DNA of 41,242 nucleotides from a virus, in IMG/VR virus record IMGVR_UViG_3300045988_101483. One strand, given 5' to 3'. Numbering within the stretch: the first letter of the stretch is position 1; the number at the start of each line of letters is the position of its first letter. Under the pieces are notes generated by a model, which was given only the letters and a program-made list of their open reading frames with translations, ran no database searches and was not told where the DNA came from. The translations under genes were made by a program, and so were the position numbers. This document shows positions 1-41,242 of this stretch, piece by piece.

Positions 1-55
1 AAGAGTTCAATGAGTACATGCAGGAGGGACATTATCAATACTCGCTGTTCATCAT
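1..55. repeat. Terminal overlap: bases 1-55 are identical to 41188-41242. This is either circular assembly closure or terminal redundancy.
   Basis: Direct comparison of the two window ends; the same 55-nt string aagagttcaatgagtacatgcaggagggacattatcaatactcgctgttcatcat occurs at both. Confidence 0.95.
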
Positions 56-320
56 TCTGCAGCTTGATGAAGCCATGGAATATCTAAAAAAGGCGCAACA
101 AGCCGATGCTGATATGAAAAAGTTTTGGTACCAATGGGCGTACGTTACTTTGACAGATGCCTTAGAGACGGCTGAGTCAGAATATTATGGGGAAACTAGT
201 GCTTATCTTCCCACGAAAGAAACAGATCCGGTAACACGAGCCTACTGCCAAAACACATACGACATTTGGCGAGGATATCTGAAGAAGCTAAATGTGAACT
301 TACCGAAGCAAAAATTTTGA
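18..320 (+). CDS. Hypothetical early protein. This is the 3' part in the linear window; the likely true start is 41163.
   Basis: 100-aa ORF in the plus-strand operon, in frame with 41163..41242. Confidence 0.6.
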   Translation: MQEGHYQYSLFIILQLDEAMEYLKKAQQADADMKKFWYQWAYVTLTDALETAESEYYGETSAYLPTKETDPVTRAYCQNTYDIWRGYLKKLNVNLPKQKF

Positions 321-332
321 GGAGGCAAAAGC

Positions 333-611
333 ATGATTGAGCATGAGGACGAAACTAACAATGCAGGCCAAGATTGGGCACGTGAACGACTTCGCAACTT
401 TCTTGACGATCATCATAGCTTGCCAATATACCGTTTTGCTTTGATTGCTGGTGTTAGTCGCATCACAGTTGCTAGTTTTCTTGGTGGCAAAGAGGTAATG
501 ACGGTAACACTCATGAAAATAGCAAAGGCCATGAATATATCGATCGATAAGCTAAAACAGCCAATTAGCGAGCAAGAATACATCGAGTTGCGTCAGGAGG
601 AAAAAGCATGA
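333..611 (+). CDS. Small HTH DNA-binding protein (XRE-like).
   Basis: GAGGAGG RBS upstream of the ATG. HTH-like segment YRFALIAGVSRITVASFLGGK. Confidence 0.65.
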   Translation: MIEHEDETNNAGQDWARERLRNFLDDHHSLPIYRFALIAGVSRITVASFLGGKEVMTVTLMKIAKAMNISIDKLKQPISEQEYIELRQEEKA

Positions 612-1057
612 CACAAGTAACGGTACGGCTTTACAAACAGGGAGACAAAGTGTGGCGCGATTTCAAGGCTGAATTGCTTAAGCGCTACGAAAATTCAGCA
701 ATGCTAGACATCTCTGAAAGCGAAGCATTCTCAAAAATTGAGAAGCAAGAGTTCAATAACCTGATCGTTGTATCAAAGAAAGCGATTGTCGAGAAACGTG
801 CGGTGTCTGGTATTGATGACAGCGGCATTTTGAAGACTTCAGTAAACAACGGCCTTAAAAAGATTTCAAAAAAGCGAAAAGAAGCCCGTGCCAAATACGC
901 GCGCGGAATTGCAGAAGCGGCCTCACAATGTGACACGCTGATTGACGTTGCAAAACGGATTGGGAAGTCAACAACGTTCGTGAAGCGAGTGGCAGATGAA
1001 TTTGAGATCAAGTTGCCACGCCGTAACAACGGCCATGAAGAGATTGCGAGTCGTTAG
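608..1057 (+). CDS. Hypothetical protein with a C-terminal HTH-like segment.
   Basis: ATGA start/stop overlap with the upstream gene and an AGGAGG RBS. Segment LIDVAKRIGKSTTFVKRVADEF. Confidence 0.6.
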   Translation: MTQVTVRLYKQGDKVWRDFKAELLKRYENSAMLDISESEAFSKIEKQEFNNLIVVSKKAIVEKRAVSGIDDSGILKTSVNNGLKKISKKRKEARAKYARGIAEAASQCDTLIDVAKRIGKSTTFVKRVADEFEIKLPRRNNGHEEIASR

Positions 1058-1059
1058 CC

Positions 1060-1443
1060 ATGGTTATCCGCAAGAGACGCAGAGGCAAGTACAATGCGCA
1101 GCCAGTCGTAATTGATGGCATTCGATTTGCAAGCAAAGCAGAGGGCGCCTATTACATGCTGATACGCAACAAGCCACAGAAGGTAACGATTCAAGAATCG
1201 TTTGAGATTTTGTCGGCATTCAAGATCAATGGAAAACGTTATTCAGCACGCGTATACACACCCGACTACTGCTTCTATGACGGTGATGAGTTGACAAAAG
1301 TTGTTGACGTTAAAGGCGGAGACGCTACATTGACCACCGATGCTAGGCTTCGAATGCTGCTGTTCATGATCAGGTACAAGATACCGGTCACGATTGCTAG
1401 ATATGACTATCACACAGGGCTATTCACGGAAGAGCAGCTTTAA
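1060..1443 (+). CDS. DUF1064-family phage protein.
   Basis: N-terminus RRGKYNAQPVVIDGIRFASKAEGAYY resembles the DUF1064 signature. Tightly coupled to the upstream stop. Confidence 0.6.
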   Translation: MVIRKRRRGKYNAQPVVIDGIRFASKAEGAYYMLIRNKPQKVTIQESFEILSAFKINGKRYSARVYTPDYCFYDGDELTKVVDVKGGDATLTTDARLRMLLFMIRYKIPVTIARYDYHTGLFTEEQL

Positions 1444-1462
1444 AAACTAAGGAGAAAAAATC

Positions 1463-1927
1463 ATGAATAAAAAATTGACATTTACAGTAACCGTTTTAGC
1501 AGGACTTATGTTTGGAGCCGGTGCAACCGCCATTGCCGACAATGTTTGGCAAGGTCACCAGAACATCGTGGAGACCAAAAACAATATCGACAAGCTGACG
1601 GCCAAGATCAACGCTTCACAGTCTAGCTTGTCCGATTTGCAACATCAGTTGTCTGACGCGCAGGCACAGTATGCGGCACTCAAACAGCAATACGACAACG
1701 GTATGGCAAGCAAGGACGCACAGATTCAGCAAAAGATCGTTGAAGGCCAGCAAGCAGTCGCCCAGAAACAGGCGGAGGTCGACGCTAAGCAGCATACAAT
1801 CAATGACCTTACATCACAGTTAGAAGCCGCCAAACAGGCAAACAATGGCTTATCACAGGCAATCAAAGACGCACAGAGCATCAAGGACTATTCCGATCAG
1901 GCTGTGAAGTCAGCAAATGCACATTAG
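1463..1927 (+). CDS. Secreted or membrane-anchored Q/A-rich coiled-coil protein.
   Basis: AAGGAG RBS. Signal-peptide-like N-terminus MNKKLTFTVTVLAGLMFGAGATAIA followed by a heptad-like Q/A/K-rich sequence. Confidence 0.7.
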   Translation: MNKKLTFTVTVLAGLMFGAGATAIADNVWQGHQNIVETKNNIDKLTAKINASQSSLSDLQHQLSDAQAQYAALKQQYDNGMASKDAQIQQKIVEGQQAVAQKQAEVDAKQHTINDLTSQLEAAKQANNGLSQAIKDAQSIKDYSDQAVKSANAH

Positions 1928-1937
1928 GGGGCCAATA

Positions 1938-2798
1938 ATGAGATCGCTTGAACTGTTTGCGGGAATTGGTGGCATCGCATTGGCTGAACAAATGGCTGGC
2001 ATTGAAGTGGCCGGTTTGTGTGAATACGCAGATTATCCGCGCGCGATTTTACAGAAGCACTGGCCAGATGTGCCCTTATTCAAGGATGTGAAGAAGCTTG
2101 ATCGAAAAGAACTCACAAACGCAGGAATCGACCCCGACTCAATTGACATTATTTCCGGAGGCTTCCCTTGCCAGCCTTTCAGCATCGCCGGGCACAGAAA
2201 AGGCACGGAAGATGACCGCGACCTCTGGCCAGAGATGTTTAGAATTATCAAGCAAATCTGGCCAACTTGGGTTGTTGGAGAAAATGTTGCTAACTTCGCA
2301 AATATGGAACTCGACCGCACGCTATCTGACTTGGAAGGCGCGGGCTACCAAGCGCGGTCATTTGTACTTCCAGCTTGTGCCGTCAATGCCCCACACCAGC
2401 GGCTTAGAACATTCATTGTGGCCCACGCCGACAGCAAGCGATACTTTTACCGCGAACCTGAAAAGCAGCCAGCAGAGGATAGGCAGTCGCCATTCAGTAA
2501 CGTTGCCACAAGCGGTGAGAATGTTTTGGCTAACTCCGACGGCAACAGACGGGAAAAGAGCAAGCCAGTTTTCAAGCAAAAGTTTAGCCAAAGGAAAAGT
2601 GAACGGGAACCTAGCACAACAAGTAGCACACCAGCAAAGTGGCAGCCTGAACCCAGCGTGGGTCGAGTGGCTGATGGGGTACCCAATCGGTTGGACAGAA
2701 TAAAAGCATTAGGCAATGCGGTAGTGCCACAGCAAATACTGCCGATATTTAAAGCAATCGTTCAAATTGAGGAGGCCAACCAATGGAGTCAGAAGTAG
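1938..2798 (+). CDS. DNA (cytosine-5)-methyltransferase, short phage type. The ORF track start of 1917 is probably too early.
   Basis: Motifs FAGIGG (I), GGFPCQPFS (IV), ENV (VI), QRLRTFIVA (VIII), and WQPEPSVGRVADGVPNRLDRIKALGNAVVPQ (C-terminal, X). AGGGGG RBS before the ATG at 1938. Confidence 0.9.
   Translation: MRSLELFAGIGGIALAEQMAGIEVAGLCEYADYPRAILQKHWPDVPLFKDVKKLDRKELTNAGIDPDSIDIISGGFPCQPFSIAGHRKGTEDDRDLWPEMFRIIKQIWPTWVVGENVANFANMELDRTLSDLEGAGYQARSFVLPACAVNAPHQRLRTFIVAHADSKRYFYREPEKQPAEDRQSPFSNVATSGENVLANSDGNRREKSKPVFKQKFSQRKSEREPSTTSSTPAKWQPEPSVGRVADGVPNRLDRIKALGNAVVPQQILPIFKAIVQIEEANQWSQK
2098..2703 (+). CDS. Candidate overprinted ORF in the +1 frame, lying entirely inside the C5-methyltransferase gene. 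The frame is open from 2092 to 2703.
   Basis: 204 stop-free codons. Contains WPTPTASD (2419-2442), WLTPTATD (2527-2550) and a C-terminal LNPAWVEWLMGYPIGWTE (2647-2700). The substitutions between the two WxTPTAxD copies are synonymous in this frame. The start is uncertain: TTG at 2098, or ATG at 2212 preceded by GAAAAGG. Confidence 0.45.
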   Translation: MIEKNSQTQESTPTQLTLFPEASLASLSASPGTEKARKMTATSGQRCLELSSKSGQLGLLEKMLLTSQIWNSTARYLTWKARATKRGHLYFQLVPSMPHTSGLEHSLWPTPTASDTFTANLKSSQQRIGSRHSVTLPQAVRMFWLTPTATDGKRASQFSSKSLAKGKVNGNLAQQVAHQQSGSLNPAWVEWLMGYPIGWTE

Positions 2799-2893
2799 AC
2801 GATGTTTATATCAGCAAAGTGACCGGTGAGCCAGTTTACGTGGACATCAAAGGAATTATGTACAAGCTTACGAAAGTAGAGGACGAAAAATGA
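2783..2893 (+). CDS. Small hypothetical protein (36 aa, MESEVDDVYISKVTGEPVYVDIKGIMYKLTKVEDEK).
   Basis: GAGGAGG RBS at 2769-2775, 7 nt before the ATG. ATGA-coupled to the next ORF. Below the ORF-track size cutoff. Confidence 0.5.
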   Translation: MESEVDDVYISKVTGEPVYVDIKGIMYKLTKVEDEK

Positions 2894-2988
2894 GCGAAGC
2901 AATCTATTTTGGGTGGGGGAGTGCATGCGCGATATTCATCATGGTATTCAGTGATTCGGCATGGACAATCGGGAGGAAACAAGTATGA
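2890..2988 (+). CDS. Small hydrophobic peptide (32 aa).
   Basis: ATGA overlaps at both ends (2890 and 2985). Hydrophobic core AIYFGWGSACAIFIMVF. Confidence 0.4.
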   Translation: MSEAIYFGWGSACAIFIMVFSDSAWTIGRKQV

Positions 2989-3740
2989 AAGCAAAGTGCG
3001 AGCTCTACAACGACCACTTTCAGAACTTTAAGCGATACGGTATTCCAAAGGCACAGCTTGTGATTGCTGACATTCCTTACAACATTGGGAACAACGCCTA
3101 CGGGTCAAACCCAACTTGGTATGTTGGCGGGAACGACAAAAATGGCACTAGCAGTAAGGCTGGCAAGACGTTCTTCGATACAGACGTTGATTTCCGCGTT
3201 GCCGAGTTCATGCATTTTTGTAGTCACATGCTAGTCAAGGAACCAAAAGAGCGCGGAAAGGCACCAGCAATGATCGTGTTTTGCGCATTCCAACAGATGC
3301 AGATGGTTATCGAATATGGGAAGAAATACGGGTTCCAACACAGTTTTCCGCTGATATTCATCAAAAACCAGTCGGCACAGGCTCTGAAAGCCAACATGAG
3401 GATCGTGGGGGCTACCGAGTACGCCGTGGTCTTATACCGCGACAAGTTACCGAAGTTCAACAATGATGGGCAGATGGTATTCAACTGGTTCCGGTGGGAT
3501 ACGGACAGTACCTATCCTAAGATTCATCCCACACAGAAGCCTATCCCAGTGCTTAAAAGACTGATCGAGCTGTTCACCGATCAGGGTGACGTTGTGATCG
3601 ATCCGTGTGCTGGTAGTGGATCTACGCTAAGAGCGGCTGCGGAACTAGGCAGATCTTGTTTTGGGTTTGAAATTAAGAAGGATATGTACAGGCTTGCAAA
3701 AGAGAAAATGCTCAGCACCATGTCTTTGGCACTTCTGTAA
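2985..3740 (+). CDS. Beta-class amino DNA methyltransferase (N6-adenine or N4-cytosine, N6_N4_Mtase type).
   Basis: Motif IV-like DIPY, then HPTQKP, then motif I DPCAGSGST. This order is typical of the beta class. GGGAGGA RBS before the ATG at 2985. Confidence 0.85.
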   Translation: MKAKCELYNDHFQNFKRYGIPKAQLVIADIPYNIGNNAYGSNPTWYVGGNDKNGTSSKAGKTFFDTDVDFRVAEFMHFCSHMLVKEPKERGKAPAMIVFCAFQQMQMVIEYGKKYGFQHSFPLIFIKNQSAQALKANMRIVGATEYAVVLYRDKLPKFNNDGQMVFNWFRWDTDSTYPKIHPTQKPIPVLKRLIELFTDQGDVVIDPCAGSGSTLRAAAELGRSCFGFEIKKDMYRLAKEKMLSTMSLALL

Positions 3741-3752
3741 GGAGGACGAAAA

Positions 3753-4265
3753 ATGAGCGAAGAAAAACTGTACGCGGTAAAGAACGATGAAGGATTGCTC
3801 TTATTGTATAGCGAACAAGGCGCTCCGTTATGGCGATTATGGGGAGAAATGTTTGCAGACAAACCAGCCGCTGAAAGAGCAGCCCATGCAGAGAATGGCC
3901 ACGTTGTCACGCTCGTTGAGGAGCCTGAAAAGGTAGTGCTAACCAAGGAACAAGCCGCAATCGTTGACTTTGCAAATGGTTTTTATCTTCCGGCCAGATA
4001 TATTTCTAACAATTCTTCTGGTGAGGATGAAGATCTGCTTATGAACGCTTACGTCAACGGCTACACCGTGGAAAAGGAGAAGAAATACAACGTCAAGGTG
4101 CCACATACGTCTTTATATTACTGGAAAAAGTTAGATGGTGGACTCAGCATTAATGAATTGGTTGCCAATGATAAATATGATGCCCTGAAGTTCACTGAAT
4201 CAGAGATCGAGCATTATGGCTTACAAGACTGCGAAAAAGAAGAGGTGACTGACGATGAGGTATGA
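3753..4265 (+). CDS. Hypothetical early protein.
   Basis: AAGGAGG RBS. 170-aa ORF ending EEVTDDEV within a duplicated 24-bp junction. Confidence 0.65.
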   Translation: MSEEKLYAVKNDEGLLLLYSEQGAPLWRLWGEMFADKPAAERAAHAENGHVVTLVEEPEKVVLTKEQAAIVDFANGFYLPARYISNNSSGEDEDLLMNAYVNGYTVEKEKKYNVKVPHTSLYYWKKLDGGLSINELVANDKYDALKFTESEIEHYGLQDCEKEEVTDDEV

Positions 4266-4413
4266 ATGTCGCAATATGTTTGGTGGTGAAGTAATTGCCA
4301 CATTTAGGACATACGAAAAAGCAGAAGAGTTTATCGACGCATCAGCGGACTACCCAGATTGGTGGACTGTTCCTGCAATGACTATTGTGGAGGTGACTGA
4401 CGATGAGGTATGA
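4255..4413 (+). CDS. Small hypothetical protein (52 aa, MRYECRNMFGGEVIATF...VEVTDDEV).
   Basis: Bounded at both ends by the identical 24-bp junction gaggtgactgacgatgaggtatga. Below the ORF-track cutoff. Confidence 0.5.
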   Translation: MRYECRNMFGGEVIATFRTYEKAEEFIDASADYPDWWTVPAMTIVEVTDDEV

Positions 4414-4780
4414 GACGAAGCGGTACGTGTTCGAGAAATTAGCAGAATGCTACGCCGAGGTTTCTGACGCATATACCAACGAAACAGGAAGCCCATACTA
4501 CTGTGATGATGAGCCAAATTATCTTGATGAATATGCTGCCGCCTTGCCAGATGATCTGCCGGTGATTCCGGAAGCGGTTGGCGAATACATTCAGTGGGGT
4601 AAGTCATACGATATTCAGCTCTACATGATGTACAGCTTCAAATTCATTCACAGTCAAGGGTTCAAAAAACTAACGGATGATGTGGAAAGCTGGATTATCA
4701 GCTCAAGCAACACTTTTGCCCGTGCCTGGCTGCTAGGTGTCTGGCGCGTTGAGGAAACCGGCGAGGTAGTCAAGCTATGA
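4403..4780 (+). CDS. Hypothetical early protein.
   Basis: 125-aa ORF. It starts MRYE inside the second copy of the junction repeat. Confidence 0.65.
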   Translation: MRYETKRYVFEKLAECYAEVSDAYTNETGSPYYCDDEPNYLDEYAAALPDDLPVIPEAVGEYIQWGKSYDIQLYMMYSFKFIHSQGFKKLTDDVESWIISSSNTFARAWLLGVWRVEETGEVVKL

Positions 4781-5061
4781 CGACTAAGAAGAATGCAATG
4801 ACCCAGACGTCAGAGCTGTTTGCGCTCTTGTATACAGATATTGATACAGGCGAAGATCGCTTCGTTACTCGTTCAACGGGTGGGGTTGCCACATATCGAA
4901 CATATGGAATGGCTCATCAAGCGCAAGAATGGCACAAAAAGGGAATGTACCGGCCTTTCAATACCAAAATCGTTAGGTTCTTACGTGATGGCCACCCCAC
5001 CCGCGAAAGCGACTGGTGGGAACAGACAGGAAAAATTGTGAAATTGGAGGCGGAGAAATGA
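4777..5061 (+). CDS. Hypothetical early protein.
   Basis: ATGA overlap with the upstream gene; 94 aa. Confidence 0.6.
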   Translation: MTTKKNAMTQTSELFALLYTDIDTGEDRFVTRSTGGVATYRTYGMAHQAQEWHKKGMYRPFNTKIVRFLRDGHPTRESDWWEQTGKIVKLEAEK

Positions 5062-5109
5062 AACGAGAGATTAAGTTCAGGGAGAATCAGGAGCTATTGG
5101 AGGCACAAC

Positions 5110-5328
5110 ATGAGTAAAAGTAAGGACGTTGACGCTTATCTTCAAGGCGAGCTGTGTGCCAAGGCCGAGCTTGCAACTAAGCTACTACACGACATTGCCT
5201 GGTCTAAATGGACGACTGACGCGATGACTACACGTGTTGACCCAATCTACAAGCAAGCCAGGGAAATAAGCTATTGGCTATTAAGCAGTGACGACTGGTA
5301 CACCGAAAATGAGGACGGAGATGAATGA
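5110..5328 (+). CDS. Small hypothetical protein (72 aa).
   Basis: GGAGG RBS. The ORF overlaps the start of the next HTH gene. Confidence 0.6.
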   Translation: MSKSKDVDAYLQGELCAKAELATKLLHDIAWSKWTTDAMTTRVDPIYKQAREISYWLLSSDDWYTENEDGDE

Positions 5329-5548
5329 TTTGGACAGCAAACGAGCATTGGCCGAAAACCTTAGGAAGAATATATACGATCTGAACATGACACAAGCCAC
5401 ATATGCAAAAGAGATCGGAATACCCATCACCACGCTTCAATATGCAATCTCTGGTAATGGCAGTGTTTCACTCAACACTTTGGACAAAATCGCACAGGGA
5501 GCAGGTCTCGACCCGTGGGAGCTTATTAGGCCTCCTGAAGACAAATAA
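5321..5548 (+). CDS. XRE-family HTH protein.
   Basis: MNDLDSKRALAENLRKNIYDLNMTQATYAKEIGIPITTLQYAISG is a typical XRE HTH. GAGGACGGAG lies before the ATG at 5321. The track start of 5288 is probably too early. Confidence 0.7.
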   Translation: MNDLDSKRALAENLRKNIYDLNMTQATYAKEIGIPITTLQYAISGNGSVSLNTLDKIAQGAGLDPWELIRPPEDK

Positions 5549-5617
5549 AAAAAGCGCACCACTACGGCACGCTTATCCTACAAACCCAGACAAATTATAC
5601 CATAAGGAGTGGACGCA

Positions 5618-6046
5618 GTGGTGCGAGCAACGAGATATTTTAGCCCAATTGATCATGACAAAACAATTGAAAACGCCAAAGAGGTCTTGGGGAACTACTG
5701 GCATCACAAGCGGCTCGCTCAACGCACCAAAATAGCGCTCAGAAGTCCTGTGATGGACGGCATGCCCAAGTCACCTAGCTATGGCAACAATGCCGAGGAA
5801 AAGGTAATATCGCACGCTGACGAGCTGTACTATATAGCGTGCTGTGAAGGTGCTATCGAATCTCTTAACTCAGCGACTCATCGGCTTATACTAACAAGTT
5901 CTTACTTAACCAAACGATATACTGACCAGCAAATAATGGACAAGCTGTTTTTATCAAAAGCCCAGTATTATCGAACAAAACGAGAAGCGTTAATCGCATT
6001 CGCTGAAATTTGTCCATTGGTTGAAATCGAGATGAGACCTTTGTGA
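5618..6046 (+). CDS. arpU: ArpU-family phage transcriptional regulator (late gene activator type).
   Basis: Length and pattern match the family: LGNYWHHKRLA...SPVMDGMPKS...YYRTKREALIAFAE. AAGGAG at 5604-5609. The start is GTG at 5618, or 5609/5621. Confidence 0.7.
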   Translation: MVRATRYFSPIDHDKTIENAKEVLGNYWHHKRLAQRTKIALRSPVMDGMPKSPSYGNNAEEKVISHADELYYIACCEGAIESLNSATHRLILTSSYLTKRYTDQQIMDKLFLSKAQYYRTKREALIAFAEICPLVEIEMRPL

Positions 6047-6053
6047 GACCTTT
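6033..6053 (+). repeat. Tandem direct repeat TGAGACCTTT x2 with 11-bp register, overlapping the arpU stop codon.
   Basis: 6033-6042 and 6044-6053 are identical. Related copies TGAGAAACC (6093-6101) and TGAGACACC (6102-6110) follow. Confidence 0.8.
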
Positions 6054-6145
6054 CAACCGTATTTCCGTCATATGATTGTATTGTGCCAAAGGTGAGAAAC
6101 CTGAGACACCGCGTTTTTCCTCCGAGCCATGGTGATGATAAAGCT

Positions 6146-6209
6146 GTGGCAAGGCGTGGCAAATGGACTGGCTGAGATAGTCAGGCGGGTTCGATTACCG
6201 CATGCCACA
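6146..6209 (+). ncRNA. tRNA-like module 1 (degenerate; not a canonical tRNA).
   Basis: GTGGCA 6146-6151 pairs with TGCCAC 6203-6208. T-arm-like GCGGG-TTCGATT-ACCGC at 6185-6201. Anticodon-arm-like hairpin at 6166-6182. No normal D-arm. Confidence 0.4.
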
Positions 6210-6275
6210 TTGTCCAGTTTAGCGACCGGACTAACAGCTTGCGATGACCCCATCTGACACTGGGAGAGCGAGCAA

Positions 6276-6374
6276 ATCGCTGTGGCGGAGACGCTTAGCA
6301 GGTGACAGCAATGGGTATCAGTTTGCTACTGATAGTGCCCGCGGCCATGTCGGTGCAAATCCCGACCAGCGATA
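6276..6374 (+). ncRNA. tRNA-like module 2 (oversized; not a canonical tRNA).
   Basis: Perfect 7-bp ATCGCTG 6276-6282 / CAGCGAT 6367-6373. GTCGG-TGCAAATC-CCGAC at 6349-6366. Perfect 7-bp hairpin TATCAGT/ACTGATA at 6316-6334. Confidence 0.4.
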
Positions 6375-6508
6375 TACGGCCGATAATTGAGACGTTTTGC
6401 AGCGTCAACAAATTAAACCGCTATGTTAGCGCGACATAGTAAGCCAATCTGTTATGCTAGCAGATTGCAATGATAGGGCAGATGCGGCTCGCCTATCAAT
6501 GAACAGGA

Positions 6509-6590
6509 GCAACCGAAGGCCTAGCGGCTCCATAGGACAACTACCCAAGCGCACGGGCAAGTTTATCGGGTTCGAATCCCGGCGGTTGCA
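6509..6590 (+). ncRNA. tRNA-like module 3 (cloverleaf-like, but without a canonical anticodon loop).
   Basis: Perfect 7-bp GCAACCG 6509-6515 / CGGTTGC 6583-6589. Canonical-looking T-arm TCGGG-TTCGAAT-CCCGG at 6566-6582. D-arm-like CCTA/TAGG at 6520-6536. A at the discriminator position, and no encoded CCA. Confidence 0.45.
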
Positions 6591-6594
6591 TTGA

Positions 6595-6626
6595 AGCACT
6601 TCACATTATGTGGGGTGCTATTTTTA
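6595..6626 (+). terminator. Rho-independent terminator.
   Basis: 10-bp stem AGCACTTCAC/GTGGGGTGCT (two G-U pairs), loop ATTAT, followed by ATTTTTA. Confidence 0.8.
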
Positions 6627-6649
6627 TGCATATTTCAGGAGGCGAGTAG

Positions 6650-7867
6650 ATGCAATGGACAGATGAACAAATCAGTGGCATTAGGAAGCTCGCCTCTGAA
6701 GGCTTTACCAGACGAGAAACGGCAGACAAGCTCGGGATTAGTTATGATGCGCTTCAGGGCAAAGCAAGACGGCTTAGCATCGAGTTCCAAAAGCCAGTCA
6801 AGAATGAATACGATTCAGCAAAAACAGATAGAAAGAGCCAACCAGCTGACAGAAAAGTGGCTCTTAATGCTGATGGTAGTCAAACAGTCACGGCCTTAAT
6901 GAGACTCAAGCATGAGCCAAATAAAGACCCACGAACTTTGATGGAGTTGTGTGGATACGATCCTGATAAGTTCGAGATGGTATTAGGCGACTACAAAGTG
7001 TATGAGCAGCATAGTACTGAAGACGGCACAGTTCCGCAGTACAGCATTCATATTCGCGTAAAGCCGAAACAAGGCTTATCGATAAGTGAAATGGCTGAAG
7101 CGTTCAACGACAAAATCATTCCGGTCAATTACGGCATGAAGAAATCGGGCGATCGCAACTTAGTCATCCCATTGCCTGACCTGCATTTTGGCTGGACAAC
7201 ATTCGCCGATCTAAAAGACATGGTGAGCCAACTTAGAGAGATCATCATGGACGGCTACAACGAGATTGTGATCGAGCAATTGGGAGATCTATTCCATAGT
7301 GACCAGATTCATGCAACACAAACGGTTAGAGGAACGCAACTAGATCACGCAAACATGCGTCAGGCATTCCATGATGCTGTGAAGTTGTTTGATCAGATTA
7401 TTCCGCTGGCAATTGAATATAGCAATCGCGTCTCAATCAAGAGCGTTTTTGGCAATCACAGTGGAGATCTCGAATACGCTTTTCTTTATGCGCTGATAGA
7501 TCGCTATCCACAAGTACACGTTGATCTCAATGACAGTAATCCGGCAACCGACTGGCGCTGTGCATACTTGCTAGGGCATGTTGGCATTATGCTCGCCCAC
7601 GGAGATGTAGCCAAGGACAAGCTGACAGGGCTTTTTCCATTTGAGTACAAAAAGATATTCAATATGGCAAAAACTTACGAACTTCACTCAGGCCACTATC
7701 ATAGCGAGCGGTTTAAAGATGATCGTGGCATTATGTGGCGCCAGCTTGGGACGGCAAAGCCAAATGATCCCTATGAGATTAAGAACGGCTTCACCACGGG
7801 AAAACATCTGCTGTATGCGTTCGTTTATGACGACACGCGATTGAGGTGTACTTATGAACTCAACTAA
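6650..7867 (+). CDS. Fusion of an N-terminal HTH domain and a calcineurin-like metallophosphoesterase domain.
   Basis: AGGAGG RBS. N-terminal GFTRRETADKLGISYDALQGKARRL. Metallophosphoesterase motif series PDLHFG, GDLFHSD, GNHSGD, AHGD, SGHYHSE. Confidence 0.7.
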   Translation: MQWTDEQISGIRKLASEGFTRRETADKLGISYDALQGKARRLSIEFQKPVKNEYDSAKTDRKSQPADRKVALNADGSQTVTALMRLKHEPNKDPRTLMELCGYDPDKFEMVLGDYKVYEQHSTEDGTVPQYSIHIRVKPKQGLSISEMAEAFNDKIIPVNYGMKKSGDRNLVIPLPDLHFGWTTFADLKDMVSQLREIIMDGYNEIVIEQLGDLFHSDQIHATQTVRGTQLDHANMRQAFHDAVKLFDQIIPLAIEYSNRVSIKSVFGNHSGDLEYAFLYALIDRYPQVHVDLNDSNPATDWRCAYLLGHVGIMLAHGDVAKDKLTGLFPFEYKKIFNMAKTYELHSGHYHSERFKDDRGIMWRQLGTAKPNDPYEIKNGFTTGKHLLYAFVYDDTRLRCTYELN

Positions 7868-8183
7868 TGCGATGAAGCGAGTCGAATACGGATATGTTAG
7901 CCACACAGAGCAAGTAATTATTGAAGAGCTAACAAGGGAAGAAAAAAGAATGCAAGCTGTGATTTATGTAAGACCAGGGTGCCAGAAATGTAGACATACA
8001 ATCTTAAAGCTAGAGCAGGTAATGCCGGTGCAAACCATCACAGCAGACGCGGACGACTACGAGCGGTTCCGCAAGCTAGGCTATCGTTCAATGCCAGTAG
8101 TAACAGTCTACAAAGCAGACGGCACACACGATGAATGGTGCGACTTGCGGGTTGACAAGATCAAACAATACACGGAGGGATAA
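7854..8183 (+). CDS. Glutaredoxin/NrdH-like small redoxin.
   Basis: CxxC motif in IYVRPGCQKCRHT and a C-terminal YRSMPVV pattern of the thioredoxin fold. GAGGTG RBS before 7854. Confidence 0.6.
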   Translation: MNSTNAMKRVEYGYVSHTEQVIIEELTREEKRMQAVIYVRPGCQKCRHTILKLEQVMPVQTITADADDYERFRKLGYRSMPVVTVYKADGTHDEWCDLRVDKIKQYTEG

Positions 8184-8185
8184 AC

Positions 8186-8503
8186 ATGCTATTCGATAAT
8201 GCTAAAGGCCAAAGTAGGCAATTGTCTCACCGTCAGTTGCCTCTACCAGCACCAGTGCTACCAAAAATGGAAGGATCACTGCCAACTCGTGCCAATGCAA
8301 CTAAGAAATACAAAGACAGTCTGATTGCCGAAGTTAACGAAGCCATTAATCAAGGAATTAATACTACATCCCCAATCTCAGTTGGCGTTTCCAAGTATAA
8401 TCCAGCAGTCGTTAATGAAGTAATCAGTTTGCTAACGAAATCAGGATGGGATGTTACTGGTATAAACATTAACGGTTCCTATTCGACAATCATATTATCT
8501 TAG
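8186..8503 (+). CDS. Hypothetical protein.
   Basis: GGAGGG RBS; 105-aa ORF. Confidence 0.6.
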   Translation: MLFDNAKGQSRQLSHRQLPLPAPVLPKMEGSLPTRANATKKYKDSLIAEVNEAINQGINTTSPISVGVSKYNPAVVNEVISLLTKSGWDVTGININGSYSTIILS

Positions 8504-8515
8504 GAGGAATTACGC

Positions 8516-9292
8516 ATGCTAAAAGTAGTGAAACGGCCAAAGGAATACATTGCAATCAAGGTACCGGAAGATTGCGAAGACGTAGGTAAGTTTGTCAGCA
8601 ACGAGTTTAAAGAGAATGGTATCCCAATTAGAGTTAACGTTCGCTATGACAACAATGTCGTTACTACGTTTGGAGAAGGAAATGATCAGCATTTTGTGAA
8701 ACAAGGCGATATGCTTGTAGCTGATTACAGTGAGCCGTTTGGATATGTGGTGCATGCAATGAGTCAGGAAGACTTCGACAAGAAATTCAAGCCGGTTGAT
8801 GATCCAGTCAAAGGTTTTAGCACTACGATTAACGTTGATACTAAGCCGGTCTTGGATAGACTTAAAGAGATCAAGGCTGAAATGTCTACCAAGATAGAAG
8901 GCGTTGAGCTGCCTGCTCGTCCTGGATTCAGTGAGCCATTCATGGCGTATTTAAGAGCACTGACTGACTATCAGCAAAAGCAGGAGCGGTCATCACGGAA
9001 CGCAAGCACTCCGCATGTTCGTATCGAATTCGATGACATTAATGATGTGCCACATGTTTGGATTGATGGCAAACGTCTTGGCGATGAATATCCGTTGAGA
9101 AGAATCAACCTCGAATGGAATACAAATGACGCCTATATCGAGCCTAAGCACTTTCTCATCGATTACTTCGATATGACCAAAGAAGCTGGAGCAGTTGCTG
9201 AACAGTATGGCCCTCAAACACAGCAGCGAGGGGTTGGCCAATCTAATGGAGTGGTACGACGCTCAAGCGCGCCAAGATCGGAGGAAGAGTAG
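8516..9292 (+). CDS. Hypothetical protein.
   Basis: AGGAGG RBS; 258-aa ORF with no motif I recognise. Confidence 0.65.
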   Translation: MLKVVKRPKEYIAIKVPEDCEDVGKFVSNEFKENGIPIRVNVRYDNNVVTTFGEGNDQHFVKQGDMLVADYSEPFGYVVHAMSQEDFDKKFKPVDDPVKGFSTTINVDTKPVLDRLKEIKAEMSTKIEGVELPARPGFSEPFMAYLRALTDYQQKQERSSRNASTPHVRIEFDDINDVPHVWIDGKRLGDEYPLRRINLEWNTNDAYIEPKHFLIDYFDMTKEAGAVAEQYGPQTQQRGVGQSNGVVRRSSAPRSEEE

Positions 9293-9293
9293 C

Positions 9294-9458
9294 ATGTGCA
9301 ATTTCCTATTAGTGTGGGCAGTAATATACGTGCTGGCCAAGCTATTTGGCTTGATCGCATGGAGTTGGCTGTTAGTATTCATGCCGCTGATTGCTTGGAT
9401 CATCTGGAACGTATTCCGGATCGGATTGGCAATCGTCATCGGATTGCATGAGGAATAG
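9294..9458 (+). CDS. Small two-TM membrane protein (54 aa).
   Basis: GGAGGAAG RBS before the ATG at 9294. MCNFLLVWAVIYVLAKLFGLIAWSWLLVFMPLIAWIIWNVF. The track start of 9195 overlaps the upstream gene and is unlikely. Confidence 0.6.
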   Translation: MCNFLLVWAVIYVLAKLFGLIAWSWLLVFMPLIAWIIWNVFRIGLAIVIGLHEE

Positions 9459-9461
9459 CAC

Positions 9462-9956
9462 ATGCGTGTGAAGGTATGCCGCAAGGCTGGATGCAACAAT
9501 GTAATCCCGTATGATCAAGCAAACCCATACTGCGCTAAACACGCATCCCTGTATAAGCCTAACCATGCTGATGCCGCAAAGCACGTTAACCGTGACACAT
9601 CATACTATGACAAGTACAAGCGCGACAAAGAGTCTGCTGCATTCTATAAGTCTAAGATATGGGAACACACCGCACGTGATGCTAAAGCTTATGCCTACTT
9701 CACTTGTGCATGTTGTGGCAAGACCTATGACAAGCCTGGCTATCTAGTCACTGATCACATCGTGCCTTTGAGAGTTGACAGAAGCAAGTGCTTAGACCAT
9801 GACAACCTGTGGGTGCTGTGCAAAGGCTGTCACTATTGGAAGACACAGCTTGAGGACAAGATATATAAATCGCAATCACGAGTAGAAAATCTTGACACTG
9901 CGACAAAATGGACACGAGAAAAAATATCAACATGGATTCTCGCTCACAAAAAATAA
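9462..9956 (+). CDS. HNH endonuclease (terminase-associated type).
   Basis: Cys-rich N-terminus and the HNH core DHIVPLRVDRSKCLDHDNLWVLCKGCHYWKT. Positioned immediately upstream of terS. Confidence 0.85.
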   Translation: MRVKVCRKAGCNNVIPYDQANPYCAKHASLYKPNHADAAKHVNRDTSYYDKYKRDKESAAFYKSKIWEHTARDAKAYAYFTCACCGKTYDKPGYLVTDHIVPLRVDRSKCLDHDNLWVLCKGCHYWKTQLEDKIYKSQSRVENLDTATKWTREKISTWILAHKK

Positions 9957-10096
9957 CGGGGGCCCCTATGTAGATCGCAGGGGACCTCACACACCAGTGT
10001 CCATTTGCCGCAAAACCAAATTTCAAAAAATTTCGGACTTTTTGAGCCTGAAATCCCGAAATATAGCCGTTTTAGTATAGAAAGGAGGCGTTTTTT
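9957..10096. other. Probable cos / terminase recognition region.
   Basis: Non-coding gap between HNH and terS. G/C blocks GGGGGCCCC (9958-9966) and GGGGACC. Direct AAATTTC repeats at 10018-10024 and 10028-10034. Inverted ATTTCGG (10030-10036) / CCGAAAT (10056-10062). Confidence 0.4.
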
Positions 10097-10564
10097 GTGC
10101 CCGAAAATCACCCAAAATTGTCAATTTTACCCGCAAATTCTGATAAAAGTTGCTCTGATTACAACGATGATATGAAGGACATTCAGATCACACCTCCAGC
10201 TCATCTTGATGATGAAGCATCTAAGCTATGGAAAAGTTTGATACCGGAAATTAGGAAATTAGGGTATTTAAAAAAAGTCGATCAACCAGAGCTTGAAATG
10301 TATTGCGTCTATTATTCTATGTTTTTGAAATCAGAGGATCTTGTTGCTAATGAGGGAATGTGGCTGCAAGATAAGCTTGGCCAGTCAGCGAAGCGCTCTC
10401 CGGGAGCTGTTCAAATGGACTCTTGTGTGAAGAACATGAAGTCGTTAGGACATGATTTAGGTCTTACGTTTGATTCTGGACTACGCCAGATCACTGTTGA
10501 AGAGCCAGAAAAGCCTAAGCAAAATAGTCCATTGAAGGAGGTTGGGTTTGGTGCGGACGTTTGA
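10097..10564 (+). CDS. terS: Terminase small subunit (P27-like family).
   Basis: AAAGGAGG RBS 8 nt before the GTG. Size, position and the pattern PAHLDDEASKLWKSLIPEIRKLGYLKKVDQPELEMYCVYY. Confidence 0.8.
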   Translation: MPENHPKLSILPANSDKSCSDYNDDMKDIQITPPAHLDDEASKLWKSLIPEIRKLGYLKKVDQPELEMYCVYYSMFLKSEDLVANEGMWLQDKLGQSAKRSPGAVQMDSCVKNMKSLGHDLGLTFDSGLRQITVEEPEKPKQNSPLKEVGFGADV

Positions 10565-12440
10565 TTTTACCGGTGTGCAAGATATTCGCGGCTACGTAAA
10601 GCCGTACCAATCAGATTACCAAGGACTGTTTGATAAGTACCATGATCCAGGAACAAAATACGCTTATGACGTGATGTTTACGGATAAGTACATGACTGGT
10701 AGAGACGTTCAGCTGGCATGTATTCGGCACTTAAACGATTTGCTTAGAATTGGCAATGATGATTTCCCCTACCAATACAGCTCAGACATGGTCAATGCAA
10801 TTGAATACTTTTCACGACTGCTGCCCAATCCAGACGATACCTCAAAGAAAATTCAGCCATTCAAATGGCAATCGTTTATCCTTGATAGCTTGATTGGCTG
10901 GCGAACCCTGGACAATGGCACCAGATTCACAACTTCCAATATATCTATTGCTCGGCAGCAAGGCAAGACTTGGCTTGCTTCTATCCTGATCAACTTTTAT
11001 TACTTTGTAGTCTGCTGGAATGCGACATCACAGGACTTGCTAGTGGCCAGCTACGATAGTGAACATGCAACCAAGCTGTTCAATGACGTGTCTTTGCAGG
11101 CGAAGACAATTTTATCCCTGCCGGACTTTGCAGATGATGCTAGAGAGCGAGGCGTGGAAGCTCAAACCACGCAAGTTATTGCAAAAAACACTAAGAACAC
11201 GATCCGAAAAGGTACCTCACAGGGCGGTGGCTTTGATAGTTTCCATAATGCAATCGCTGTTTATGATGAAATTGGTAACTTGAGGCCAGCACTGAATGAA
11301 ACCTTAAAACAGATTACATCCGGTCAAAATGGCATCAAGAACCGAATGTTTGTCAAGATTTCAACAGCTTATCCTGACATCAAGGTTAAATTTAAGAATG
11401 ATGAAGACGTAACTAGGGCTGCCATTGAGCATGACGCCGTTCGAGACGCTGACAACGTATTCCAAGTAATTTATTCTCAGGACTCGGAGGATGAGGTATT
11501 TGAATCCGAAACATGGGCAAAATCTAATCCTAATTTGATTGAGCTGCCTAAAAGCAAACGCGATAACCTTCAAAATGCCCTTAATCAAGATCGCAACGAT
11601 AACGAACGTGAGGGAACACTTGAAACCTTCGTAAATAAGTCACTAAATCTGTGGAGCCGTCGCTTCCAGAACAGCTATCTGTCCCTGGACAACATTCAGC
11701 GCAGTATTATCGACCATTTTGATGTGAATGGACGTGATGTGTTCATCGGATTTGACGGATCGCAGACAAATGATAATACATCTTTTGGCTTCATTTATCC
11801 TTATACCGATCATGACAAACGCATGTTTCATGTTCAGCAGCACAGCTTTATTCCCTTCGCACAGGCAAAAACCATTGAAGCCAAATCGAAACAGGACGGA
11901 TTAGATTACCTTAAATTGCAAGATGAAGGCTTTGTGGATATTACCAATCTTGCATCAGGCGTAATCAACACCGATCAGGTTTACCAGTGGTTAGTTGATT
12001 ATGTTAATCAACATAAGCTCAAAGTAAAATTCATCATTGCTGATCCAAACCACGGTGAATGGCTCGAAAAGAAACTGGAGAATTATCAACCGCAGTGGCA
12101 ATGGTTTCCTTTGCCTCCTACCTCGTTCAAGCTGAATGAGCCTACTAAGGACTTTCAGAATCTGTTTATTAATGGCAACATTTCGATGTTGAACGATCCG
12201 CTACTGATTGATGGGCTGAACAACGCTGTGTTGGTAGAAGATCGCGGCGGTTCGGTCAAGATTGACCGTCAAAATCGCACGAGTGATCATATTGATACGA
12301 CTGATGCGCTTATTAATGCTCATGCGCAGGCAAAATTCTACTTCGAAAACTATCATGATGAGGGATATAACCCGTTGAATGATTTGGACACGCAGGGGAA
12401 ACGTGACTTTTTCAAGGCAATGTTTGGAGGTGGTAAATAA
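10551..12440 (+). CDS. terL: Terminase large subunit.
   Basis: About 630-aa ORF downstream of terS with ATPase and nuclease-type regions. GAAGGAGG ends at 10541, favouring a start at 10548 or 10551 over 10542. Confidence 0.85.
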   Translation: MRTFDFTGVQDIRGYVKPYQSDYQGLFDKYHDPGTKYAYDVMFTDKYMTGRDVQLACIRHLNDLLRIGNDDFPYQYSSDMVNAIEYFSRLLPNPDDTSKKIQPFKWQSFILDSLIGWRTLDNGTRFTTSNISIARQQGKTWLASILINFYYFVVCWNATSQDLLVASYDSEHATKLFNDVSLQAKTILSLPDFADDARERGVEAQTTQVIAKNTKNTIRKGTSQGGGFDSFHNAIAVYDEIGNLRPALNETLKQITSGQNGIKNRMFVKISTAYPDIKVKFKNDEDVTRAAIEHDAVRDADNVFQVIYSQDSEDEVFESETWAKSNPNLIELPKSKRDNLQNALNQDRNDNEREGTLETFVNKSLNLWSRRFQNSYLSLDNIQRSIIDHFDVNGRDVFIGFDGSQTNDNTSFGFIYPYTDHDKRMFHVQQHSFIPFAQAKTIEAKSKQDGLDYLKLQDEGFVDITNLASGVINTDQVYQWLVDYVNQHKLKVKFIIADPNHGEWLEKKLENYQPQWQWFPLPPTSFKLNEPTKDFQNLFINGNISMLNDPLLIDGLNNAVLVEDRGGSVKIDRQNRTSDHIDTTDALINAHAQAKFYFENYHDEGYNPLNDLDTQGKRDFFKAMFGGGK

Positions 12441-12613
12441 TGGCAAAGATTATTAGCAATTTATTTAGCAATTGGGGCACAGTGATGCTGTTCGTCATTG
12501 GCTTAGCACTGATTGCAGTGGCGGCATTCACCTTTAATGTTGTTATTGGTTATCTAGTTGCAGGCTTTGAGCTGTGTTTAGTTGCTTACATTCTAGACAA
12601 AGAAAGGGGGTGA
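12440..12613 (+). CDS. Small membrane protein (57 aa) between terL and the portal gene.
   Basis: The ATG overlaps the terL stop (TAATG). Two hydrophobic segments. Below the ORF-track cutoff. Confidence 0.55.
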   Translation: MAKIISNLFSNWGTVMLFVIGLALIAVAAFTFNVVIGYLVAGFELCLVAYILDKERG

Positions 12614-12619
12614 AGTTAA

Positions 12620-13771
12620 ATGGGACTTCTAACCCCTAGAAATTTCAACAAACGTAATGCCAAAAATATGGTTTATCCAAGTAATCCTGCGTTTTTCACG
12701 ACCACGGTTGGCGGCATGCAGCTGTCTTATGTTTCAGCGCTATCTGCTCTGCAGAACACCAATGTCTATAGCGTGATCAATCGTATTGCGAGCGATGTTG
12801 CCTCGGCACACTTTAAAACTGAAAATACTGCAACACTGAACCGACTTGAAAGCCCTAGCAGCTTGATAGGCCGGTTTTCTTTTTGGCAAGGTGCGTTGAT
12901 GCAACTTTGTTTGTCAGGCAACGACTATATCCCGTTAGTTGGGCAGAATCTGGAGCATATTCCTAACTCTGACGTCCAAATTAACTATTTACCAGGCAAT
13001 ATGGGCATTGTTTATACGGTTTTAGAGAGCAATGATCGTCCTCAAATGGTGCTTAGGCAAGACCAAATGCTGCATTTTAGGCTCATGCCTGACCCGCAAT
13101 ATCGATATTTGATTGGTCGATCGCCTTTAGAAAGCTTACAAAACGCCCTTAATTTGGACGATAAAGCCTCGAAAAGTAACATGAGCGCTATGGAAAACCA
13201 GATTAATCCTGCCGGAAAGCTTACAATCAGCAACTATTTAAGCGATGGTAAAGACTTAGAATCGGCTCGTGAAGAGTTTGAGAAGGCAAATACCGGTGAT
13301 AACTCCGGCCGCTTGATGGTTTTACCAGATGGGTTTGATTACACCCAGCTTGAAATGAAGACGGATGTATTTAAGGCCTTGGCTGACAATTCAGCATACT
13401 CTGCTGACCAAATCTCCAAGGCCTTTGGTGTACCCAGCGACATTTTGGGTGGTGGCACTTCAACTGAAAGCCAACATTCAAACATTGACCAGATCAAGGC
13501 AACATATCTGGCGAACTTAAACTCATATGTAAATCCAATCGTGGATGAGTTGCGTTTGAAGATGAATGCACCTGACCTTGAGCTAGATATTAAAGACATG
13601 TTGGATGTTGACGACTCAACACTTATCAATCAGGTATCAAATCTTGCTAAGTCTGGGGTGCTAGGTGCAGAACAAGCACAATTCATACTCACCCGGTCTG
13701 GTTTTTTGCCAGATAACTTGCCTGGGTTCGAGCCACTTACTACACAAGTGAAGGGAGGTGATGACAAGTGA
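12620..13771 (+). CDS. Portal protein (HK97 family).
   Basis: 383 aa, positioned after terL and before the protease. Portal-like sequence pattern. Confidence 0.85.
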   Translation: MGLLTPRNFNKRNAKNMVYPSNPAFFTTTVGGMQLSYVSALSALQNTNVYSVINRIASDVASAHFKTENTATLNRLESPSSLIGRFSFWQGALMQLCLSGNDYIPLVGQNLEHIPNSDVQINYLPGNMGIVYTVLESNDRPQMVLRQDQMLHFRLMPDPQYRYLIGRSPLESLQNALNLDDKASKSNMSAMENQINPAGKLTISNYLSDGKDLESAREEFEKANTGDNSGRLMVLPDGFDYTQLEMKTDVFKALADNSAYSADQISKAFGVPSDILGGGTSTESQHSNIDQIKATYLANLNSYVNPIVDELRLKMNAPDLELDIKDMLDVDDSTLINQVSNLAKSGVLGAEQAQFILTRSGFLPDNLPGFEPLTTQVKGGDDK

Positions 13772-14454
13772 TTATTCCTGTTAAGGGCTACATTACAAGC
13801 GATGATTATGCCCCTATTTATCGTGATTGGTTAGGAATGACTGTAACATCTCCATCCGATATTGTTCAATCACTTCCAAATGACGGGTCTGATGTTGTAT
13901 TAGAAATCGCGTCAGATGGCGGGGAAGTTGACCCAGCTACAGAAGTATGCAACGCACTGCGTGATTATAAGGGCAATGTAACGGCAAAGATCGTATCAAA
14001 CGCATACTCTGCTGCAACAATTGTTGCTATGGGGGCCAATAAGGTTCAGATGGCGCCAGGTGCCAAGATGATGATTCATCGAGCATCAAGTGATGCTAGT
14101 GGAAACTCTCATGAGATGGATGCTGCTTCTGGCATGCTGCAAACTACCGATAGCGCAATTGCAAGCCTGTACTCTGCAAAGACTGGGAAACCTGCCAATG
14201 ACTTTTTGGCATTGATGGACAAAGAAACTTGGCTAGACGCTGATCAAGCTGTCGAATTAGGATTGGCAGATGAAAAGCTAGATTTCGATACGCCAATTGT
14301 AAATGCGGTGGGCCCAATTATTCCACATCAAGCAGTTCAACGAATTAAGAATCTGAAAGATGAAAATGAAAAGCTACGTAGTCAACTTCCAAAGCAGAAC
14401 GATCTGCTAAACAAGAAGCTGGCTATTTTTTATGAAAAAAAGGAGGTCCAATAA
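13768..14454 (+). CDS. Prohead (head maturation) protease, ClpP-related.
   Basis: ClpP-like core SDGGEVDPATEVCNALRDYKGNVTAKIVSNAYSAATIVAMGANKVQMAPGAKMMIHRAS. Confidence 0.85.
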   Translation: MIIPVKGYITSDDYAPIYRDWLGMTVTSPSDIVQSLPNDGSDVVLEIASDGGEVDPATEVCNALRDYKGNVTAKIVSNAYSAATIVAMGANKVQMAPGAKMMIHRASSDASGNSHEMDAASGMLQTTDSAIASLYSAKTGKPANDFLALMDKETWLDADQAVELGLADEKLDFDTPIVNAVGPIIPHQAVQRIKNLKDENEKLRSQLPKQNDLLNKKLAIFYEKKEVQ

Positions 14455-15620
14455 TGGACAAATTACAAACGCTTTTTAATGAAGTTAGTGCCAAGTGTGC
14501 CGACCTCAATGCTCAGCTCAACGCCAAGTTGCAAGATGAAAATGCATCTGTGGATGATTTTCAAAAGATCAAGGATGACTTGACCGCTGCCAAGGCACGT
14601 CGGGACGCTATTAACGATCAGATTAAGGCACTGGAGGCCGAAAAGCCGGCAGAACCAAAGACTGAGCCCAAAGATGACGGCAGCAAGAAAGGCACTGACC
14701 TGTCCAAAAAGCCAATTGACGCCAAGAAGAAAGCTATCAACGACTTCATCCATAGCCATGGCAAGGTGATTGATGCAACCAGTCAAGTTACTTCGACCGA
14801 AGCAGGTGTGCTGATTCCGGAAGAAATTATTTATGACCCTACCGCAGAAGTAAATTCGGTTGTGGATCTGTCTACCTTGGTTACCAAGACCCCAGTTACC
14901 ACTCCCAAGGGCACGTACCCTATTTTGAAACGGGCAACTGATCGTTTTTCAAGCGTGGCAGAATTGGCCGAAAATCCCAAACTTGCTGAGCCTGAGTTCA
15001 ATAAAGTTGATTGGTCTGTAGGAACATACCGTGGCGCAATCCCTCTGTCTGAGGAAGCTATTGCTGATTCAGCAGTGGACTTGACCGCACTTGTTGGCCA
15101 GTCCATTAACGAGAAGTCTGTCAATACTTACAACGCGATGATTGCGCCTGTATTGCAGTCATTCACGGCCAAGAAAACAACCACTGATACTCTGGTAGAT
15201 AGCCTTAAGCACATCCTTAACGTTGATCTTGATCCAGCATATAGCCGTGCGCTTGTGGTTACTCAGTCTTTGTTCAACACGCTTGACACTTTAAAGGATA
15301 AGAACGGCCGCTACTTGCTTCATGACGCCTCCGATTCTATTACTGACGGAACTGCAAAGGGCACAATCCTTGGTGTTCCCGTATATGTTGTTGGTGATAC
15401 TCTTCTCGGCTCTCTTGCAGGTGATCAAAAAGCATTCGTTGGTGATCTGAAGCGTGGTGTCCTGTTTGCAGACCGCCAGCAAGTCACTCTGGCATGGGAG
15501 GACAGCAAGATTTATGGGCGTTATCTTGGTGCCGCATTCCGATTTGGCGTCCAAAAAGCTGATGCCAATGCCGGCTATTTTGTAACCAACACAGATGCTG
15601 CATCTGGTCTTGGTAAGTAA
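14454..15620 (+). CDS. Major capsid protein (HK97 fold) with an N-terminal coiled-coil delta/scaffold-like domain.
   Basis: Position after the protease. Charged coiled-coil N-terminus, then capsid-like sequence. Confidence 0.85.
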   Translation: MDKLQTLFNEVSAKCADLNAQLNAKLQDENASVDDFQKIKDDLTAAKARRDAINDQIKALEAEKPAEPKTEPKDDGSKKGTDLSKKPIDAKKKAINDFIHSHGKVIDATSQVTSTEAGVLIPEEIIYDPTAEVNSVVDLSTLVTKTPVTTPKGTYPILKRATDRFSSVAELAENPKLAEPEFNKVDWSVGTYRGAIPLSEEAIADSAVDLTALVGQSINEKSVNTYNAMIAPVLQSFTAKKTTTDTLVDSLKHILNVDLDPAYSRALVVTQSLFNTLDTLKDKNGRYLLHDASDSITDGTAKGTILGVPVYVVGDTLLGSLAGDQKAFVGDLKRGVLFADRQQVTLAWEDSKIYGRYLGAAFRFGVQKADANAGYFVTNTDAASGLGK

Positions 15621-15692
15621 TACGATTATTGGTCGCCTAAGAAATAAACAATTCGCCGATAATGACGGGCGGCTATTAAGGGAGGGCTGAAT

Positions 15693-16037
15693 ATGACAGA
15701 CAAGTCCCTTGCTGGTCTGGGAGTCACCTCGGAAGACATGCAGCAATACCTTAATCTTGATACCAATGGGGATGCTTCGGTGCTTGCCGATATGATCAGT
15801 ACCGCAGAAGAAGCAATAATTGGGGCCATCGATGACACGATTGACGTTGGTATATACAGGAAATATCCATTGTTTAACCAAGCTGTACGTGTATTGGTGG
15901 ACTTCATGTATTACTCACGAGGCACACTATCTGACCAAAGCAAGGCCTATCCACCCAGCTATGCTTACATGATCAACAGTATTCGCTGGAAGATTCAGCG
16001 CGATCAAGCAGCAAGGGCTGGTGGGACTGATGGCTAA
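15693..16037 (+). CDS. Head-tail connector protein (gp6-like).
   Basis: Size and position. GGGAGGG RBS. Confidence 0.65.
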   Translation: MTDKSLAGLGVTSEDMQQYLNLDTNGDASVLADMISTAEEAIIGAIDDTIDVGIYRKYPLFNQAVRVLVDFMYYSRGTLSDQSKAYPPSYAYMINSIRWKIQRDQAARAGGTDG

Positions 16038-16371
16038 ATTTAAAGTAGCCGATTTCAGCCGCAAGGTTGATCTCGGATCTCCAAAATCACACACGACTGG
16101 TGCTGGCCTTAATATCACTAGCTTTGTTCCGGCTTATAGTCTGCATTTCAAACAGCAAAATAGGACACTCACCCAGCAGTACACGCTTGTGGGCACACGT
16201 TTGGACAATTCAATCACTATTATAGTCCGTCACGACACTAGAAATGCTAGTCAGAAACAGGCACGCCTTGATGGTATTGTGTATGATATTTCAGACATTA
16301 GCCCGGACGACAGTAACGATGCTATTCGTTATGACTATCTGACCTTAGTAAAAACAACTAAGGGGGCATAA
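16030..16371 (+). CDS. Head closure / head-tail adaptor protein.
   Basis: Size and position in the head-tail joining cluster. The start is ATG at 16030 or GTG at 16021. Confidence 0.6.
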   Translation: MAKFKVADFSRKVDLGSPKSHTTGAGLNITSFVPAYSLHFKQQNRTLTQQYTLVGTRLDNSITIIVRHDTRNASQKQARLDGIVYDISDISPDDSNDAIRYDYLTLVKTTKGA

Positions 16372-16373
16372 CC

Positions 16374-16793
16374 GTGGACATGGATGAGGCACTTGGCCAA
16401 TGGCTTAAGCAAGTATCAAAGGCCGCACAGCTTTCTATATCTGACCAAGAGAAGATTACCAAGGCTGGTGCTGATGTTTACGCCAAGAAGCTAGCAGAGA
16501 CCACCAAAGAAAAACACCCAGACACAAAAGGTAGCGGTGGCAAGTATGGGCATCTGAGCAAGGACATTAGTGGTAAAAAAGGCGATATTGACGGTGATCA
16601 CAATGGTAGCTCAACGGTTGGATTTGGTGATAAGGCATTCGTTGCACGTTTCCTTAATGATGGTACAAAGAAAATTCACGGTGACCATTTTGTTGATAAT
16701 GCCCGTGACGATGCCAAAGATGCTGTATTTGCAGCCGAGCAAGAGGAATATGAAGCAATTATCGCCAAGTTGAATGGTGGTGGAGACAAATGA
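16374..16793 (+). CDS. HK97 gp10-like tail/neck component.
   Basis: Position, plus the pattern FVARFLNDGTKKIHGDHFV. Confidence 0.6.
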   Translation: MDMDEALGQWLKQVSKAAQLSISDQEKITKAGADVYAKKLAETTKEKHPDTKGSGGKYGHLSKDISGKKGDIDGDHNGSSTVGFGDKAFVARFLNDGTKKIHGDHFVDNARDDAKDAVFAAEQEEYEAIIAKLNGGGDK

Positions 16794-17161
16794 GCGCTGT
16801 AGATGATGCGGTAACGATGCTTACCCAAGCCAAAATTGCCAATATTGATGCAGTTAAAGGAAACAACTTGCCGCAAGAATTAGTCGATAATCTGAACACA
16901 ACAGTCGTGCTGATTACTGATGCTGCTGATGATCCTACTGCCCATGGTAACAATGATTTCTGGGCATTAAATCAGGAAGTGGAAGTACAGATTTGGTACT
17001 CACAATTGCTCGATTCTGATCCTGAGGCCATTGAGATCGCCATGATGAAGGCTTTTACTCATCAACATTGGCAGGTAGCGGCCGTCAGGCAACGAACATT
17101 TGACCCAGACATAAAGCAACTTTTTAACACATTTTATTTCAGTAGAACAAAGAATATTTAG
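16790..17161 (+). CDS. Tail completion / neck protein (hypothetical).
   Basis: ATGA-coupled ORF immediately before the major tail gene. Confidence 0.55.
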   Translation: MSAVDDAVTMLTQAKIANIDAVKGNNLPQELVDNLNTTVVLITDAADDPTAHGNNDFWALNQEVEVQIWYSQLLDSDPEAIEIAMMKAFTHQHWQVAAVRQRTFDPDIKQLFNTFYFSRTKNI

Positions 17162-17172
17162 GAGGCATTCAA

Positions 17173-17784
17173 ATGGCAACAGTAGGTTTATATCAAATCC
17201 AGCTAGCTTTGGTTGATGCACAACAAAAGTTAATTTCTGGCGCTGATACAGGACTAAGCACAGACGGTATCTATACTGTCGATCACAAGGACTTGGGCAC
17301 CAAGACGGCCAACATTACTGGTCTGGCAGGTACAATCGCTAAGATCTATGGCAACAACAACGTGCAAGACGTTACCGTTGGTACTTCAGAACCAACAGTG
17401 GCTTTGGATATTAACAACTTGGATTACAAAATCAAGCAGCAAATCAAGGGCTTTGTCAGTGATACCAAGGGCGGTTATACGGATGAGAATTTGAAGGCTC
17501 ATGTGGCCTTGCTTATTACCACTCAAACCATTGATCGGACGCATTTTGTCTATTATGGATTTGGCGATGGCATCATGACCGAAACCGCAGCTAACATTCA
17601 GACTGATGCGGCAGCAGAACAACGTGTAGATGACACTTTGACTTACACAGCGCTTTCTACTGTGGCCTTTAAGAATCAGCCATACAAGATTTACAGTGAC
17701 CTTGATTCTAAGTTTGATAAAGCCAACATGTACAAAGAAGTGTTTGGCGGATACGTATTGTCACCCTCATCATTAGGCAAATAA
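17173..17784 (+). CDS. Major tail protein.
   Basis: AGGAGG RBS. 203 aa at the canonical position before the G/GT chaperone genes. Confidence 0.8.
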   Translation: MATVGLYQIQLALVDAQQKLISGADTGLSTDGIYTVDHKDLGTKTANITGLAGTIAKIYGNNNVQDVTVGTSEPTVALDINNLDYKIKQQIKGFVSDTKGGYTDENLKAHVALLITTQTIDRTHFVYYGFGDGIMTETAANIQTDAAAEQRVDDTLTYTALSTVAFKNQPYKIYSDLDSKFDKANMYKEVFGGYVLSPSSLGK

Positions 17785-17838
17785 GCCGGTGCTGACAGAC
17801 GCAATCTGACACAATTTCATAGCAACAACTGATGAATG

Positions 17839-17862
17839 GCTCACGAACGTGCGCTATTTTTT
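17839..17862 (+). terminator. Weak intrinsic terminator / attenuator after the major tail gene.
   Basis: Hairpin GCTCAC-GAAC-GTGCGC (one mismatch) followed by TATTTTTTA. Confidence 0.4.
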
Positions 17863-17946
17863 ATGCTCGAAAGTCGCTTTCTGGTGAACTTGGTGGTGTC
17901 CGATTCACCACAGCGACCTTATCAAATACAAAGGATGGTATTACAA

Positions 17947-18297
17947 ATGAAAATTAAAGTTAGCCAACTTAGCAATCGTGTACATGAAGTTAAGACAACC
18001 AATCGTAACATGGAAAAGATGTACGACTTACAGTTACTGATGGCCAAGGCTGATGATATTGCCGATATGGAACCGGTAGAAATTATTAAGGTTCAACGCG
18101 ATATGTTGCATGACTCAATCGATTTCTTGACAACAGTTTTAAATCTGAACAAGCAAGAAACGGAAAAACTTGGGGACCTAGAATTTGCCGACACTATTCA
18201 GGCAGTTAATTACACTTTTGAACGCATGATGGGCATGAGTGATGAGGATATTGACTTAGCTGCCAAGAAGCAGGATGCCAGCAAAAGCAAAGATTAA
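17947..18297 (+). CDS. Tail assembly chaperone (gpG-like).
   Basis: Position between the major tail protein and the tape measure. The ATG at 17947 follows AAAGGATGG. The track N-terminus from 17836 looks non-coding. Confidence 0.7.
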   Translation: MKIKVSQLSNRVHEVKTTNRNMEKMYDLQLLMAKADDIADMEPVEIIKVQRDMLHDSIDFLTTVLNLNKQETEKLGDLEFADTIQAVNYTFERMMGMSDEDIDLAAKKQDASKSKD

Positions 18298-18505
18298 TCC
18301 AGCCGTAAAAGTTTATGAGCTTGAAAATCAGCTACAGGACTTTAGATGGATGAAAAAGCAAGCAGTCATGTATTTCCACTGGTCAATGCAGGATTTTGAT
18401 GATGCTGATTATTTTGAAATGTTGGAAATGATGTCCGCCAAGGATAAGAAAGACCGGCCAATTGATCCGGCAATCATGTGGAAGCAATACCAAGAGAAAG
18501 GGTGA
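18260..18505 (+). CDS. gpT-like extension, expressed by a translational frameshift from the chaperone gene. It lies in the +1 frame relative to G.
   Basis: The frame opens after the TAG at 18257-18259 and overlaps the 3' end of G. It ends at 18505, just before the tape measure start. Confidence 0.6.
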   Translation: MPRSRMPAKAKINPAVKVYELENQLQDFRWMKKQAVMYFHWSMQDFDDADYFEMLEMMSAKDKKDRPIDPAIMWKQYQEKG

Positions 18506-18510
18506 TTAAA

Positions 18511-21500
18511 GTGGCACAACAAATTAACGCAACAATGAGCACCAAGATTGCCCTTGATCTATTGTCGGCAAGCGAATCCGTCAAATCATTAACAGCGGTT
18601 GTTCGCTCGAGTCAAAATGCTTGGAAAGCTCAAGAGGCGGAGATGAAATCCGCTGGTGATGCAGTTGGCGCTGCTCAGGCTAAGTATGACGGCTTGGGTA
18701 AGTCCATTGAGTCACAACAGGCTAAGATTGACGCTCTCAAAACCAAGCAAGCTGAGTTGAAGGGCAATACTGCCGATGTTGCTCAACAGTTTTTAAAGTA
18801 TCAGCAACAAATTGATGGTGCAACTAAGCAACTGGCCAGTATGCAATCTCAGCAAGACCGTGCCAAGCAAGCAATGGACTATCAAAAGTCTGGGTTAGCA
18901 GGATTACAGCAAGAGTACACAGCAGCTGCACGTGCCAACCAAGCTTATGTGACTCGCTTAGAGGCTGAAGGCAATCAGCAAGAAGCGAACAAGGCCAAGA
19001 TGGAAGGCTATAAGTCATCCATTACCAATCTGAATGAGCAGCTGTCTAAACAGTCAGCTGAGTTGGATAAGATTGCCAGTGCTAGTGGCAAGGATTCAGA
19101 CGCATGGCGTACACAGAAGACGCGGGTTGATGAAACAGCTACCAGTTTAGCAAAAGCTAAGTCTTCTATGACTGGCCTGCAAACTGAAATGGATAAGGCT
19201 AACCCATCTGTTTTCAACAGAGTTAAGGAAGCTATATCGGGAACAAACAAGCAAGCCGAAAAGACACCGGGTTTGCTTCACAAAATTGTTGAGGGTGGCT
19301 TAATCACCAATGCCATTACGAGCGGCTGGCAACGTCTAAGCTCAAGCATTACTGGCACGGTAAAGTCTGGGCTAGAACTTAACGAGGCCGGAGAAAAGCT
19401 GAAAATGACATGGGAGAACATGGGTAAGTCAGCCAATGATATCCAGATTCTTTCCGACCAAATGTCGTATTTACGCAGTGAGACTGGTGCAACCGGTGGC
19501 GAAGTCAACAAAATGCAAACCACCGTTGATACCATGACGCATGGTGTCACAAGTAAAACTCTCGTCATTAGTGCTGGTATTGCTAGCATTGCCACTGCTT
19601 CGCACAAAGGCGGAGACGGCATGGACGCTTTGTCTAAGGCGATGACGCGAGTCGTTGCTTCAGGTGATTTAACCACAACCAACCTTGCCAAACTTGAAAA
19701 GCAGGCTCCTACCTTAGGTGCACAATTAGCCAAAGCTGCCGGAGTCAGTCAGGAGTCATTTGCAAAAATGGTTGCTGACGGGAAAATAAAGTCTGACGAC
19801 TTCATGAACTTGGTTTATAAAGTTGGGACAACAAGCAGAAGCACATTTGATCAATTTGGAAAAACTAGTGAAGGTGCCCTTGCGCAGCTGTCCGGTAGTT
19901 GGACATCAATCAAGGCTAAGATGGCAGCACCACTGCTTAATGTCAAGAATAGTGGCATGCAATCACTTGCTGGAATTTTGACATCATCTGTTGTTCAAAG
20001 CGCCGCTACTACACTAGGTAAAGGGCTGGCAACTATTGCTAATTGGGCCAAGAAAGTTCTTGACTATGTTTCCGCACACAAAAAAGATGTTACCGATATT
20101 GGTAGTAGCTTGTTGAGCATTGCAAAAACTTTTGGATTAGCTGTCTGGAAAACAATTGCATCTACCATAACTGGACTGGCTAAAGGATTTAATTCTTTAA
20201 CTGGAAACTCACAAAAATCTGCAAGCCCACTGCATCAGGTAGCAACAGCCCTAAGCAACATTGCCAAGAACAAGAGTGGCATTCAGACACTTGCCAAAAC
20301 GTTGTTGGGATTATGGGTAACGACAAAAATTGTTAAATTTACAGCTGCAGTTGCTGGTGCTTTAAAAGGCTTAACAGCTCTGAAATCAATCAAAGATTTT
20401 GGTGCATTGTCCAAACTTTCTGGGGCTGGTGGACTTGGTGGAGCCACAAAAGTATTAGGCTCGCTGAAGCTTTTGTTAACTGGCCCCGGTGGCATTGTTC
20501 TTGCTGTTGCGGCTGCAGGGTTGGCATTCTATGAAGCCTATAAACACATAAAGCCATTTCATGATGCAGTAAACAATGTGGCAAAGACTATTGGTAAAGC
20601 TCTAAAACCAGCATTGAAGGCTGTTGTTACTGGTGCGCAATCAATGTGGAAAAGTATTCAACCAATTCTCAATCAGATTGGCAAGCTTTTTAAAACAACT
20701 TGGGACTTAGTTGTTAAGGTCATTCAAGTGGCATGGAAAGCGATTAAGCCAATTGTTGACTTGCTTGTTGGCTTAATGAAAGGCAGCTTTGAGCTAATAG
20801 CCAAAGTTATTGTTGGCCTGTGGAAGGGCACATGGGGCATCGTTGGGGCGGTACTAAAAGCTGCATGGTCGCTGATAAAAGATGTGCTAGGAACTGGGAT
20901 CAAAGTTGTTACAGATGTGTTGAAAGTCGGGCTGGATTTGCTTTCGGGTAACTGGGGGAAAGCGTGGTCTGATATAAAACACACTCTGGGTGATGTCTGG
21001 AATGGCATGAAAAAGATTGTTGGCGATGTATTCGGCGGTATTCATGGTGTTATCAAATCAGTTTTGGGTGCGATTGGCGATGTTTGGAATAGCGCTTGGT
21101 CAGGAATGAAGTCTTTCTTCGGCGGCATATGGGATGGCATTAAACATGCTGCATCAGATGGCATGAATGCTGTTATCAACGTTATTAACGGCGCTATCGG
21201 CGGCATCAACTGGGTTTGGAAAAAGTTCACTGGCAAAGACGCCCTGAGAAAACTATCACCTGTTCATTTTGCCACTGGTGGTACTGTCACCCAAAAGATG
21301 CATCTTGTCATGGTCAATGATGGTACTGGACCTGATTGGAAAGAACTTTACCAGCTACCAAATGGGCAAATCGGTATGAGTCAACAGCGTAATGCCACAG
21401 GACTATTACCAGAAGGCACTCGTGTCTTCAATGGGAAAGAAACTAAAGCCATCATGAATATGGCTGGCGTTGAGCACTATGACTTAGGTGGTGTAATTGG

Positions 21501-22428
21501 CGGTGTTGGCAAATTCTTTTCTGGTGCTTGGGACAAGTTGGAGGCCGTTGGTGATTGGCTTGCTAACCCAGTCGGGAAAGTAACCGATTTAATCAAGTCA
21601 AGTATTAGCGGCATTTCCGGCGGTGTTGAAATGTTTAGCAACTTAGCCGGTGGTGTTATTAGCAAATTGACAGGCAGTGTTGTTGATTGGTTTAAAAAAC
21701 AACTGACAAAGTTGCAAGACACACTAGGTGCTAATCCCGGTGGGGCAGGCGTGCAACGTTGGAAGCCATATGTTATTCAAGCTTTAAAGGCCAATGGATT
21801 TGATGCCTCGGCATACCAAGTTGCTGCATGGATGCGAGTTATCCAGCGTGAATCAAATGGTAATCCTAGGGCCATTAACTTGTGGGATAGCAACGCCAAA
21901 AAAGGCATTCCGTCGATGGGACTTGTACAAACCATTGGGCCAACGTTCAATGCGTTTAAGTTTCCCGGCCACAACGATGTTTATAACGGCTATGATGATC
22001 TGCTTGCCGGTATTCACTACATGAAGTCCATCTACGGCTCTGGAAGTTCTGCCTTTGCTCGTGTCAGTGGCCCTGAAGGCTATGCCAATGGCGGCTTGAT
22101 TACACGGCCAATCCATGCGCTTGTTGGCGAAGATGGTCCAGAAACAATCTTGCCGTTAACTAAAACAAGCCGTGCTTGGCAACTATTGGGACAGGCTGTT
22201 ACCAACATCAATCACAACTTGGGTAATGGTGAGGTTGCTGAAAGCGAAAGCAGCGGTACAGATGATTTGGGAAAGAAGTTGGACAATATTGCTGATCTTC
22301 TCACGAAACTTAGCTTTGTTCTGCAAGTTGGTGACGACCAGTTTTATCCAAAAGTTGCACCAAAAGTTAAACAATTCAATGACAGAACAGACAGGTTCAA
22401 TGCTTATTGGAAAGGAGGAACCGTTTAA
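18511..22428 (+). CDS. Tape measure protein with a C-terminal lytic transglycosylase (SLT-like) domain.
   Basis: About 1300 aa. Coiled-coil N-terminus, a long W/F-periodic Gly/Lys-rich middle, and IQRESNGNPRAINLWDSNAKKGIPSMGLVQTIGPTF. The GVEHYDLGG and GYANGG stretches are noted, but no peptidase domain is called. Start is GVG-independent: GTG at 18511 after AAAGGGTG. Confidence 0.9.
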   Translation: MAQQINATMSTKIALDLLSASESVKSLTAVVRSSQNAWKAQEAEMKSAGDAVGAAQAKYDGLGKSIESQQAKIDALKTKQAELKGNTADVAQQFLKYQQQIDGATKQLASMQSQQDRAKQAMDYQKSGLAGLQQEYTAAARANQAYVTRLEAEGNQQEANKAKMEGYKSSITNLNEQLSKQSAELDKIASASGKDSDAWRTQKTRVDETATSLAKAKSSMTGLQTEMDKANPSVFNRVKEAISGTNKQAEKTPGLLHKIVEGGLITNAITSGWQRLSSSITGTVKSGLELNEAGEKLKMTWENMGKSANDIQILSDQMSYLRSETGATGGEVNKMQTTVDTMTHGVTSKTLVISAGIASIATASHKGGDGMDALSKAMTRVVASGDLTTTNLAKLEKQAPTLGAQLAKAAGVSQESFAKMVADGKIKSDDFMNLVYKVGTTSRSTFDQFGKTSEGALAQLSGSWTSIKAKMAAPLLNVKNSGMQSLAGILTSSVVQSAATTLGKGLATIANWAKKVLDYVSAHKKDVTDIGSSLLSIAKTFGLAVWKTIASTITGLAKGFNSLTGNSQKSASPLHQVATALSNIAKNKSGIQTLAKTLLGLWVTTKIVKFTAAVAGALKGLTALKSIKDFGALSKLSGAGGLGGATKVLGSLKLLLTGPGGIVLAVAAAGLAFYEAYKHIKPFHDAVNNVAKTIGKALKPALKAVVTGAQSMWKSIQPILNQIGKLFKTTWDLVVKVIQVAWKAIKPIVDLLVGLMKGSFELIAKVIVGLWKGTWGIVGAVLKAAWSLIKDVLGTGIKVVTDVLKVGLDLLSGNWGKAWSDIKHTLGDVWNGMKKIVGDVFGGIHGVIKSVLGAIGDVWNSAWSGMKSFFGGIWDGIKHAASDGMNAVINVINGAIGGINWVWKKFTGKDALRKLSPVHFATGGTVTQKMHLVMVNDGTGPDWKELYQLPNGQIGMSQQRNATGLLPEGTRVFNGKETKAIMNMAGVEHYDLGGVIGGVGKFFSGAWDKLEAVGDWLANPVGKVTDLIKSSISGISGGVEMFSNLAGGVISKLTGSVVDWFKKQLTKLQDTLGANPGGAGVQRWKPYVIQALKANGFDASAYQVAAWMRVIQRESNGNPRAINLWDSNAKKGIPSMGLVQTIGPTFNAFKFPGHNDVYNGYDDLLAGIHYMKSIYGSGSSAFARVSGPEGYANGGLITRPIHALVGEDGPETILPLTKTSRAWQLLGQAVTNINHNLGNGEVAESESSGTDDLGKKLDNIADLLTKLSFVLQVGDDQFYPKVAPKVKQFNDRTDRFNAYWKGGTV

Positions 22429-24369
22429 TTGAAACAAGCAGGCGTGAAAATCACATACGCTGGAATAGATATTACCCAATGGATGTATGTGCAGATGGTC
22501 AAACGTGATGTAGGAACTAATCACGTCAACACAATGCAAAAGGTCGGCATCAGCGATGGTCAGATGTTGAAATACATGTCACGGGACGTCAAGACGATTG
22601 TGGTAACTGGGATCGTTATGAATGACGATTTGGTACCATTGAGACGTTCCTTGGCCGCTGCTGTTGATGCGGACGAACCACAACAACTAATCTTTGGGGA
22701 TGAGCCGGATAAATATTATCTAGCCATCGTAGACAGTCAGCCCACCTTCACCGAAGGCTTTCGATCAGGAACAATTTCTATCAGCTTCATCTGTCCCGAT
22801 GGTGGCATCGCCCACTCGGTAGCCACGAAGACGTTTGACAACACGCCATACAAGGACGTGCCAGTTAATTTTGCCATAGCTTCACATGCCAGTGGATCCA
22901 ACACGACCTCAAAAGATGCATATCCCATTCATATGCAACTTTCAGAAAATTTGTCAGGGAAGACCATTACTACTGTGGCTAAAGTTATCGTCACCAATTA
23001 TCAGGGGAAGGTAGATTCCACTAATAGCCTGGGGCCATATATTGATGTTAAAGATGGTCTAAGTACAGGAGTGTGGTTGGGATTAATTAACCGGATTCTC
23101 ATTACCGGAAATGGCGTTTATACATCATCACCCAGAACAATGACCAAAAATTCGTTAACGGGAACGGCCAATCAGATTGATGTTGAAATGTACAATCTGA
23201 ATGCCACCATCGAAGTCTGGATTAAGGTTGAAATAGGCACCACAGCTTCTCCGTGGTCGCCTAACCCGGCTGATCCTGAATACTATGCCGACACCATCAC
23301 GGTACACAATGGTGGGACTTATCCTGTTGAGCCAGTTATTACGGCAACTATGCATGCTGATAACGGCTTTCTAGGATTTGCCAATAGTCAGGGCGGCGTG
23401 CTTCAATTTGGCAACCCTGAAGAAATTGATGGCTATACCAGCGAAGAAAGTGAAGTTGCCTTGAATTTGGCAGCCGTTCAAGGATCACACATGGATAATC
23501 AAGCGGCTTCGAACAATCTTTACTGGGGAGACAACCCAGCTACGCCAAATGAACAGATTGGCAATGCGATTTGGACACAGGACAGCTATGATGGCTGGAA
23601 GGTTGAGCCTAATTGGCCCAGCATTACTGGCGACCACAAGTATTGGAATGGGCCTTCAATCAAACACAACCTTGCTCAGACACATAACGGTAACTTTAAG
23701 AGCAATCTGACTTGGGACGTTATGACACGCTTCCAAACTGGTGTCTCAAAGGTCGGTTCACTCGAAACAACCTTAGAAAGTGACGGCAAGCCAATCTTTC
23801 AGATGATACTGAAAGACAATAGTGCACTGTCTGACCAAATATGGTGGATGTGTTACTACAAAAATCAGCTAGTCGTCAATGAACAGTTGGATCGCAATAT
23901 CTTCACTAACGACAAGTTCATTCAGCTGGAATTGCAGAAATTTGGTAATTCGGTTGTTTTTAGAGTGTCACCATGGGTTGGCAATCGAGGACGAGAGACG
24001 ACTATTACCCGTCAATTCACTTTTGCGGACGCTGCTAGTGTCGAGACTAAGCAATTTTCAGCGTGGTTTATGCGAGACAAGACATGGGGCGAATCGACTA
24101 TGTATCTGATTGCGTCTACCGTTAAATGGCAGAACGTAAGCTGGTATACAGATATTAAGAATCGCTTCAGCAATGGTGATGTAATTACGGTCGATGTGGC
24201 TAATACCAAAACTTATTTCAATGGCAACGAAGATCGTACCTTGCATACATTAGGCAACCAGTGGGACAAGTTTCTTTTGCCACCCGGAGATACCACCATT
24301 CAGCTCATGCCATCAAGCTGGGCACAACCATTTGCGTGTGAAGTTGGTTTGAAGGAGGCGTGGCTATAA
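22429..24369 (+). CDS. Distal tail protein (Dit), extended form with large insertions.
   Basis: Follows the tape measure directly. TTG start 10 nt after GGAGG. The N-terminal Dit-like region is followed by about 450 extra residues. Confidence 0.75.
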   Translation: MKQAGVKITYAGIDITQWMYVQMVKRDVGTNHVNTMQKVGISDGQMLKYMSRDVKTIVVTGIVMNDDLVPLRRSLAAAVDADEPQQLIFGDEPDKYYLAIVDSQPTFTEGFRSGTISISFICPDGGIAHSVATKTFDNTPYKDVPVNFAIASHASGSNTTSKDAYPIHMQLSENLSGKTITTVAKVIVTNYQGKVDSTNSLGPYIDVKDGLSTGVWLGLINRILITGNGVYTSSPRTMTKNSLTGTANQIDVEMYNLNATIEVWIKVEIGTTASPWSPNPADPEYYADTITVHNGGTYPVEPVITATMHADNGFLGFANSQGGVLQFGNPEEIDGYTSEESEVALNLAAVQGSHMDNQAASNNLYWGDNPATPNEQIGNAIWTQDSYDGWKVEPNWPSITGDHKYWNGPSIKHNLAQTHNGNFKSNLTWDVMTRFQTGVSKVGSLETTLESDGKPIFQMILKDNSALSDQIWWMCYYKNQLVVNEQLDRNIFTNDKFIQLELQKFGNSVVFRVSPWVGNRGRETTITRQFTFADAASVETKQFSAWFMRDKTWGESTMYLIASTVKWQNVSWYTDIKNRFSNGDVITVDVANTKTYFNGNEDRTLHTLGNQWDKFLLPPGDTTIQLMPSSWAQPFACEVGLKEAWL

Positions 24370-26811
24370 ATGGAATACTATTTCTCAGACCGAAAATTCA
24401 ACATCATGGGTGTTGCACGTACAACCGGAAAAGGCGAATGGCTGGTTAGCACTGATAGTGAAGTAAAAGCAACTGATGATAGGCCTGCCATTGCCTTGAC
24501 CTTGACGATTCCATTTAAAACTGAGCAAGAGCAGGCCATTGATGAAATGGCGGCTGAAAACAATTTTGTCTTATATCAGGATGAAGAAGGCAATGGACAT
24601 CAAATGGTCATTGCCAGTGTTACTCACGATACATTAGCACATATTCATAAAGTCGTTTGCACGGATGCAGGTAACGATCTGATGAATGAAGTGGTGGGTG
24701 CCTATACCGCTGACAAAGCCTATACTATCGCTGATTACATCATCAGGTTTACGAATGATTCTGGCTGGGAGATCGGCATTAATGAATTTCCTACAGACGT
24801 CAGAACACTTACATGGACAGACGAAGACACTTCACTTAGCCGCATTAAATCAGTCGCAAAAGATTTTGATGCAGTGCTTAGCTTTGGCTTTGTTTTTGTA
24901 GGTACGACTGTCGTAAAACGTGTTATCAATATCAGACATGAGGAAACTTCCGACAGTTTAATTTCTTTTGAGATGAACAAAGACATCAACAATATTGTGA
25001 AAACAGTTGATATCTACGACATGGAAACCTCAGTTAAGGCCTATGGTGCTACACCTGACGGTTCAAACGATCCAATTAATTTGATTGGGTATAGTTGGAC
25101 TGATCCAACCGGACAATTTGTACTTGACCAGTACGGATTCTTGCACGACACCATTGCGGTACAGAAATATTCACGTTTGTTAAGCAACAGCAACCCTAAC
25201 CCAACACAGTCTGACTGGAATCGGGTTAAAATATTTGAGTCAACTACTCAAGCCACGTTATTGCAGGCGGCCCTAGCAGACTTGAAGAAGTATAACCATC
25301 CCAATGTTAACTATCAAATTGATTTGGCAAATGCCCCCTATGTGCCATTGAACCAAACGGTACACATTGTTGACGAGAACCAGAATCTATTTCTTTCTGC
25401 GAAAGTGTTGTCAGTTGAACGCAGCCGCGCTAGTCATTATACCAAGCTCACTTTGGGAGATTACGCAAATGAGCAGCCTAATTTGTATTCTGCGCTTAAG
25501 GATATGGCAGTTAAGATTGAAAATATCCCTAAAACCGTTCAATACTACCCATGGCTCCGCTATGCCGATGATGATCAAGGAACAAATATGAGTGCCTTCC
25601 CAAGTGGCAAGAAGTATATGGCAATCGTTTGGTCAAATGAGACATCCGTACCAAGTGACAATCCGGCAGATTACGCCGGCAAGTGGGCATTGATTCAAGG
25701 GCCACAAGGCGGTAACGGAAAAGGAAGCTATACTCACGTTGCATACGCTAACAGTATTGATGGTAAAACGGACTTCTCGACTACTAATGGTAATGGGAAA
25801 ATGTATCTTGGCATATACGTTGACCAGACCCAAGCTAATAGCACAGACCCAACTAAGTACTCGTGGGCGTTGTTCAAAGGCGAACAGGGTCCTCCGGGCA
25901 TTCCCGGAAGCAAGGATGTGCCATACACTTACATTCAACTTGGCACGCCCGCTAGTCCCAAGAAAGGTGATTTGTGGTGGCACGGGACAACGCTTAACGA
26001 TGCCACAGCATTGCAATACTACAATGGATCAACTTGGATTGACCAAAGTATCCAGCAAGCGATTCTAAATATTGAAAAACTTGTTGCAATCGAAATTGAC
26101 AGTGCAACCATTAATTCTCCTGATATTAATGCACCATTCAATCACACTGCTCTTAGCGATGCCAATTTAGGAAAGTTCAGCAGTGGCAACACCAGTATGC
26201 AATATGGTCACGTGAATATCACAGGCAATATTGAAAACGATCAAGGTACGGCTGATGGACACACGCTGATTAGCGACTTAGGACCATCAGGATTTATCAG
26301 TCGTGAACGAACACCTGACAATTCCGGTGATGTTCAGTATGCTAATTTGCAAGGTGGCAAGCTCAATCTTTCAACATTAATTAGCGCTGAAAATGCAGCC
26401 ACAAAAAAATATATCCAATCTAAATTCACTTCGGCAGACAACGTGACATTTTTCTACGTCAATACAACCGCGCTAAGCAATATTGATATTGATTACGCAT
26501 ATATTTACTACACGCGACGTGGAAATTTGGTGACCGTCAACTTTCAAATTCACACCATAGCTAATCAGTACAATTATTTGAGGATCGCAGATATTAGACC
26601 CGGTTATACACCTCTTTTAACAAACAAAATTGTTGCAAGCTGTTTGAGCTTTTCAGATCCCGGACAATCTACAGCTATGTATTCAAGCACGCCAAGCGGA
26701 GGAACGGTCGGTTGGTATAGCAACATTTCCAAAGCATCTGGCAGTTATGGTGGATCTGTTTCTTATCTAACAAAAGACGATTATCCAACGGGCGATTCAT
26801 TTTTTGCGTAA
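24370..26811 (+). CDS. Tail-associated lysin / baseplate hub (Tal) with a C-terminal receptor-binding region.
   Basis: Position after Dit and a Tal-like N-terminal domain. Short collagen-like stretches GPQGGNGKGS and GEQGPPGIPGS. Confidence 0.75.
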   Translation: MEYYFSDRKFNIMGVARTTGKGEWLVSTDSEVKATDDRPAIALTLTIPFKTEQEQAIDEMAAENNFVLYQDEEGNGHQMVIASVTHDTLAHIHKVVCTDAGNDLMNEVVGAYTADKAYTIADYIIRFTNDSGWEIGINEFPTDVRTLTWTDEDTSLSRIKSVAKDFDAVLSFGFVFVGTTVVKRVINIRHEETSDSLISFEMNKDINNIVKTVDIYDMETSVKAYGATPDGSNDPINLIGYSWTDPTGQFVLDQYGFLHDTIAVQKYSRLLSNSNPNPTQSDWNRVKIFESTTQATLLQAALADLKKYNHPNVNYQIDLANAPYVPLNQTVHIVDENQNLFLSAKVLSVERSRASHYTKLTLGDYANEQPNLYSALKDMAVKIENIPKTVQYYPWLRYADDDQGTNMSAFPSGKKYMAIVWSNETSVPSDNPADYAGKWALIQGPQGGNGKGSYTHVAYANSIDGKTDFSTTNGNGKMYLGIYVDQTQANSTDPTKYSWALFKGEQGPPGIPGSKDVPYTYIQLGTPASPKKGDLWWHGTTLNDATALQYYNGSTWIDQSIQQAILNIEKLVAIEIDSATINSPDINAPFNHTALSDANLGKFSSGNTSMQYGHVNITGNIENDQGTADGHTLISDLGPSGFISRERTPDNSGDVQYANLQGGKLNLSTLISAENAATKKYIQSKFTSADNVTFFYVNTTALSNIDIDYAYIYYTRRGNLVTVNFQIHTIANQYNYLRIADIRPGYTPLLTNKIVASCLSFSDPGQSTAMYSSTPSGGTVGWYSNISKASGSYGGSVSYLTKDDYPTGDSFFA

Positions 26812-26826
26812 CTGGGAGATGACATT

Positions 26827-27156
26827 ATGAAATTAAAAGTGTGGACAGATAGCAATAATCGGCTGCTTAGTTGGGCATATGCTGATGAAAACAGACCAGT
26901 AGGGCCAACCGATGAAGGATTCGAAGTTATTGAAGTGGATAAGGCAGTTGGTTTGTATGAAAACCACGCCAGCATTATTGACGGTCATGTCGTTCCTGAT
27001 GCTGATTATGACCCAGACGCTGATAGACCTACACCTGAGCCGTCTGCGGCTGACTTAGCAAATGCTGAAACTATGAAGATGGTTGCTAGTCTAACTATGT
27101 CAAACTCAGCTTTGATAAAGCAGGTGGCAACATTGACCAAGGAGGCAAAATCGTGA
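26827..27156 (+). CDS. Hypothetical tail/lysis-region protein.
   Basis: 109-aa ORF between Tal and the XkdX-like gene. Confidence 0.6.
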   Translation: MKLKVWTDSNNRLLSWAYADENRPVGPTDEGFEVIEVDKAVGLYENHASIIDGHVVPDADYDPDADRPTPEPSAADLANAETMKMVASLTMSNSALIKQVATLTKEAKS

Positions 27157-27296
27157 ACGCATATAAACCATTAATTATCAGCTACTATCAGCAAGGAATC
27201 TACAGCAAGGATGACTTAGCCTTGTTCGTGAGTGTCGGCTGGATTAGCCAAGCAGAAGTAGATGAGCTTGTTAAGCAAGTCGCCAGCAAAAGCTAG
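27153..27296 (+). CDS. XkdX-family small protein (47 aa).
   Basis: AAGGAGG RBS 7 nt before the GTG and a GTGA overlap with the upstream stop. Pattern YYQQGIYSKDDLALFVSVGWISQAEVDEL. Below the track cutoff. Confidence 0.55.
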   Translation: MNAYKPLIISYYQQGIYSKDDLALFVSVGWISQAEVDELVKQVASKS

Positions 27297-27305
27297 CGGC
27301 TATTT

Positions 27306-27617
27306 TTGTGGAATGGAAGTGAGAGAGTGACATTTTTTGGATACACGATTGGTGACTGGGCGGAGTTCATATCAATCATAGGGGTGGGCATAAGTGCGGG
27401 CAGCTGGCTGTTCAAAAAGATTGCCTTAGATCCATTGCGTTCTGATATTCAAGTGCTTTCAGAGACGATTAATCGTCAGCTCAAGCTGCACGAACAGTCG
27501 TTGGCAGACTTGGGACAACATCTGAGGACACATGATGACGAGCTCGGCAGTCACTCGGTTAGAATCACTCGATTGGAAGACCATGTAGGCATTAAAGGAG
27601 ATAATGATGATGAATAA
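27306..27617 (+). CDS. Membrane-anchored coiled-coil protein of the lysis cassette.
   Basis: N-terminal TM FISIIGVGISAGSWLF, then a coiled coil. The start is TTG at 27306 or GTG at 27327. Confidence 0.55.
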   Translation: MWNGSERVTFFGYTIGDWAEFISIIGVGISAGSWLFKKIALDPLRSDIQVLSETINRQLKLHEQSLADLGQHLRTHDDELGSHSVRITRLEDHVGIKGDNDDE

Positions 27618-28056
27618 TTTGACAGAACTTTTGGTATCACTTGCAGTAGCGGCAGTCCCAATCATTGGGGCTTGGATCTCAAAACAGTTGCTGGCTAACA
27701 AGCAAGCGCTAACTTTGGTAAAGGTATTAGGCCCATTAGCAAATGCTGCGGTAACAGCGGCAGAACAGCTTGGTGTGACACAGGCGATTGACGGTGCGGT
27801 TAAGAAATCTACTGCCATTCAGGCTGTGAAAGACGGATTGAAGTCGCTTGGTTTCACCAGCGCAGACGAGCAGACAATTGCCAACGCAGTTGAGCAATCC
27901 TACGCGGATTTGAAAGACAGCCTAGCAGAAACCTATCCACAAAAAACGGTCGATCAGGAAACATCTAATCAAGACAAAGTGGCTGCCGCAGCTCAGGCGG
28001 CCGCAGACGCAGTTAAGGCTCAGCTGTCACCATCATCTGTTGCTCCACAGCAATAA
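27604..28056 (+). CDS. Holin (LL-H-like family).
   Basis: AAAGGAG RBS. Three consecutive ATG codons (27604, 27607, 27610). A single N-terminal TM, then an A/Q-rich hydrophilic tail. Immediately upstream of the endolysin. Confidence 0.7.
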   Translation: MMMNNLTELLVSLAVAAVPIIGAWISKQLLANKQALTLVKVLGPLANAAVTAAEQLGVTQAIDGAVKKSTAIQAVKDGLKSLGFTSADEQTIANAVEQSYADLKDSLAETYPQKTVDQETSNQDKVAAAAQAAADAVKAQLSPSSVAPQQ

Positions 28057-28066
28057 GGAGGAAACC

Positions 28067-29248
28067 ATGAAACTAAAAACTAAACTAATCACTTTGGTAG
28101 TCGCCTTCTTGGCGGCTATTTCTTTTGCCCTGCCATCGCAGGTCAATGCAGCCAAGGGAAATCAGGGCCCGGATTGGGCGAAGTATCAGGGAGCAAGTGG
28201 ACGATATGGAACAGATCAAGACAAGTTCGTAATATCTCAGATTGGCGGAACTTACGGTGGTACGTACATCGATCAGTGGACGTATGATAGCCAAATTGCT
28301 AGTGCCAAGGTGGCAGGAAAACGTGTGCATAGCTACATCTGGTATGGTGTTGGTGCAAGTAGCCAGTTGGGATTAGAAGCACTTGACCGTTATATGCCTC
28401 GTATCAAAGCACAGACGCCGAAGGGAAGCATCGTTGCTTTGGACTACGAAGATGGTGCTTCTGGCAATATGGCAGCTAATACGGATGCCATTTTAGCTGG
28501 CATGCGGCGCATTCGTTCAGAAGGCTACACGCCCATGTATTACAGTTACAAGCCATATACATTGGCACACGTCGATTATCAGCGTATTCTGAAAGAATTT
28601 CCTAACAGCCTTTGGATTGCTGCTTACCGTGATTATCTACCAACTACCAAACCAGACTACGGTTATTTCCCGAGTATGGATGGGGTAGCTATTTGGCAGT
28701 ACACGAGCGCATTTGGGGTGTCGCAAGGCCTCGATGGTAACATTGATCTGCTTGGTATCACTGATAATGGCTACTCGAGCCAACCAGAAACCCCGTCAGC
28801 ACCTGTAACACCGGTGCCAAGCCAGCAAGCGAAATCAAATGCAGCCAGTGATTCCGACTATGCGCAAACTGGTGTTTTCAAGCCTTCCACGACTGTTAAC
28901 ATCCGCACTGGTGCTGGTACAGGATACACGGCAGTTGGCAGCTATGTGCCGGGTGAGAGCCTTGTGTATGATCACGTGTATATCCGTGGCACATATGTTT
29001 GGGCGCGTTATCTCAGCTACTCCGGTCGGTATCATTATGTTGCCTTGGGTGTTAACGGCGGTGATAGCTATGGTTCGCGCAGTTCAAATGCGCAAACCTA
29101 TTCGCACATGTATTATACAGTCCGCTCTGGTGACAGCTTCTGGAGCATTGCCAGCAAGTACGGTATCAGCATGTACACACTGGCAGCCAACAACGGCAAA
29201 TCAATCTACAGCCTGATCTACCCGGGCGAAAGTCTATACATCAGGTAA
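28067..29248 (+). CDS. Endolysin: signal peptide + GH25 muramidase + SH3b-like domain + LysM.
   Basis: AAGGAGGA RBS. MKLKTKLITLVVAFLAAISFALPSQVNA signal peptide. GH25-like GPDWAKYQG...FVISQIGG. C-terminal LysM YYTVRSGDSFWSIASKYGISMYTLAANNG. Confidence 0.85.
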   Translation: MKLKTKLITLVVAFLAAISFALPSQVNAAKGNQGPDWAKYQGASGRYGTDQDKFVISQIGGTYGGTYIDQWTYDSQIASAKVAGKRVHSYIWYGVGASSQLGLEALDRYMPRIKAQTPKGSIVALDYEDGASGNMAANTDAILAGMRRIRSEGYTPMYYSYKPYTLAHVDYQRILKEFPNSLWIAAYRDYLPTTKPDYGYFPSMDGVAIWQYTSAFGVSQGLDGNIDLLGITDNGYSSQPETPSAPVTPVPSQQAKSNAASDSDYAQTGVFKPSTTVNIRTGAGTGYTAVGSYVPGESLVYDHVYIRGTYVWARYLSYSGRYHYVALGVNGGDSYGSRSSNAQTYSHMYYTVRSGDSFWSIASKYGISMYTLAANNGKSIYSLIYPGESLYIR

Positions 29249-29255
29249 CAAAAAT

Positions 29256-29293
29256 GCCCTCTGCTCGCTAATGCGGGTGGAGGGCCTATTTTT
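29256..29293 (+). terminator. Rho-independent terminator of the late operon.
   Basis: GCCCTC...GAGGGC stem with inner pairs, followed by CTATTTTTGTG. Confidence 0.75.
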
Positions 29294-29332
29294 GTGTTGC
29301 AAAAATAATTCCAAAAATAATTTCAAAAAAGG

Positions 29333-29363
29333 TTGCAATTACTTACATATATGGTACTATATA
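29333..29363 (+). promoter_or_regulatory. Sigma-70-type promoter with an overlapping palindrome.
   Basis: TTGCAA (29333-29338), 16-nt spacer, then TGgTACTAT (extended -10, 29352-29360). Near-palindrome TATATGGTACTATATA at 29348-29363. TTACAT/ATGTAA inverted repeat at 29343-29348 and 29365-29370. Confidence 0.6.
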
Positions 29364-29409
29364 AATGTAAAGAAAAGCAAAAGGCAAGAAGCCTAGGAGG
29401 GCATACATC

Positions 29410-29619
29410 ATGAAAAAAGTTCAGTTCAGCACCCCATACGAAGACCAAGTAGAAGTAACTGTTAATGGCGACAAGTACGGCACTCTAAAGTTCGACCGCG
29501 AACAAAATGAATGGGTTCTATGGCCAGTATCTATCGACGATGGTGTCAGCTACTCGGATGATCTAGCAGAGACACAAGAAATAATTACGGACGAAATCCA
29601 AAGCTACAATGAAGACTAA
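29410..29619 (+). CDS. Small, highly acidic hypothetical protein (69 aa) encoded by a moron.
   Basis: AGGAGG RBS, its own promoter and its own terminator. 17 D/E against 5 K/R. Confidence 0.7.
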   Translation: MKKVQFSTPYEDQVEVTVNGDKYGTLKFDREQNEWVLWPVSIDDGVSYSDDLAETQEIITDEIQSYNED

Positions 29620-29627
29620 GAAAGGTA

Positions 29628-29650
29628 ACCCGCTTTGGCGGGTGTTTTTG
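29628..29650 (+). terminator. Rho-independent terminator / attenuator.
   Basis: ACCCGC-TTTG-GCGGGT hairpin followed by GTTTTTGG. Confidence 0.7.
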
Positions 29651-29664
29651 GTGGGAAGAAAATC

Positions 29665-29877
29665 ATGGCGGGAATTTTAGATAAGTATCTTGAGGCATAC
29701 AACCTCACGCGCTATCGGCTAGCAAAAGAGAGCGGCATCAGTCAAACAACCTGGTTTAACGCCAACTCACGGCCGCTAGATCGTTGGACGGTCAAGCAAG
29801 TACGGGCGCTCGCGGCATTCACTGGCGTGTCATCAAGTACGGCACTGCGGAAGCTGGATGAGATTGATCGTGCCTGA
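29665..29877 (+). CDS. Small HTH-like protein (70 aa).
   Basis: YNLTRYRLAKESGISQTTWFNANS is HTH-like. ATG at 29665 after GGGAAG. The track start of 29635 lies inside the terminator hairpin. Confidence 0.55.
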   Translation: MAGILDKYLEAYNLTRYRLAKESGISQTTWFNANSRPLDRWTVKQVRALAAFTGVSSSTALRKLDEIDRA

Positions 29878-29949
29878 TTTTTGCACTAAATCATCAGTCA
29901 CCACGATTTAATAACTTGCTTCTGGATGCTTATAGATTTGTCAGTCAAA

Positions 29950-29971
29950 GGGGACAAAAAGGGGACAAAAA
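29950..29971. repeat. Tandem GGGGACAAAAA x2: candidate integrase arm-type or accessory-factor binding sites.
   Basis: The same 22-bp tandem is repeated at 30121-30142, 171 bp downstream. Confidence 0.8.
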
Positions 29972-30075
29972 AGGTGCAGGCACTGATTCATAGGAAACTA
30001 TAATGCCTGTTCGCGGCACTTATTAGCATTCTTTAGCCTATTTTAGCTTTCAAGAATGCCTTTAAATCAACGATT

Positions 30076-30117
30076 AAGCCCTTCTAGCTTTTGTTAGGAG
30101 GGCTTTGTTTTTGTTTT
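30076..30117 (+). terminator. Rho-independent terminator.
   Basis: 9-bp stem AAGCCCTTC/GGAGGGCTT followed by TGTTTTTGTTTT. Confidence 0.65.
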
Positions 30118-30120
30118 AAG

Positions 30121-30142
30121 GGGGACAAAAAGGGGACAAAAA
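30121..30142. repeat. Tandem GGGGACAAAAA x2 (second locus), 3 nt from the int stop codon.
   Basis: Identical to 29950-29971. Confidence 0.8.
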
Positions 30143-30145
30143 TAT

Positions 30146-31318
30146 TCAAAGCCGATCCATGGCAGCCGTGGCTTTTAGAGCTTCCTTCTTTTTTTGAGAG
30201 TCTAAAAGATGACCGTATACTCGCATCGTAATTGTGATATCTGAATGACCAAGGCGTTTTGAGATGTAATAGATGTCAATGCCCTGACTAATTAGGTAGC
30301 TAACGTGGCTATGACGTAGGCCGTGGAAAGTGATTTGCTTTTCTTTTGGGATCCTCGCTTCGTCTTGCAAAATCGCAAGTGCCTTATTACAGGCTGTATC
30401 AGTAATGACCGTGTGCCACTGATTACGCATGATCATTTGATCGGGATCTCGGTATCCAGTTCGCAGATATGCTGCCATCTGTTCTTGATGAACTTGTTCG
30501 AGTAGCTTAATAACGGCGGGGGAGACTTCAATATCACGTACAGACGATTCCGTTTTAGTCGGCTTGAATCCAGTCCCGTACTGGTGGTCCCAAGAACGAG
30601 TAACATGTATCACGTTGGTCGTGGTATCTATATCGGGCCACGTTAGCGCTAGAACCTCTGAAACCCGCATGCCTGTCATTGCACCTAGATAAACTGCAAA
30701 CGCTCCTATGCTTCGATATGAAGCCTTCTCGGCCGCCTCAGACTTAACCTGCGCAAAGGCGTCTTGATCAAGCACTTTGACTTTGCTTCCTGAACGGATT
30801 CCACCAACCTTGGCACCAAAAGTGAAGTCAGAAAAGAGCAGACGGTCATTGATGGCTGCCTTAACCATTGACCGGACGTAGCTATTCATCTTGCTAACAA
30901 TATCCTTTGAACGTTCGCGTGGACCTTTGCGTGTGGTCTCTTTCTTGCGGTCCTTACCAGCGGCAAAGTCGTTCAAGAAACGTTGCCATTCGATTGGACG
31001 GATTGAGCCAAGCTCACGACCGTCAAAACGCGACTTCAGATGTTTTCTTAGCAACGTGTATCTATATTCAGTATTGAGGGACTTATCGCCTGATTTATAG
31101 GCATCAATCCATTGATCCCAATAATCCAAAAACAGCGTTCCAGCTTTTGAAGGATCGCCACCGCGTTTGAGGTCATCTTCCACAGCTTCTGCAGCATCTT
31201 GCGCAGATGATTTCAACCGATACCCACCGTGTGAAGCAACCAACTGTTTACCGGCGGAATCCGTATACTTAACTCGGTATTCCCAATACTTGCCGCGTTT
31301 CCTAAATGTTGCCATCAT
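30146..31318 (-). CDS. int: Tyrosine integrase (site-specific recombinase).
   Basis: AAGGAGGTG RBS. C-terminal catalytic pattern HGLRHSHVSYLISQGIDIYYISKRLGHSDITITMRVYGHL. Confidence 0.92.
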   Translation of the reverse strand: MMATFRKRGKYWEYRVKYTDSAGKQLVASHGGYRLKSSAQDAAEAVEDDLKRGGDPSKAGTLFLDYWDQWIDAYKSGDKSLNTEYRYTLLRKHLKSRFDGRELGSIRPIEWQRFLNDFAAGKDRKKETTRKGPRERSKDIVSKMNSYVRSMVKAAINDRLLFSDFTFGAKVGGIRSGSKVKVLDQDAFAQVKSEAAEKASYRSIGAFAVYLGAMTGMRVSEVLALTWPDIDTTTNVIHVTRSWDHQYGTGFKPTKTESSVRDIEVSPAVIKLLEQVHQEQMAAYLRTGYRDPDQMIMRNQWHTVITDTACNKALAILQDEARIPKEKQITFHGLRHSHVSYLISQGIDIYYISKRLGHSDITITMRVYGHLLDSQKKKEALKATAAMDRL

Positions 31319-31383
31319 TTACACCTCCTTGTGCTATAATACAAGTAGGTGCTATTGCATCTACCATACAATCATGGATCTAT

Positions 31384-31434
31384 AAGGCGTCTACCCGTTC
31401 ACTTTAGCCAGTGGGGTAGGCGCCTTTTTATTTT
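31384..31434 (+). terminator. Strong plus-strand-oriented terminator hairpin with no upstream plus-strand gene.
   Basis: 13-bp stem AAGGCGTCTACCC/GGGTAGGCGCCTT followed by TTTTTATTTTG. Confidence 0.6.
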
Positions 31435-31509
31435 GTATCCAGCCCCACTATCCGGCTTGCACGGGGCCGCCGCTTGCGTGGGGGAAGGTACTAAAAATAT
31501 AGGTGATGT

Positions 31510-32121
31510 TTATTTGGCCTCGTATTTGAATCCTCCAAAAAGCGAGGATTTAGCAAGCTCGTTGCCTGAGCTATCTTTAACAGTCACTTGTTTTAAAGTA
31601 ACTTTGTTGCTTGGCATAGGAGAATATTTTTCATAAATGTTTTTTCCTGCATCCCAAGCAGCTTTTACAACATTTTTTAGCTCAGCGTCGTTAAGCGAGA
31701 GAGCGTCATCGCTCAAGACTAATTCTATTGTTTGCGTGTTTTCGTCGTATGTAGCAGCTGTTATTGCGTTTTGAGTTTGCTGTGGAATTCCGGAAACCGC
31801 TTTAAGAAAGTTGTTGTAATTATTATTTTCATTAGTGCTTTGCGCTGATGCTAGGCTTTTACTTTCAGATTCCGCAACGGCTTTGCTGCTAGCAAGTGCT
31901 ACTTTCTTTTTCGATTCGGATGCGTTCGTCAATGAGCTTGCTTTTTTTGATTTCACTTTAGATGAAATGGCTGAAGAACTTTTGCTTGTTGTAGCTGATG
32001 ATGAATCATCATCCCCCCATGCACCCGACAACCCGCCGACAATAGAAATACCCATGATAACGGCTATTGTAATTGCCCACCAGCGTTTGTATATTGGCTT
32101 TTTCATACCGTTTCTCTTCAT
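31510..32121 (-). CDS. Membrane-anchored extracellular protein: candidate superinfection-exclusion or lysogenic-conversion factor.
   Basis: GGAGGG RBS 7 nt before the ATG at 32121. N-terminal TM WWAITIAVIMGISIVGGL, a Ser/Lys-rich linker, and a folded C-terminal domain. Located between int and the repressor. Confidence 0.7.
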   Translation of the reverse strand: MKRNGMKKPIYKRWWAITIAVIMGISIVGGLSGAWGDDDSSSATTSKSSSAISSKVKSKKASSLTNASESKKKVALASSKAVAESESKSLASAQSTNENNNYNNFLKAVSGIPQQTQNAITAATYDENTQTIELVLSDDALSLNDAELKNVVKAAWDAGKNIYEKYSPMPSNKVTLKQVTVKDSSGNELAKSSLFGGFKYEAK

Positions 32122-32181
32122 AATGAATCCCTCCAAAAAAATTCAGCTTTTAACGTCGATCAGGTTTTGGACGTATTATTT

Positions 32182-32856
32182 TTATAGAACTACCGTGTAC
32201 ACGACGACTTTGCCAATGATCTTGATGTTCTCTTCTTCAAGGTCTTCATAGGTATACATGATAGGACTAAATCTTTTGTCGGTGGAATCTGGAATAAAGG
32301 TCACAATCTGCTTTTGACGATCATTATAGAAATATTTGACTGCGTAGTCACCATCATCTGCAAAGACAATTATATCACCGTCTTTAAGATCTTGAATGTC
32401 GTTGTATTGCTTGACTGCTATTAAAGATCCGTCCGGAATCGTTTGATTCATTGATTCGCCATTAATATGCATCATCAAAAGATCTTTGTCACCGGCGTAT
32501 TTTCCAAGAACCTTGTCGGATATTTGGACAGATTCGATCTCGTCTGAAGTGAAGGGGTCAACATTGCACAAGATTCCAGCCGATATCTCAGCGGGAATGT
32601 ATGGATAAGAGTGAACATTTAGTTTTTTGACTTTAAAAGGATCTACAGGAGAAACTCCTATTAAGCTTTCCGGAGTTGTATGAAGAGCACTTGCAAATTT
32701 ATCAACATAGTTTAATGGAAACTCACGTGTTCCATTGAAATAGCGAGACACAGACGATTTTGCCATGTCAACACGGCGTGCTAGTTCACTGATTGAAATC
32801 CCTTCACGGTTGCGAAGATCATTCAAAGTCTTGATTATTTCATCATTTGTTTTCAT
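32182..32856 (-). CDS. CI-like repressor (XRE HTH + S24/LexA-type peptidase domain).
   Basis: HTH ISISELARRVDMAKSSVSRYFNG. C-terminal INGESMNQTIPDGSLIAVK...KIIGKVV. GAGGTGAG RBS before the ATG at 32856. Confidence 0.85.
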   Translation of the reverse strand: MKTNDEIIKTLNDLRNREGISISELARRVDMAKSSVSRYFNGTREFPLNYVDKFASALHTTPESLIGVSPVDPFKVKKLNVHSYPYIPAEISAGILCNVDPFTSDEIESVQISDKVLGKYAGDKDLLMMHINGESMNQTIPDGSLIAVKQYNDIQDLKDGDIIVFADDGDYAVKYFYNDRQKQIVTFIPDSTDKRFSPIMYTYEDLEEENIKIIGKVVVYTVVL

Positions 32857-32875
32857 GTATCTCACCTCAAGAATT

Positions 32876-32904
32876 ATTTTAACACCGTTCCCGATTGTGC
32901 ACAA
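32876..32904 (-). promoter_or_regulatory. Leftward (repressor) promoter candidate.
   Basis: On the minus strand: TTGTGC, 17 nt, then TGtTAAAAT. The -35 overlaps the perfect 12-bp palindrome ATTGTGCACAAT (32894-32905). Confidence 0.55.
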
Positions 32905-32950
32905 TAGGCGCACAAAAAAACGATATCTGAATATTTTTTTGAAATAATCG

Positions 32951-32992
32951 TTGACACATGGGAACACGGATGATATTCTTTAGATGTTCCCA
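32951..32992 (+). promoter_or_regulatory. Rightward (early lytic) promoter candidate with a flanking inverted repeat.
   Basis: TTGACA (32951-32956), 17 nt, then TATTCT (32974-32979). TGGGAACA (32959-32966) and TGTTCCCA (32985-32992) bracket the -10. Confidence 0.6.
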
Positions 32993-33017
32993 AAAGGAAA
33001 CGAAAGGAGGAAATCAA

Positions 33018-33263
33018 ATGACACTAAATTTAAAACGTCTTCGCGCTGAACGTATCGCAAAAGGAATGAACCAAGATGAAATGGCGAAAGCTATGGGATG
33101 GCATACCCGCTCTTCGTATGCTAAGCGTGAGAATGGTATTACAACAATCAGTGCTACCGAATTAGTAAAAATGGCCAGCATTTTGGGATATGGCGCCAAT
33201 CAACTGGATCTTTTTTTTACAGATAACGTTCCCAATAAAGAACGAAAAGGGATGACAGTATGA
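33018..33263 (+). CDS. Cro-like XRE-family HTH regulator.
   Basis: AAAGGAGG RBS 7 nt before the ATG at 33018. LRAERIAKGMNQDEMAKAMGWHTRSSYAKRENG. Confidence 0.8.
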   Translation: MTLNLKRLRAERIAKGMNQDEMAKAMGWHTRSSYAKRENGITTISATELVKMASILGYGANQLDLFFTDNVPNKERKGMTV

Positions 33264-34030
33264 ACCGATTACAGCATTTTGATTTTAAAGGTCAGCAAGT
33301 AAGAACGGTAGTTGTTGATAATGAACCAATGTTTGTCGGTAAGGATGTGGCCGATATTCTCGGATATCAAAACGGAAGTCGTGACGTAAACACCCACGTT
33401 GAAGAAGAAGACCGGCTGAAGTACCAAATCGGTACCTCAGGTCAAGCACGCGAAATGACCATCATTAATGAATCTGGATTATACAGCTTGGTACTTTCTA
33501 GCAAGCTACCAACTGCGAAAGAGTTCAAGCATTGGGTAACACATGAAGTTCTCCCATCAATCCGTAAGCATGGTGCCTACATGACGCCTGAAACGATTGA
33601 GAAGGCCATCTATAATCCAGACTTCATTATCAATCTGGCAACGCAGCTAAAGGACGAACAAGCCAAAACAGCGGCACTTACGGCTGATAACGAAACAATG
33701 AAGCCTAAAGCGTTGTTTGCAGACGCAGTAGCCACAAGTCACACAACCATCTTGGTCGGTGATCTTGCCAAGGTGATCAAACAGAACGGCGTTGACATTG
33801 GTGCCAAGCGGTTGTTCGCCTGGTTACGTGAGCAAGGATATTTGATCAAACGGATTGGTGCCGACTATAACTCGCCGACACAACGCGCGATGGAGCTAGG
33901 CTTGTTCGAGGTCAAGGAGACGGCAATCAGTCACTCGGACGGCCATGTAACAGTTCAGAAGACCCCAAAGGTGACCGGCAAAGGCCAGCAGTATTTTATC
34001 AACAAGTTTCTGCAAAAGGAGGCTATCTAA
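33260..34030 (+). CDS. Antirepressor (BRO-N domain + KilA-C-type domain).
   Basis: FDFKGQQVRTVVVDNEPMFVGKDVADILGY (Bro-N). C-terminal LVGDLAKVIKQNGVDIGAKRLFAWLREQGYL. Confidence 0.85.
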   Translation: MNRLQHFDFKGQQVRTVVVDNEPMFVGKDVADILGYQNGSRDVNTHVEEEDRLKYQIGTSGQAREMTIINESGLYSLVLSSKLPTAKEFKHWVTHEVLPSIRKHGAYMTPETIEKAIYNPDFIINLATQLKDEQAKTAALTADNETMKPKALFADAVATSHTTILVGDLAKVIKQNGVDIGAKRLFAWLREQGYLIKRIGADYNSPTQRAMELGLFEVKETAISHSDGHVTVQKTPKVTGKGQQYFINKFLQKEAI

Positions 34031-34165
34031 ATGAACGGACGCACACAGGAAAAACTAGAAAATGCCGTTACAGAATTTGTTGTTGCTCAACTGAAGAACA
34101 AAGGAAAAAGCCCCGAGATGGTGGCAGCCATCGCGGAGCTCATCGAATCACTTAGCAAGAACTAA
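34031..34165 (+). CDS. Small hypothetical protein (44 aa).
   Basis: ATG directly after the antirepressor stop. Its 3' end converges on and overlaps the minus-strand gene by 18 nt. Below the track cutoff. Confidence 0.4.
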   Translation: MNGRTQEKLENAVTEFVVAQLKNKGKSPEMVAAIAELIESLSKN

Positions 34166-34360
34166 ATACAGTATATCGGCGCCATTAGCTTGGAGCGAAT
34201 CAGCATGGCCAACAAATGAATAGGTAATTTGATTTTCCAAGTAAATATTGGAAAAGTCTTCAGCTTTAACAACATTTTTATCCATTCCTAGGCAAACCAC
34301 TGATTCAAAGTCTGGGATTTCTTCCGTGTTGCCATCGCGGAAATGAACAGTTAGATCCAT
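34148..34360 (-). CDS. Hypothetical protein (70 aa), encoded opposite to the surrounding early operon.
   Basis: Perfect AAGGAGG 8 nt upstream of the ATG at 34360. The track start at 34369 overlaps the RBS. Confidence 0.65.
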   Translation of the reverse strand: MDLTVHFRDGNTEEIPDFESVVCLGMDKNVVKAEDFSNIYLENQITYSFVGHADSLQANGADILYLVLAK

Positions 34361-34424
34361 ATCAATCACCTCCTTCCCACCAGATTATCTGCCAAGGGGA
34401 GGCCAAAAGAAAGAAGGAATCGAA

Positions 34425-34865
34425 ATGATAGGCAAGAACGTCAGCGATTTAATCACAATTTCGCGACATGACTTGGATGAACTTGTCAGGCAACGTGTTG
34501 CGGAGGCATCCAGACAGCCAACGGGTTTCACAGCGAACACTCTATTTACCGGTATCGCAATAGACCCAAACGACATCATGACGATCAACAAGCGCCACGG
34601 GATGCCTGAAGACCGATTCGGGGTATCTAGTTCGGTTTATAGCAGGCATCAATATGATGACGGAAACATTATTAGAAATGATGGATCTAGTGCCAAAGAA
34701 CTGCATGACAAGCTTCGTTTTTTAGCGCTTGCAGTGGTTGGAGAAACGAAGAATGGACTGGTTACACGTGCCGACATCTCGACAGTACGAGAGGCGTACT
34801 CAAAATTCAGGGATGATTTCTTGGCCCTGTACGATGATCGAGCCGCGAAGCTTGCCAAAGAGTGA
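34425..34865 (+). CDS. Hypothetical early protein.
   Basis: 146-aa ORF with GAAGGAA before the ATG. Confidence 0.6.
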   Translation: MIGKNVSDLITISRHDLDELVRQRVAEASRQPTGFTANTLFTGIAIDPNDIMTINKRHGMPEDRFGVSSSVYSRHQYDDGNIIRNDGSSAKELHDKLRFLALAVVGETKNGLVTRADISTVREAYSKFRDDFLALYDDRAAKLAKE

Positions 34866-34921
34866 AAGCAGCCAAACAAAAGGCAGCCTAAGAAAAAAAC
34901 CACAGGAAAGGAGGAAATGCC

Positions 34922-35278
34922 ATGCCACTGTTGCAGGTTGTTGAAGATGATCAGATTTCAAGCAAAAAGTATTTAGCGGTTGATGAAGAAGAACTGGCAA
35001 AGATGATCAAGGAGAACCAAGAGTTAAAACGCAAGCTAGCAGCACGAGGCATGTGGACGCTCACCACCGCAACAAGCTATGTCGAAGGACATAACAACAC
35101 GTGGGTAGTTAACAATATCTTGAACGTCCCACGCTTCCACAAGTTCTTGCAAGATACCGTGGTTTCATATCCACCGCCTGGCAAAAAGGGGTATCTGTTT
35201 CATCCGAAACCATGGCTCGACTTCTTAGACAAATGGTTCCCAGAGATTTCAAGGTCGCTTAGAGAGAAGGACAAATAA
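34922..35278 (+). CDS. DUF771-like protein (putative excisionase / DNA-binding).
   Basis: AAAGGAGGA RBS. Pattern WTLTTATSYVEGHNNTWVVNNILNVPRFHKFL...GYLFHPKPWLDFLDKWF. Confidence 0.6.
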   Translation: MPLLQVVEDDQISSKKYLAVDEEELAKMIKENQELKRKLAARGMWTLTTATSYVEGHNNTWVVNNILNVPRFHKFLQDTVVSYPPPGKKGYLFHPKPWLDFLDKWFPEISRSLREKDK

Positions 35279-35362
35279 TGATTGGCTATTTACTAATTGC
35301 TGGTGGCTTCGGCGTGATCATTGGTCACTGCTTAGGCCACAGCGGAAATTGGAGGCAGTGGA

Positions 35363-35515
35363 TTGACTGAAGCGGAAAGAACCATTGGTGATTTGCTGAA
35401 CGAACACAATAAATTGATGTTAGACATCATGCGCGGCAACCACACACCAATTGCAAAGATGCTACTTGCCGAGAACGAGAAGCTACGTGCACGACTAGCA
35501 AAACTAAGGGGATGA
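35363..35515 (+). CDS. Small coiled-coil protein (50 aa).
   Basis: GGAGG at 35351-35355, then TTG at 35363. TEAERTIGDLLNEHNKLMLDIMRGNHTPIAKMLLAENEKLRARLAKLRG. Below the track cutoff. Confidence 0.4.
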   Translation: MTEAERTIGDLLNEHNKLMLDIMRGNHTPIAKMLLAENEKLRARLAKLRG

Positions 35516-35519
35516 CGTG

Positions 35520-35722
35520 ATGAACAATGAGAATACAAACGAATTCTAGCCGAAGCGAACCGCCAGATCGCGGCATATCACAAGGTTGCTACCGACTATG
35601 GGACGAACAATACAGACCCTCATCAAACGTATGCGATGGGTCAAGAAGATGGTGCACACGCAATACTGTTCATTATCAAACAAGCCATGAAAAAAGCCGC
35701 TGGTATGCAGACCAACGACTGA
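35520..35722 (+). pseudogene. Apparently frameshifted small gene: ATG at 35520 in one frame, with a protein-like continuation in the -1 frame to the TGA at 35720-35722.
   Basis: MNNENTNEF-stop in frame 0. The -1 frame reads KRILAEANRQIAAYHKVATDYGTNNTDPHQTYAMGQEDGAHAILFIIKQAMKKAAGMQTND with no start codon until 35636. Confidence 0.35.
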
Positions 35723-35739
35723 TAGAAAGGAAATTCATA

Positions 35740-36627
35740 ATGCAAAATAACACATTGTCACTTACTGACTTCCAAGTTGATTATAAGCCATCGGTGCTGA
35801 CTCTACAACATGCAGACGAGCTTGCGGCCAATATCAAGCTATATGCCGAAAAATACCGTGGACTTGTAATCACTGAAGGAACTTTGAAAGAGGCGAAAGT
35901 GTCTCGTTCTGACTTGCGCAAGTTGTCAAAAGCGCTTAATGACAAACGTATTGAAATAAAACGCGAATACAACAAACCATACGATGCGTTCAAATCCGTC
36001 ATTGATGGCATGATTAGCGATATTTCAGCGGTTGAAACAGCCATCAACGATGGGATCAAAGAACAAGAACGATTAGACGCCGAACAACGCAAAGAGCAAG
36101 TACTTGATGACATTGCAGAAATTGCTCAGGCGCGTGGGATTGACCCGAAAGACATCGAGTTCAACGACAAGTGGCTCAACAAAAGCCTAAGTAAGCTTGA
36201 ACGCACGCGGCAAATCGGAGATGCAGCTGATTATATTGTCAAACAGCGTGAAGAAATTGCAGCAGCCAAGAAGGCTGTTACCAAATATGCAGAAGCCATG
36301 AGTTTAGATGCTGGCGGGTGGGTTGCACAGATTGATCAAGGTGCTTCACAGCTAGATGTTATGGCTCGCATTGATGCCTATGTTGAGCGGCAAAAGCGTG
36401 AGGCTGAACAAGCAAAACAGCGTGCCGAAGCACAAGCAGCCATTGATGCACTCCATCAGAAAAAGATCGGTGACAAAGTTGTCGACACTAATACCGGTGA
36501 AGTGGTTAAAAAGCCAGAAATAAAGCACTACGGATTCGAGGTTGTTGGCACTTTTGATGAAGCTAAAAGCGTAGCGGATTTCATGACAAAACAAGGCATT
36601 GAATTTATCAGTATGGAGGGTAAATGA
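35740..36627 (+). CDS. DUF1351-family protein (recombination-module associated).
   Basis: Pattern LYAEKYRGLVITEGTLKEAKVSRSDLRKLSKALNDKRIEIKREYNKPYDAF and position next to ERF. The track N-terminus (35527-35739) looks like out-of-frame junk. Confidence 0.7.
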   Translation: MQNNTLSLTDFQVDYKPSVLTLQHADELAANIKLYAEKYRGLVITEGTLKEAKVSRSDLRKLSKALNDKRIEIKREYNKPYDAFKSVIDGMISDISAVETAINDGIKEQERLDAEQRKEQVLDDIAEIAQARGIDPKDIEFNDKWLNKSLSKLERTRQIGDAADYIVKQREEIAAAKKAVTKYAEAMSLDAGGWVAQIDQGASQLDVMARIDAYVERQKREAEQAKQRAEAQAAIDALHQKKIGDKVVDTNTGEVVKKPEIKHYGFEVVGTFDEAKSVADFMTKQGIEFISMEGK

Positions 36628-37337
36628 TGCGCACATCAGAGGATATAAACGAGATTGCGAAGGCAATCAATGCATTCAGGCAAGTTGTCAAGCAACCGAC
36701 AAAAGATGGTGACAACCCGTTTCTAAGGTCTCGTTACGTTCAGCTTGAGGGTGTTGTTGATGCAATTGACCGTGCACTACCTGATACGGGGCTGGCATAC
36801 ACACAAGAAGTAGTAAGCGAAGGGAACCAAGTGAGCGTAACGACCTTGATTTTACACTCCAGCGGCCAATTCATCGAACTTGGACCTCTGTCAGTCCCAG
36901 TTGCCAAAAATGACGCTCAGGCTTTCGGTTCCGCTGAGACTTACGCACGTCGATACTCGCTAACAGCGGCCTTTGGTATCACATCTGACCCTGATGATGA
37001 CGGTACAGCTGCCGGTATAAACCCTCCAAAGGCACAACCAAGACGCGTAAATAAGCCAAATAGTGGCCTCGATCACGCAACAGTCAAGACAGTTAAAGAA
37101 CTCATTATGCAACAGTTTAACAAAATGCCGGAGGTCAACAAGAACGGTGAACCGAAGCCGAAGACGGTGAATGAACTCGCTGAAATCTGGGTAGGGTTAG
37201 CCAATGCTAAATTCGGAAGCAAGGCAACAAGTATTGAAACACTGACCCCGAATGCGGCCGCTGGAATCAAGAGCTTACTTGAGAATGAAATCAAGAAGCT
37301 GGCAGGTGTCGCTAATGAAAATCAACGGAAGGCTTGA
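36624..37337 (+). CDS. ERF-family single-strand annealing protein.
   Basis: NPFLRSRYVQLEGVVDAI...LILHSSGQFIE...AQAFGSAETYARRYSLTAAFGITSDPDDDG. Confidence 0.85.
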   Translation: MMRTSEDINEIAKAINAFRQVVKQPTKDGDNPFLRSRYVQLEGVVDAIDRALPDTGLAYTQEVVSEGNQVSVTTLILHSSGQFIELGPLSVPVAKNDAQAFGSAETYARRYSLTAAFGITSDPDDDGTAAGINPPKAQPRRVNKPNSGLDHATVKTVKELIMQQFNKMPEVNKNGEPKPKTVNELAEIWVGLANAKFGSKATSIETLTPNAAAGIKSLLENEIKKLAGVANENQRKA

Positions 37338-37977
37338 CAAACTGTCGGGCAATAAAATCACGATCACTGCTGACGACTCTGTGAGCTTGTATACGCTGTC
37401 TAAGCTTGCCGCGGGTAAACGACCATCAGTTGAGTTAGAAGTCGAGGACGGGCGCCATATCAGCCCGGATCAACGCAAAAAGATCTTTGCACTGATGCGC
37501 GACATCTCCGACTGGAACGGCGACACGATGGATATGATTGAACACCTCATGAAGTCGTATACACGTGAGATTTTTGCAATTGAACCATATTCACTGAGTG
37601 ACTGTTCGATGACGACTGCCAGCAACATGATATACACGATCTTAGAGTTTTGCTTCCGCAACGATGTGCCATTCAAGACGCGCACATGGGATATGATTCC
37701 TAACGACTATGCACGCCAATGGTTCTGCCTCCGTTTCCGTAAATGTGTTATCTGCGGAAAGCCCGCTGACTTGGCACACTTCGAGGCTGTCGGTATGGGG
37801 CGCAACCGTAACAAAATTGACGAAAGTCAGTTCAGGTACATGAGCCTATGCCGCCAACATCATGTTGAACAGCACATCATCGGCATTGAGAGTTTTGTTC
37901 AGAAGTACCACATTGTGCCAGTGAAGCTAACTGCTGACGAACTAAAAGTAATACAACCACGCTATAAGGTGAATTAA
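37315..37977 (+). CDS. Putative Zn-binding HNH-like nuclease-family protein (DUF968-like).
   Basis: CVICGKPADLAHFEAVGMGRNRNKIDESQFRYMSLCRQHHVEQH. ATG at 37315 after AGGTG. Confidence 0.55.
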   Translation: MKINGRLDKLSGNKITITADDSVSLYTLSKLAAGKRPSVELEVEDGRHISPDQRKKIFALMRDISDWNGDTMDMIEHLMKSYTREIFAIEPYSLSDCSMTTASNMIYTILEFCFRNDVPFKTRTWDMIPNDYARQWFCLRFRKCVICGKPADLAHFEAVGMGRNRNKIDESQFRYMSLCRQHHVEQHIIGIESFVQKYHIVPVKLTADELKVIQPRYKVN

Positions 37978-37990
37978 AGGGGTGTTAAAC

Positions 37991-38539
37991 ATGGATAAAG
38001 AAGCCTGGAAGGACGTCAAGGGCTACGAAGGCTATTATCAAGTAAGCAATTATGGGCGTGTACGAAGTGTTGACCGTGTTGATATGCGAGGACAGCACAG
38101 AAAAGGGAAGGTACTTGCTAACAGCTTAAATAGTGGCGGGTATCTTTTGGTTGATTTACACCGAGACAGAAAAGTTAAATATTGTCTAGTTCATCGCTTG
38201 GTCGCTGGAGAGTTCCTAAGCAACCCGAATGGTTTACCGGAAATCAACCATAAAGACGAAAATATAACAAACAATAAAGTATCTAATCTTGAGTGGTGTT
38301 CACATAGCTACAACATCAACTACGGTACTCGAAATGAGAAAGCGGGAAAAGCAATAGCACGCGTGCAAGAAAAACCTATCTACGTTATAGCGCCTTCGGG
38401 ACACCACTACTGCTTCGGTAGCATTAAGAAAGCGGCCGAACTTCTCGGACTGAGTCGCGGAACCGTGTCTAAATGTCTCATCGGTAGACAGAAACATCAC
38501 CACGGCTTCGCCTTCGAGTACGCGGAACAACGCGCCTGA
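37991..38539 (+). CDS. Free-standing HNH homing endonuclease (NUMOD4 + HNH).
   Basis: WKDVKGYEGYYQVSNYGRVRS (NUMOD4). VHRLVAGEF...INHKDENITNNKVSNLEW (HNH_3). C-terminal HTH-like LGLSRGTVSKCL. Confidence 0.85.
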   Translation: MDKEAWKDVKGYEGYYQVSNYGRVRSVDRVDMRGQHRKGKVLANSLNSGGYLLVDLHRDRKVKYCLVHRLVAGEFLSNPNGLPEINHKDENITNNKVSNLEWCSHSYNINYGTRNEKAGKAIARVQEKPIYVIAPSGHHYCFGSIKKAAELLGLSRGTVSKCLIGRQKHHHGFAFEYAEQRA

Positions 38540-38614
38540 CGCGATAAGCTCGGTACTACGAAGATAAGCGGATTTAGCCGCGTACAAAATACAAAACAAG
38601 AGGAGATAATTAAT

Positions 38615-39052
38615 ATGTTAAACACGGTCTCATTAACAGGTCGATTAACCAAAGATGTTGATCTTCGCTATACACAAAGCGGAACAGCGGTTGGTTCATT
38701 TACGATTGCTGTTGATCGCCAATTTCGTAGCGCAAACGGCGAACGTGAAACTGACTTCATCAATTGTGCCATCTGGCGTAAGTCTGCTGAGAACTTTGCC
38801 AACTTCACGCACAAGGGTTCACTTGTTGGCATCGAAGGCCATATCCAAACGCGTACGTATGATAACGCGAAAGGGCAGAAAGTATTCGTGACCGAGGTAA
38901 TCGTTGAGAATTTTGCTTTGCTTGAGCCACGGCAAGCGTCTCAGGATGGTCAACAACGATCGGCTAATAACCCAGCGGCCGCAAGCCAAGGAAACGGTTT
39001 TTCTAACAATGGCCAGCAAGTCGATGTCAGCGATGATGATCTTCCATTCTAG
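38615..39052 (+). CDS. ssb: Single-stranded DNA-binding protein.
   Basis: MLNTVSLTGRLTKDVDLRYTQSGTAVGSFTIAVDR...FINCAIWRK...VEGHIQTRTY and an acidic tail DDDLPF. Confidence 0.95.
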   Translation: MLNTVSLTGRLTKDVDLRYTQSGTAVGSFTIAVDRQFRSANGERETDFINCAIWRKSAENFANFTHKGSLVGIEGHIQTRTYDNAKGQKVFVTEVIVENFALLEPRQASQDGQQRSANNPAAASQGNGFSNNGQQVDVSDDDLPF

Positions 39053-39068
39053 GAAGGCGGTGACGATC

Positions 39069-39902
39069 ATGAATGAAAGCCCTAGTTACTATGCCATCAT
39101 TCCAGCAGGTGTGCGCTATGACAAACAGCTACCACAAGGAGCCAAGATCTTGTATGGCGAGATCACGGCACTCAGCAGTAAGAGCGGCTCTTGTTGGGCG
39201 AGCGATCAATACTTTATGACTTTGTACGAGGTAGGTCAAACCACTATACAAAGATGGCTACGTGCTTTAGAAGACAGCGGATATATTGAACGTCATGTCA
39301 AATATAAAGACGGTACCAAAGAAATTGAAAAAAGGTATATCAAAATTCGTACAGACCCTATGCCCAAAAATGGTAACACCTATAGCCAAAAACGGGTATA
39401 CCCTATGCCCAAAAACGGGCAAGAGAATAATACAAGTATTAATAAAAACATACGTGCATCCAGCACGTTAGAGAGTGACTTTGAAAAGCTCTGGAAACTG
39501 TATCCAAAGAAGATCGGCAAGAAGCCGGCACTAGCTGCGTACAAACGGGTAATGAGTAGAAAGAAGAACCCTGCTACCAACAGACAAATTCAGGATGGCA
39601 TTGTGGCTTATCGACAGCTAATCAATAGCAAAGGCACAGAGAAGCAGTTTATCAAAGACGGCAGTACTTTCTTCAGCCAAGAGGCATGGAACGATTACCT
39701 TGAGGTCGTAAAGGAAGAACGAAATGAGCAGGAAGCTAGAAAGCCTAAGTTCGATCCCAAGAAAACTGCTATTGCAATGTATATCGACTACAACAGTCCT
39801 GACAGAGTGCTTGAAGAAATCCAAGCGCAGGGTATTCCGATCAATCCAGAAGATGCTAAACGTTACATTGCTGAATACGATGAAGGGAGGCAACAAACTT
39901 GA
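39069..39902 (+). CDS. Replication initiator / replisome organizer (winged-HTH N-terminal domain).
   Basis: YYAIIPAGVRYDKQLPQGAKILYGEITALSSKSGSCWASDQYF...IQRWLRALEDSGYI. Upstream of the helicase. The track N-terminus overlaps ssb and is unlikely. Confidence 0.7.
   Translation: MNESPSYYAIIPAGVRYDKQLPQGAKILYGEITALSSKSGSCWASDQYFMTLYEVGQTTIQRWLRALEDSGYIERHVKYKDGTKEIEKRYIKIRTDPMPKNGNTYSQKRVYPMPKNGQENNTSINKNIRASSTLESDFEKLWKLYPKKIGKKPALAAYKRVMSRKKNPATNRQIQDGIVAYRQLINSKGTEKQFIKDGSTFFSQEAWNDYLEVVKEERNEQEARKPKFDPKKTAIAMYIDYNSPDRVLEEIQAQGIPINPEDAKRYIAEYDEGRQQT
39356..39418. repeat. Iteron-like direct repeats inside the initiator gene: candidate ori.
   Basis: CCCTATGCCCAAAAATGG (39356-39373) and CCCTATGCCCAAAAACGG (39401-39418), with a related AGCCAAAAACGGG between them at 39384-39396. 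Confidence 0.6.
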
Positions 39903-41161
39903 CGAAAAAGCTTTATGACCCTAGCAATCCTGAACCGCATGTCATGTATGGCTTATATACGAAGCCGGAACTCATCAAGTCTGAATGGATTGATCCTAAA
40001 TGGTTTAACAGCCAGCAATACGCTGCAGTAGTTGCCTACATGAATAAGTTGCCAGGTGACGTTGACACGCTGGAATTGCAGGATGGTTTTGATACAGCTC
40101 ATCCTGGCGTGATGTCAGTAACAGATTGGCAATACATTATTACCAGCGATTTTGGCACCTCACGCTTTGACTGGTGGGTAGGCAAGCTAAAGCGGGATTA
40201 TTTCCGTAGTCAGCTCATTCAAACAGCACAAGCGTACTCGGAAGAACCAAGCGAGGACAATCTTACCGCGATGATGGTTGCCTCACAGAATGCTACTGCT
40301 GCCAGTCAGACGGTAACTGAAAGTAGCATTGCAGATTTGGCAGCGGCCATGAAGGACAAAATGATACACGGTGCTACTGACAATGGGATTAAAACGTACT
40401 TCACTCTTAACAATATTCTGGGCGGTGGTTTGATGCCGGGACGTTTGTTGACGATTGGTGCGCGCCCTGGTGTCGGTAAATCAGCATTCGCGGTTAATCT
40501 CATCGTTGAGGCTTTGAAACAGCAACCGGAATTGACCGTTGATATGTTTTCACTTGAAATGTCAAATGCAGAAAACTACAACCGTTTGTTGGCATGCAAG
40601 ACTGGCATCAGTGCTGGTAAATTCATCAACCCGCAGAAAAGTCTAAGCGATGCTGAGAAGGTTGAGGTTGAAAAGGCAGGAAACGTCCTTAAAGACTATC
40701 ACTTGCAGCTTTACGACAAGCAGGTGGAATTACCGCAGATCGTCAAAACAATGCGGCAGCGAGCCGCTGATGCAGATAAAGGCTACCTTGCGATTGTTGA
40801 TTATCTCGGGCTGATTGGTGTTCGTAGCCAAGCCGATCGCCGTCTGCAAATCGAAGAGATCACCCGTCAATTCAAAGTGCTGACCAACGAGCTTGGTATC
40901 CCGATTGTTTTGCTTAGTCAATTATCACGAGGTGTTGAGAATCGTCAGGACAAGCAACCGGTACTCTCAGATTTACGAGAGTCGGGATCAATTGAACAAG
41001 ATAGCAATGCGGTTGGATTCCTTTGGAACAGTGACCGGCAGAACGAAAGATCAGATATCCGTACTGTGACTTTAACAATTGCCAAAAATCGTGAAGGAGC
41101 ACTTGGTAGCATTGATTTTCGCTTTTTCGCGCCAAAGTTGCAGTTTAAGGTGGCGTATTGA
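39899..41161 (+). CDS. DnaB-like replicative helicase.
   Basis: Walker A GARPGVGKSAFAVNL and DnaB C-terminal patterns VLLSQLSRGVENRQDKQPVLSDLRESGSIEQDS. TTG start overlapping the upstream stop. Confidence 0.88.
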   Translation: MTKKLYDPSNPEPHVMYGLYTKPELIKSEWIDPKWFNSQQYAAVVAYMNKLPGDVDTLELQDGFDTAHPGVMSVTDWQYIITSDFGTSRFDWWVGKLKRDYFRSQLIQTAQAYSEEPSEDNLTAMMVASQNATAASQTVTESSIADLAAAMKDKMIHGATDNGIKTYFTLNNILGGGLMPGRLLTIGARPGVGKSAFAVNLIVEALKQQPELTVDMFSLEMSNAENYNRLLACKTGISAGKFINPQKSLSDAEKVEVEKAGNVLKDYHLQLYDKQVELPQIVKTMRQRAADADKGYLAIVDYLGLIGVRSQADRRLQIEEITRQFKVLTNELGIPIVLLSQLSRGVENRQDKQPVLSDLRESGSIEQDSNAVGFLWNSDRQNERSDIRTVTLTIAKNREGALGSIDFRFFAPKLQFKVAY

Positions 41162-41162
41162 A

Positions 41163-41242
41163 ATGGCTTATCCAACTATGACCCTTAAAGAGTTCAATGA
41201 GTACATGCAGGAGGGACATTATCAATACTCGCTGTTCATCAT
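41163..41242 (+). CDS. 5' part of a hypothetical early gene that continues across the circular junction into 18..320.
   Basis: The ATG at 41163 lies 1 nt after the helicase stop. It reads MAYPTMTLKEFNEYMQEGH and stays in frame with ORF 18..320 through the overlap. Confidence 0.6.
   Translation, partial: MAYPTMTLKEFNEYMQEGHYQYSLFI
41188..41242. repeat. Second copy of the 55-bp terminal overlap.
   Basis: Identical to 1-55. Confidence 0.95.

What the first reader, a model, noticed from the sequence alone, without database searches (positions are those of the whole stretch)
1917..2798. C5-methyltransferase gene that appears to be dual-coding: a 204-codon +1-frame ORF with its own conserved-looking motifs
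Frame A (1938-2798) is a complete short C5-MTase. It has FAGIGG, PCQ at 2166-2174, ENV at 2280-2288, QRLRTF from 2397, and WQPEPSVGRVADGVPNRLDRIKALGNAVVPQ at 2640-2732.

The +1 frame is stop-free from 2092 to 2703, and its translation is not junk:
- It contains WPTPTASD (2419-2442) and WLTPTATD (2527-2550).
- It contains HLYFQLVPSMPHTSGLEHSLWPTP.
- It ends LNPAWVEWLMGYPIGWTE (2647-2700).
I recognise these strings from the variable and C-terminal parts of long phage/ICE-type cytosine MTases.

Direct sequence evidence for selection on the +1 frame comes from the two WxTPTAxD copies. They differ at 7 of 24 nt. Three of those differences are third-position synonymous changes in the +1 frame (acg/act, aca/acg, gat/gac). 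Six of the seven differences change the frame-A product (AHADSKR vs LANSDGNR).

Frame A between about 2410 and 2640 is hydrophilic, low-complexity and linker-like. It has no recognisable target-recognition domain, which is what an overprinted partner would look like.

Strikingly, GRVADGVPNRLDR (frame A) and WVEWLMGYPIGWT (frame +1) are the same nucleotides read in two frames. Both resemble motifs conserved in MTase families.

There is a precedent from memory: M.EcoHK31I was reported to need two polypeptides, with the second encoded in an alternative frame inside the first gene.

Hypotheses: (a) a split MTase whose specificity or TRD subunit is overprinted inside the catalytic subunit gene; (b) a +1 frameshift isoform.
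Basis: partly seen in the sequence, partly recalled or inferred. Interest (0 to 1): 0.9.

Follow-up and report, generated by a model that had tools for sequence, protein, structure and literature searches.

The report
Two-subunit methylase encoded in overlapping frames
One stretch of this Lacticaseibacillus phage genome really does encode two proteins in two reading frames, the catalytic and the DNA-recognition parts of a cytosine methylase; this layout was described once in 1995 (M.EcoHK31I) and here proves to be conserved in thousands of phages and prophages.

Summary

- **Alpha.** Frame A (1938-2798) is a C5-cytosine methyltransferase with motifs I-VIII and X. Between VIII and X it has only an unconserved hydrophilic linker.
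- **Beta.** The +1 ORF (2098-2703, 201 aa) is a real gene. It matches phrog_1008 at E 4.5e-34, and its profile finds 37,272 protein clusters.
- **Nesting.** In 165 independent loci with both readings, from many phyla, beta always lies in frame alpha+1. It is nested in an intact alpha in about 148.
- **Selection on both frames.** Synonymous-site identity in alpha is 0.59-0.69 inside the overlap and 0.35-0.36 outside. Identity of the +1 reading is 0.47 against 0.26 expected. Stops in the +1 frame number 4 against 242 expected. Stops in the alpha frame across the linker number 0 against 372 expected.
- **Function of beta.** Beta residues 106-200 align with the variable region plus motif IX of a single-chain phage methylase (E 2.3e-10). 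That segment is swapped as a cassette between this phage and Lc-Nu.

The best reading is a heterodimeric methylase of the M.EcoHK31I type: alpha is the catalytic domain and beta is the target-recognition domain plus motif IX. This makes it a new member of a known kind. The scale of the family and the placement of the recognition domain in beta appear not to be described in the papers I could search. A frameshift isoform is not supported.

The parts
1927..1931 (+). Shine-Dalgarno-like GGGGG, 6 nt before the alpha start codon
   Evidence: Read directly from the sequence. Annotated relatives Lc-Nu ORF40 and R9.1 start at the same MRSLELF.
1938..2798 (+). Alpha gene (286 aa): C5-cytosine methyltransferase catalytic subunit with motifs I-VIII, a linker, a pre-X motif and motif X
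   Evidence: Pfam PF00145 E 1.3e-40, covering profile positions 1-220 of 324 only. TIGR00675 E 9.5e-32. phrog_363 E 6.5e-85. Aligns to M.HhaI residues 13-169.
2082..2086 (+). Possible Shine-Dalgarno sequence (AAGGA) for beta, 11 nt before TTG 2098
   Evidence: Read from the sequence. 38 of 56 relatives with a scorable start have a Shine-Dalgarno-like motif before the beta start, many of them AGGAG or GGAGG at 7-9 nt. This is an inference for the window.
2098..2703 (+). Beta gene (201 aa from TTG 2098; frame open from 2092; alternative start ATG 2212 would give 163 aa), nested in alpha in the +1 frame
   Evidence: phrog_1008 E 4.5e-34. 1,481 homologs at E<=1e-3. 37,272 representative clusters. 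Nested in frame alpha+1 in all 165 loci where both readings were found.
2098..2412 (+). Beta N-terminal domain (residues 1-105), overprinted on alpha motifs IV-VIII (PCQ 2166-2174, ENV 2280-2288, QRLRTF 2397-2414)
   Evidence: The +1 reading is 0.47 identical across 60 diverged homologs, against 0.26 +/- 0.002 expected from alpha constraint alone. It has 4 stops against 242 expected. Same-codon-given-same-residue is 0.59 here and 0.35 in the non-overlapping N-terminus of alpha.
2413..2637 (+). Beta target-recognition region (residues 106-180) with two W-x-T-P-T-A-x-D repeats (2419-2442, 2527-2550). In frame A the same bases encode a hydrophilic, unconserved linker.
   Evidence: Beta identity is 0.35 and alpha identity 0.20 on the same bases. 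This part of the beta profile aligns to the variable region of single-chain ShiLan gp70. The number of repeats varies from 2 to about 10 among relatives.
2442..2671 (+). Cassette replaced by unrelated sequence in phage Lc-Nu, while both flanks are about 90-91% identical
   Evidence: blastn of the window against Lc-Nu: 1926-2441 and 2672-2773 match at 90-91%, and nothing matches between them. Lc-Nu still keeps both frames open.
2647..2700 (+). Beta motif IX (LNPAWVEWLMGYPIGWTE). The same bases in frame A encode part of the pre-X motif (PEPSVGRVADGVPNRLDR).
   Evidence: Beta identity is 0.73 and alpha identity 0.55 on these bases. Same-codon fraction is 0.69. hhalign places this stretch on motif IX of M.HhaI (residues 266-289), but weakly, E 0.16. 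It also aligns to the corresponding part of ShiLan gp70.
2697..2732 (+). Alpha motif X (RIKALGNAVVPQ)
   Evidence: Read from the sequence. Conserved in all intact alpha homologs.
2961..3740 (+). Neighbouring second orphan methyltransferase (N6/N4 type). This is context, not part of the overlapping pair.
   Evidence: Pfam PF01555 E 3.9e-23.

Best explanation
The region encodes a heterodimeric C5-cytosine DNA methyltransferase from two overlapping genes on the same strand.

- **Alpha (1938-2798)** is the AdoMet-binding and catalytic large domain. Motifs I-VIII and motif X are joined by a roughly 70-residue flexible linker that stands where a single-chain enzyme has its small domain.
- **Beta (2098-2703, frame +1)** is translated independently from an internal start inside alpha. 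It supplies an N-terminal domain (probably the part that binds alpha), the target-recognition region built from W-x-T-P-x-A-x-D repeats, and motif IX.
- **Assembly.** The two polypeptides assemble into the active enzyme.
- **Role.** The enzyme, together with the neighbouring N6/N4 methylase, most likely protects phage DNA from host restriction.

What is shown:
- both frames are under purifying selection;
- the nesting and the frame offset are conserved;
- the C-terminal half of beta is homologous to the variable region plus motif IX of a single-chain enzyme;
- that half is swapped as a cassette.

What is inferred:
- separate translation from TTG 2098;
- physical association of the two proteins;
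- a requirement for both proteins for activity (by analogy with the published M.EcoHK31I experiments);
- the anti-restriction role.
For: 1. Beta is a real protein family.
- phrog_1008 at E 4.5e-34.
- 1,481 homologs at 35-60% identity.
- 37,272 representative clusters at E<=1e-3 and 20,002 at E<=1e-10.

2. The nesting is conserved.
- Beta lies in frame alpha+1 in 85 of 85 loci of the first set.
- It lies in the same frame in 80 of 80 genome loci, 77 of them nested in an intact alpha.
- These loci come from Bacillota, Pseudomonadota, Bacteroidota, Planctomycetota, CPR bacteria and other groups.

3. The beta frame is under selection.
- Same-codon-given-same-residue in alpha is 0.59 and 0.69 inside the overlap, against 0.35 and 0.36 in the non-overlapping ends of the same genes.
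- Identity of the +1 reading is 0.47, against 0.26 +/- 0.002 simulated.
- Stops in the +1 frame number 4, against 242 expected.

4. The alpha frame is under selection across the linker.
- There are 0 stops against 372 expected.
- The chance of an open frame is 0.066 per locus, yet the frame is open in about 148 of 165 loci.

5. Beta carries the recognition module.
- Beta profile positions 99-196 align to residues 237-351 of single-chain ShiLan gp70 with probability 96.8% and E 2.3e-10.
- Read directly from gp70, those residues lie between motif VIII and motif X.
- Beta is the better conserved reading of the second half: 0.35 against 0.20, and 0.73 against 0.55.
- Bases 2442-2671 are swapped between this phage and Lc-Nu.

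6. Beta has its own start.
- 50 of 56 scorable relatives use an ATG 18-24 codons before the conserved PGSxEA motif.
- 38 of the 56 have a Shine-Dalgarno-like sequence.

7. There is an experimental precedent.
- M.EcoHK31I beta is encoded entirely in another frame of the alpha gene.
- Removing the beta start codons silently in the alpha frame abolishes methylation in vivo, and supplying beta in trans restores it (PMC2836561, PMC3404938).

8. Annotators of Paenibacillus phages already list the nested gene, for example Sitara gp60, 'g59 internal gene'.
Against: - There is no expression, protein or methylation data for this phage.
- The window's beta start is a TTG with a weak, distant Shine-Dalgarno-like sequence. 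An ATG present in close relatives is ACG here, so the true N-terminus is uncertain (2098 or 2212).
- Beta has no Pfam, NCBIfam or PDB sequence match.
- AlphaFold2 models of beta alone were of low confidence: pLDDT 58.8 and 63.3. The Foldseek search gave nothing.
- The direct profile match of beta to motif IX of M.HhaI is weak: E 0.16 and 0.1.
- Pfam PF00145 does not extend into the beta-derived part of an artificial hybrid.
- Sequence homology to M.EcoHK31I itself could not be tested.
- The published assignment for M.EcoHK31I puts the recognition domain in alpha, which differs from what is seen here.
Confidence: 0.85

Rival explanations
1. Programmed ribosomal frameshifting makes one chain. 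The ribosome would shift +1 after motif VIII into the beta frame and then -1 back before motif X, giving a canonical single-chain enzyme like ShiLan gp70. On this view the +1 ORF is not translated on its own.
For: - A single chain in the order I-VIII, PTP repeats, IX, X exists naturally in ShiLan gp70.
- Proteins that fuse the alpha N-terminus to the beta C-terminus are on record for close relatives: P0003, P0015 and P0016.
Against: - The beta frame is open and selected for about 100 codons upstream of any useful shift site.
- Beta has its own start codon and Shine-Dalgarno-like sequence in most relatives.
- The three fusion proteins join at three different positions, as expected from indels or assembly errors rather than from one programmed site.
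- Alpha FIVAHADSK and beta LWPTPTASD share nucleotides, so one chain cannot contain both.
- Two shifts in opposite directions would be needed, and I saw no candidate slippery site on inspection (no systematic scan was run).
- In M.EcoHK31I the two separately expressed polypeptides suffice (PMC2836561).
Confidence: 0.04
2. The +1 ORF is a by-product. On this view it stays open and looks conserved only because alpha is conserved and its amino-acid composition disfavours +1 stops.
For: - With alpha fixed, the mean longest +1 open stretch is already about 100 codons.
- The window-only probability is 0.2-0.9%, which is not astronomically small.
- A by-product identity of 0.26 is expected in the region of motifs IV-VIII.
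Against: - Observed +1 identity is 0.47 against 0.26 +/- 0.002.
- Stops number 4 against 242 expected across 60 diverged genes.
- Synonymous sites in alpha are constrained only inside the overlap.
- In the second half beta is better conserved than alpha on the same bases.
- Beta there is homologous to an in-frame part of a single-chain methylase.
Confidence: 0.01
3. Beta is a real, separately made protein, but it is not a methylase subunit. It could be, for example, a regulator of alpha, an anti-defence protein or a DNA-binding factor with its own role.
For: - Beta's N-terminal 100 residues have no detectable relative of known function.
- No structure could be assigned.
Against: - Beta's C-terminal half is homologous to the variable region plus motif IX of a single-chain C5 methylase.
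- Alpha lacks exactly those parts.
- In some relatives motif X follows motif IX in the beta frame and alpha stops after motif VIII, which makes sense only if the two form one enzyme.
- M.EcoHK31I gives an experimental precedent (PMC2836561).
Confidence: 0.07
4. The arrangement is a decaying gene or a sequencing artefact: two compensating indels in a formerly single-frame methylase gene.
For: - Individual relatives do carry lesions. An E. coli prophage copy is flagged 'internal stop' by PGAP.
- L017 and L069 each have a stop in the alpha linker.
Against: - The same arrangement, with the same frame offset, recurs in 165 independent loci at 33-60% protein identity.
- Both frames show purifying selection.
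Confidence: 0.01

Closest known systems
M.EcoHK31I (E. coli HK31, target YGGCCR; Lee, Kam and Shaw 1995, as described in PMC2836561 and PMC3404938)
   Same: - It is a C5-cytosine methylase made of two polypeptides.
- Beta is encoded entirely inside the alpha gene in another reading frame.
[quoted passage not shown]
- The sizes are similar: alpha 309 aa and beta 176 aa as I recall them (not checked in a held paper), against 286 and 201 here.
   Different: - M.EcoHK31I belongs to a restriction-modification system, whereas this is an orphan phage methylase next to a second methylase.
- The published account places the predicted target-recognition domain of M.EcoHK31I in alpha. Here alpha has only an unconserved linker, and the recognition-domain homology lies in beta.
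M.AquI (two-subunit C5 methylase; PMC3404938)
   Same: - It is a natural heterodimer split within the variable region.
- A minority of relatives of this gene have this split: alpha stops after motif VIII, and beta carries the recognition region, motif IX and motif X. These are L027, L056, L074, L098 and P0138.
   Different: - In the window, motif X is in the alpha frame, not in beta.
- PMC3404938 does not describe the M.AquI subunit genes as nested, whereas here beta lies wholly inside alpha.
- Even the AquI-like relatives still overprint the beta N-terminal domain on alpha motifs IV-VIII.
Single-chain phage C5 methylases such as Mycobacterium phage ShiLan gp70
   Same: - The catalytic motifs are the same.
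- The same P-T-P-x-A-x-D repeats and the same motif IX (SEWMMGWPAGW) are present. Alignment with the beta profile gives E 2.3e-10.
   Different: - In ShiLan gp70 everything is in one frame and one polypeptide.
- ShiLan still has a 138-aa +1 ORF resembling the beta N-terminal domain. Its status is unknown.
Paenibacillus larvae phage methylase pairs (for example Sitara gp59 and gp60, 'g59 internal gene')
   Same: They are true homologs with the same nested arrangement; beta is about 43% identical.
   Different: - They are already annotated as two genes in about half of the records.
- The genome paper I read says nothing about the nested gene (PMC6070908).
- They have a longer alpha in which the pre-X motif is encoded separately from beta motif IX.

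Membership tests
M.EcoHK31I-type two-polypeptide C5 methyltransferase | The small subunit is encoded entirely within the large-subunit gene, on the same strand, in another reading frame | tested here: met
   Beta 2098-2703 lies inside alpha 1938-2798 in frame +1. The same holds in about 148 of 165 related loci.
M.EcoHK31I-type two-polypeptide C5 methyltransferase | The large subunit carries motifs I-VIII and X but not IX | tested here: met
   FAGIGG, PCQ, ENV, QRLRTF and LGNAVVPQ were read in frame A. Pfam PF00145 covers only profile positions 1-220 of 324. No motif IX-like string is present in alpha.
M.EcoHK31I-type two-polypeptide C5 methyltransferase | The small subunit carries motif IX | tested here: met
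   The beta profile aligns with the variable region plus motif IX of single-chain ShiLan gp70 at E 2.3e-10. The only alignment of beta to M.HhaI falls on its motif IX (residues 266-289), but it is weak: E 0.16 and 0.1.
M.EcoHK31I-type two-polypeptide C5 methyltransferase | Both polypeptides are required for methylation | not testable with these tools
   Only the published M.EcoHK31I experiments bear on this (PMC2836561). It needs expression of alpha with and without beta.
M.EcoHK31I-type two-polypeptide C5 methyltransferase | Sequence homology to M.EcoHK31I alpha and beta themselves | not tested
   The original paper (PMC306636) is not held, and no sequence was reachable.
M.EcoHK31I-type two-polypeptide C5 methyltransferase | The target-recognition domain is located in the large subunit (as published for M.EcoHK31I) | tested here: not met
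   The alpha linker is 0.14-0.20 identical among homologs, whereas the beta reading of the same bases is 0.19-0.35 identical and contains the conserved repeats. The homology to a recognition region lies in beta.
C5 cytosine-specific DNA methylase (Pfam PF00145 / TIGR00675) | Significant match above the curated cut-off | tested here: met
   Alpha scores 140.3 bits against a cut-off of 22. For TIGR00675 it scores 110.9 bits against a cut-off of 100.65. Beta has no match.
M.AquI-type split C5 methyltransferase | The second subunit carries the distal variable region plus motifs IX and X | tested here: not met
   In the window, motif X (2697-2732) is in the alpha frame and beta stops at 2703. The feature is met in relatives L027, L056, L074 and L098 and in P0138.
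PHROG 1008 ('DNA methyltransferase') | Profile match | tested here: met
   Beta matches at E 4.5e-34; residues 9-163 align to profile positions 29-179 of 329.

The most novel reading that the evidence does not exclude
The M.EcoHK31I layout may not be a one-off curiosity. It may be the standard architecture of a very large, cross-phylum family of phage and prophage C5 methylases.

- **Size.** The beta profile finds 37,272 clusters at 50% identity.
- **Dual coding.** About 600 nt are dual-coded, and both frames are under selection.
- **Specificity module.** The module (an array of 2 to about 10 P-T-P-x-A-x-D repeats plus motif IX) lies in the overprinted frame.
- **Cassette exchange.** The module is exchanged as a cassette between phages.
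- **Frame changes in evolution.** The module has moved between frames, giving nested, AquI-like and single-chain forms.
- **Possible multispecificity.** The variable repeat number could mean multispecific recognition, as in the tandem recognition domains of Bacillus phage methylases. This last point is speculation from memory and was not tested.

No paper in the searchable library describes any of this, and curated libraries (Pfam, NCBIfam) have no model for beta.
Probability: 0.5. Interest if true: 0.7.

Novelty: new member of a known kind. Interest (0 to 1): 0.55.

Why it matters
**Annotation.** Standard pipelines call only one of the two genes. The alpha gene is labelled as a complete methylase although it lacks a recognition domain. 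Beta is dropped or labelled 'hypothetical'. Any prediction of phage methylation specificity from alpha alone will therefore be wrong for this family.

**Overlapping genes.** This is a long (606 nt) same-strand overlap with strong, measurable selection on both frames in many independent lineages. That makes it a good natural test set for methods that detect overlapping genes.

**Methylase biology.** A 2012 paper (PMC3404938) counted two-polypeptide C5 methylases as two exceptions. The data here suggest they are common in phages, and that the split follows the structural domains: the large domain in alpha and the small domain in beta.

**Engineering.** The cassette-like recognition subunit could be useful for building split methylases.

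Tried and rejected
- **AlphaFold2 of beta alone.** I ran it with 34 and then 117 aligned homologs. Mean pLDDT was 58.8 and 63.3, and pTM 0.26 and 0.27. Foldseek against the PDB gave no match at E<=0.001. No structural conclusion is drawn.
- **Artificial hybrid.** I joined alpha 1-163, beta 106-201 and alpha 253-286 and scanned the result. Pfam and PDB sequence searches matched only up to motif VIII, so these libraries cannot confirm motifs IX or X here.
- **Curated libraries.** A profile search of beta against PDB sequences gave 0 hits at E<=10. NCBIfam and Pfam also gave none.
- **Original literature.** The original M.EcoHK31I paper and the supplement of PMC2836561 are not held, so direct homology to M.EcoHK31I stays untested.
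- **Literature searches.** Searches found no description of the family-wide nesting. The Paenibacillus phage genome paper does not discuss it. The ShiLan 'hidden HNH' paper concerns a different out-of-frame insertion.
- **Window versus R9.1.** In the overlap there are 15 substitutions silent in alpha only, 8 silent in beta only, 1 silent in both and 1 silent in neither. All but one fall in 2106-2405, which points to mosaic ancestry, so I did not use the comparison as a selection test.
- **Rejected explanations.** I rejected chance or by-product, pseudogene or artefact, and a frameshift isoform; see the rival explanations.
Full report
**1.

The window is the early region of a Lacticaseibacillus siphophage related to Lc-Nu.

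Frame A:
- It runs from ATG 1938, which follows a GGGGG Shine-Dalgarno-like sequence at 1927-1931, to the stop at 2796-2798.
- It reads FAGIGG, PCQ (2166-2174), ENV (2280-2288), QRLRTF (2397-2414) and WQPEPSVGRVADGVPNRLDRIKALGNAVVPQ (2640-2732).

The +1 frame:
- It is open from 2092 to TAA 2701-2703, and the first start codon is TTG 2098.
- It reads WPTPTASD (2419-2442), WLTPTATD (2527-2550) and LNPAWVEWLMGYPIGWTE (2647-2700).

All of this was reproduced.

Within this window alone the open +1 frame is only moderately unusual. I held the alpha protein fixed and resampled its synonymous codons. The longest +1 open stretch then averaged about 100 codons, and it reached 204 codons in 0.2-0.9% of 20,000 trials.

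**2. Frame A is a methylase without a recognition domain**

- Alpha matches Pfam PF00145 (E 1.3e-40), but only over profile positions 1-220 of 324.
- It also matches TIGR00675 and phrog_363.
- It aligns with M.HhaI residues 13-169, that is, up to motif VIII.
- Between motif VIII and the pre-X motif there are about 70 hydrophilic residues. Among 101 non-redundant homologs these are only 0.14-0.20 identical, and they are heavily gapped.

**3. The +1 ORF is a real protein family**

- Beta matches phrog_1008 ('DNA methyltransferase') at E 4.5e-34.
- It has 1,481 homologs at E<=1e-3 in the clustered protein database. Most are 190-350 aa long, carry no Pfam domain and are named 'hypothetical'.
- A profile of 34 of these homologs finds 37,272 representative clusters at E<=1e-3, 20,002 at E<=1e-10 and 2,375 at E<=1e-30 among 1.84 billion representatives.
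- Beta has no match in Pfam, NCBIfam or PDB sequences.

The family alignment shows three parts:
- a well conserved N-terminal domain of about 100 residues (QLTLFP...PGSxEARKMTxTSG...W.ST..LTWK...);
- a variable number of [WFY]-x-T-P-x-A-x-D repeats;
- a nearly invariant C-terminus, GGQLNPxWVEWLMGFPxGWTDL.

**4. These homologs are nested in methylase genes in the same way**

- The first two contexts I opened were an NCBI genome (L001) and an ENA scaffold (L002). Their beta proteins are 48% and 56% identical to the window's. Both show beta inside an intact alpha ORF in frame +1. In L002 alpha is 460 aa and beta 341 aa, and both frames stay open through a much longer middle region.
- Scans with the beta alignment confirmed relatives in at least 593 viral contigs and at least 474 species genomes.
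- Of the first 86 loci examined, 85 contained both readings. In all 85 beta lies in frame alpha+1.
- In the 80 genome loci beta is again always in frame alpha+1, and 77 have beta nested in an alpha that carries both its N-terminal and C-terminal motifs.
- The hosts span Bacillota, Pseudomonadota, Bacteroidota, Chlorobiota, Planctomycetota, Verrucomicrobiota, Actinomycetota and CPR bacteria, plus one archaeal MAG.
- Among isolated phages in GenBank the family is rare: 68 of 50,697 records, 54 of them Paenibacillus phages. About half of those records already annotate both genes, for example Sitara gp60, 'g59 internal gene'.

**5. Both frames are under selection**

I used 60 alpha genes that are less than 80% identical to each other.

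| Measure | Inside the overlap | Comparison value |
|---|---|---|
| Two sequences with the same alpha residue also use the same codon (alpha 58-165) | 0.59 | 0.35 in non-overlapping alpha 1-52 |
| Same measure (alpha 233-254) | 0.69 | 0.36 in non-overlapping alpha 257-286 |
| Identity of the +1 reading over alpha 58-165 | 0.47 | 0.26 +/- 0.002 after resampling synonymous codons |
| Stops in the +1 frame over alpha 58-165 | 4 | 242 expected |

So the beta N-terminal domain is more than an echo of alpha motifs IV-VIII.

The reciprocal test held beta fixed and resampled its codons across the recognition region.
- It predicts 372 alpha-frame stops in 117 loci, and none is observed.
- These loci were chosen because they were nested, so the zero is partly by construction.
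- The fair comparison is this: the chance of an open alpha frame is 0.066 per locus, yet about 148 of 165 loci have it open.
- So read-through of alpha to motif X is itself selected.

On the same nucleotides, alpha is the better conserved reading in the first half (0.60 against 0.49). Beta is the better conserved reading in the second half (0.35 against 0.20 over the repeats, and 0.73 against 0.55 over motif IX).

**6. What beta contributes**

- The beta profile (positions 99-196, corresponding to window residues 106-200) aligns with residues 237-351 of Mycobacterium phage ShiLan gp70 with probability 96.8% and E 2.3e-10.
- gp70 is a single-chain C5 methylase. LLPTPSAADG-type repeats and SEWMMGWPAGW lie in one frame between motif VIII and IIGNGVVPQ.
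- Beta's C-terminal two-thirds is therefore homologous to the variable (target-recognition) region plus motif IX.
- The only alignment of the beta profile to M.HhaI falls on HhaI motif IX (residues 266-289), but it is weak (E 0.16). A second profile built from the beta-X proteins gave the same placement at E 0.1.
- Between this phage and Lc-Nu the flanks 1926-2441 and 2672-2773 are 90-91% identical, while 2442-2671 is unrelated. Lc-Nu still keeps both frames open and has its own motif IX, EFQETMMGFPKGWTDL. This looks like a swap of a recognition cassette. It has meaning only in the beta frame, because alpha has no conserved feature there.

**7. The two superimposed motifs**

- In longer relatives (L002, Sitara L003, L056) a pre-X motif of the form EP..R[IV]..G[IV]..RV.RLK.LGNAV.P is encoded downstream of, and separately from, beta motif IX.
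- So both peptides are conserved independently.
- In the short form found here the two coincide. This fits the highest codon constraint in the gene, 0.69.

**8. Variants that tie the architecture to known ones**

- In L027, L056, L074, L098 and protein P0138, alpha stops right after motif VIII. Beta continues through motif IX, the pre-X motif and motif X in one frame. This is the M.AquI type of split (PMC3404938), but the beta N-terminal domain is still overprinted on alpha.
- ShiLan gp70 is the single-chain form.
- L017 and L069 each have one stop in the alpha linker.
- These forms differ by frame changes within or next to the recognition region. I did not determine the direction of change.

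**9. Comparison with what is known**

- Two papers confirm the precedent for M.EcoHK31I. [quoted passage not shown] - Removing the beta start codons silently abolishes methylation in vivo, and beta supplied in trans restores it. The first 42 residues of beta are dispensable in vitro (PMC2836561; also PMC3404938).
- PMC3404938 states that M.AquI and M.EcoHK31I are the exceptions among otherwise monomeric characterised C5 methylases.
- The window's gene meets the architectural definition. It differs in one point: the published account assigns the recognition domain of M.EcoHK31I to alpha.
- I could not obtain the M.EcoHK31I sequence, so common ancestry with it is untested.
- Six full-text searches found no description of the family-wide nesting. 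The library holds open-access papers only, so this is not proof that none exists.

**10. Mechanism, with confidence**

The most likely mechanism (0.85) is as follows.
- Alpha and beta are translated separately from one mRNA.
- Beta starts at TTG 2098, or possibly at ATG 2212, which has AAAGG 8 nt upstream.
- Alpha folds as the catalytic large domain, with motif X brought back by a flexible linker.
- Beta forms the small domain and docks on alpha.
- Recognition specificity resides in beta.

Items 3 to 6 above are shown. Separate initiation in this phage, the physical complex, the requirement for both proteins and the anti-restriction role are inferred.

A frameshift isoform is unlikely (0.04).
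- The upstream part of beta is selected.
- Beta has its own start signals in most relatives.
- The end of motif VIII and the first repeat share bases.
- The alpha-beta fusion proteins recorded for close relatives join at three different points.

**11. What did not work**

- AlphaFold2 of beta alone gave low confidence twice, and Foldseek gave nothing.
- Pfam and PDB sequence profiles do not reach motif IX or X, even in an artificial hybrid.

**12. Verdict**

It is a new member of a known but little-known kind. The added value is its scale and the evidence that the recognition domain sits in the overprinted frame.

Noticed in passing
window 2961-3740: A second orphan DNA methyltransferase (N6/N4 type, Pfam PF01555 E 3.9e-23) lies directly downstream of the C5 pair. 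The phage therefore carries a two-methylase block with no nuclease seen between them.
   Followed up: partly
window 2442-2671 versus Lc-Nu (L004 about 1505-1668): A cassette swap. The flanks are 90-91% identical to phage Lc-Nu, but this 230-nt core is unrelated, and both reading frames stay open in both phages.
   Followed up: yes
L005 (phage J-1) 1501-1956; window 1762-2160: Phages J-1 and PL-1 share only the first 223 nt or so of the methylase gene. They annotate a 151-aa 'cytosine-specific methyltransferase', probably a truncated or recombined remnant.
   Followed up: no
L168 (Mycobacterium phage ShiLan) 1612-2781 and 1838-2254: gp70 is a single-chain relative with the repeats, motif IX and motif X in one frame. 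It still has a 138-aa +1 ORF resembling the beta N-terminal domain plus two P-T-P repeats (hhalign E 1.3e-6). Identity over the part overlapping motifs IV-VIII is only at the by-product level (26%), so it may be a relic or a gene.
   Followed up: partly
L086 (E. coli PCP07014 prophage) 1867-2647: A prophage dcm flagged 'internal stop' by PGAP carries a different beta-like +1 reading that starts 4 nt after the alpha start. It reads ...SWKTHRCLFE / LPKWGMTRNG...WTTPSASD...LNPEWVEWLMGWPIGWTEL. This suggests a second subfamily of nested partners in enterobacterial prophages.
   Followed up: partly
L017 1077-2132 and L069 94-951: Two viral contigs have a single in-frame stop in the alpha linker, which separates motifs I-VIII from motif X, while beta stays intact. 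This could be decay, a sequencing error or a three-piece variant.
   Followed up: no
L027, L056, L074, L098; protein P0138: In these relatives alpha ends right after motif VIII, and beta carries the recognition region, motif IX and motif X in one frame. This is an M.AquI-like split that still overlaps alpha motifs IV-VIII.
   Followed up: yes
window 1463-1927: The ORF upstream of alpha starts with a hydrophobic, possibly signal-peptide-like stretch (MNKKLTFTVTVLAGLMFGAGATAIA; read by eye, no predictor run). The rest gives only weak coiled-coil-type Pfam hits. It ends at TAG 1925-1927, 10 nt before the alpha start.
   Followed up: no
proteins P0003, P0015, P0016 (close Lacticaseibacillus relatives): Database proteins fuse the alpha N-terminus to the beta C-terminus at three different junctions. 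They are most likely single-base indels or assembly errors in those records.
   Followed up: partly

Follow-up and report, generated by a model that had tools for sequence, protein, structure and literature searches.

What occupies the gap between a late regulator gene and the following gene of a Lacticaseibacillus siphophage, where some 580 nt carry no plausible coding sequence, is the question raised by this locus. The stretch of DNA that was analyzed, hereafter the window, is the 41,242-nt IMG/VR virus record IMGVR_UViG_3300045988_101483. The original prediction, made from the sequence alone, described positions 6047–6626 as a single, highly structured large ornate non-coding RNA, possibly of the ROOL or GOLLD class, which was built from three tRNA-like modules and ended in a terminator. 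The region was analyzed with Rfam 15, ARAGORN, and Pfam searches, fold comparisons with shuffled sequences, and comparisons with related phage loci. We consider it likely that the stretch is a "tRNA slot" at the head of the late region, holding a modular array of non-decoding, tRNA-derived elements and not one large RNA. The second of the three units is a member of a large, covariation-supported tRNA-like family that is recognized by neither Rfam nor ARAGORN.

Genomic context of the array

The features of the locus are listed in Table 1. The array was always found directly downstream of arpU, and the Lactobacillales host proposed earlier was specified as Lacticaseibacillus. BLAST searches with two loci from uncultured phages (L310 and L245) gave no useful indication of their hosts. 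As had been claimed, the region is free of ORFs of note: all plus-strand ORFs between the arpU stop (6046) and the next start (6650) are ≤48 aa. The two longest (42 and 48 aa) had no match in the Pfam search and were rejected as coding sequences, as their frames are also disrupted by indels among relatives. Several "hypothetical proteins" annotated in this region are probable artefacts.

Table 1. Features of the region between the late regulator gene and the first gene downstream in the window
Feature	Position	Strand	Basis or details
arpU-family late regulator gene	5609–6046	+	Pfam DUF1492, E = 5e-6; relatives annotated ArpU
Promoter-like box: TTTCCGTC, then (T/G)GTATTGT	6062–6085	+	Conserved across loci
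Block A: conserved 5' block including unit 1 and two more hairpins (6212–6231, 6237–6273)	6062–6276	+	
Unit 1: 65-nt tRNA-like module	6145–6209	+	Acceptor TGTGGCA/TGCCACA; T arm 6185–6201
Unit 2: damaged member of the anticodon-less tRNA-Leu-like family	6276–6374	+	Match to covariance model R1
Spacer with four hairpins: 6391–6406, 6420–6440, 6445–6467, 6468–6501	6374–6508	+	Fold
Unit 3: 82-nt tRNA-like module	6509–6590	+	Acceptor GCAACCG/CGGTTGC; canonical T arm
Intrinsic terminator: 11-bp stem, 3-nt loop, T run	6595–6626	+	Fold z = −4.75
RBS (GGAGG) and start codon of the GcrA-like 405-aa gene	6637–6652	+	

The array was said to lie between the late activator and the packaging genes. It does stand between the late regulator gene and the late genes, but the packaging genes are not adjacent: they lie 3.4 kb downstream, with HNH at 9462, TerS at 10097, and TerL at 10542. 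A cos or pac site was rejected, given this distance to the terminase genes and the location of the cohesive ends of A2 and PSA elsewhere. An attP-type tRNA fragment was also rejected, as both acceptor strands are present in each unit and the integrase gene is 24 kb off, at 30146–31318.

Test for a single large RNA

ROOL and GOLLD RNAs are phage-borne, occur in Lactobacillales and their relatives, often beside tRNA genes, and are of unknown function. The locus is like them in its phage origin, its Lactobacillales setting, and its association with tRNA-like sequence, and these likenesses, together with the size of the region, had led to the reading as one large RNA; the tool results added nothing in its favour. 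Across the whole window, no Rfam 15 family reached its gathering score, the ROOL and GOLLD models included. When 5900–6750 was searched at E values up to 10, these two models were again without a match, and only chance-level matches were obtained (Plastid-ycf2 on the minus strand, tRNA-Sec, and a snoRNA). No tmRNA was detected in the window by ARAGORN or Rfam.

The term "highly structured" proved too strong for the region as a whole: relative to shuffles, its plus strand folded with z = −1.35 and its minus strand with −0.45. Folded singly, the parts gave −2.8 (unit 1), −1.5 (unit 2), −1.2 (unit 3), and −1.0 (hairpin spacer), with the value for the terminator given in Table 1. Wide sharing was limited to 6062–6276, and 6277–6600 was present in 5–16 of 88 loci, so that the homologues have no fold of several hundred nucleotides in common. 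The region is a mosaic, the pieces of which are independently present or absent among near-identical phages, and the intergenic length ranges from 283 to >1000 nt among relatives. ROOL and GOLLD RNAs have a conserved fold of 500–800 nt, whereas small independent modules of 45–113 nt are found here. Membership of the two classes is refuted, and a single large ornate RNA of this kind is given practically no credence.

Three tRNA-like units

The three units were located where they had been placed before: with thresholds lowered to 80%, ARAGORN returned folds ending at 6209, 6374, and 6590, which carry odd loops. At default settings it called no gene in the window, and the sole match within the Rfam tRNA clan, to tRNA-Sec, stayed at 17.6 bits, far below the gathering score of 47, in line with the earlier description of the units as tRNA-like and not decoding. 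The acceptor strands are perfectly complementary in all three (ATCGCTG/CAGCGAT in unit 2; see Table 1 for the others), and a CCA end is encoded in none. Positions 6188 and 6569 carry T loops of the GGTTCGAWTCC type, a motif that, if one mismatch is tolerated, has four matches in the whole window, compared with 0.78 expected. In units 1 and 3, as in tRNA, a 7-bp acceptor is stacked on a T arm with a GTTCRANYC loop (in unit 1 with a mismatch at 53:61), and both units belong to lineage-specific tRNA-like families.

Promoter-like box, block A, and unit 1

Conservation across loci begins at the box (6062), even where the 3' halves of arpU differ. A box of the TTGGTATTRT type was found 30–85 nt after arpU in 7 of 13 genome-derived loci, all from other Lactobacillaceae genera, against a background of 2/64 and 0/206 bins. 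The box does not fit a sigma-A consensus promoter. It may be an ArpU-dependent late promoter; if so, transcription would start near 6090–6093.

Block A was present in 73–83 of the first 88 related loci (approximately 91–96% identity) and in >170 Lacticaseibacillus phage loci, in 94 distinct versions; its 6209–6275 part folds with z = −2.1. Within it, unit 1 carries an anticodon-arm-like hairpin (6169–6185) in addition to the T arm. In the window, a private C-to-A change at 6197 (C61A) breaks the G53:C61 pair and leaves a G.A mismatch. The intact T-arm/acceptor sequence, GGGTTCGATTCCCGCATGCC, was found in 185 other loci and the variant of the window in none; a unit 1 copy with an intact T arm (locus L203) folds with z = −3.3, compared with −2.8 in the window. 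Several relatives have uncompensated stem changes or chimeric unit 1 copies. The covariation term of block A was −1.05, and covariation in block A and unit 1 is weak and uninformative because there is too little variation. Covariation analysis was of no help for block A and gave a very strong signal in the unit 2 family described below.

Block A also contains four TGTGGCA-like heptamers: TGTGCCA at 6082, TGTGGCA at 6145, CGTGGCA at 6155, and, inverted, TGCCACA at 6203. Two of these are spaced 10 nt from each other. The conservation of the block is uniform and not limited to the helices. Both observations would suit DNA-level signals, in which the repeats are sites for ArpU or another protein and the acceptor helix of unit 1 is a by-product. 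We regard this as improbable: in 185 loci, a perfect tRNA T arm stands between the heptamers, three loci (L033, L043, and L085) replace part of the block by other tRNA-like modules and not by other repeats, and prophages of other genera hold tRNAs or mini tRNA-like elements at this place with unrelated acceptor sequences.

Mosaicism and tRNA genes in the slot

Beyond block A, the content of the region is exchanged between near-identical phages, and in some of these the slot holds canonical tRNA genes. Among close relatives, A2 has a 71-nt tRNA called as Leu(taa) and Lrm1 one called as Met(cat); Val(tac) and a canonical Ile(tat) also occur. In other genera, where ArpU is 28–41% identical, Asn, Ser, Trp, and Ile tRNAs begin approximately 135 nt after arpU, and mini tRNA-like elements occupy the slot in Lentilactobacillus, Secundilactobacillus, and Lapidilactobacillus. 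In these other-genera prophages, the tRNAs and mini elements stand behind the conserved TTGGTATTRT box.

In 120 distinct intergenic versions (73.5 kb), 238 modules were counted (3.2 per kb), compared with four weak matches in 81 kb from the rest of the window. This first scan required ≥6/7 acceptor pairs and accepted G.U, a setting too lax to demonstrate pairing by itself; the case for pairing is made instead by perfect 7/7 Watson–Crick stems and by the unit 2 test, for which members were chosen by their loops only. None of 105 + 108 modules encodes CCA, and their trailers mostly begin with T. As the number of modules varies from one to four per phage, individual modules are dispensable.

Decayed tRNA genes and cos/pac signals had been named beforehand as explanations that would speak against an RNA element. 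The second was rejected above, and the first applies in part. The slot could be a recombination-prone landing pad for tRNA "morons", with all three units being pseudogenes without present function, and the conservation could reflect recent ancestry and recombination at tRNA motifs. This would account for the canonical tRNAs in the slot of relatives, the private lesions in units 1 and 2 of the window, the commonness of chimeric or truncated modules and of 5' remnants, the variable module content of near-identical phages, and the failure of every unit in the window to pass ARAGORN at default settings. It fits poorly with block A, which is about 95% identical even where arpU alleles differ, with the mini modules, which preserve acceptor pairing via U.G intermediates and double changes, and with the spacer hairpins of the window, which show two compensatory double changes. 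The unit 2 type also holds three helices through hundreds of compensatory changes across genera and never has an anticodon arm. Decay of the whole array is a possible but doubtful explanation.

A family of anticodon-less tRNA-Leu-like RNAs

The unit 2 family was defined, and its members were chosen, by two loops alone using exact patterns. At least 105 distinct elements were present among the IMG/VR matches listed, and the family was also found, unannotated, in Listeria and Leuconostoc phages (PSA, LN34); it extends to several Lactobacillaceae genera. The common scaffold, taken to be L-shaped, has a 7-bp acceptor and a 3-bp D stem of the class II tRNA-Leu type with the loop AAUAGGUAGA. Its T stem of 6 bp closes a UGCAAAU loop, its extra arm is long and hypervariable, and the anticodon arm is absent. 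A hidden anticodon arm in the interior was considered and rejected, as constrained folds gave an A-rich linker and one long hairpin with no 7-nt anticodon loop.

Over 72 family sequences, 97.9% of the cells were paired, compared with 71.7% in shuffles and 29–40% in slid controls. Changes on both sides of a stem pair were seen in 326 cells (91.5 in shuffles), and the covariation score of 0.74, against 0.20, was reached by none of 500 shuffles. The same scaffold was recovered by RNAalifold alone, with compensatory changes in 13 of the 16 pairs. Helices that are kept by compensatory changes without an anticodon arm argue for selection of a non-decoding fold and not for decay. ARAGORN at default settings called none of the 105 elements, and Rfam searches of seven loci with intact unit 2-type copies gave no match at the elements.

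The family resembles bacterial tRNA-Leu in reading UG GCGG AAUAGGUAGA CGC, in the 3-bp D stem, in the long extra arm beside the T stem, and in a discriminator that is mostly A; the counterpart of this acceptor/D-arm signature in E. coli tRNA-Leu is GUGGCGGAAUUGGUAGACGC. It differs from tRNA-Leu in lacking the anticodon arm, in the UGCAAAU T loop (with G at the place of psi55), and in the 6-bp T stem, which gives a 13-bp acceptor/T stack, and none of its members is called as a tRNA. The discriminator is A in 58 of 90 scaffolds (~64%), a proportion that makes simple leucylation less convincing. Like the family, tRNA-Sec has a long extra arm and a 13-bp stack of acceptor and T stem, and it is the RNA to which unit 1 gave its weak Rfam match, but the bacterial stack is split 8/5 and not 7/6 as here, and here the D arm is Leu-like and the anticodon arm absent.

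ArpU-, RinA-, or Alt-like regulators are found upstream of family members, and HNH, TerS, TerL, or GcrA-like genes downstream. For the 75 elements with enough flanking sequence, a canonical tRNA on the same strand lay within 700 nt upstream in 15 and downstream in 16, in some cases 5–8 nt away. In the literature on ArpU, prophage tRNA-like RNAs, and the loop motifs, no description of these elements was found; a 2023 catalogue of approximately 10,000 candidate viral RNAs (PMC10690425) could include them. The family is widespread and, it appears, previously undescribed. The fallback idea of the original prediction, that a tRNA-mimic RNA at this position would be novel, was its productive part, in view of the family covariation and the lack of recognition by Rfam and ARAGORN.

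The copy of unit 2 in the window matched model R1 over its full length (model positions 1–97) with 38.4 bits (E ~5e-8); the next best match in the window had 11.5 bits, and intact members score 65–81 bits. Its acceptor and UGCAAAU T loop are intact, its discriminator is A, and its context fits the family, with arpU upstream and HNH, TerS, and TerL downstream. The family D loop GGAAUAGGUAGAC, closed by the covarying 3-bp stem, is absent: the window reads GGCGGA-------GACGC, with 7 loop nucleotides missing. The T stem lacks one G in its 5' strand (GTCGG vs GTCGGG). Both deletions are private to the window and were seen in no other locus compared. With their private lesions, units 1 and 2 of the window may be impaired, and these lesions fit decay as well as function.

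Spacer, unit 3, and terminator

The hairpins described between units 2 and 3 were all recovered in the minimum-free-energy fold (Table 1). The spacer is common to nine loci in four distinct versions, that of the window included. The window departs from the others by the two compensatory double changes and by a C-to-T change, the latter yielding a U.G pair on the plus strand only. Unit 3 scored 8 bits against R1 and stands outside the unit 2 family. Its T arm (TCGGG-TTCGAAT-CCCGG) is canonical, the D and anticodon regions are non-canonical, and the discriminator is A. Members of its family in relatives are 53–95 nt long, with acceptor changes from C-G through U.G to U-A and from G-C to A-U.

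The predicted terminator (6595–6619 and the T run) was upheld as the strongest plus-strand terminator in the first 13 kb. In the shorter versions inspected (approximately 120 distinct versions in all), a terminator stands directly before the RBS of the next gene in essentially all, whichever gene this is. No room for a promoter is left between the terminator and the RBS of the GcrA-like gene, and sigma-A-like matches downstream are at chance level. This layout is like that of lambda Q-PR'-6S-tR', and block A with the terminator could be a cis-acting leader of the late operon, in which a promoter just behind the regulator gene would give a short transcript, ending at the terminator unless ArpU or an RNA element makes the polymerase resistant to it; the tRNA-like modules would then be passengers or processing signals. 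The box behind arpU, which carries short direct repeats and is conserved in several genera, is consistent with such a leader, as is an upstream ATATCACCTCAA which, in one terminator type, is complementary to the downstream Shine–Dalgarno region. We nevertheless think a leader unlikely to be the main explanation. No support for antitermination by ArpU, experimental or other, was found in the literature searched, the unit 2 family also occurs inside ordinary multi-tRNA arrays far from such leaders, and the hypervariability of the sequence from box to terminator is unlike a dedicated antitermination RNA.

Proposed function of the array

For the tRNA slot with its non-decoding modules, our best guess from sequence comparison is that RNase P/Z-processed tRNA mimics are contained in the late transcript. 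The box after arpU would act as the promoter of the array, and the modules would be co-transcribed and excised in the manner of tRNAs by RNase P and RNase Z. The array closes with the intrinsic terminator, next to the first late-region gene. Produced late in infection, such a tRNA mimic without a part in translation could act as a sponge or decoy, drawing off host factors which bind the acceptor/elbow half of tRNA or attack it. Candidate targets are tRNA-targeting defence toxins and processing or charging enzymes, of which the analyses favour none in particular.

More tentatively, and with less than even confidence, the unit 2-type RNAs may be a functional, undescribed class of phage tRNA mimics in Bacilli phages, made from late transcripts or tRNA arrays. 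They would decoy or titrate factors acting on the upper half of tRNA (acceptor-end-modifying or tRNA-cleaving toxins, LeuRS, or processing enzymes), with the hypervariable arm diversifying in an arms race, and the mini acceptor/T-arm helices after arpU would be the same strategy in minimal form.

Relation to known systems and significance

The Stx phage 933W carries the tRNA cluster ileZ-argN-argO downstream of Q and PR', in the leader of the late operon. The locus studied here is alike in having tRNA-type genes right after a late regulator gene, before the late genes, and beside a terminator, and relatives of this phage have decoding tRNAs there. It differs in that the modules are non-decoding, without canonical anticodon arms, and rejected by ARAGORN and the Rfam tRNA model, and in that the regulator is of the ArpU type and not Q.

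Acceptor and T-arm mimicry, a position in or beside tRNA genes, and presumed RNase P/Z processing are shared with non-decoding mimics such as the T4 stable RNA species 1 and 2, plant mitochondrial t-elements, mascRNA, and the tRNA-like domain of tmRNA. The modules differ from these in matching no Rfam family, tmRNA and Y-RNA-like families included, and what sets the unit 2 family apart is its Leu-type D arm, its G55 T loop, and its hypervariable arm. The tRNA-like domain of the bacterial Y RNA YrlA (PMC4201824) is a further mimic of this kind.

The purpose of tRNA genes in phages has long been a puzzle, and recent work argues that these genes counter host defences that target tRNA (PMC10264068). 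The window itself matters less in this respect, since two of its units (1 and 2) are damaged. RNA genes that had been left unannotated are now identified in known phages, of the unit 2 type in PSA and LN34 and of the tRNA type in A2 and Lrm1. In a whole lineage of Lactobacillaceae phages, the place right behind the late regulator gene is set aside for tRNA-type genes. Many of these genes have given up decoding and kept the acceptor/T-arm half, and the unit 2 family offers a concrete, testable RNA for decoy and mimic hypotheses.

The intergenic region downstream of arpU

The stretch between arpU and the next gene (6047-6649) had been predicted to have no credible ORF, and this held up: no plus-strand ORF exceeded 48 aa, the two longest had no Pfam match, and indels in relatives broke both frames. 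ARAGORN found nothing in the window with default settings. At 80% thresholds, tRNA-like folds were obtained with ends at 6209, 6374, and 6590; the 7-nt acceptor strands were perfectly complementary in all three predicted tRNA-like units, and GGTTCGAWT-type T loops were present in units 1 and 3, which bears out the three units. Four predicted hairpins and the terminator were also recovered by folding. The description of the region as highly structured was not borne out, as the whole-region fold was not unusual (plus strand z = -1.35, minus strand z = -0.45).

Nowhere in the window was the gathering score of an Rfam family reached, and the three matches in 5900-6750 at E up to 10 were all at chance level (the most telling were tRNA-Sec at 17.6 bits over unit 1 and, opposite unit 3 on the minus strand, a plastid tRNA-like leader). 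Identity with ROOL or GOLLD, the classes originally proposed, or with another Rfam family was thus ruled out.

Features of the arpU region and of published records of related phages (L-numbers are handles of related loci)
Feature	Record	Position	Strand	Remark
Hairpin with flanking A and T runs	window	5552-5574	minus	scored as terminator; just upstream of arpU
arpU	window	5609-6046		Pfam DUF1492; ArpU annotation in relatives
Block A	window	~6062-6276		includes unit 1
TTGGTATTRT-like box	window	6062-6085		
Unit 1	window	6145-6209		
Sigma-A-like promoter match	window	6162-6135	minus	10/12
Unit 2	window	6276-6374		model R1 38.4 bits, E ~5e-8, full length
Four spacer hairpins	window	6391-6501		
Sigma-A-like promoter match	window	6499-6470	minus	10/12
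Unit 3	window	6509-6590		model R1 8 bits
Intrinsic terminator	window	6595-6626	plus	fold z = -4.75; strongest plus-strand terminator of first 13 kb
GcrA-like 405-aa gene	window	6650-7867		downstream border of the intergenic region
Unannotated stretch, phage A2	L002	2719-2789		no tRNA or tRNA-like annotation
Unannotated stretch, phage Lrm1	L003	2979-3051		no tRNA or tRNA-like annotation
A2 ORF51	L002	2574-2753		hypothetical protein over block A/modules
J-1 gp56	L008	1586-1735		hypothetical protein over block A/modules
LJ_27	L004	1579-1908		hypothetical protein over block A/modules
phiAT3 ORF48	L007	1522-1734		hypothetical protein over block A/modules

One of the two minus-strand sigma-A-like matches would transcribe antisense to the arpU 3' end; promoter-like matches overall were at chance level. 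The hairpin upstream of arpU may act in both directions, in which case it would set arpU apart from the genes before it. In the 405-aa protein, the Pfam GcrA match was confined to residues 1-87, and metallophosphoesterase-like motifs were seen by eye in the remainder (GNHSGD, GHVGIMLAHGD, HSGHYH). This gene followed the array in 63/88 loci and was seen behind unit-2-type elements of other phages as well.

A family of anticodon-less tRNA-Leu-like RNAs

Unit 2 belongs to a large RNA family absent from Rfam and from ARAGORN calls. Its relatives had the 5' end (ATCGCTG-UG-GCGGAAUAGGUAGACGC) and the 3' end (GUCGGG-UGCAAAU-CCCGAC-CAGCGAU-A) in common around an interior that was hypervariable (29-59 nt; 16 distinct versions in Lacticaseibacillus loci). 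In copies from other genera the stems differed yet stayed complementary, and IMG/VR was therefore scanned by the two loops only (GGAATAGGTAGAC, a 28-58 nt gap, GGTGCAAATCC). Among the matches listed, at least 105 distinct elements were found on many unrelated contigs, and 0/105 were called by ARAGORN; Rfam gave no match at seven intact copies.

Because the stems were unused in member selection, their covariation served as an unbiased test. Across 72 scaffolds, standard pairs filled 97.9% of cells (shuffles 71.7%, slid controls 29-40%), both sides had changed in 326 cells (shuffles 91.5), and the covariation score was 0.74 (shuffles 0.20; reached by 0/500). Double changes occurred in 7/7 acceptor, 2/3 D-stem, and 4/6 T-stem pairs. 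The same scaffold was obtained independently by RNAalifold from 34 full-length elements, with 13/16 pairs compensatory. The fold consists of a 7-bp acceptor, a class-II (tRNA-Leu-like) D arm, an A-rich linker at the place of the anticodon arm, usually one long hairpin ending 2 nt ahead of the T stem, and a T arm with a UGCAAAU loop and a 6-bp stem, hence a 13-bp stack with the acceptor.

The elements had ArpU/RinA/Alt-like regulators upstream and HNH, TerS, TerL, or GcrA-like genes downstream. Where the flanks sufficed (75 elements), a canonical same-strand tRNA was located within 700 nt upstream in 15 and downstream in 16, some only 5-8 nt away, and one element belonged to an array with nine canonical tRNA calls inside 700 nt. 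Unannotated members were present in Listeria phages (PSA, LP-030-2, LP-101, and others) and Leuconostoc phages (LLC-1, phiMH1, LN34 and its relatives). On a Listeria-phage-like contig (L242, 2062-2536), the minus-strand element at 2266-2341 was between matches to the Listeria sRNA rli62 (76.3 bits; gathering score 83) and the mcrA RNA motif (75.1 bits, above gathering), both on the same strand and upstream of an endonuclease gene.

Copies in the window

Intact family members scored 65-81 bits with R1, the covariance model of the family built here. In the window, unit 2 is missing 7 nt from the D loop (~6290) and one T-stem G (~6353), and C61 of unit 1 is replaced by A (6197). These lesions were found in none of 185 other unit-1 copies or 39 other copies with the unit-2 T stem, and represent either lineage decay or sequence errors; unless they are sequencing errors, both units may be impaired in this phage. 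Pure decay is a rival explanation for the array. DNA binding sites are another. The window's spacer hairpins differed from those of relatives by two compensatory double changes, and a further C-to-T change in a relative preserves pairing on the plus strand alone; the hairpins thus appear to have been kept as plus-strand RNA.

A mosaic slot in Lacticaseibacillus phages

BLAST against phage genomes gave 45 Lacticaseibacillus phage records (including A2, J-1, PL-1, Lrm1, phiAT3, T25, LJ, and JNU_P10); 80 loci were added from IMG/VR via ArpU, and additional ones via the unit-1 pattern. The slot is hypervariable and the region within it a mosaic. Block A alone was general (73-83 of the first 88 loci, 91-96% identity, even with a diverged arpU 3' half), and 6277-6600 was present in just 5-16 of them. 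Intergenic length ranged from 283 to >1000 nt in ~120 distinct versions. The inspected versions (e.g. L013, L070, L089) kept the order of block A, 0 to n tRNA or tRNA-like modules, and intrinsic terminator, with the RBS of the downstream gene, whichever it was, 10-20 nt past the terminator.

A strict scan found 238 modules in 73.5 kb of slot regions and 4 weak matches in 81 kb of the rest of the window. Acceptor sequences were of about ten kinds, most with 7/7 Watson-Crick pairs. Recombination within conserved tRNA motifs is visible in relatives: unit 1 is chimeric in L041 and replaced by other tRNA-like modules in L033, L043, and L085, and modules cut down to 5' remnants were common. ARAGORN-positive tRNAs in the slot were Leu(taa) in A2, Met(cat) in Lrm1, Val(tac), and a canonical Ile(tat), none annotated in the records examined. 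The small hypothetical-protein ORFs overlapping block A or modules in published records are probably spurious.

A UGCAANU T loop, with G at the psi55 place, recurred in several module families that are unrelated in other respects (the GCGAGCA type, the 45-nt GTGGCTG mini, the 69-nt GCAACCG type, and the unit-2 type); adjacent canonical phage tRNAs kept UUCRANU. Some relatives (L029, L041, L129, L039, L113, L040) carried morons with canonical TTGACx-17-TATAAT promoters, positioned after the array terminator or after a tRNA-like module; that of L039 is a HicA-like ORF. In L040, an insertion splits block A at ~6150 of the window.

The slot in other genera and a probable late promoter

An ArpU alignment search of GTDB genomes gave 13 prophage loci. 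With ArpU 28-41% identical, a canonical tRNA-Asn was located ~135 nt after arpU in two Lactiplantibacillus species, followed there by Ser, Trp, or Ile, and in a Lactobacillus sp. MAG. In prophages of Lentilactobacillus, Secundilactobacillus, and Lapidilactobacillus, mini tRNA-likes (acceptor and T arm, 38-70 nt) occupied that position. By these comparisons, the slot predates this phage group.

The TTGGTATTRT-like box was found 30-85 nt after arpU in 7/13 GTDB loci, all of distant genera (background 2/64 and 0/206 bins). Its Lacticaseibacillus form is ATGGTATTGT or ATTGTATTGT; in L212-L221, from several Lactobacillaceae genera, the TTGGTATTRT-like box was within the first 100 nt after arpU. Short direct repeats precede the box (TTCCG x5 in L213 and L215, TGCGA in L214, RCCGG in L221). 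The box resembles an extended -10 element and did not match the sigma-A consensus promoter. It is probably an ArpU-dependent late promoter; if so, the array would be the first genes or the leader of the late transcript, and late-gene expression would require terminator readthrough. A Q/PR'/tR'-like leader is a rival explanation here. Two terminator types occurred among relatives. The second has an upstream ATATCACCTCAA that is the complement of TTGAGGTGATAT in the downstream Shine-Dalgarno region, and the resulting anti-SD helix clamps the terminator hairpin. Terminator placement and this clamp suggest readthrough or antitermination control of late genes.

Proposed processing, function, and novelty

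The modular anatomy, its context, family membership, and covariation are demonstrated by the comparisons above. By analogy with established tRNA biology, the modules would be co-transcribed, released by RNase P and RNase Z, and CCA-tailed. No CCA was encoded in 105 (among the matches listed) plus 108 distinct modules, and the first trailer base was mostly T, as in RNase Z substrates in Bacilli. The 13-bp stack and the missing anticodon arm argue against a role on the ribosome. The preferred function is, tentatively, that of a tRNA mimic or decoy for factors recognising the acceptor/elbow half. Given the Leu-type D arm, leucylation is conceivable, but a discriminator A in just 64% of unit-2 scaffolds weakens that reading.

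Phage tRNA clusters and tRNA mimics are already known kinds. In Rfam 15 and the searchable literature, no description was found of a conserved arpU-proximal tRNA slot, of arrays of non-decoding acceptor/T-arm modules in it, or of the anticodon-less tRNA-Leu-like family, which the uncurated catalogue PMC10690425 might include. Foremost among these is the family; the significance of the window's own damaged locus is smaller.
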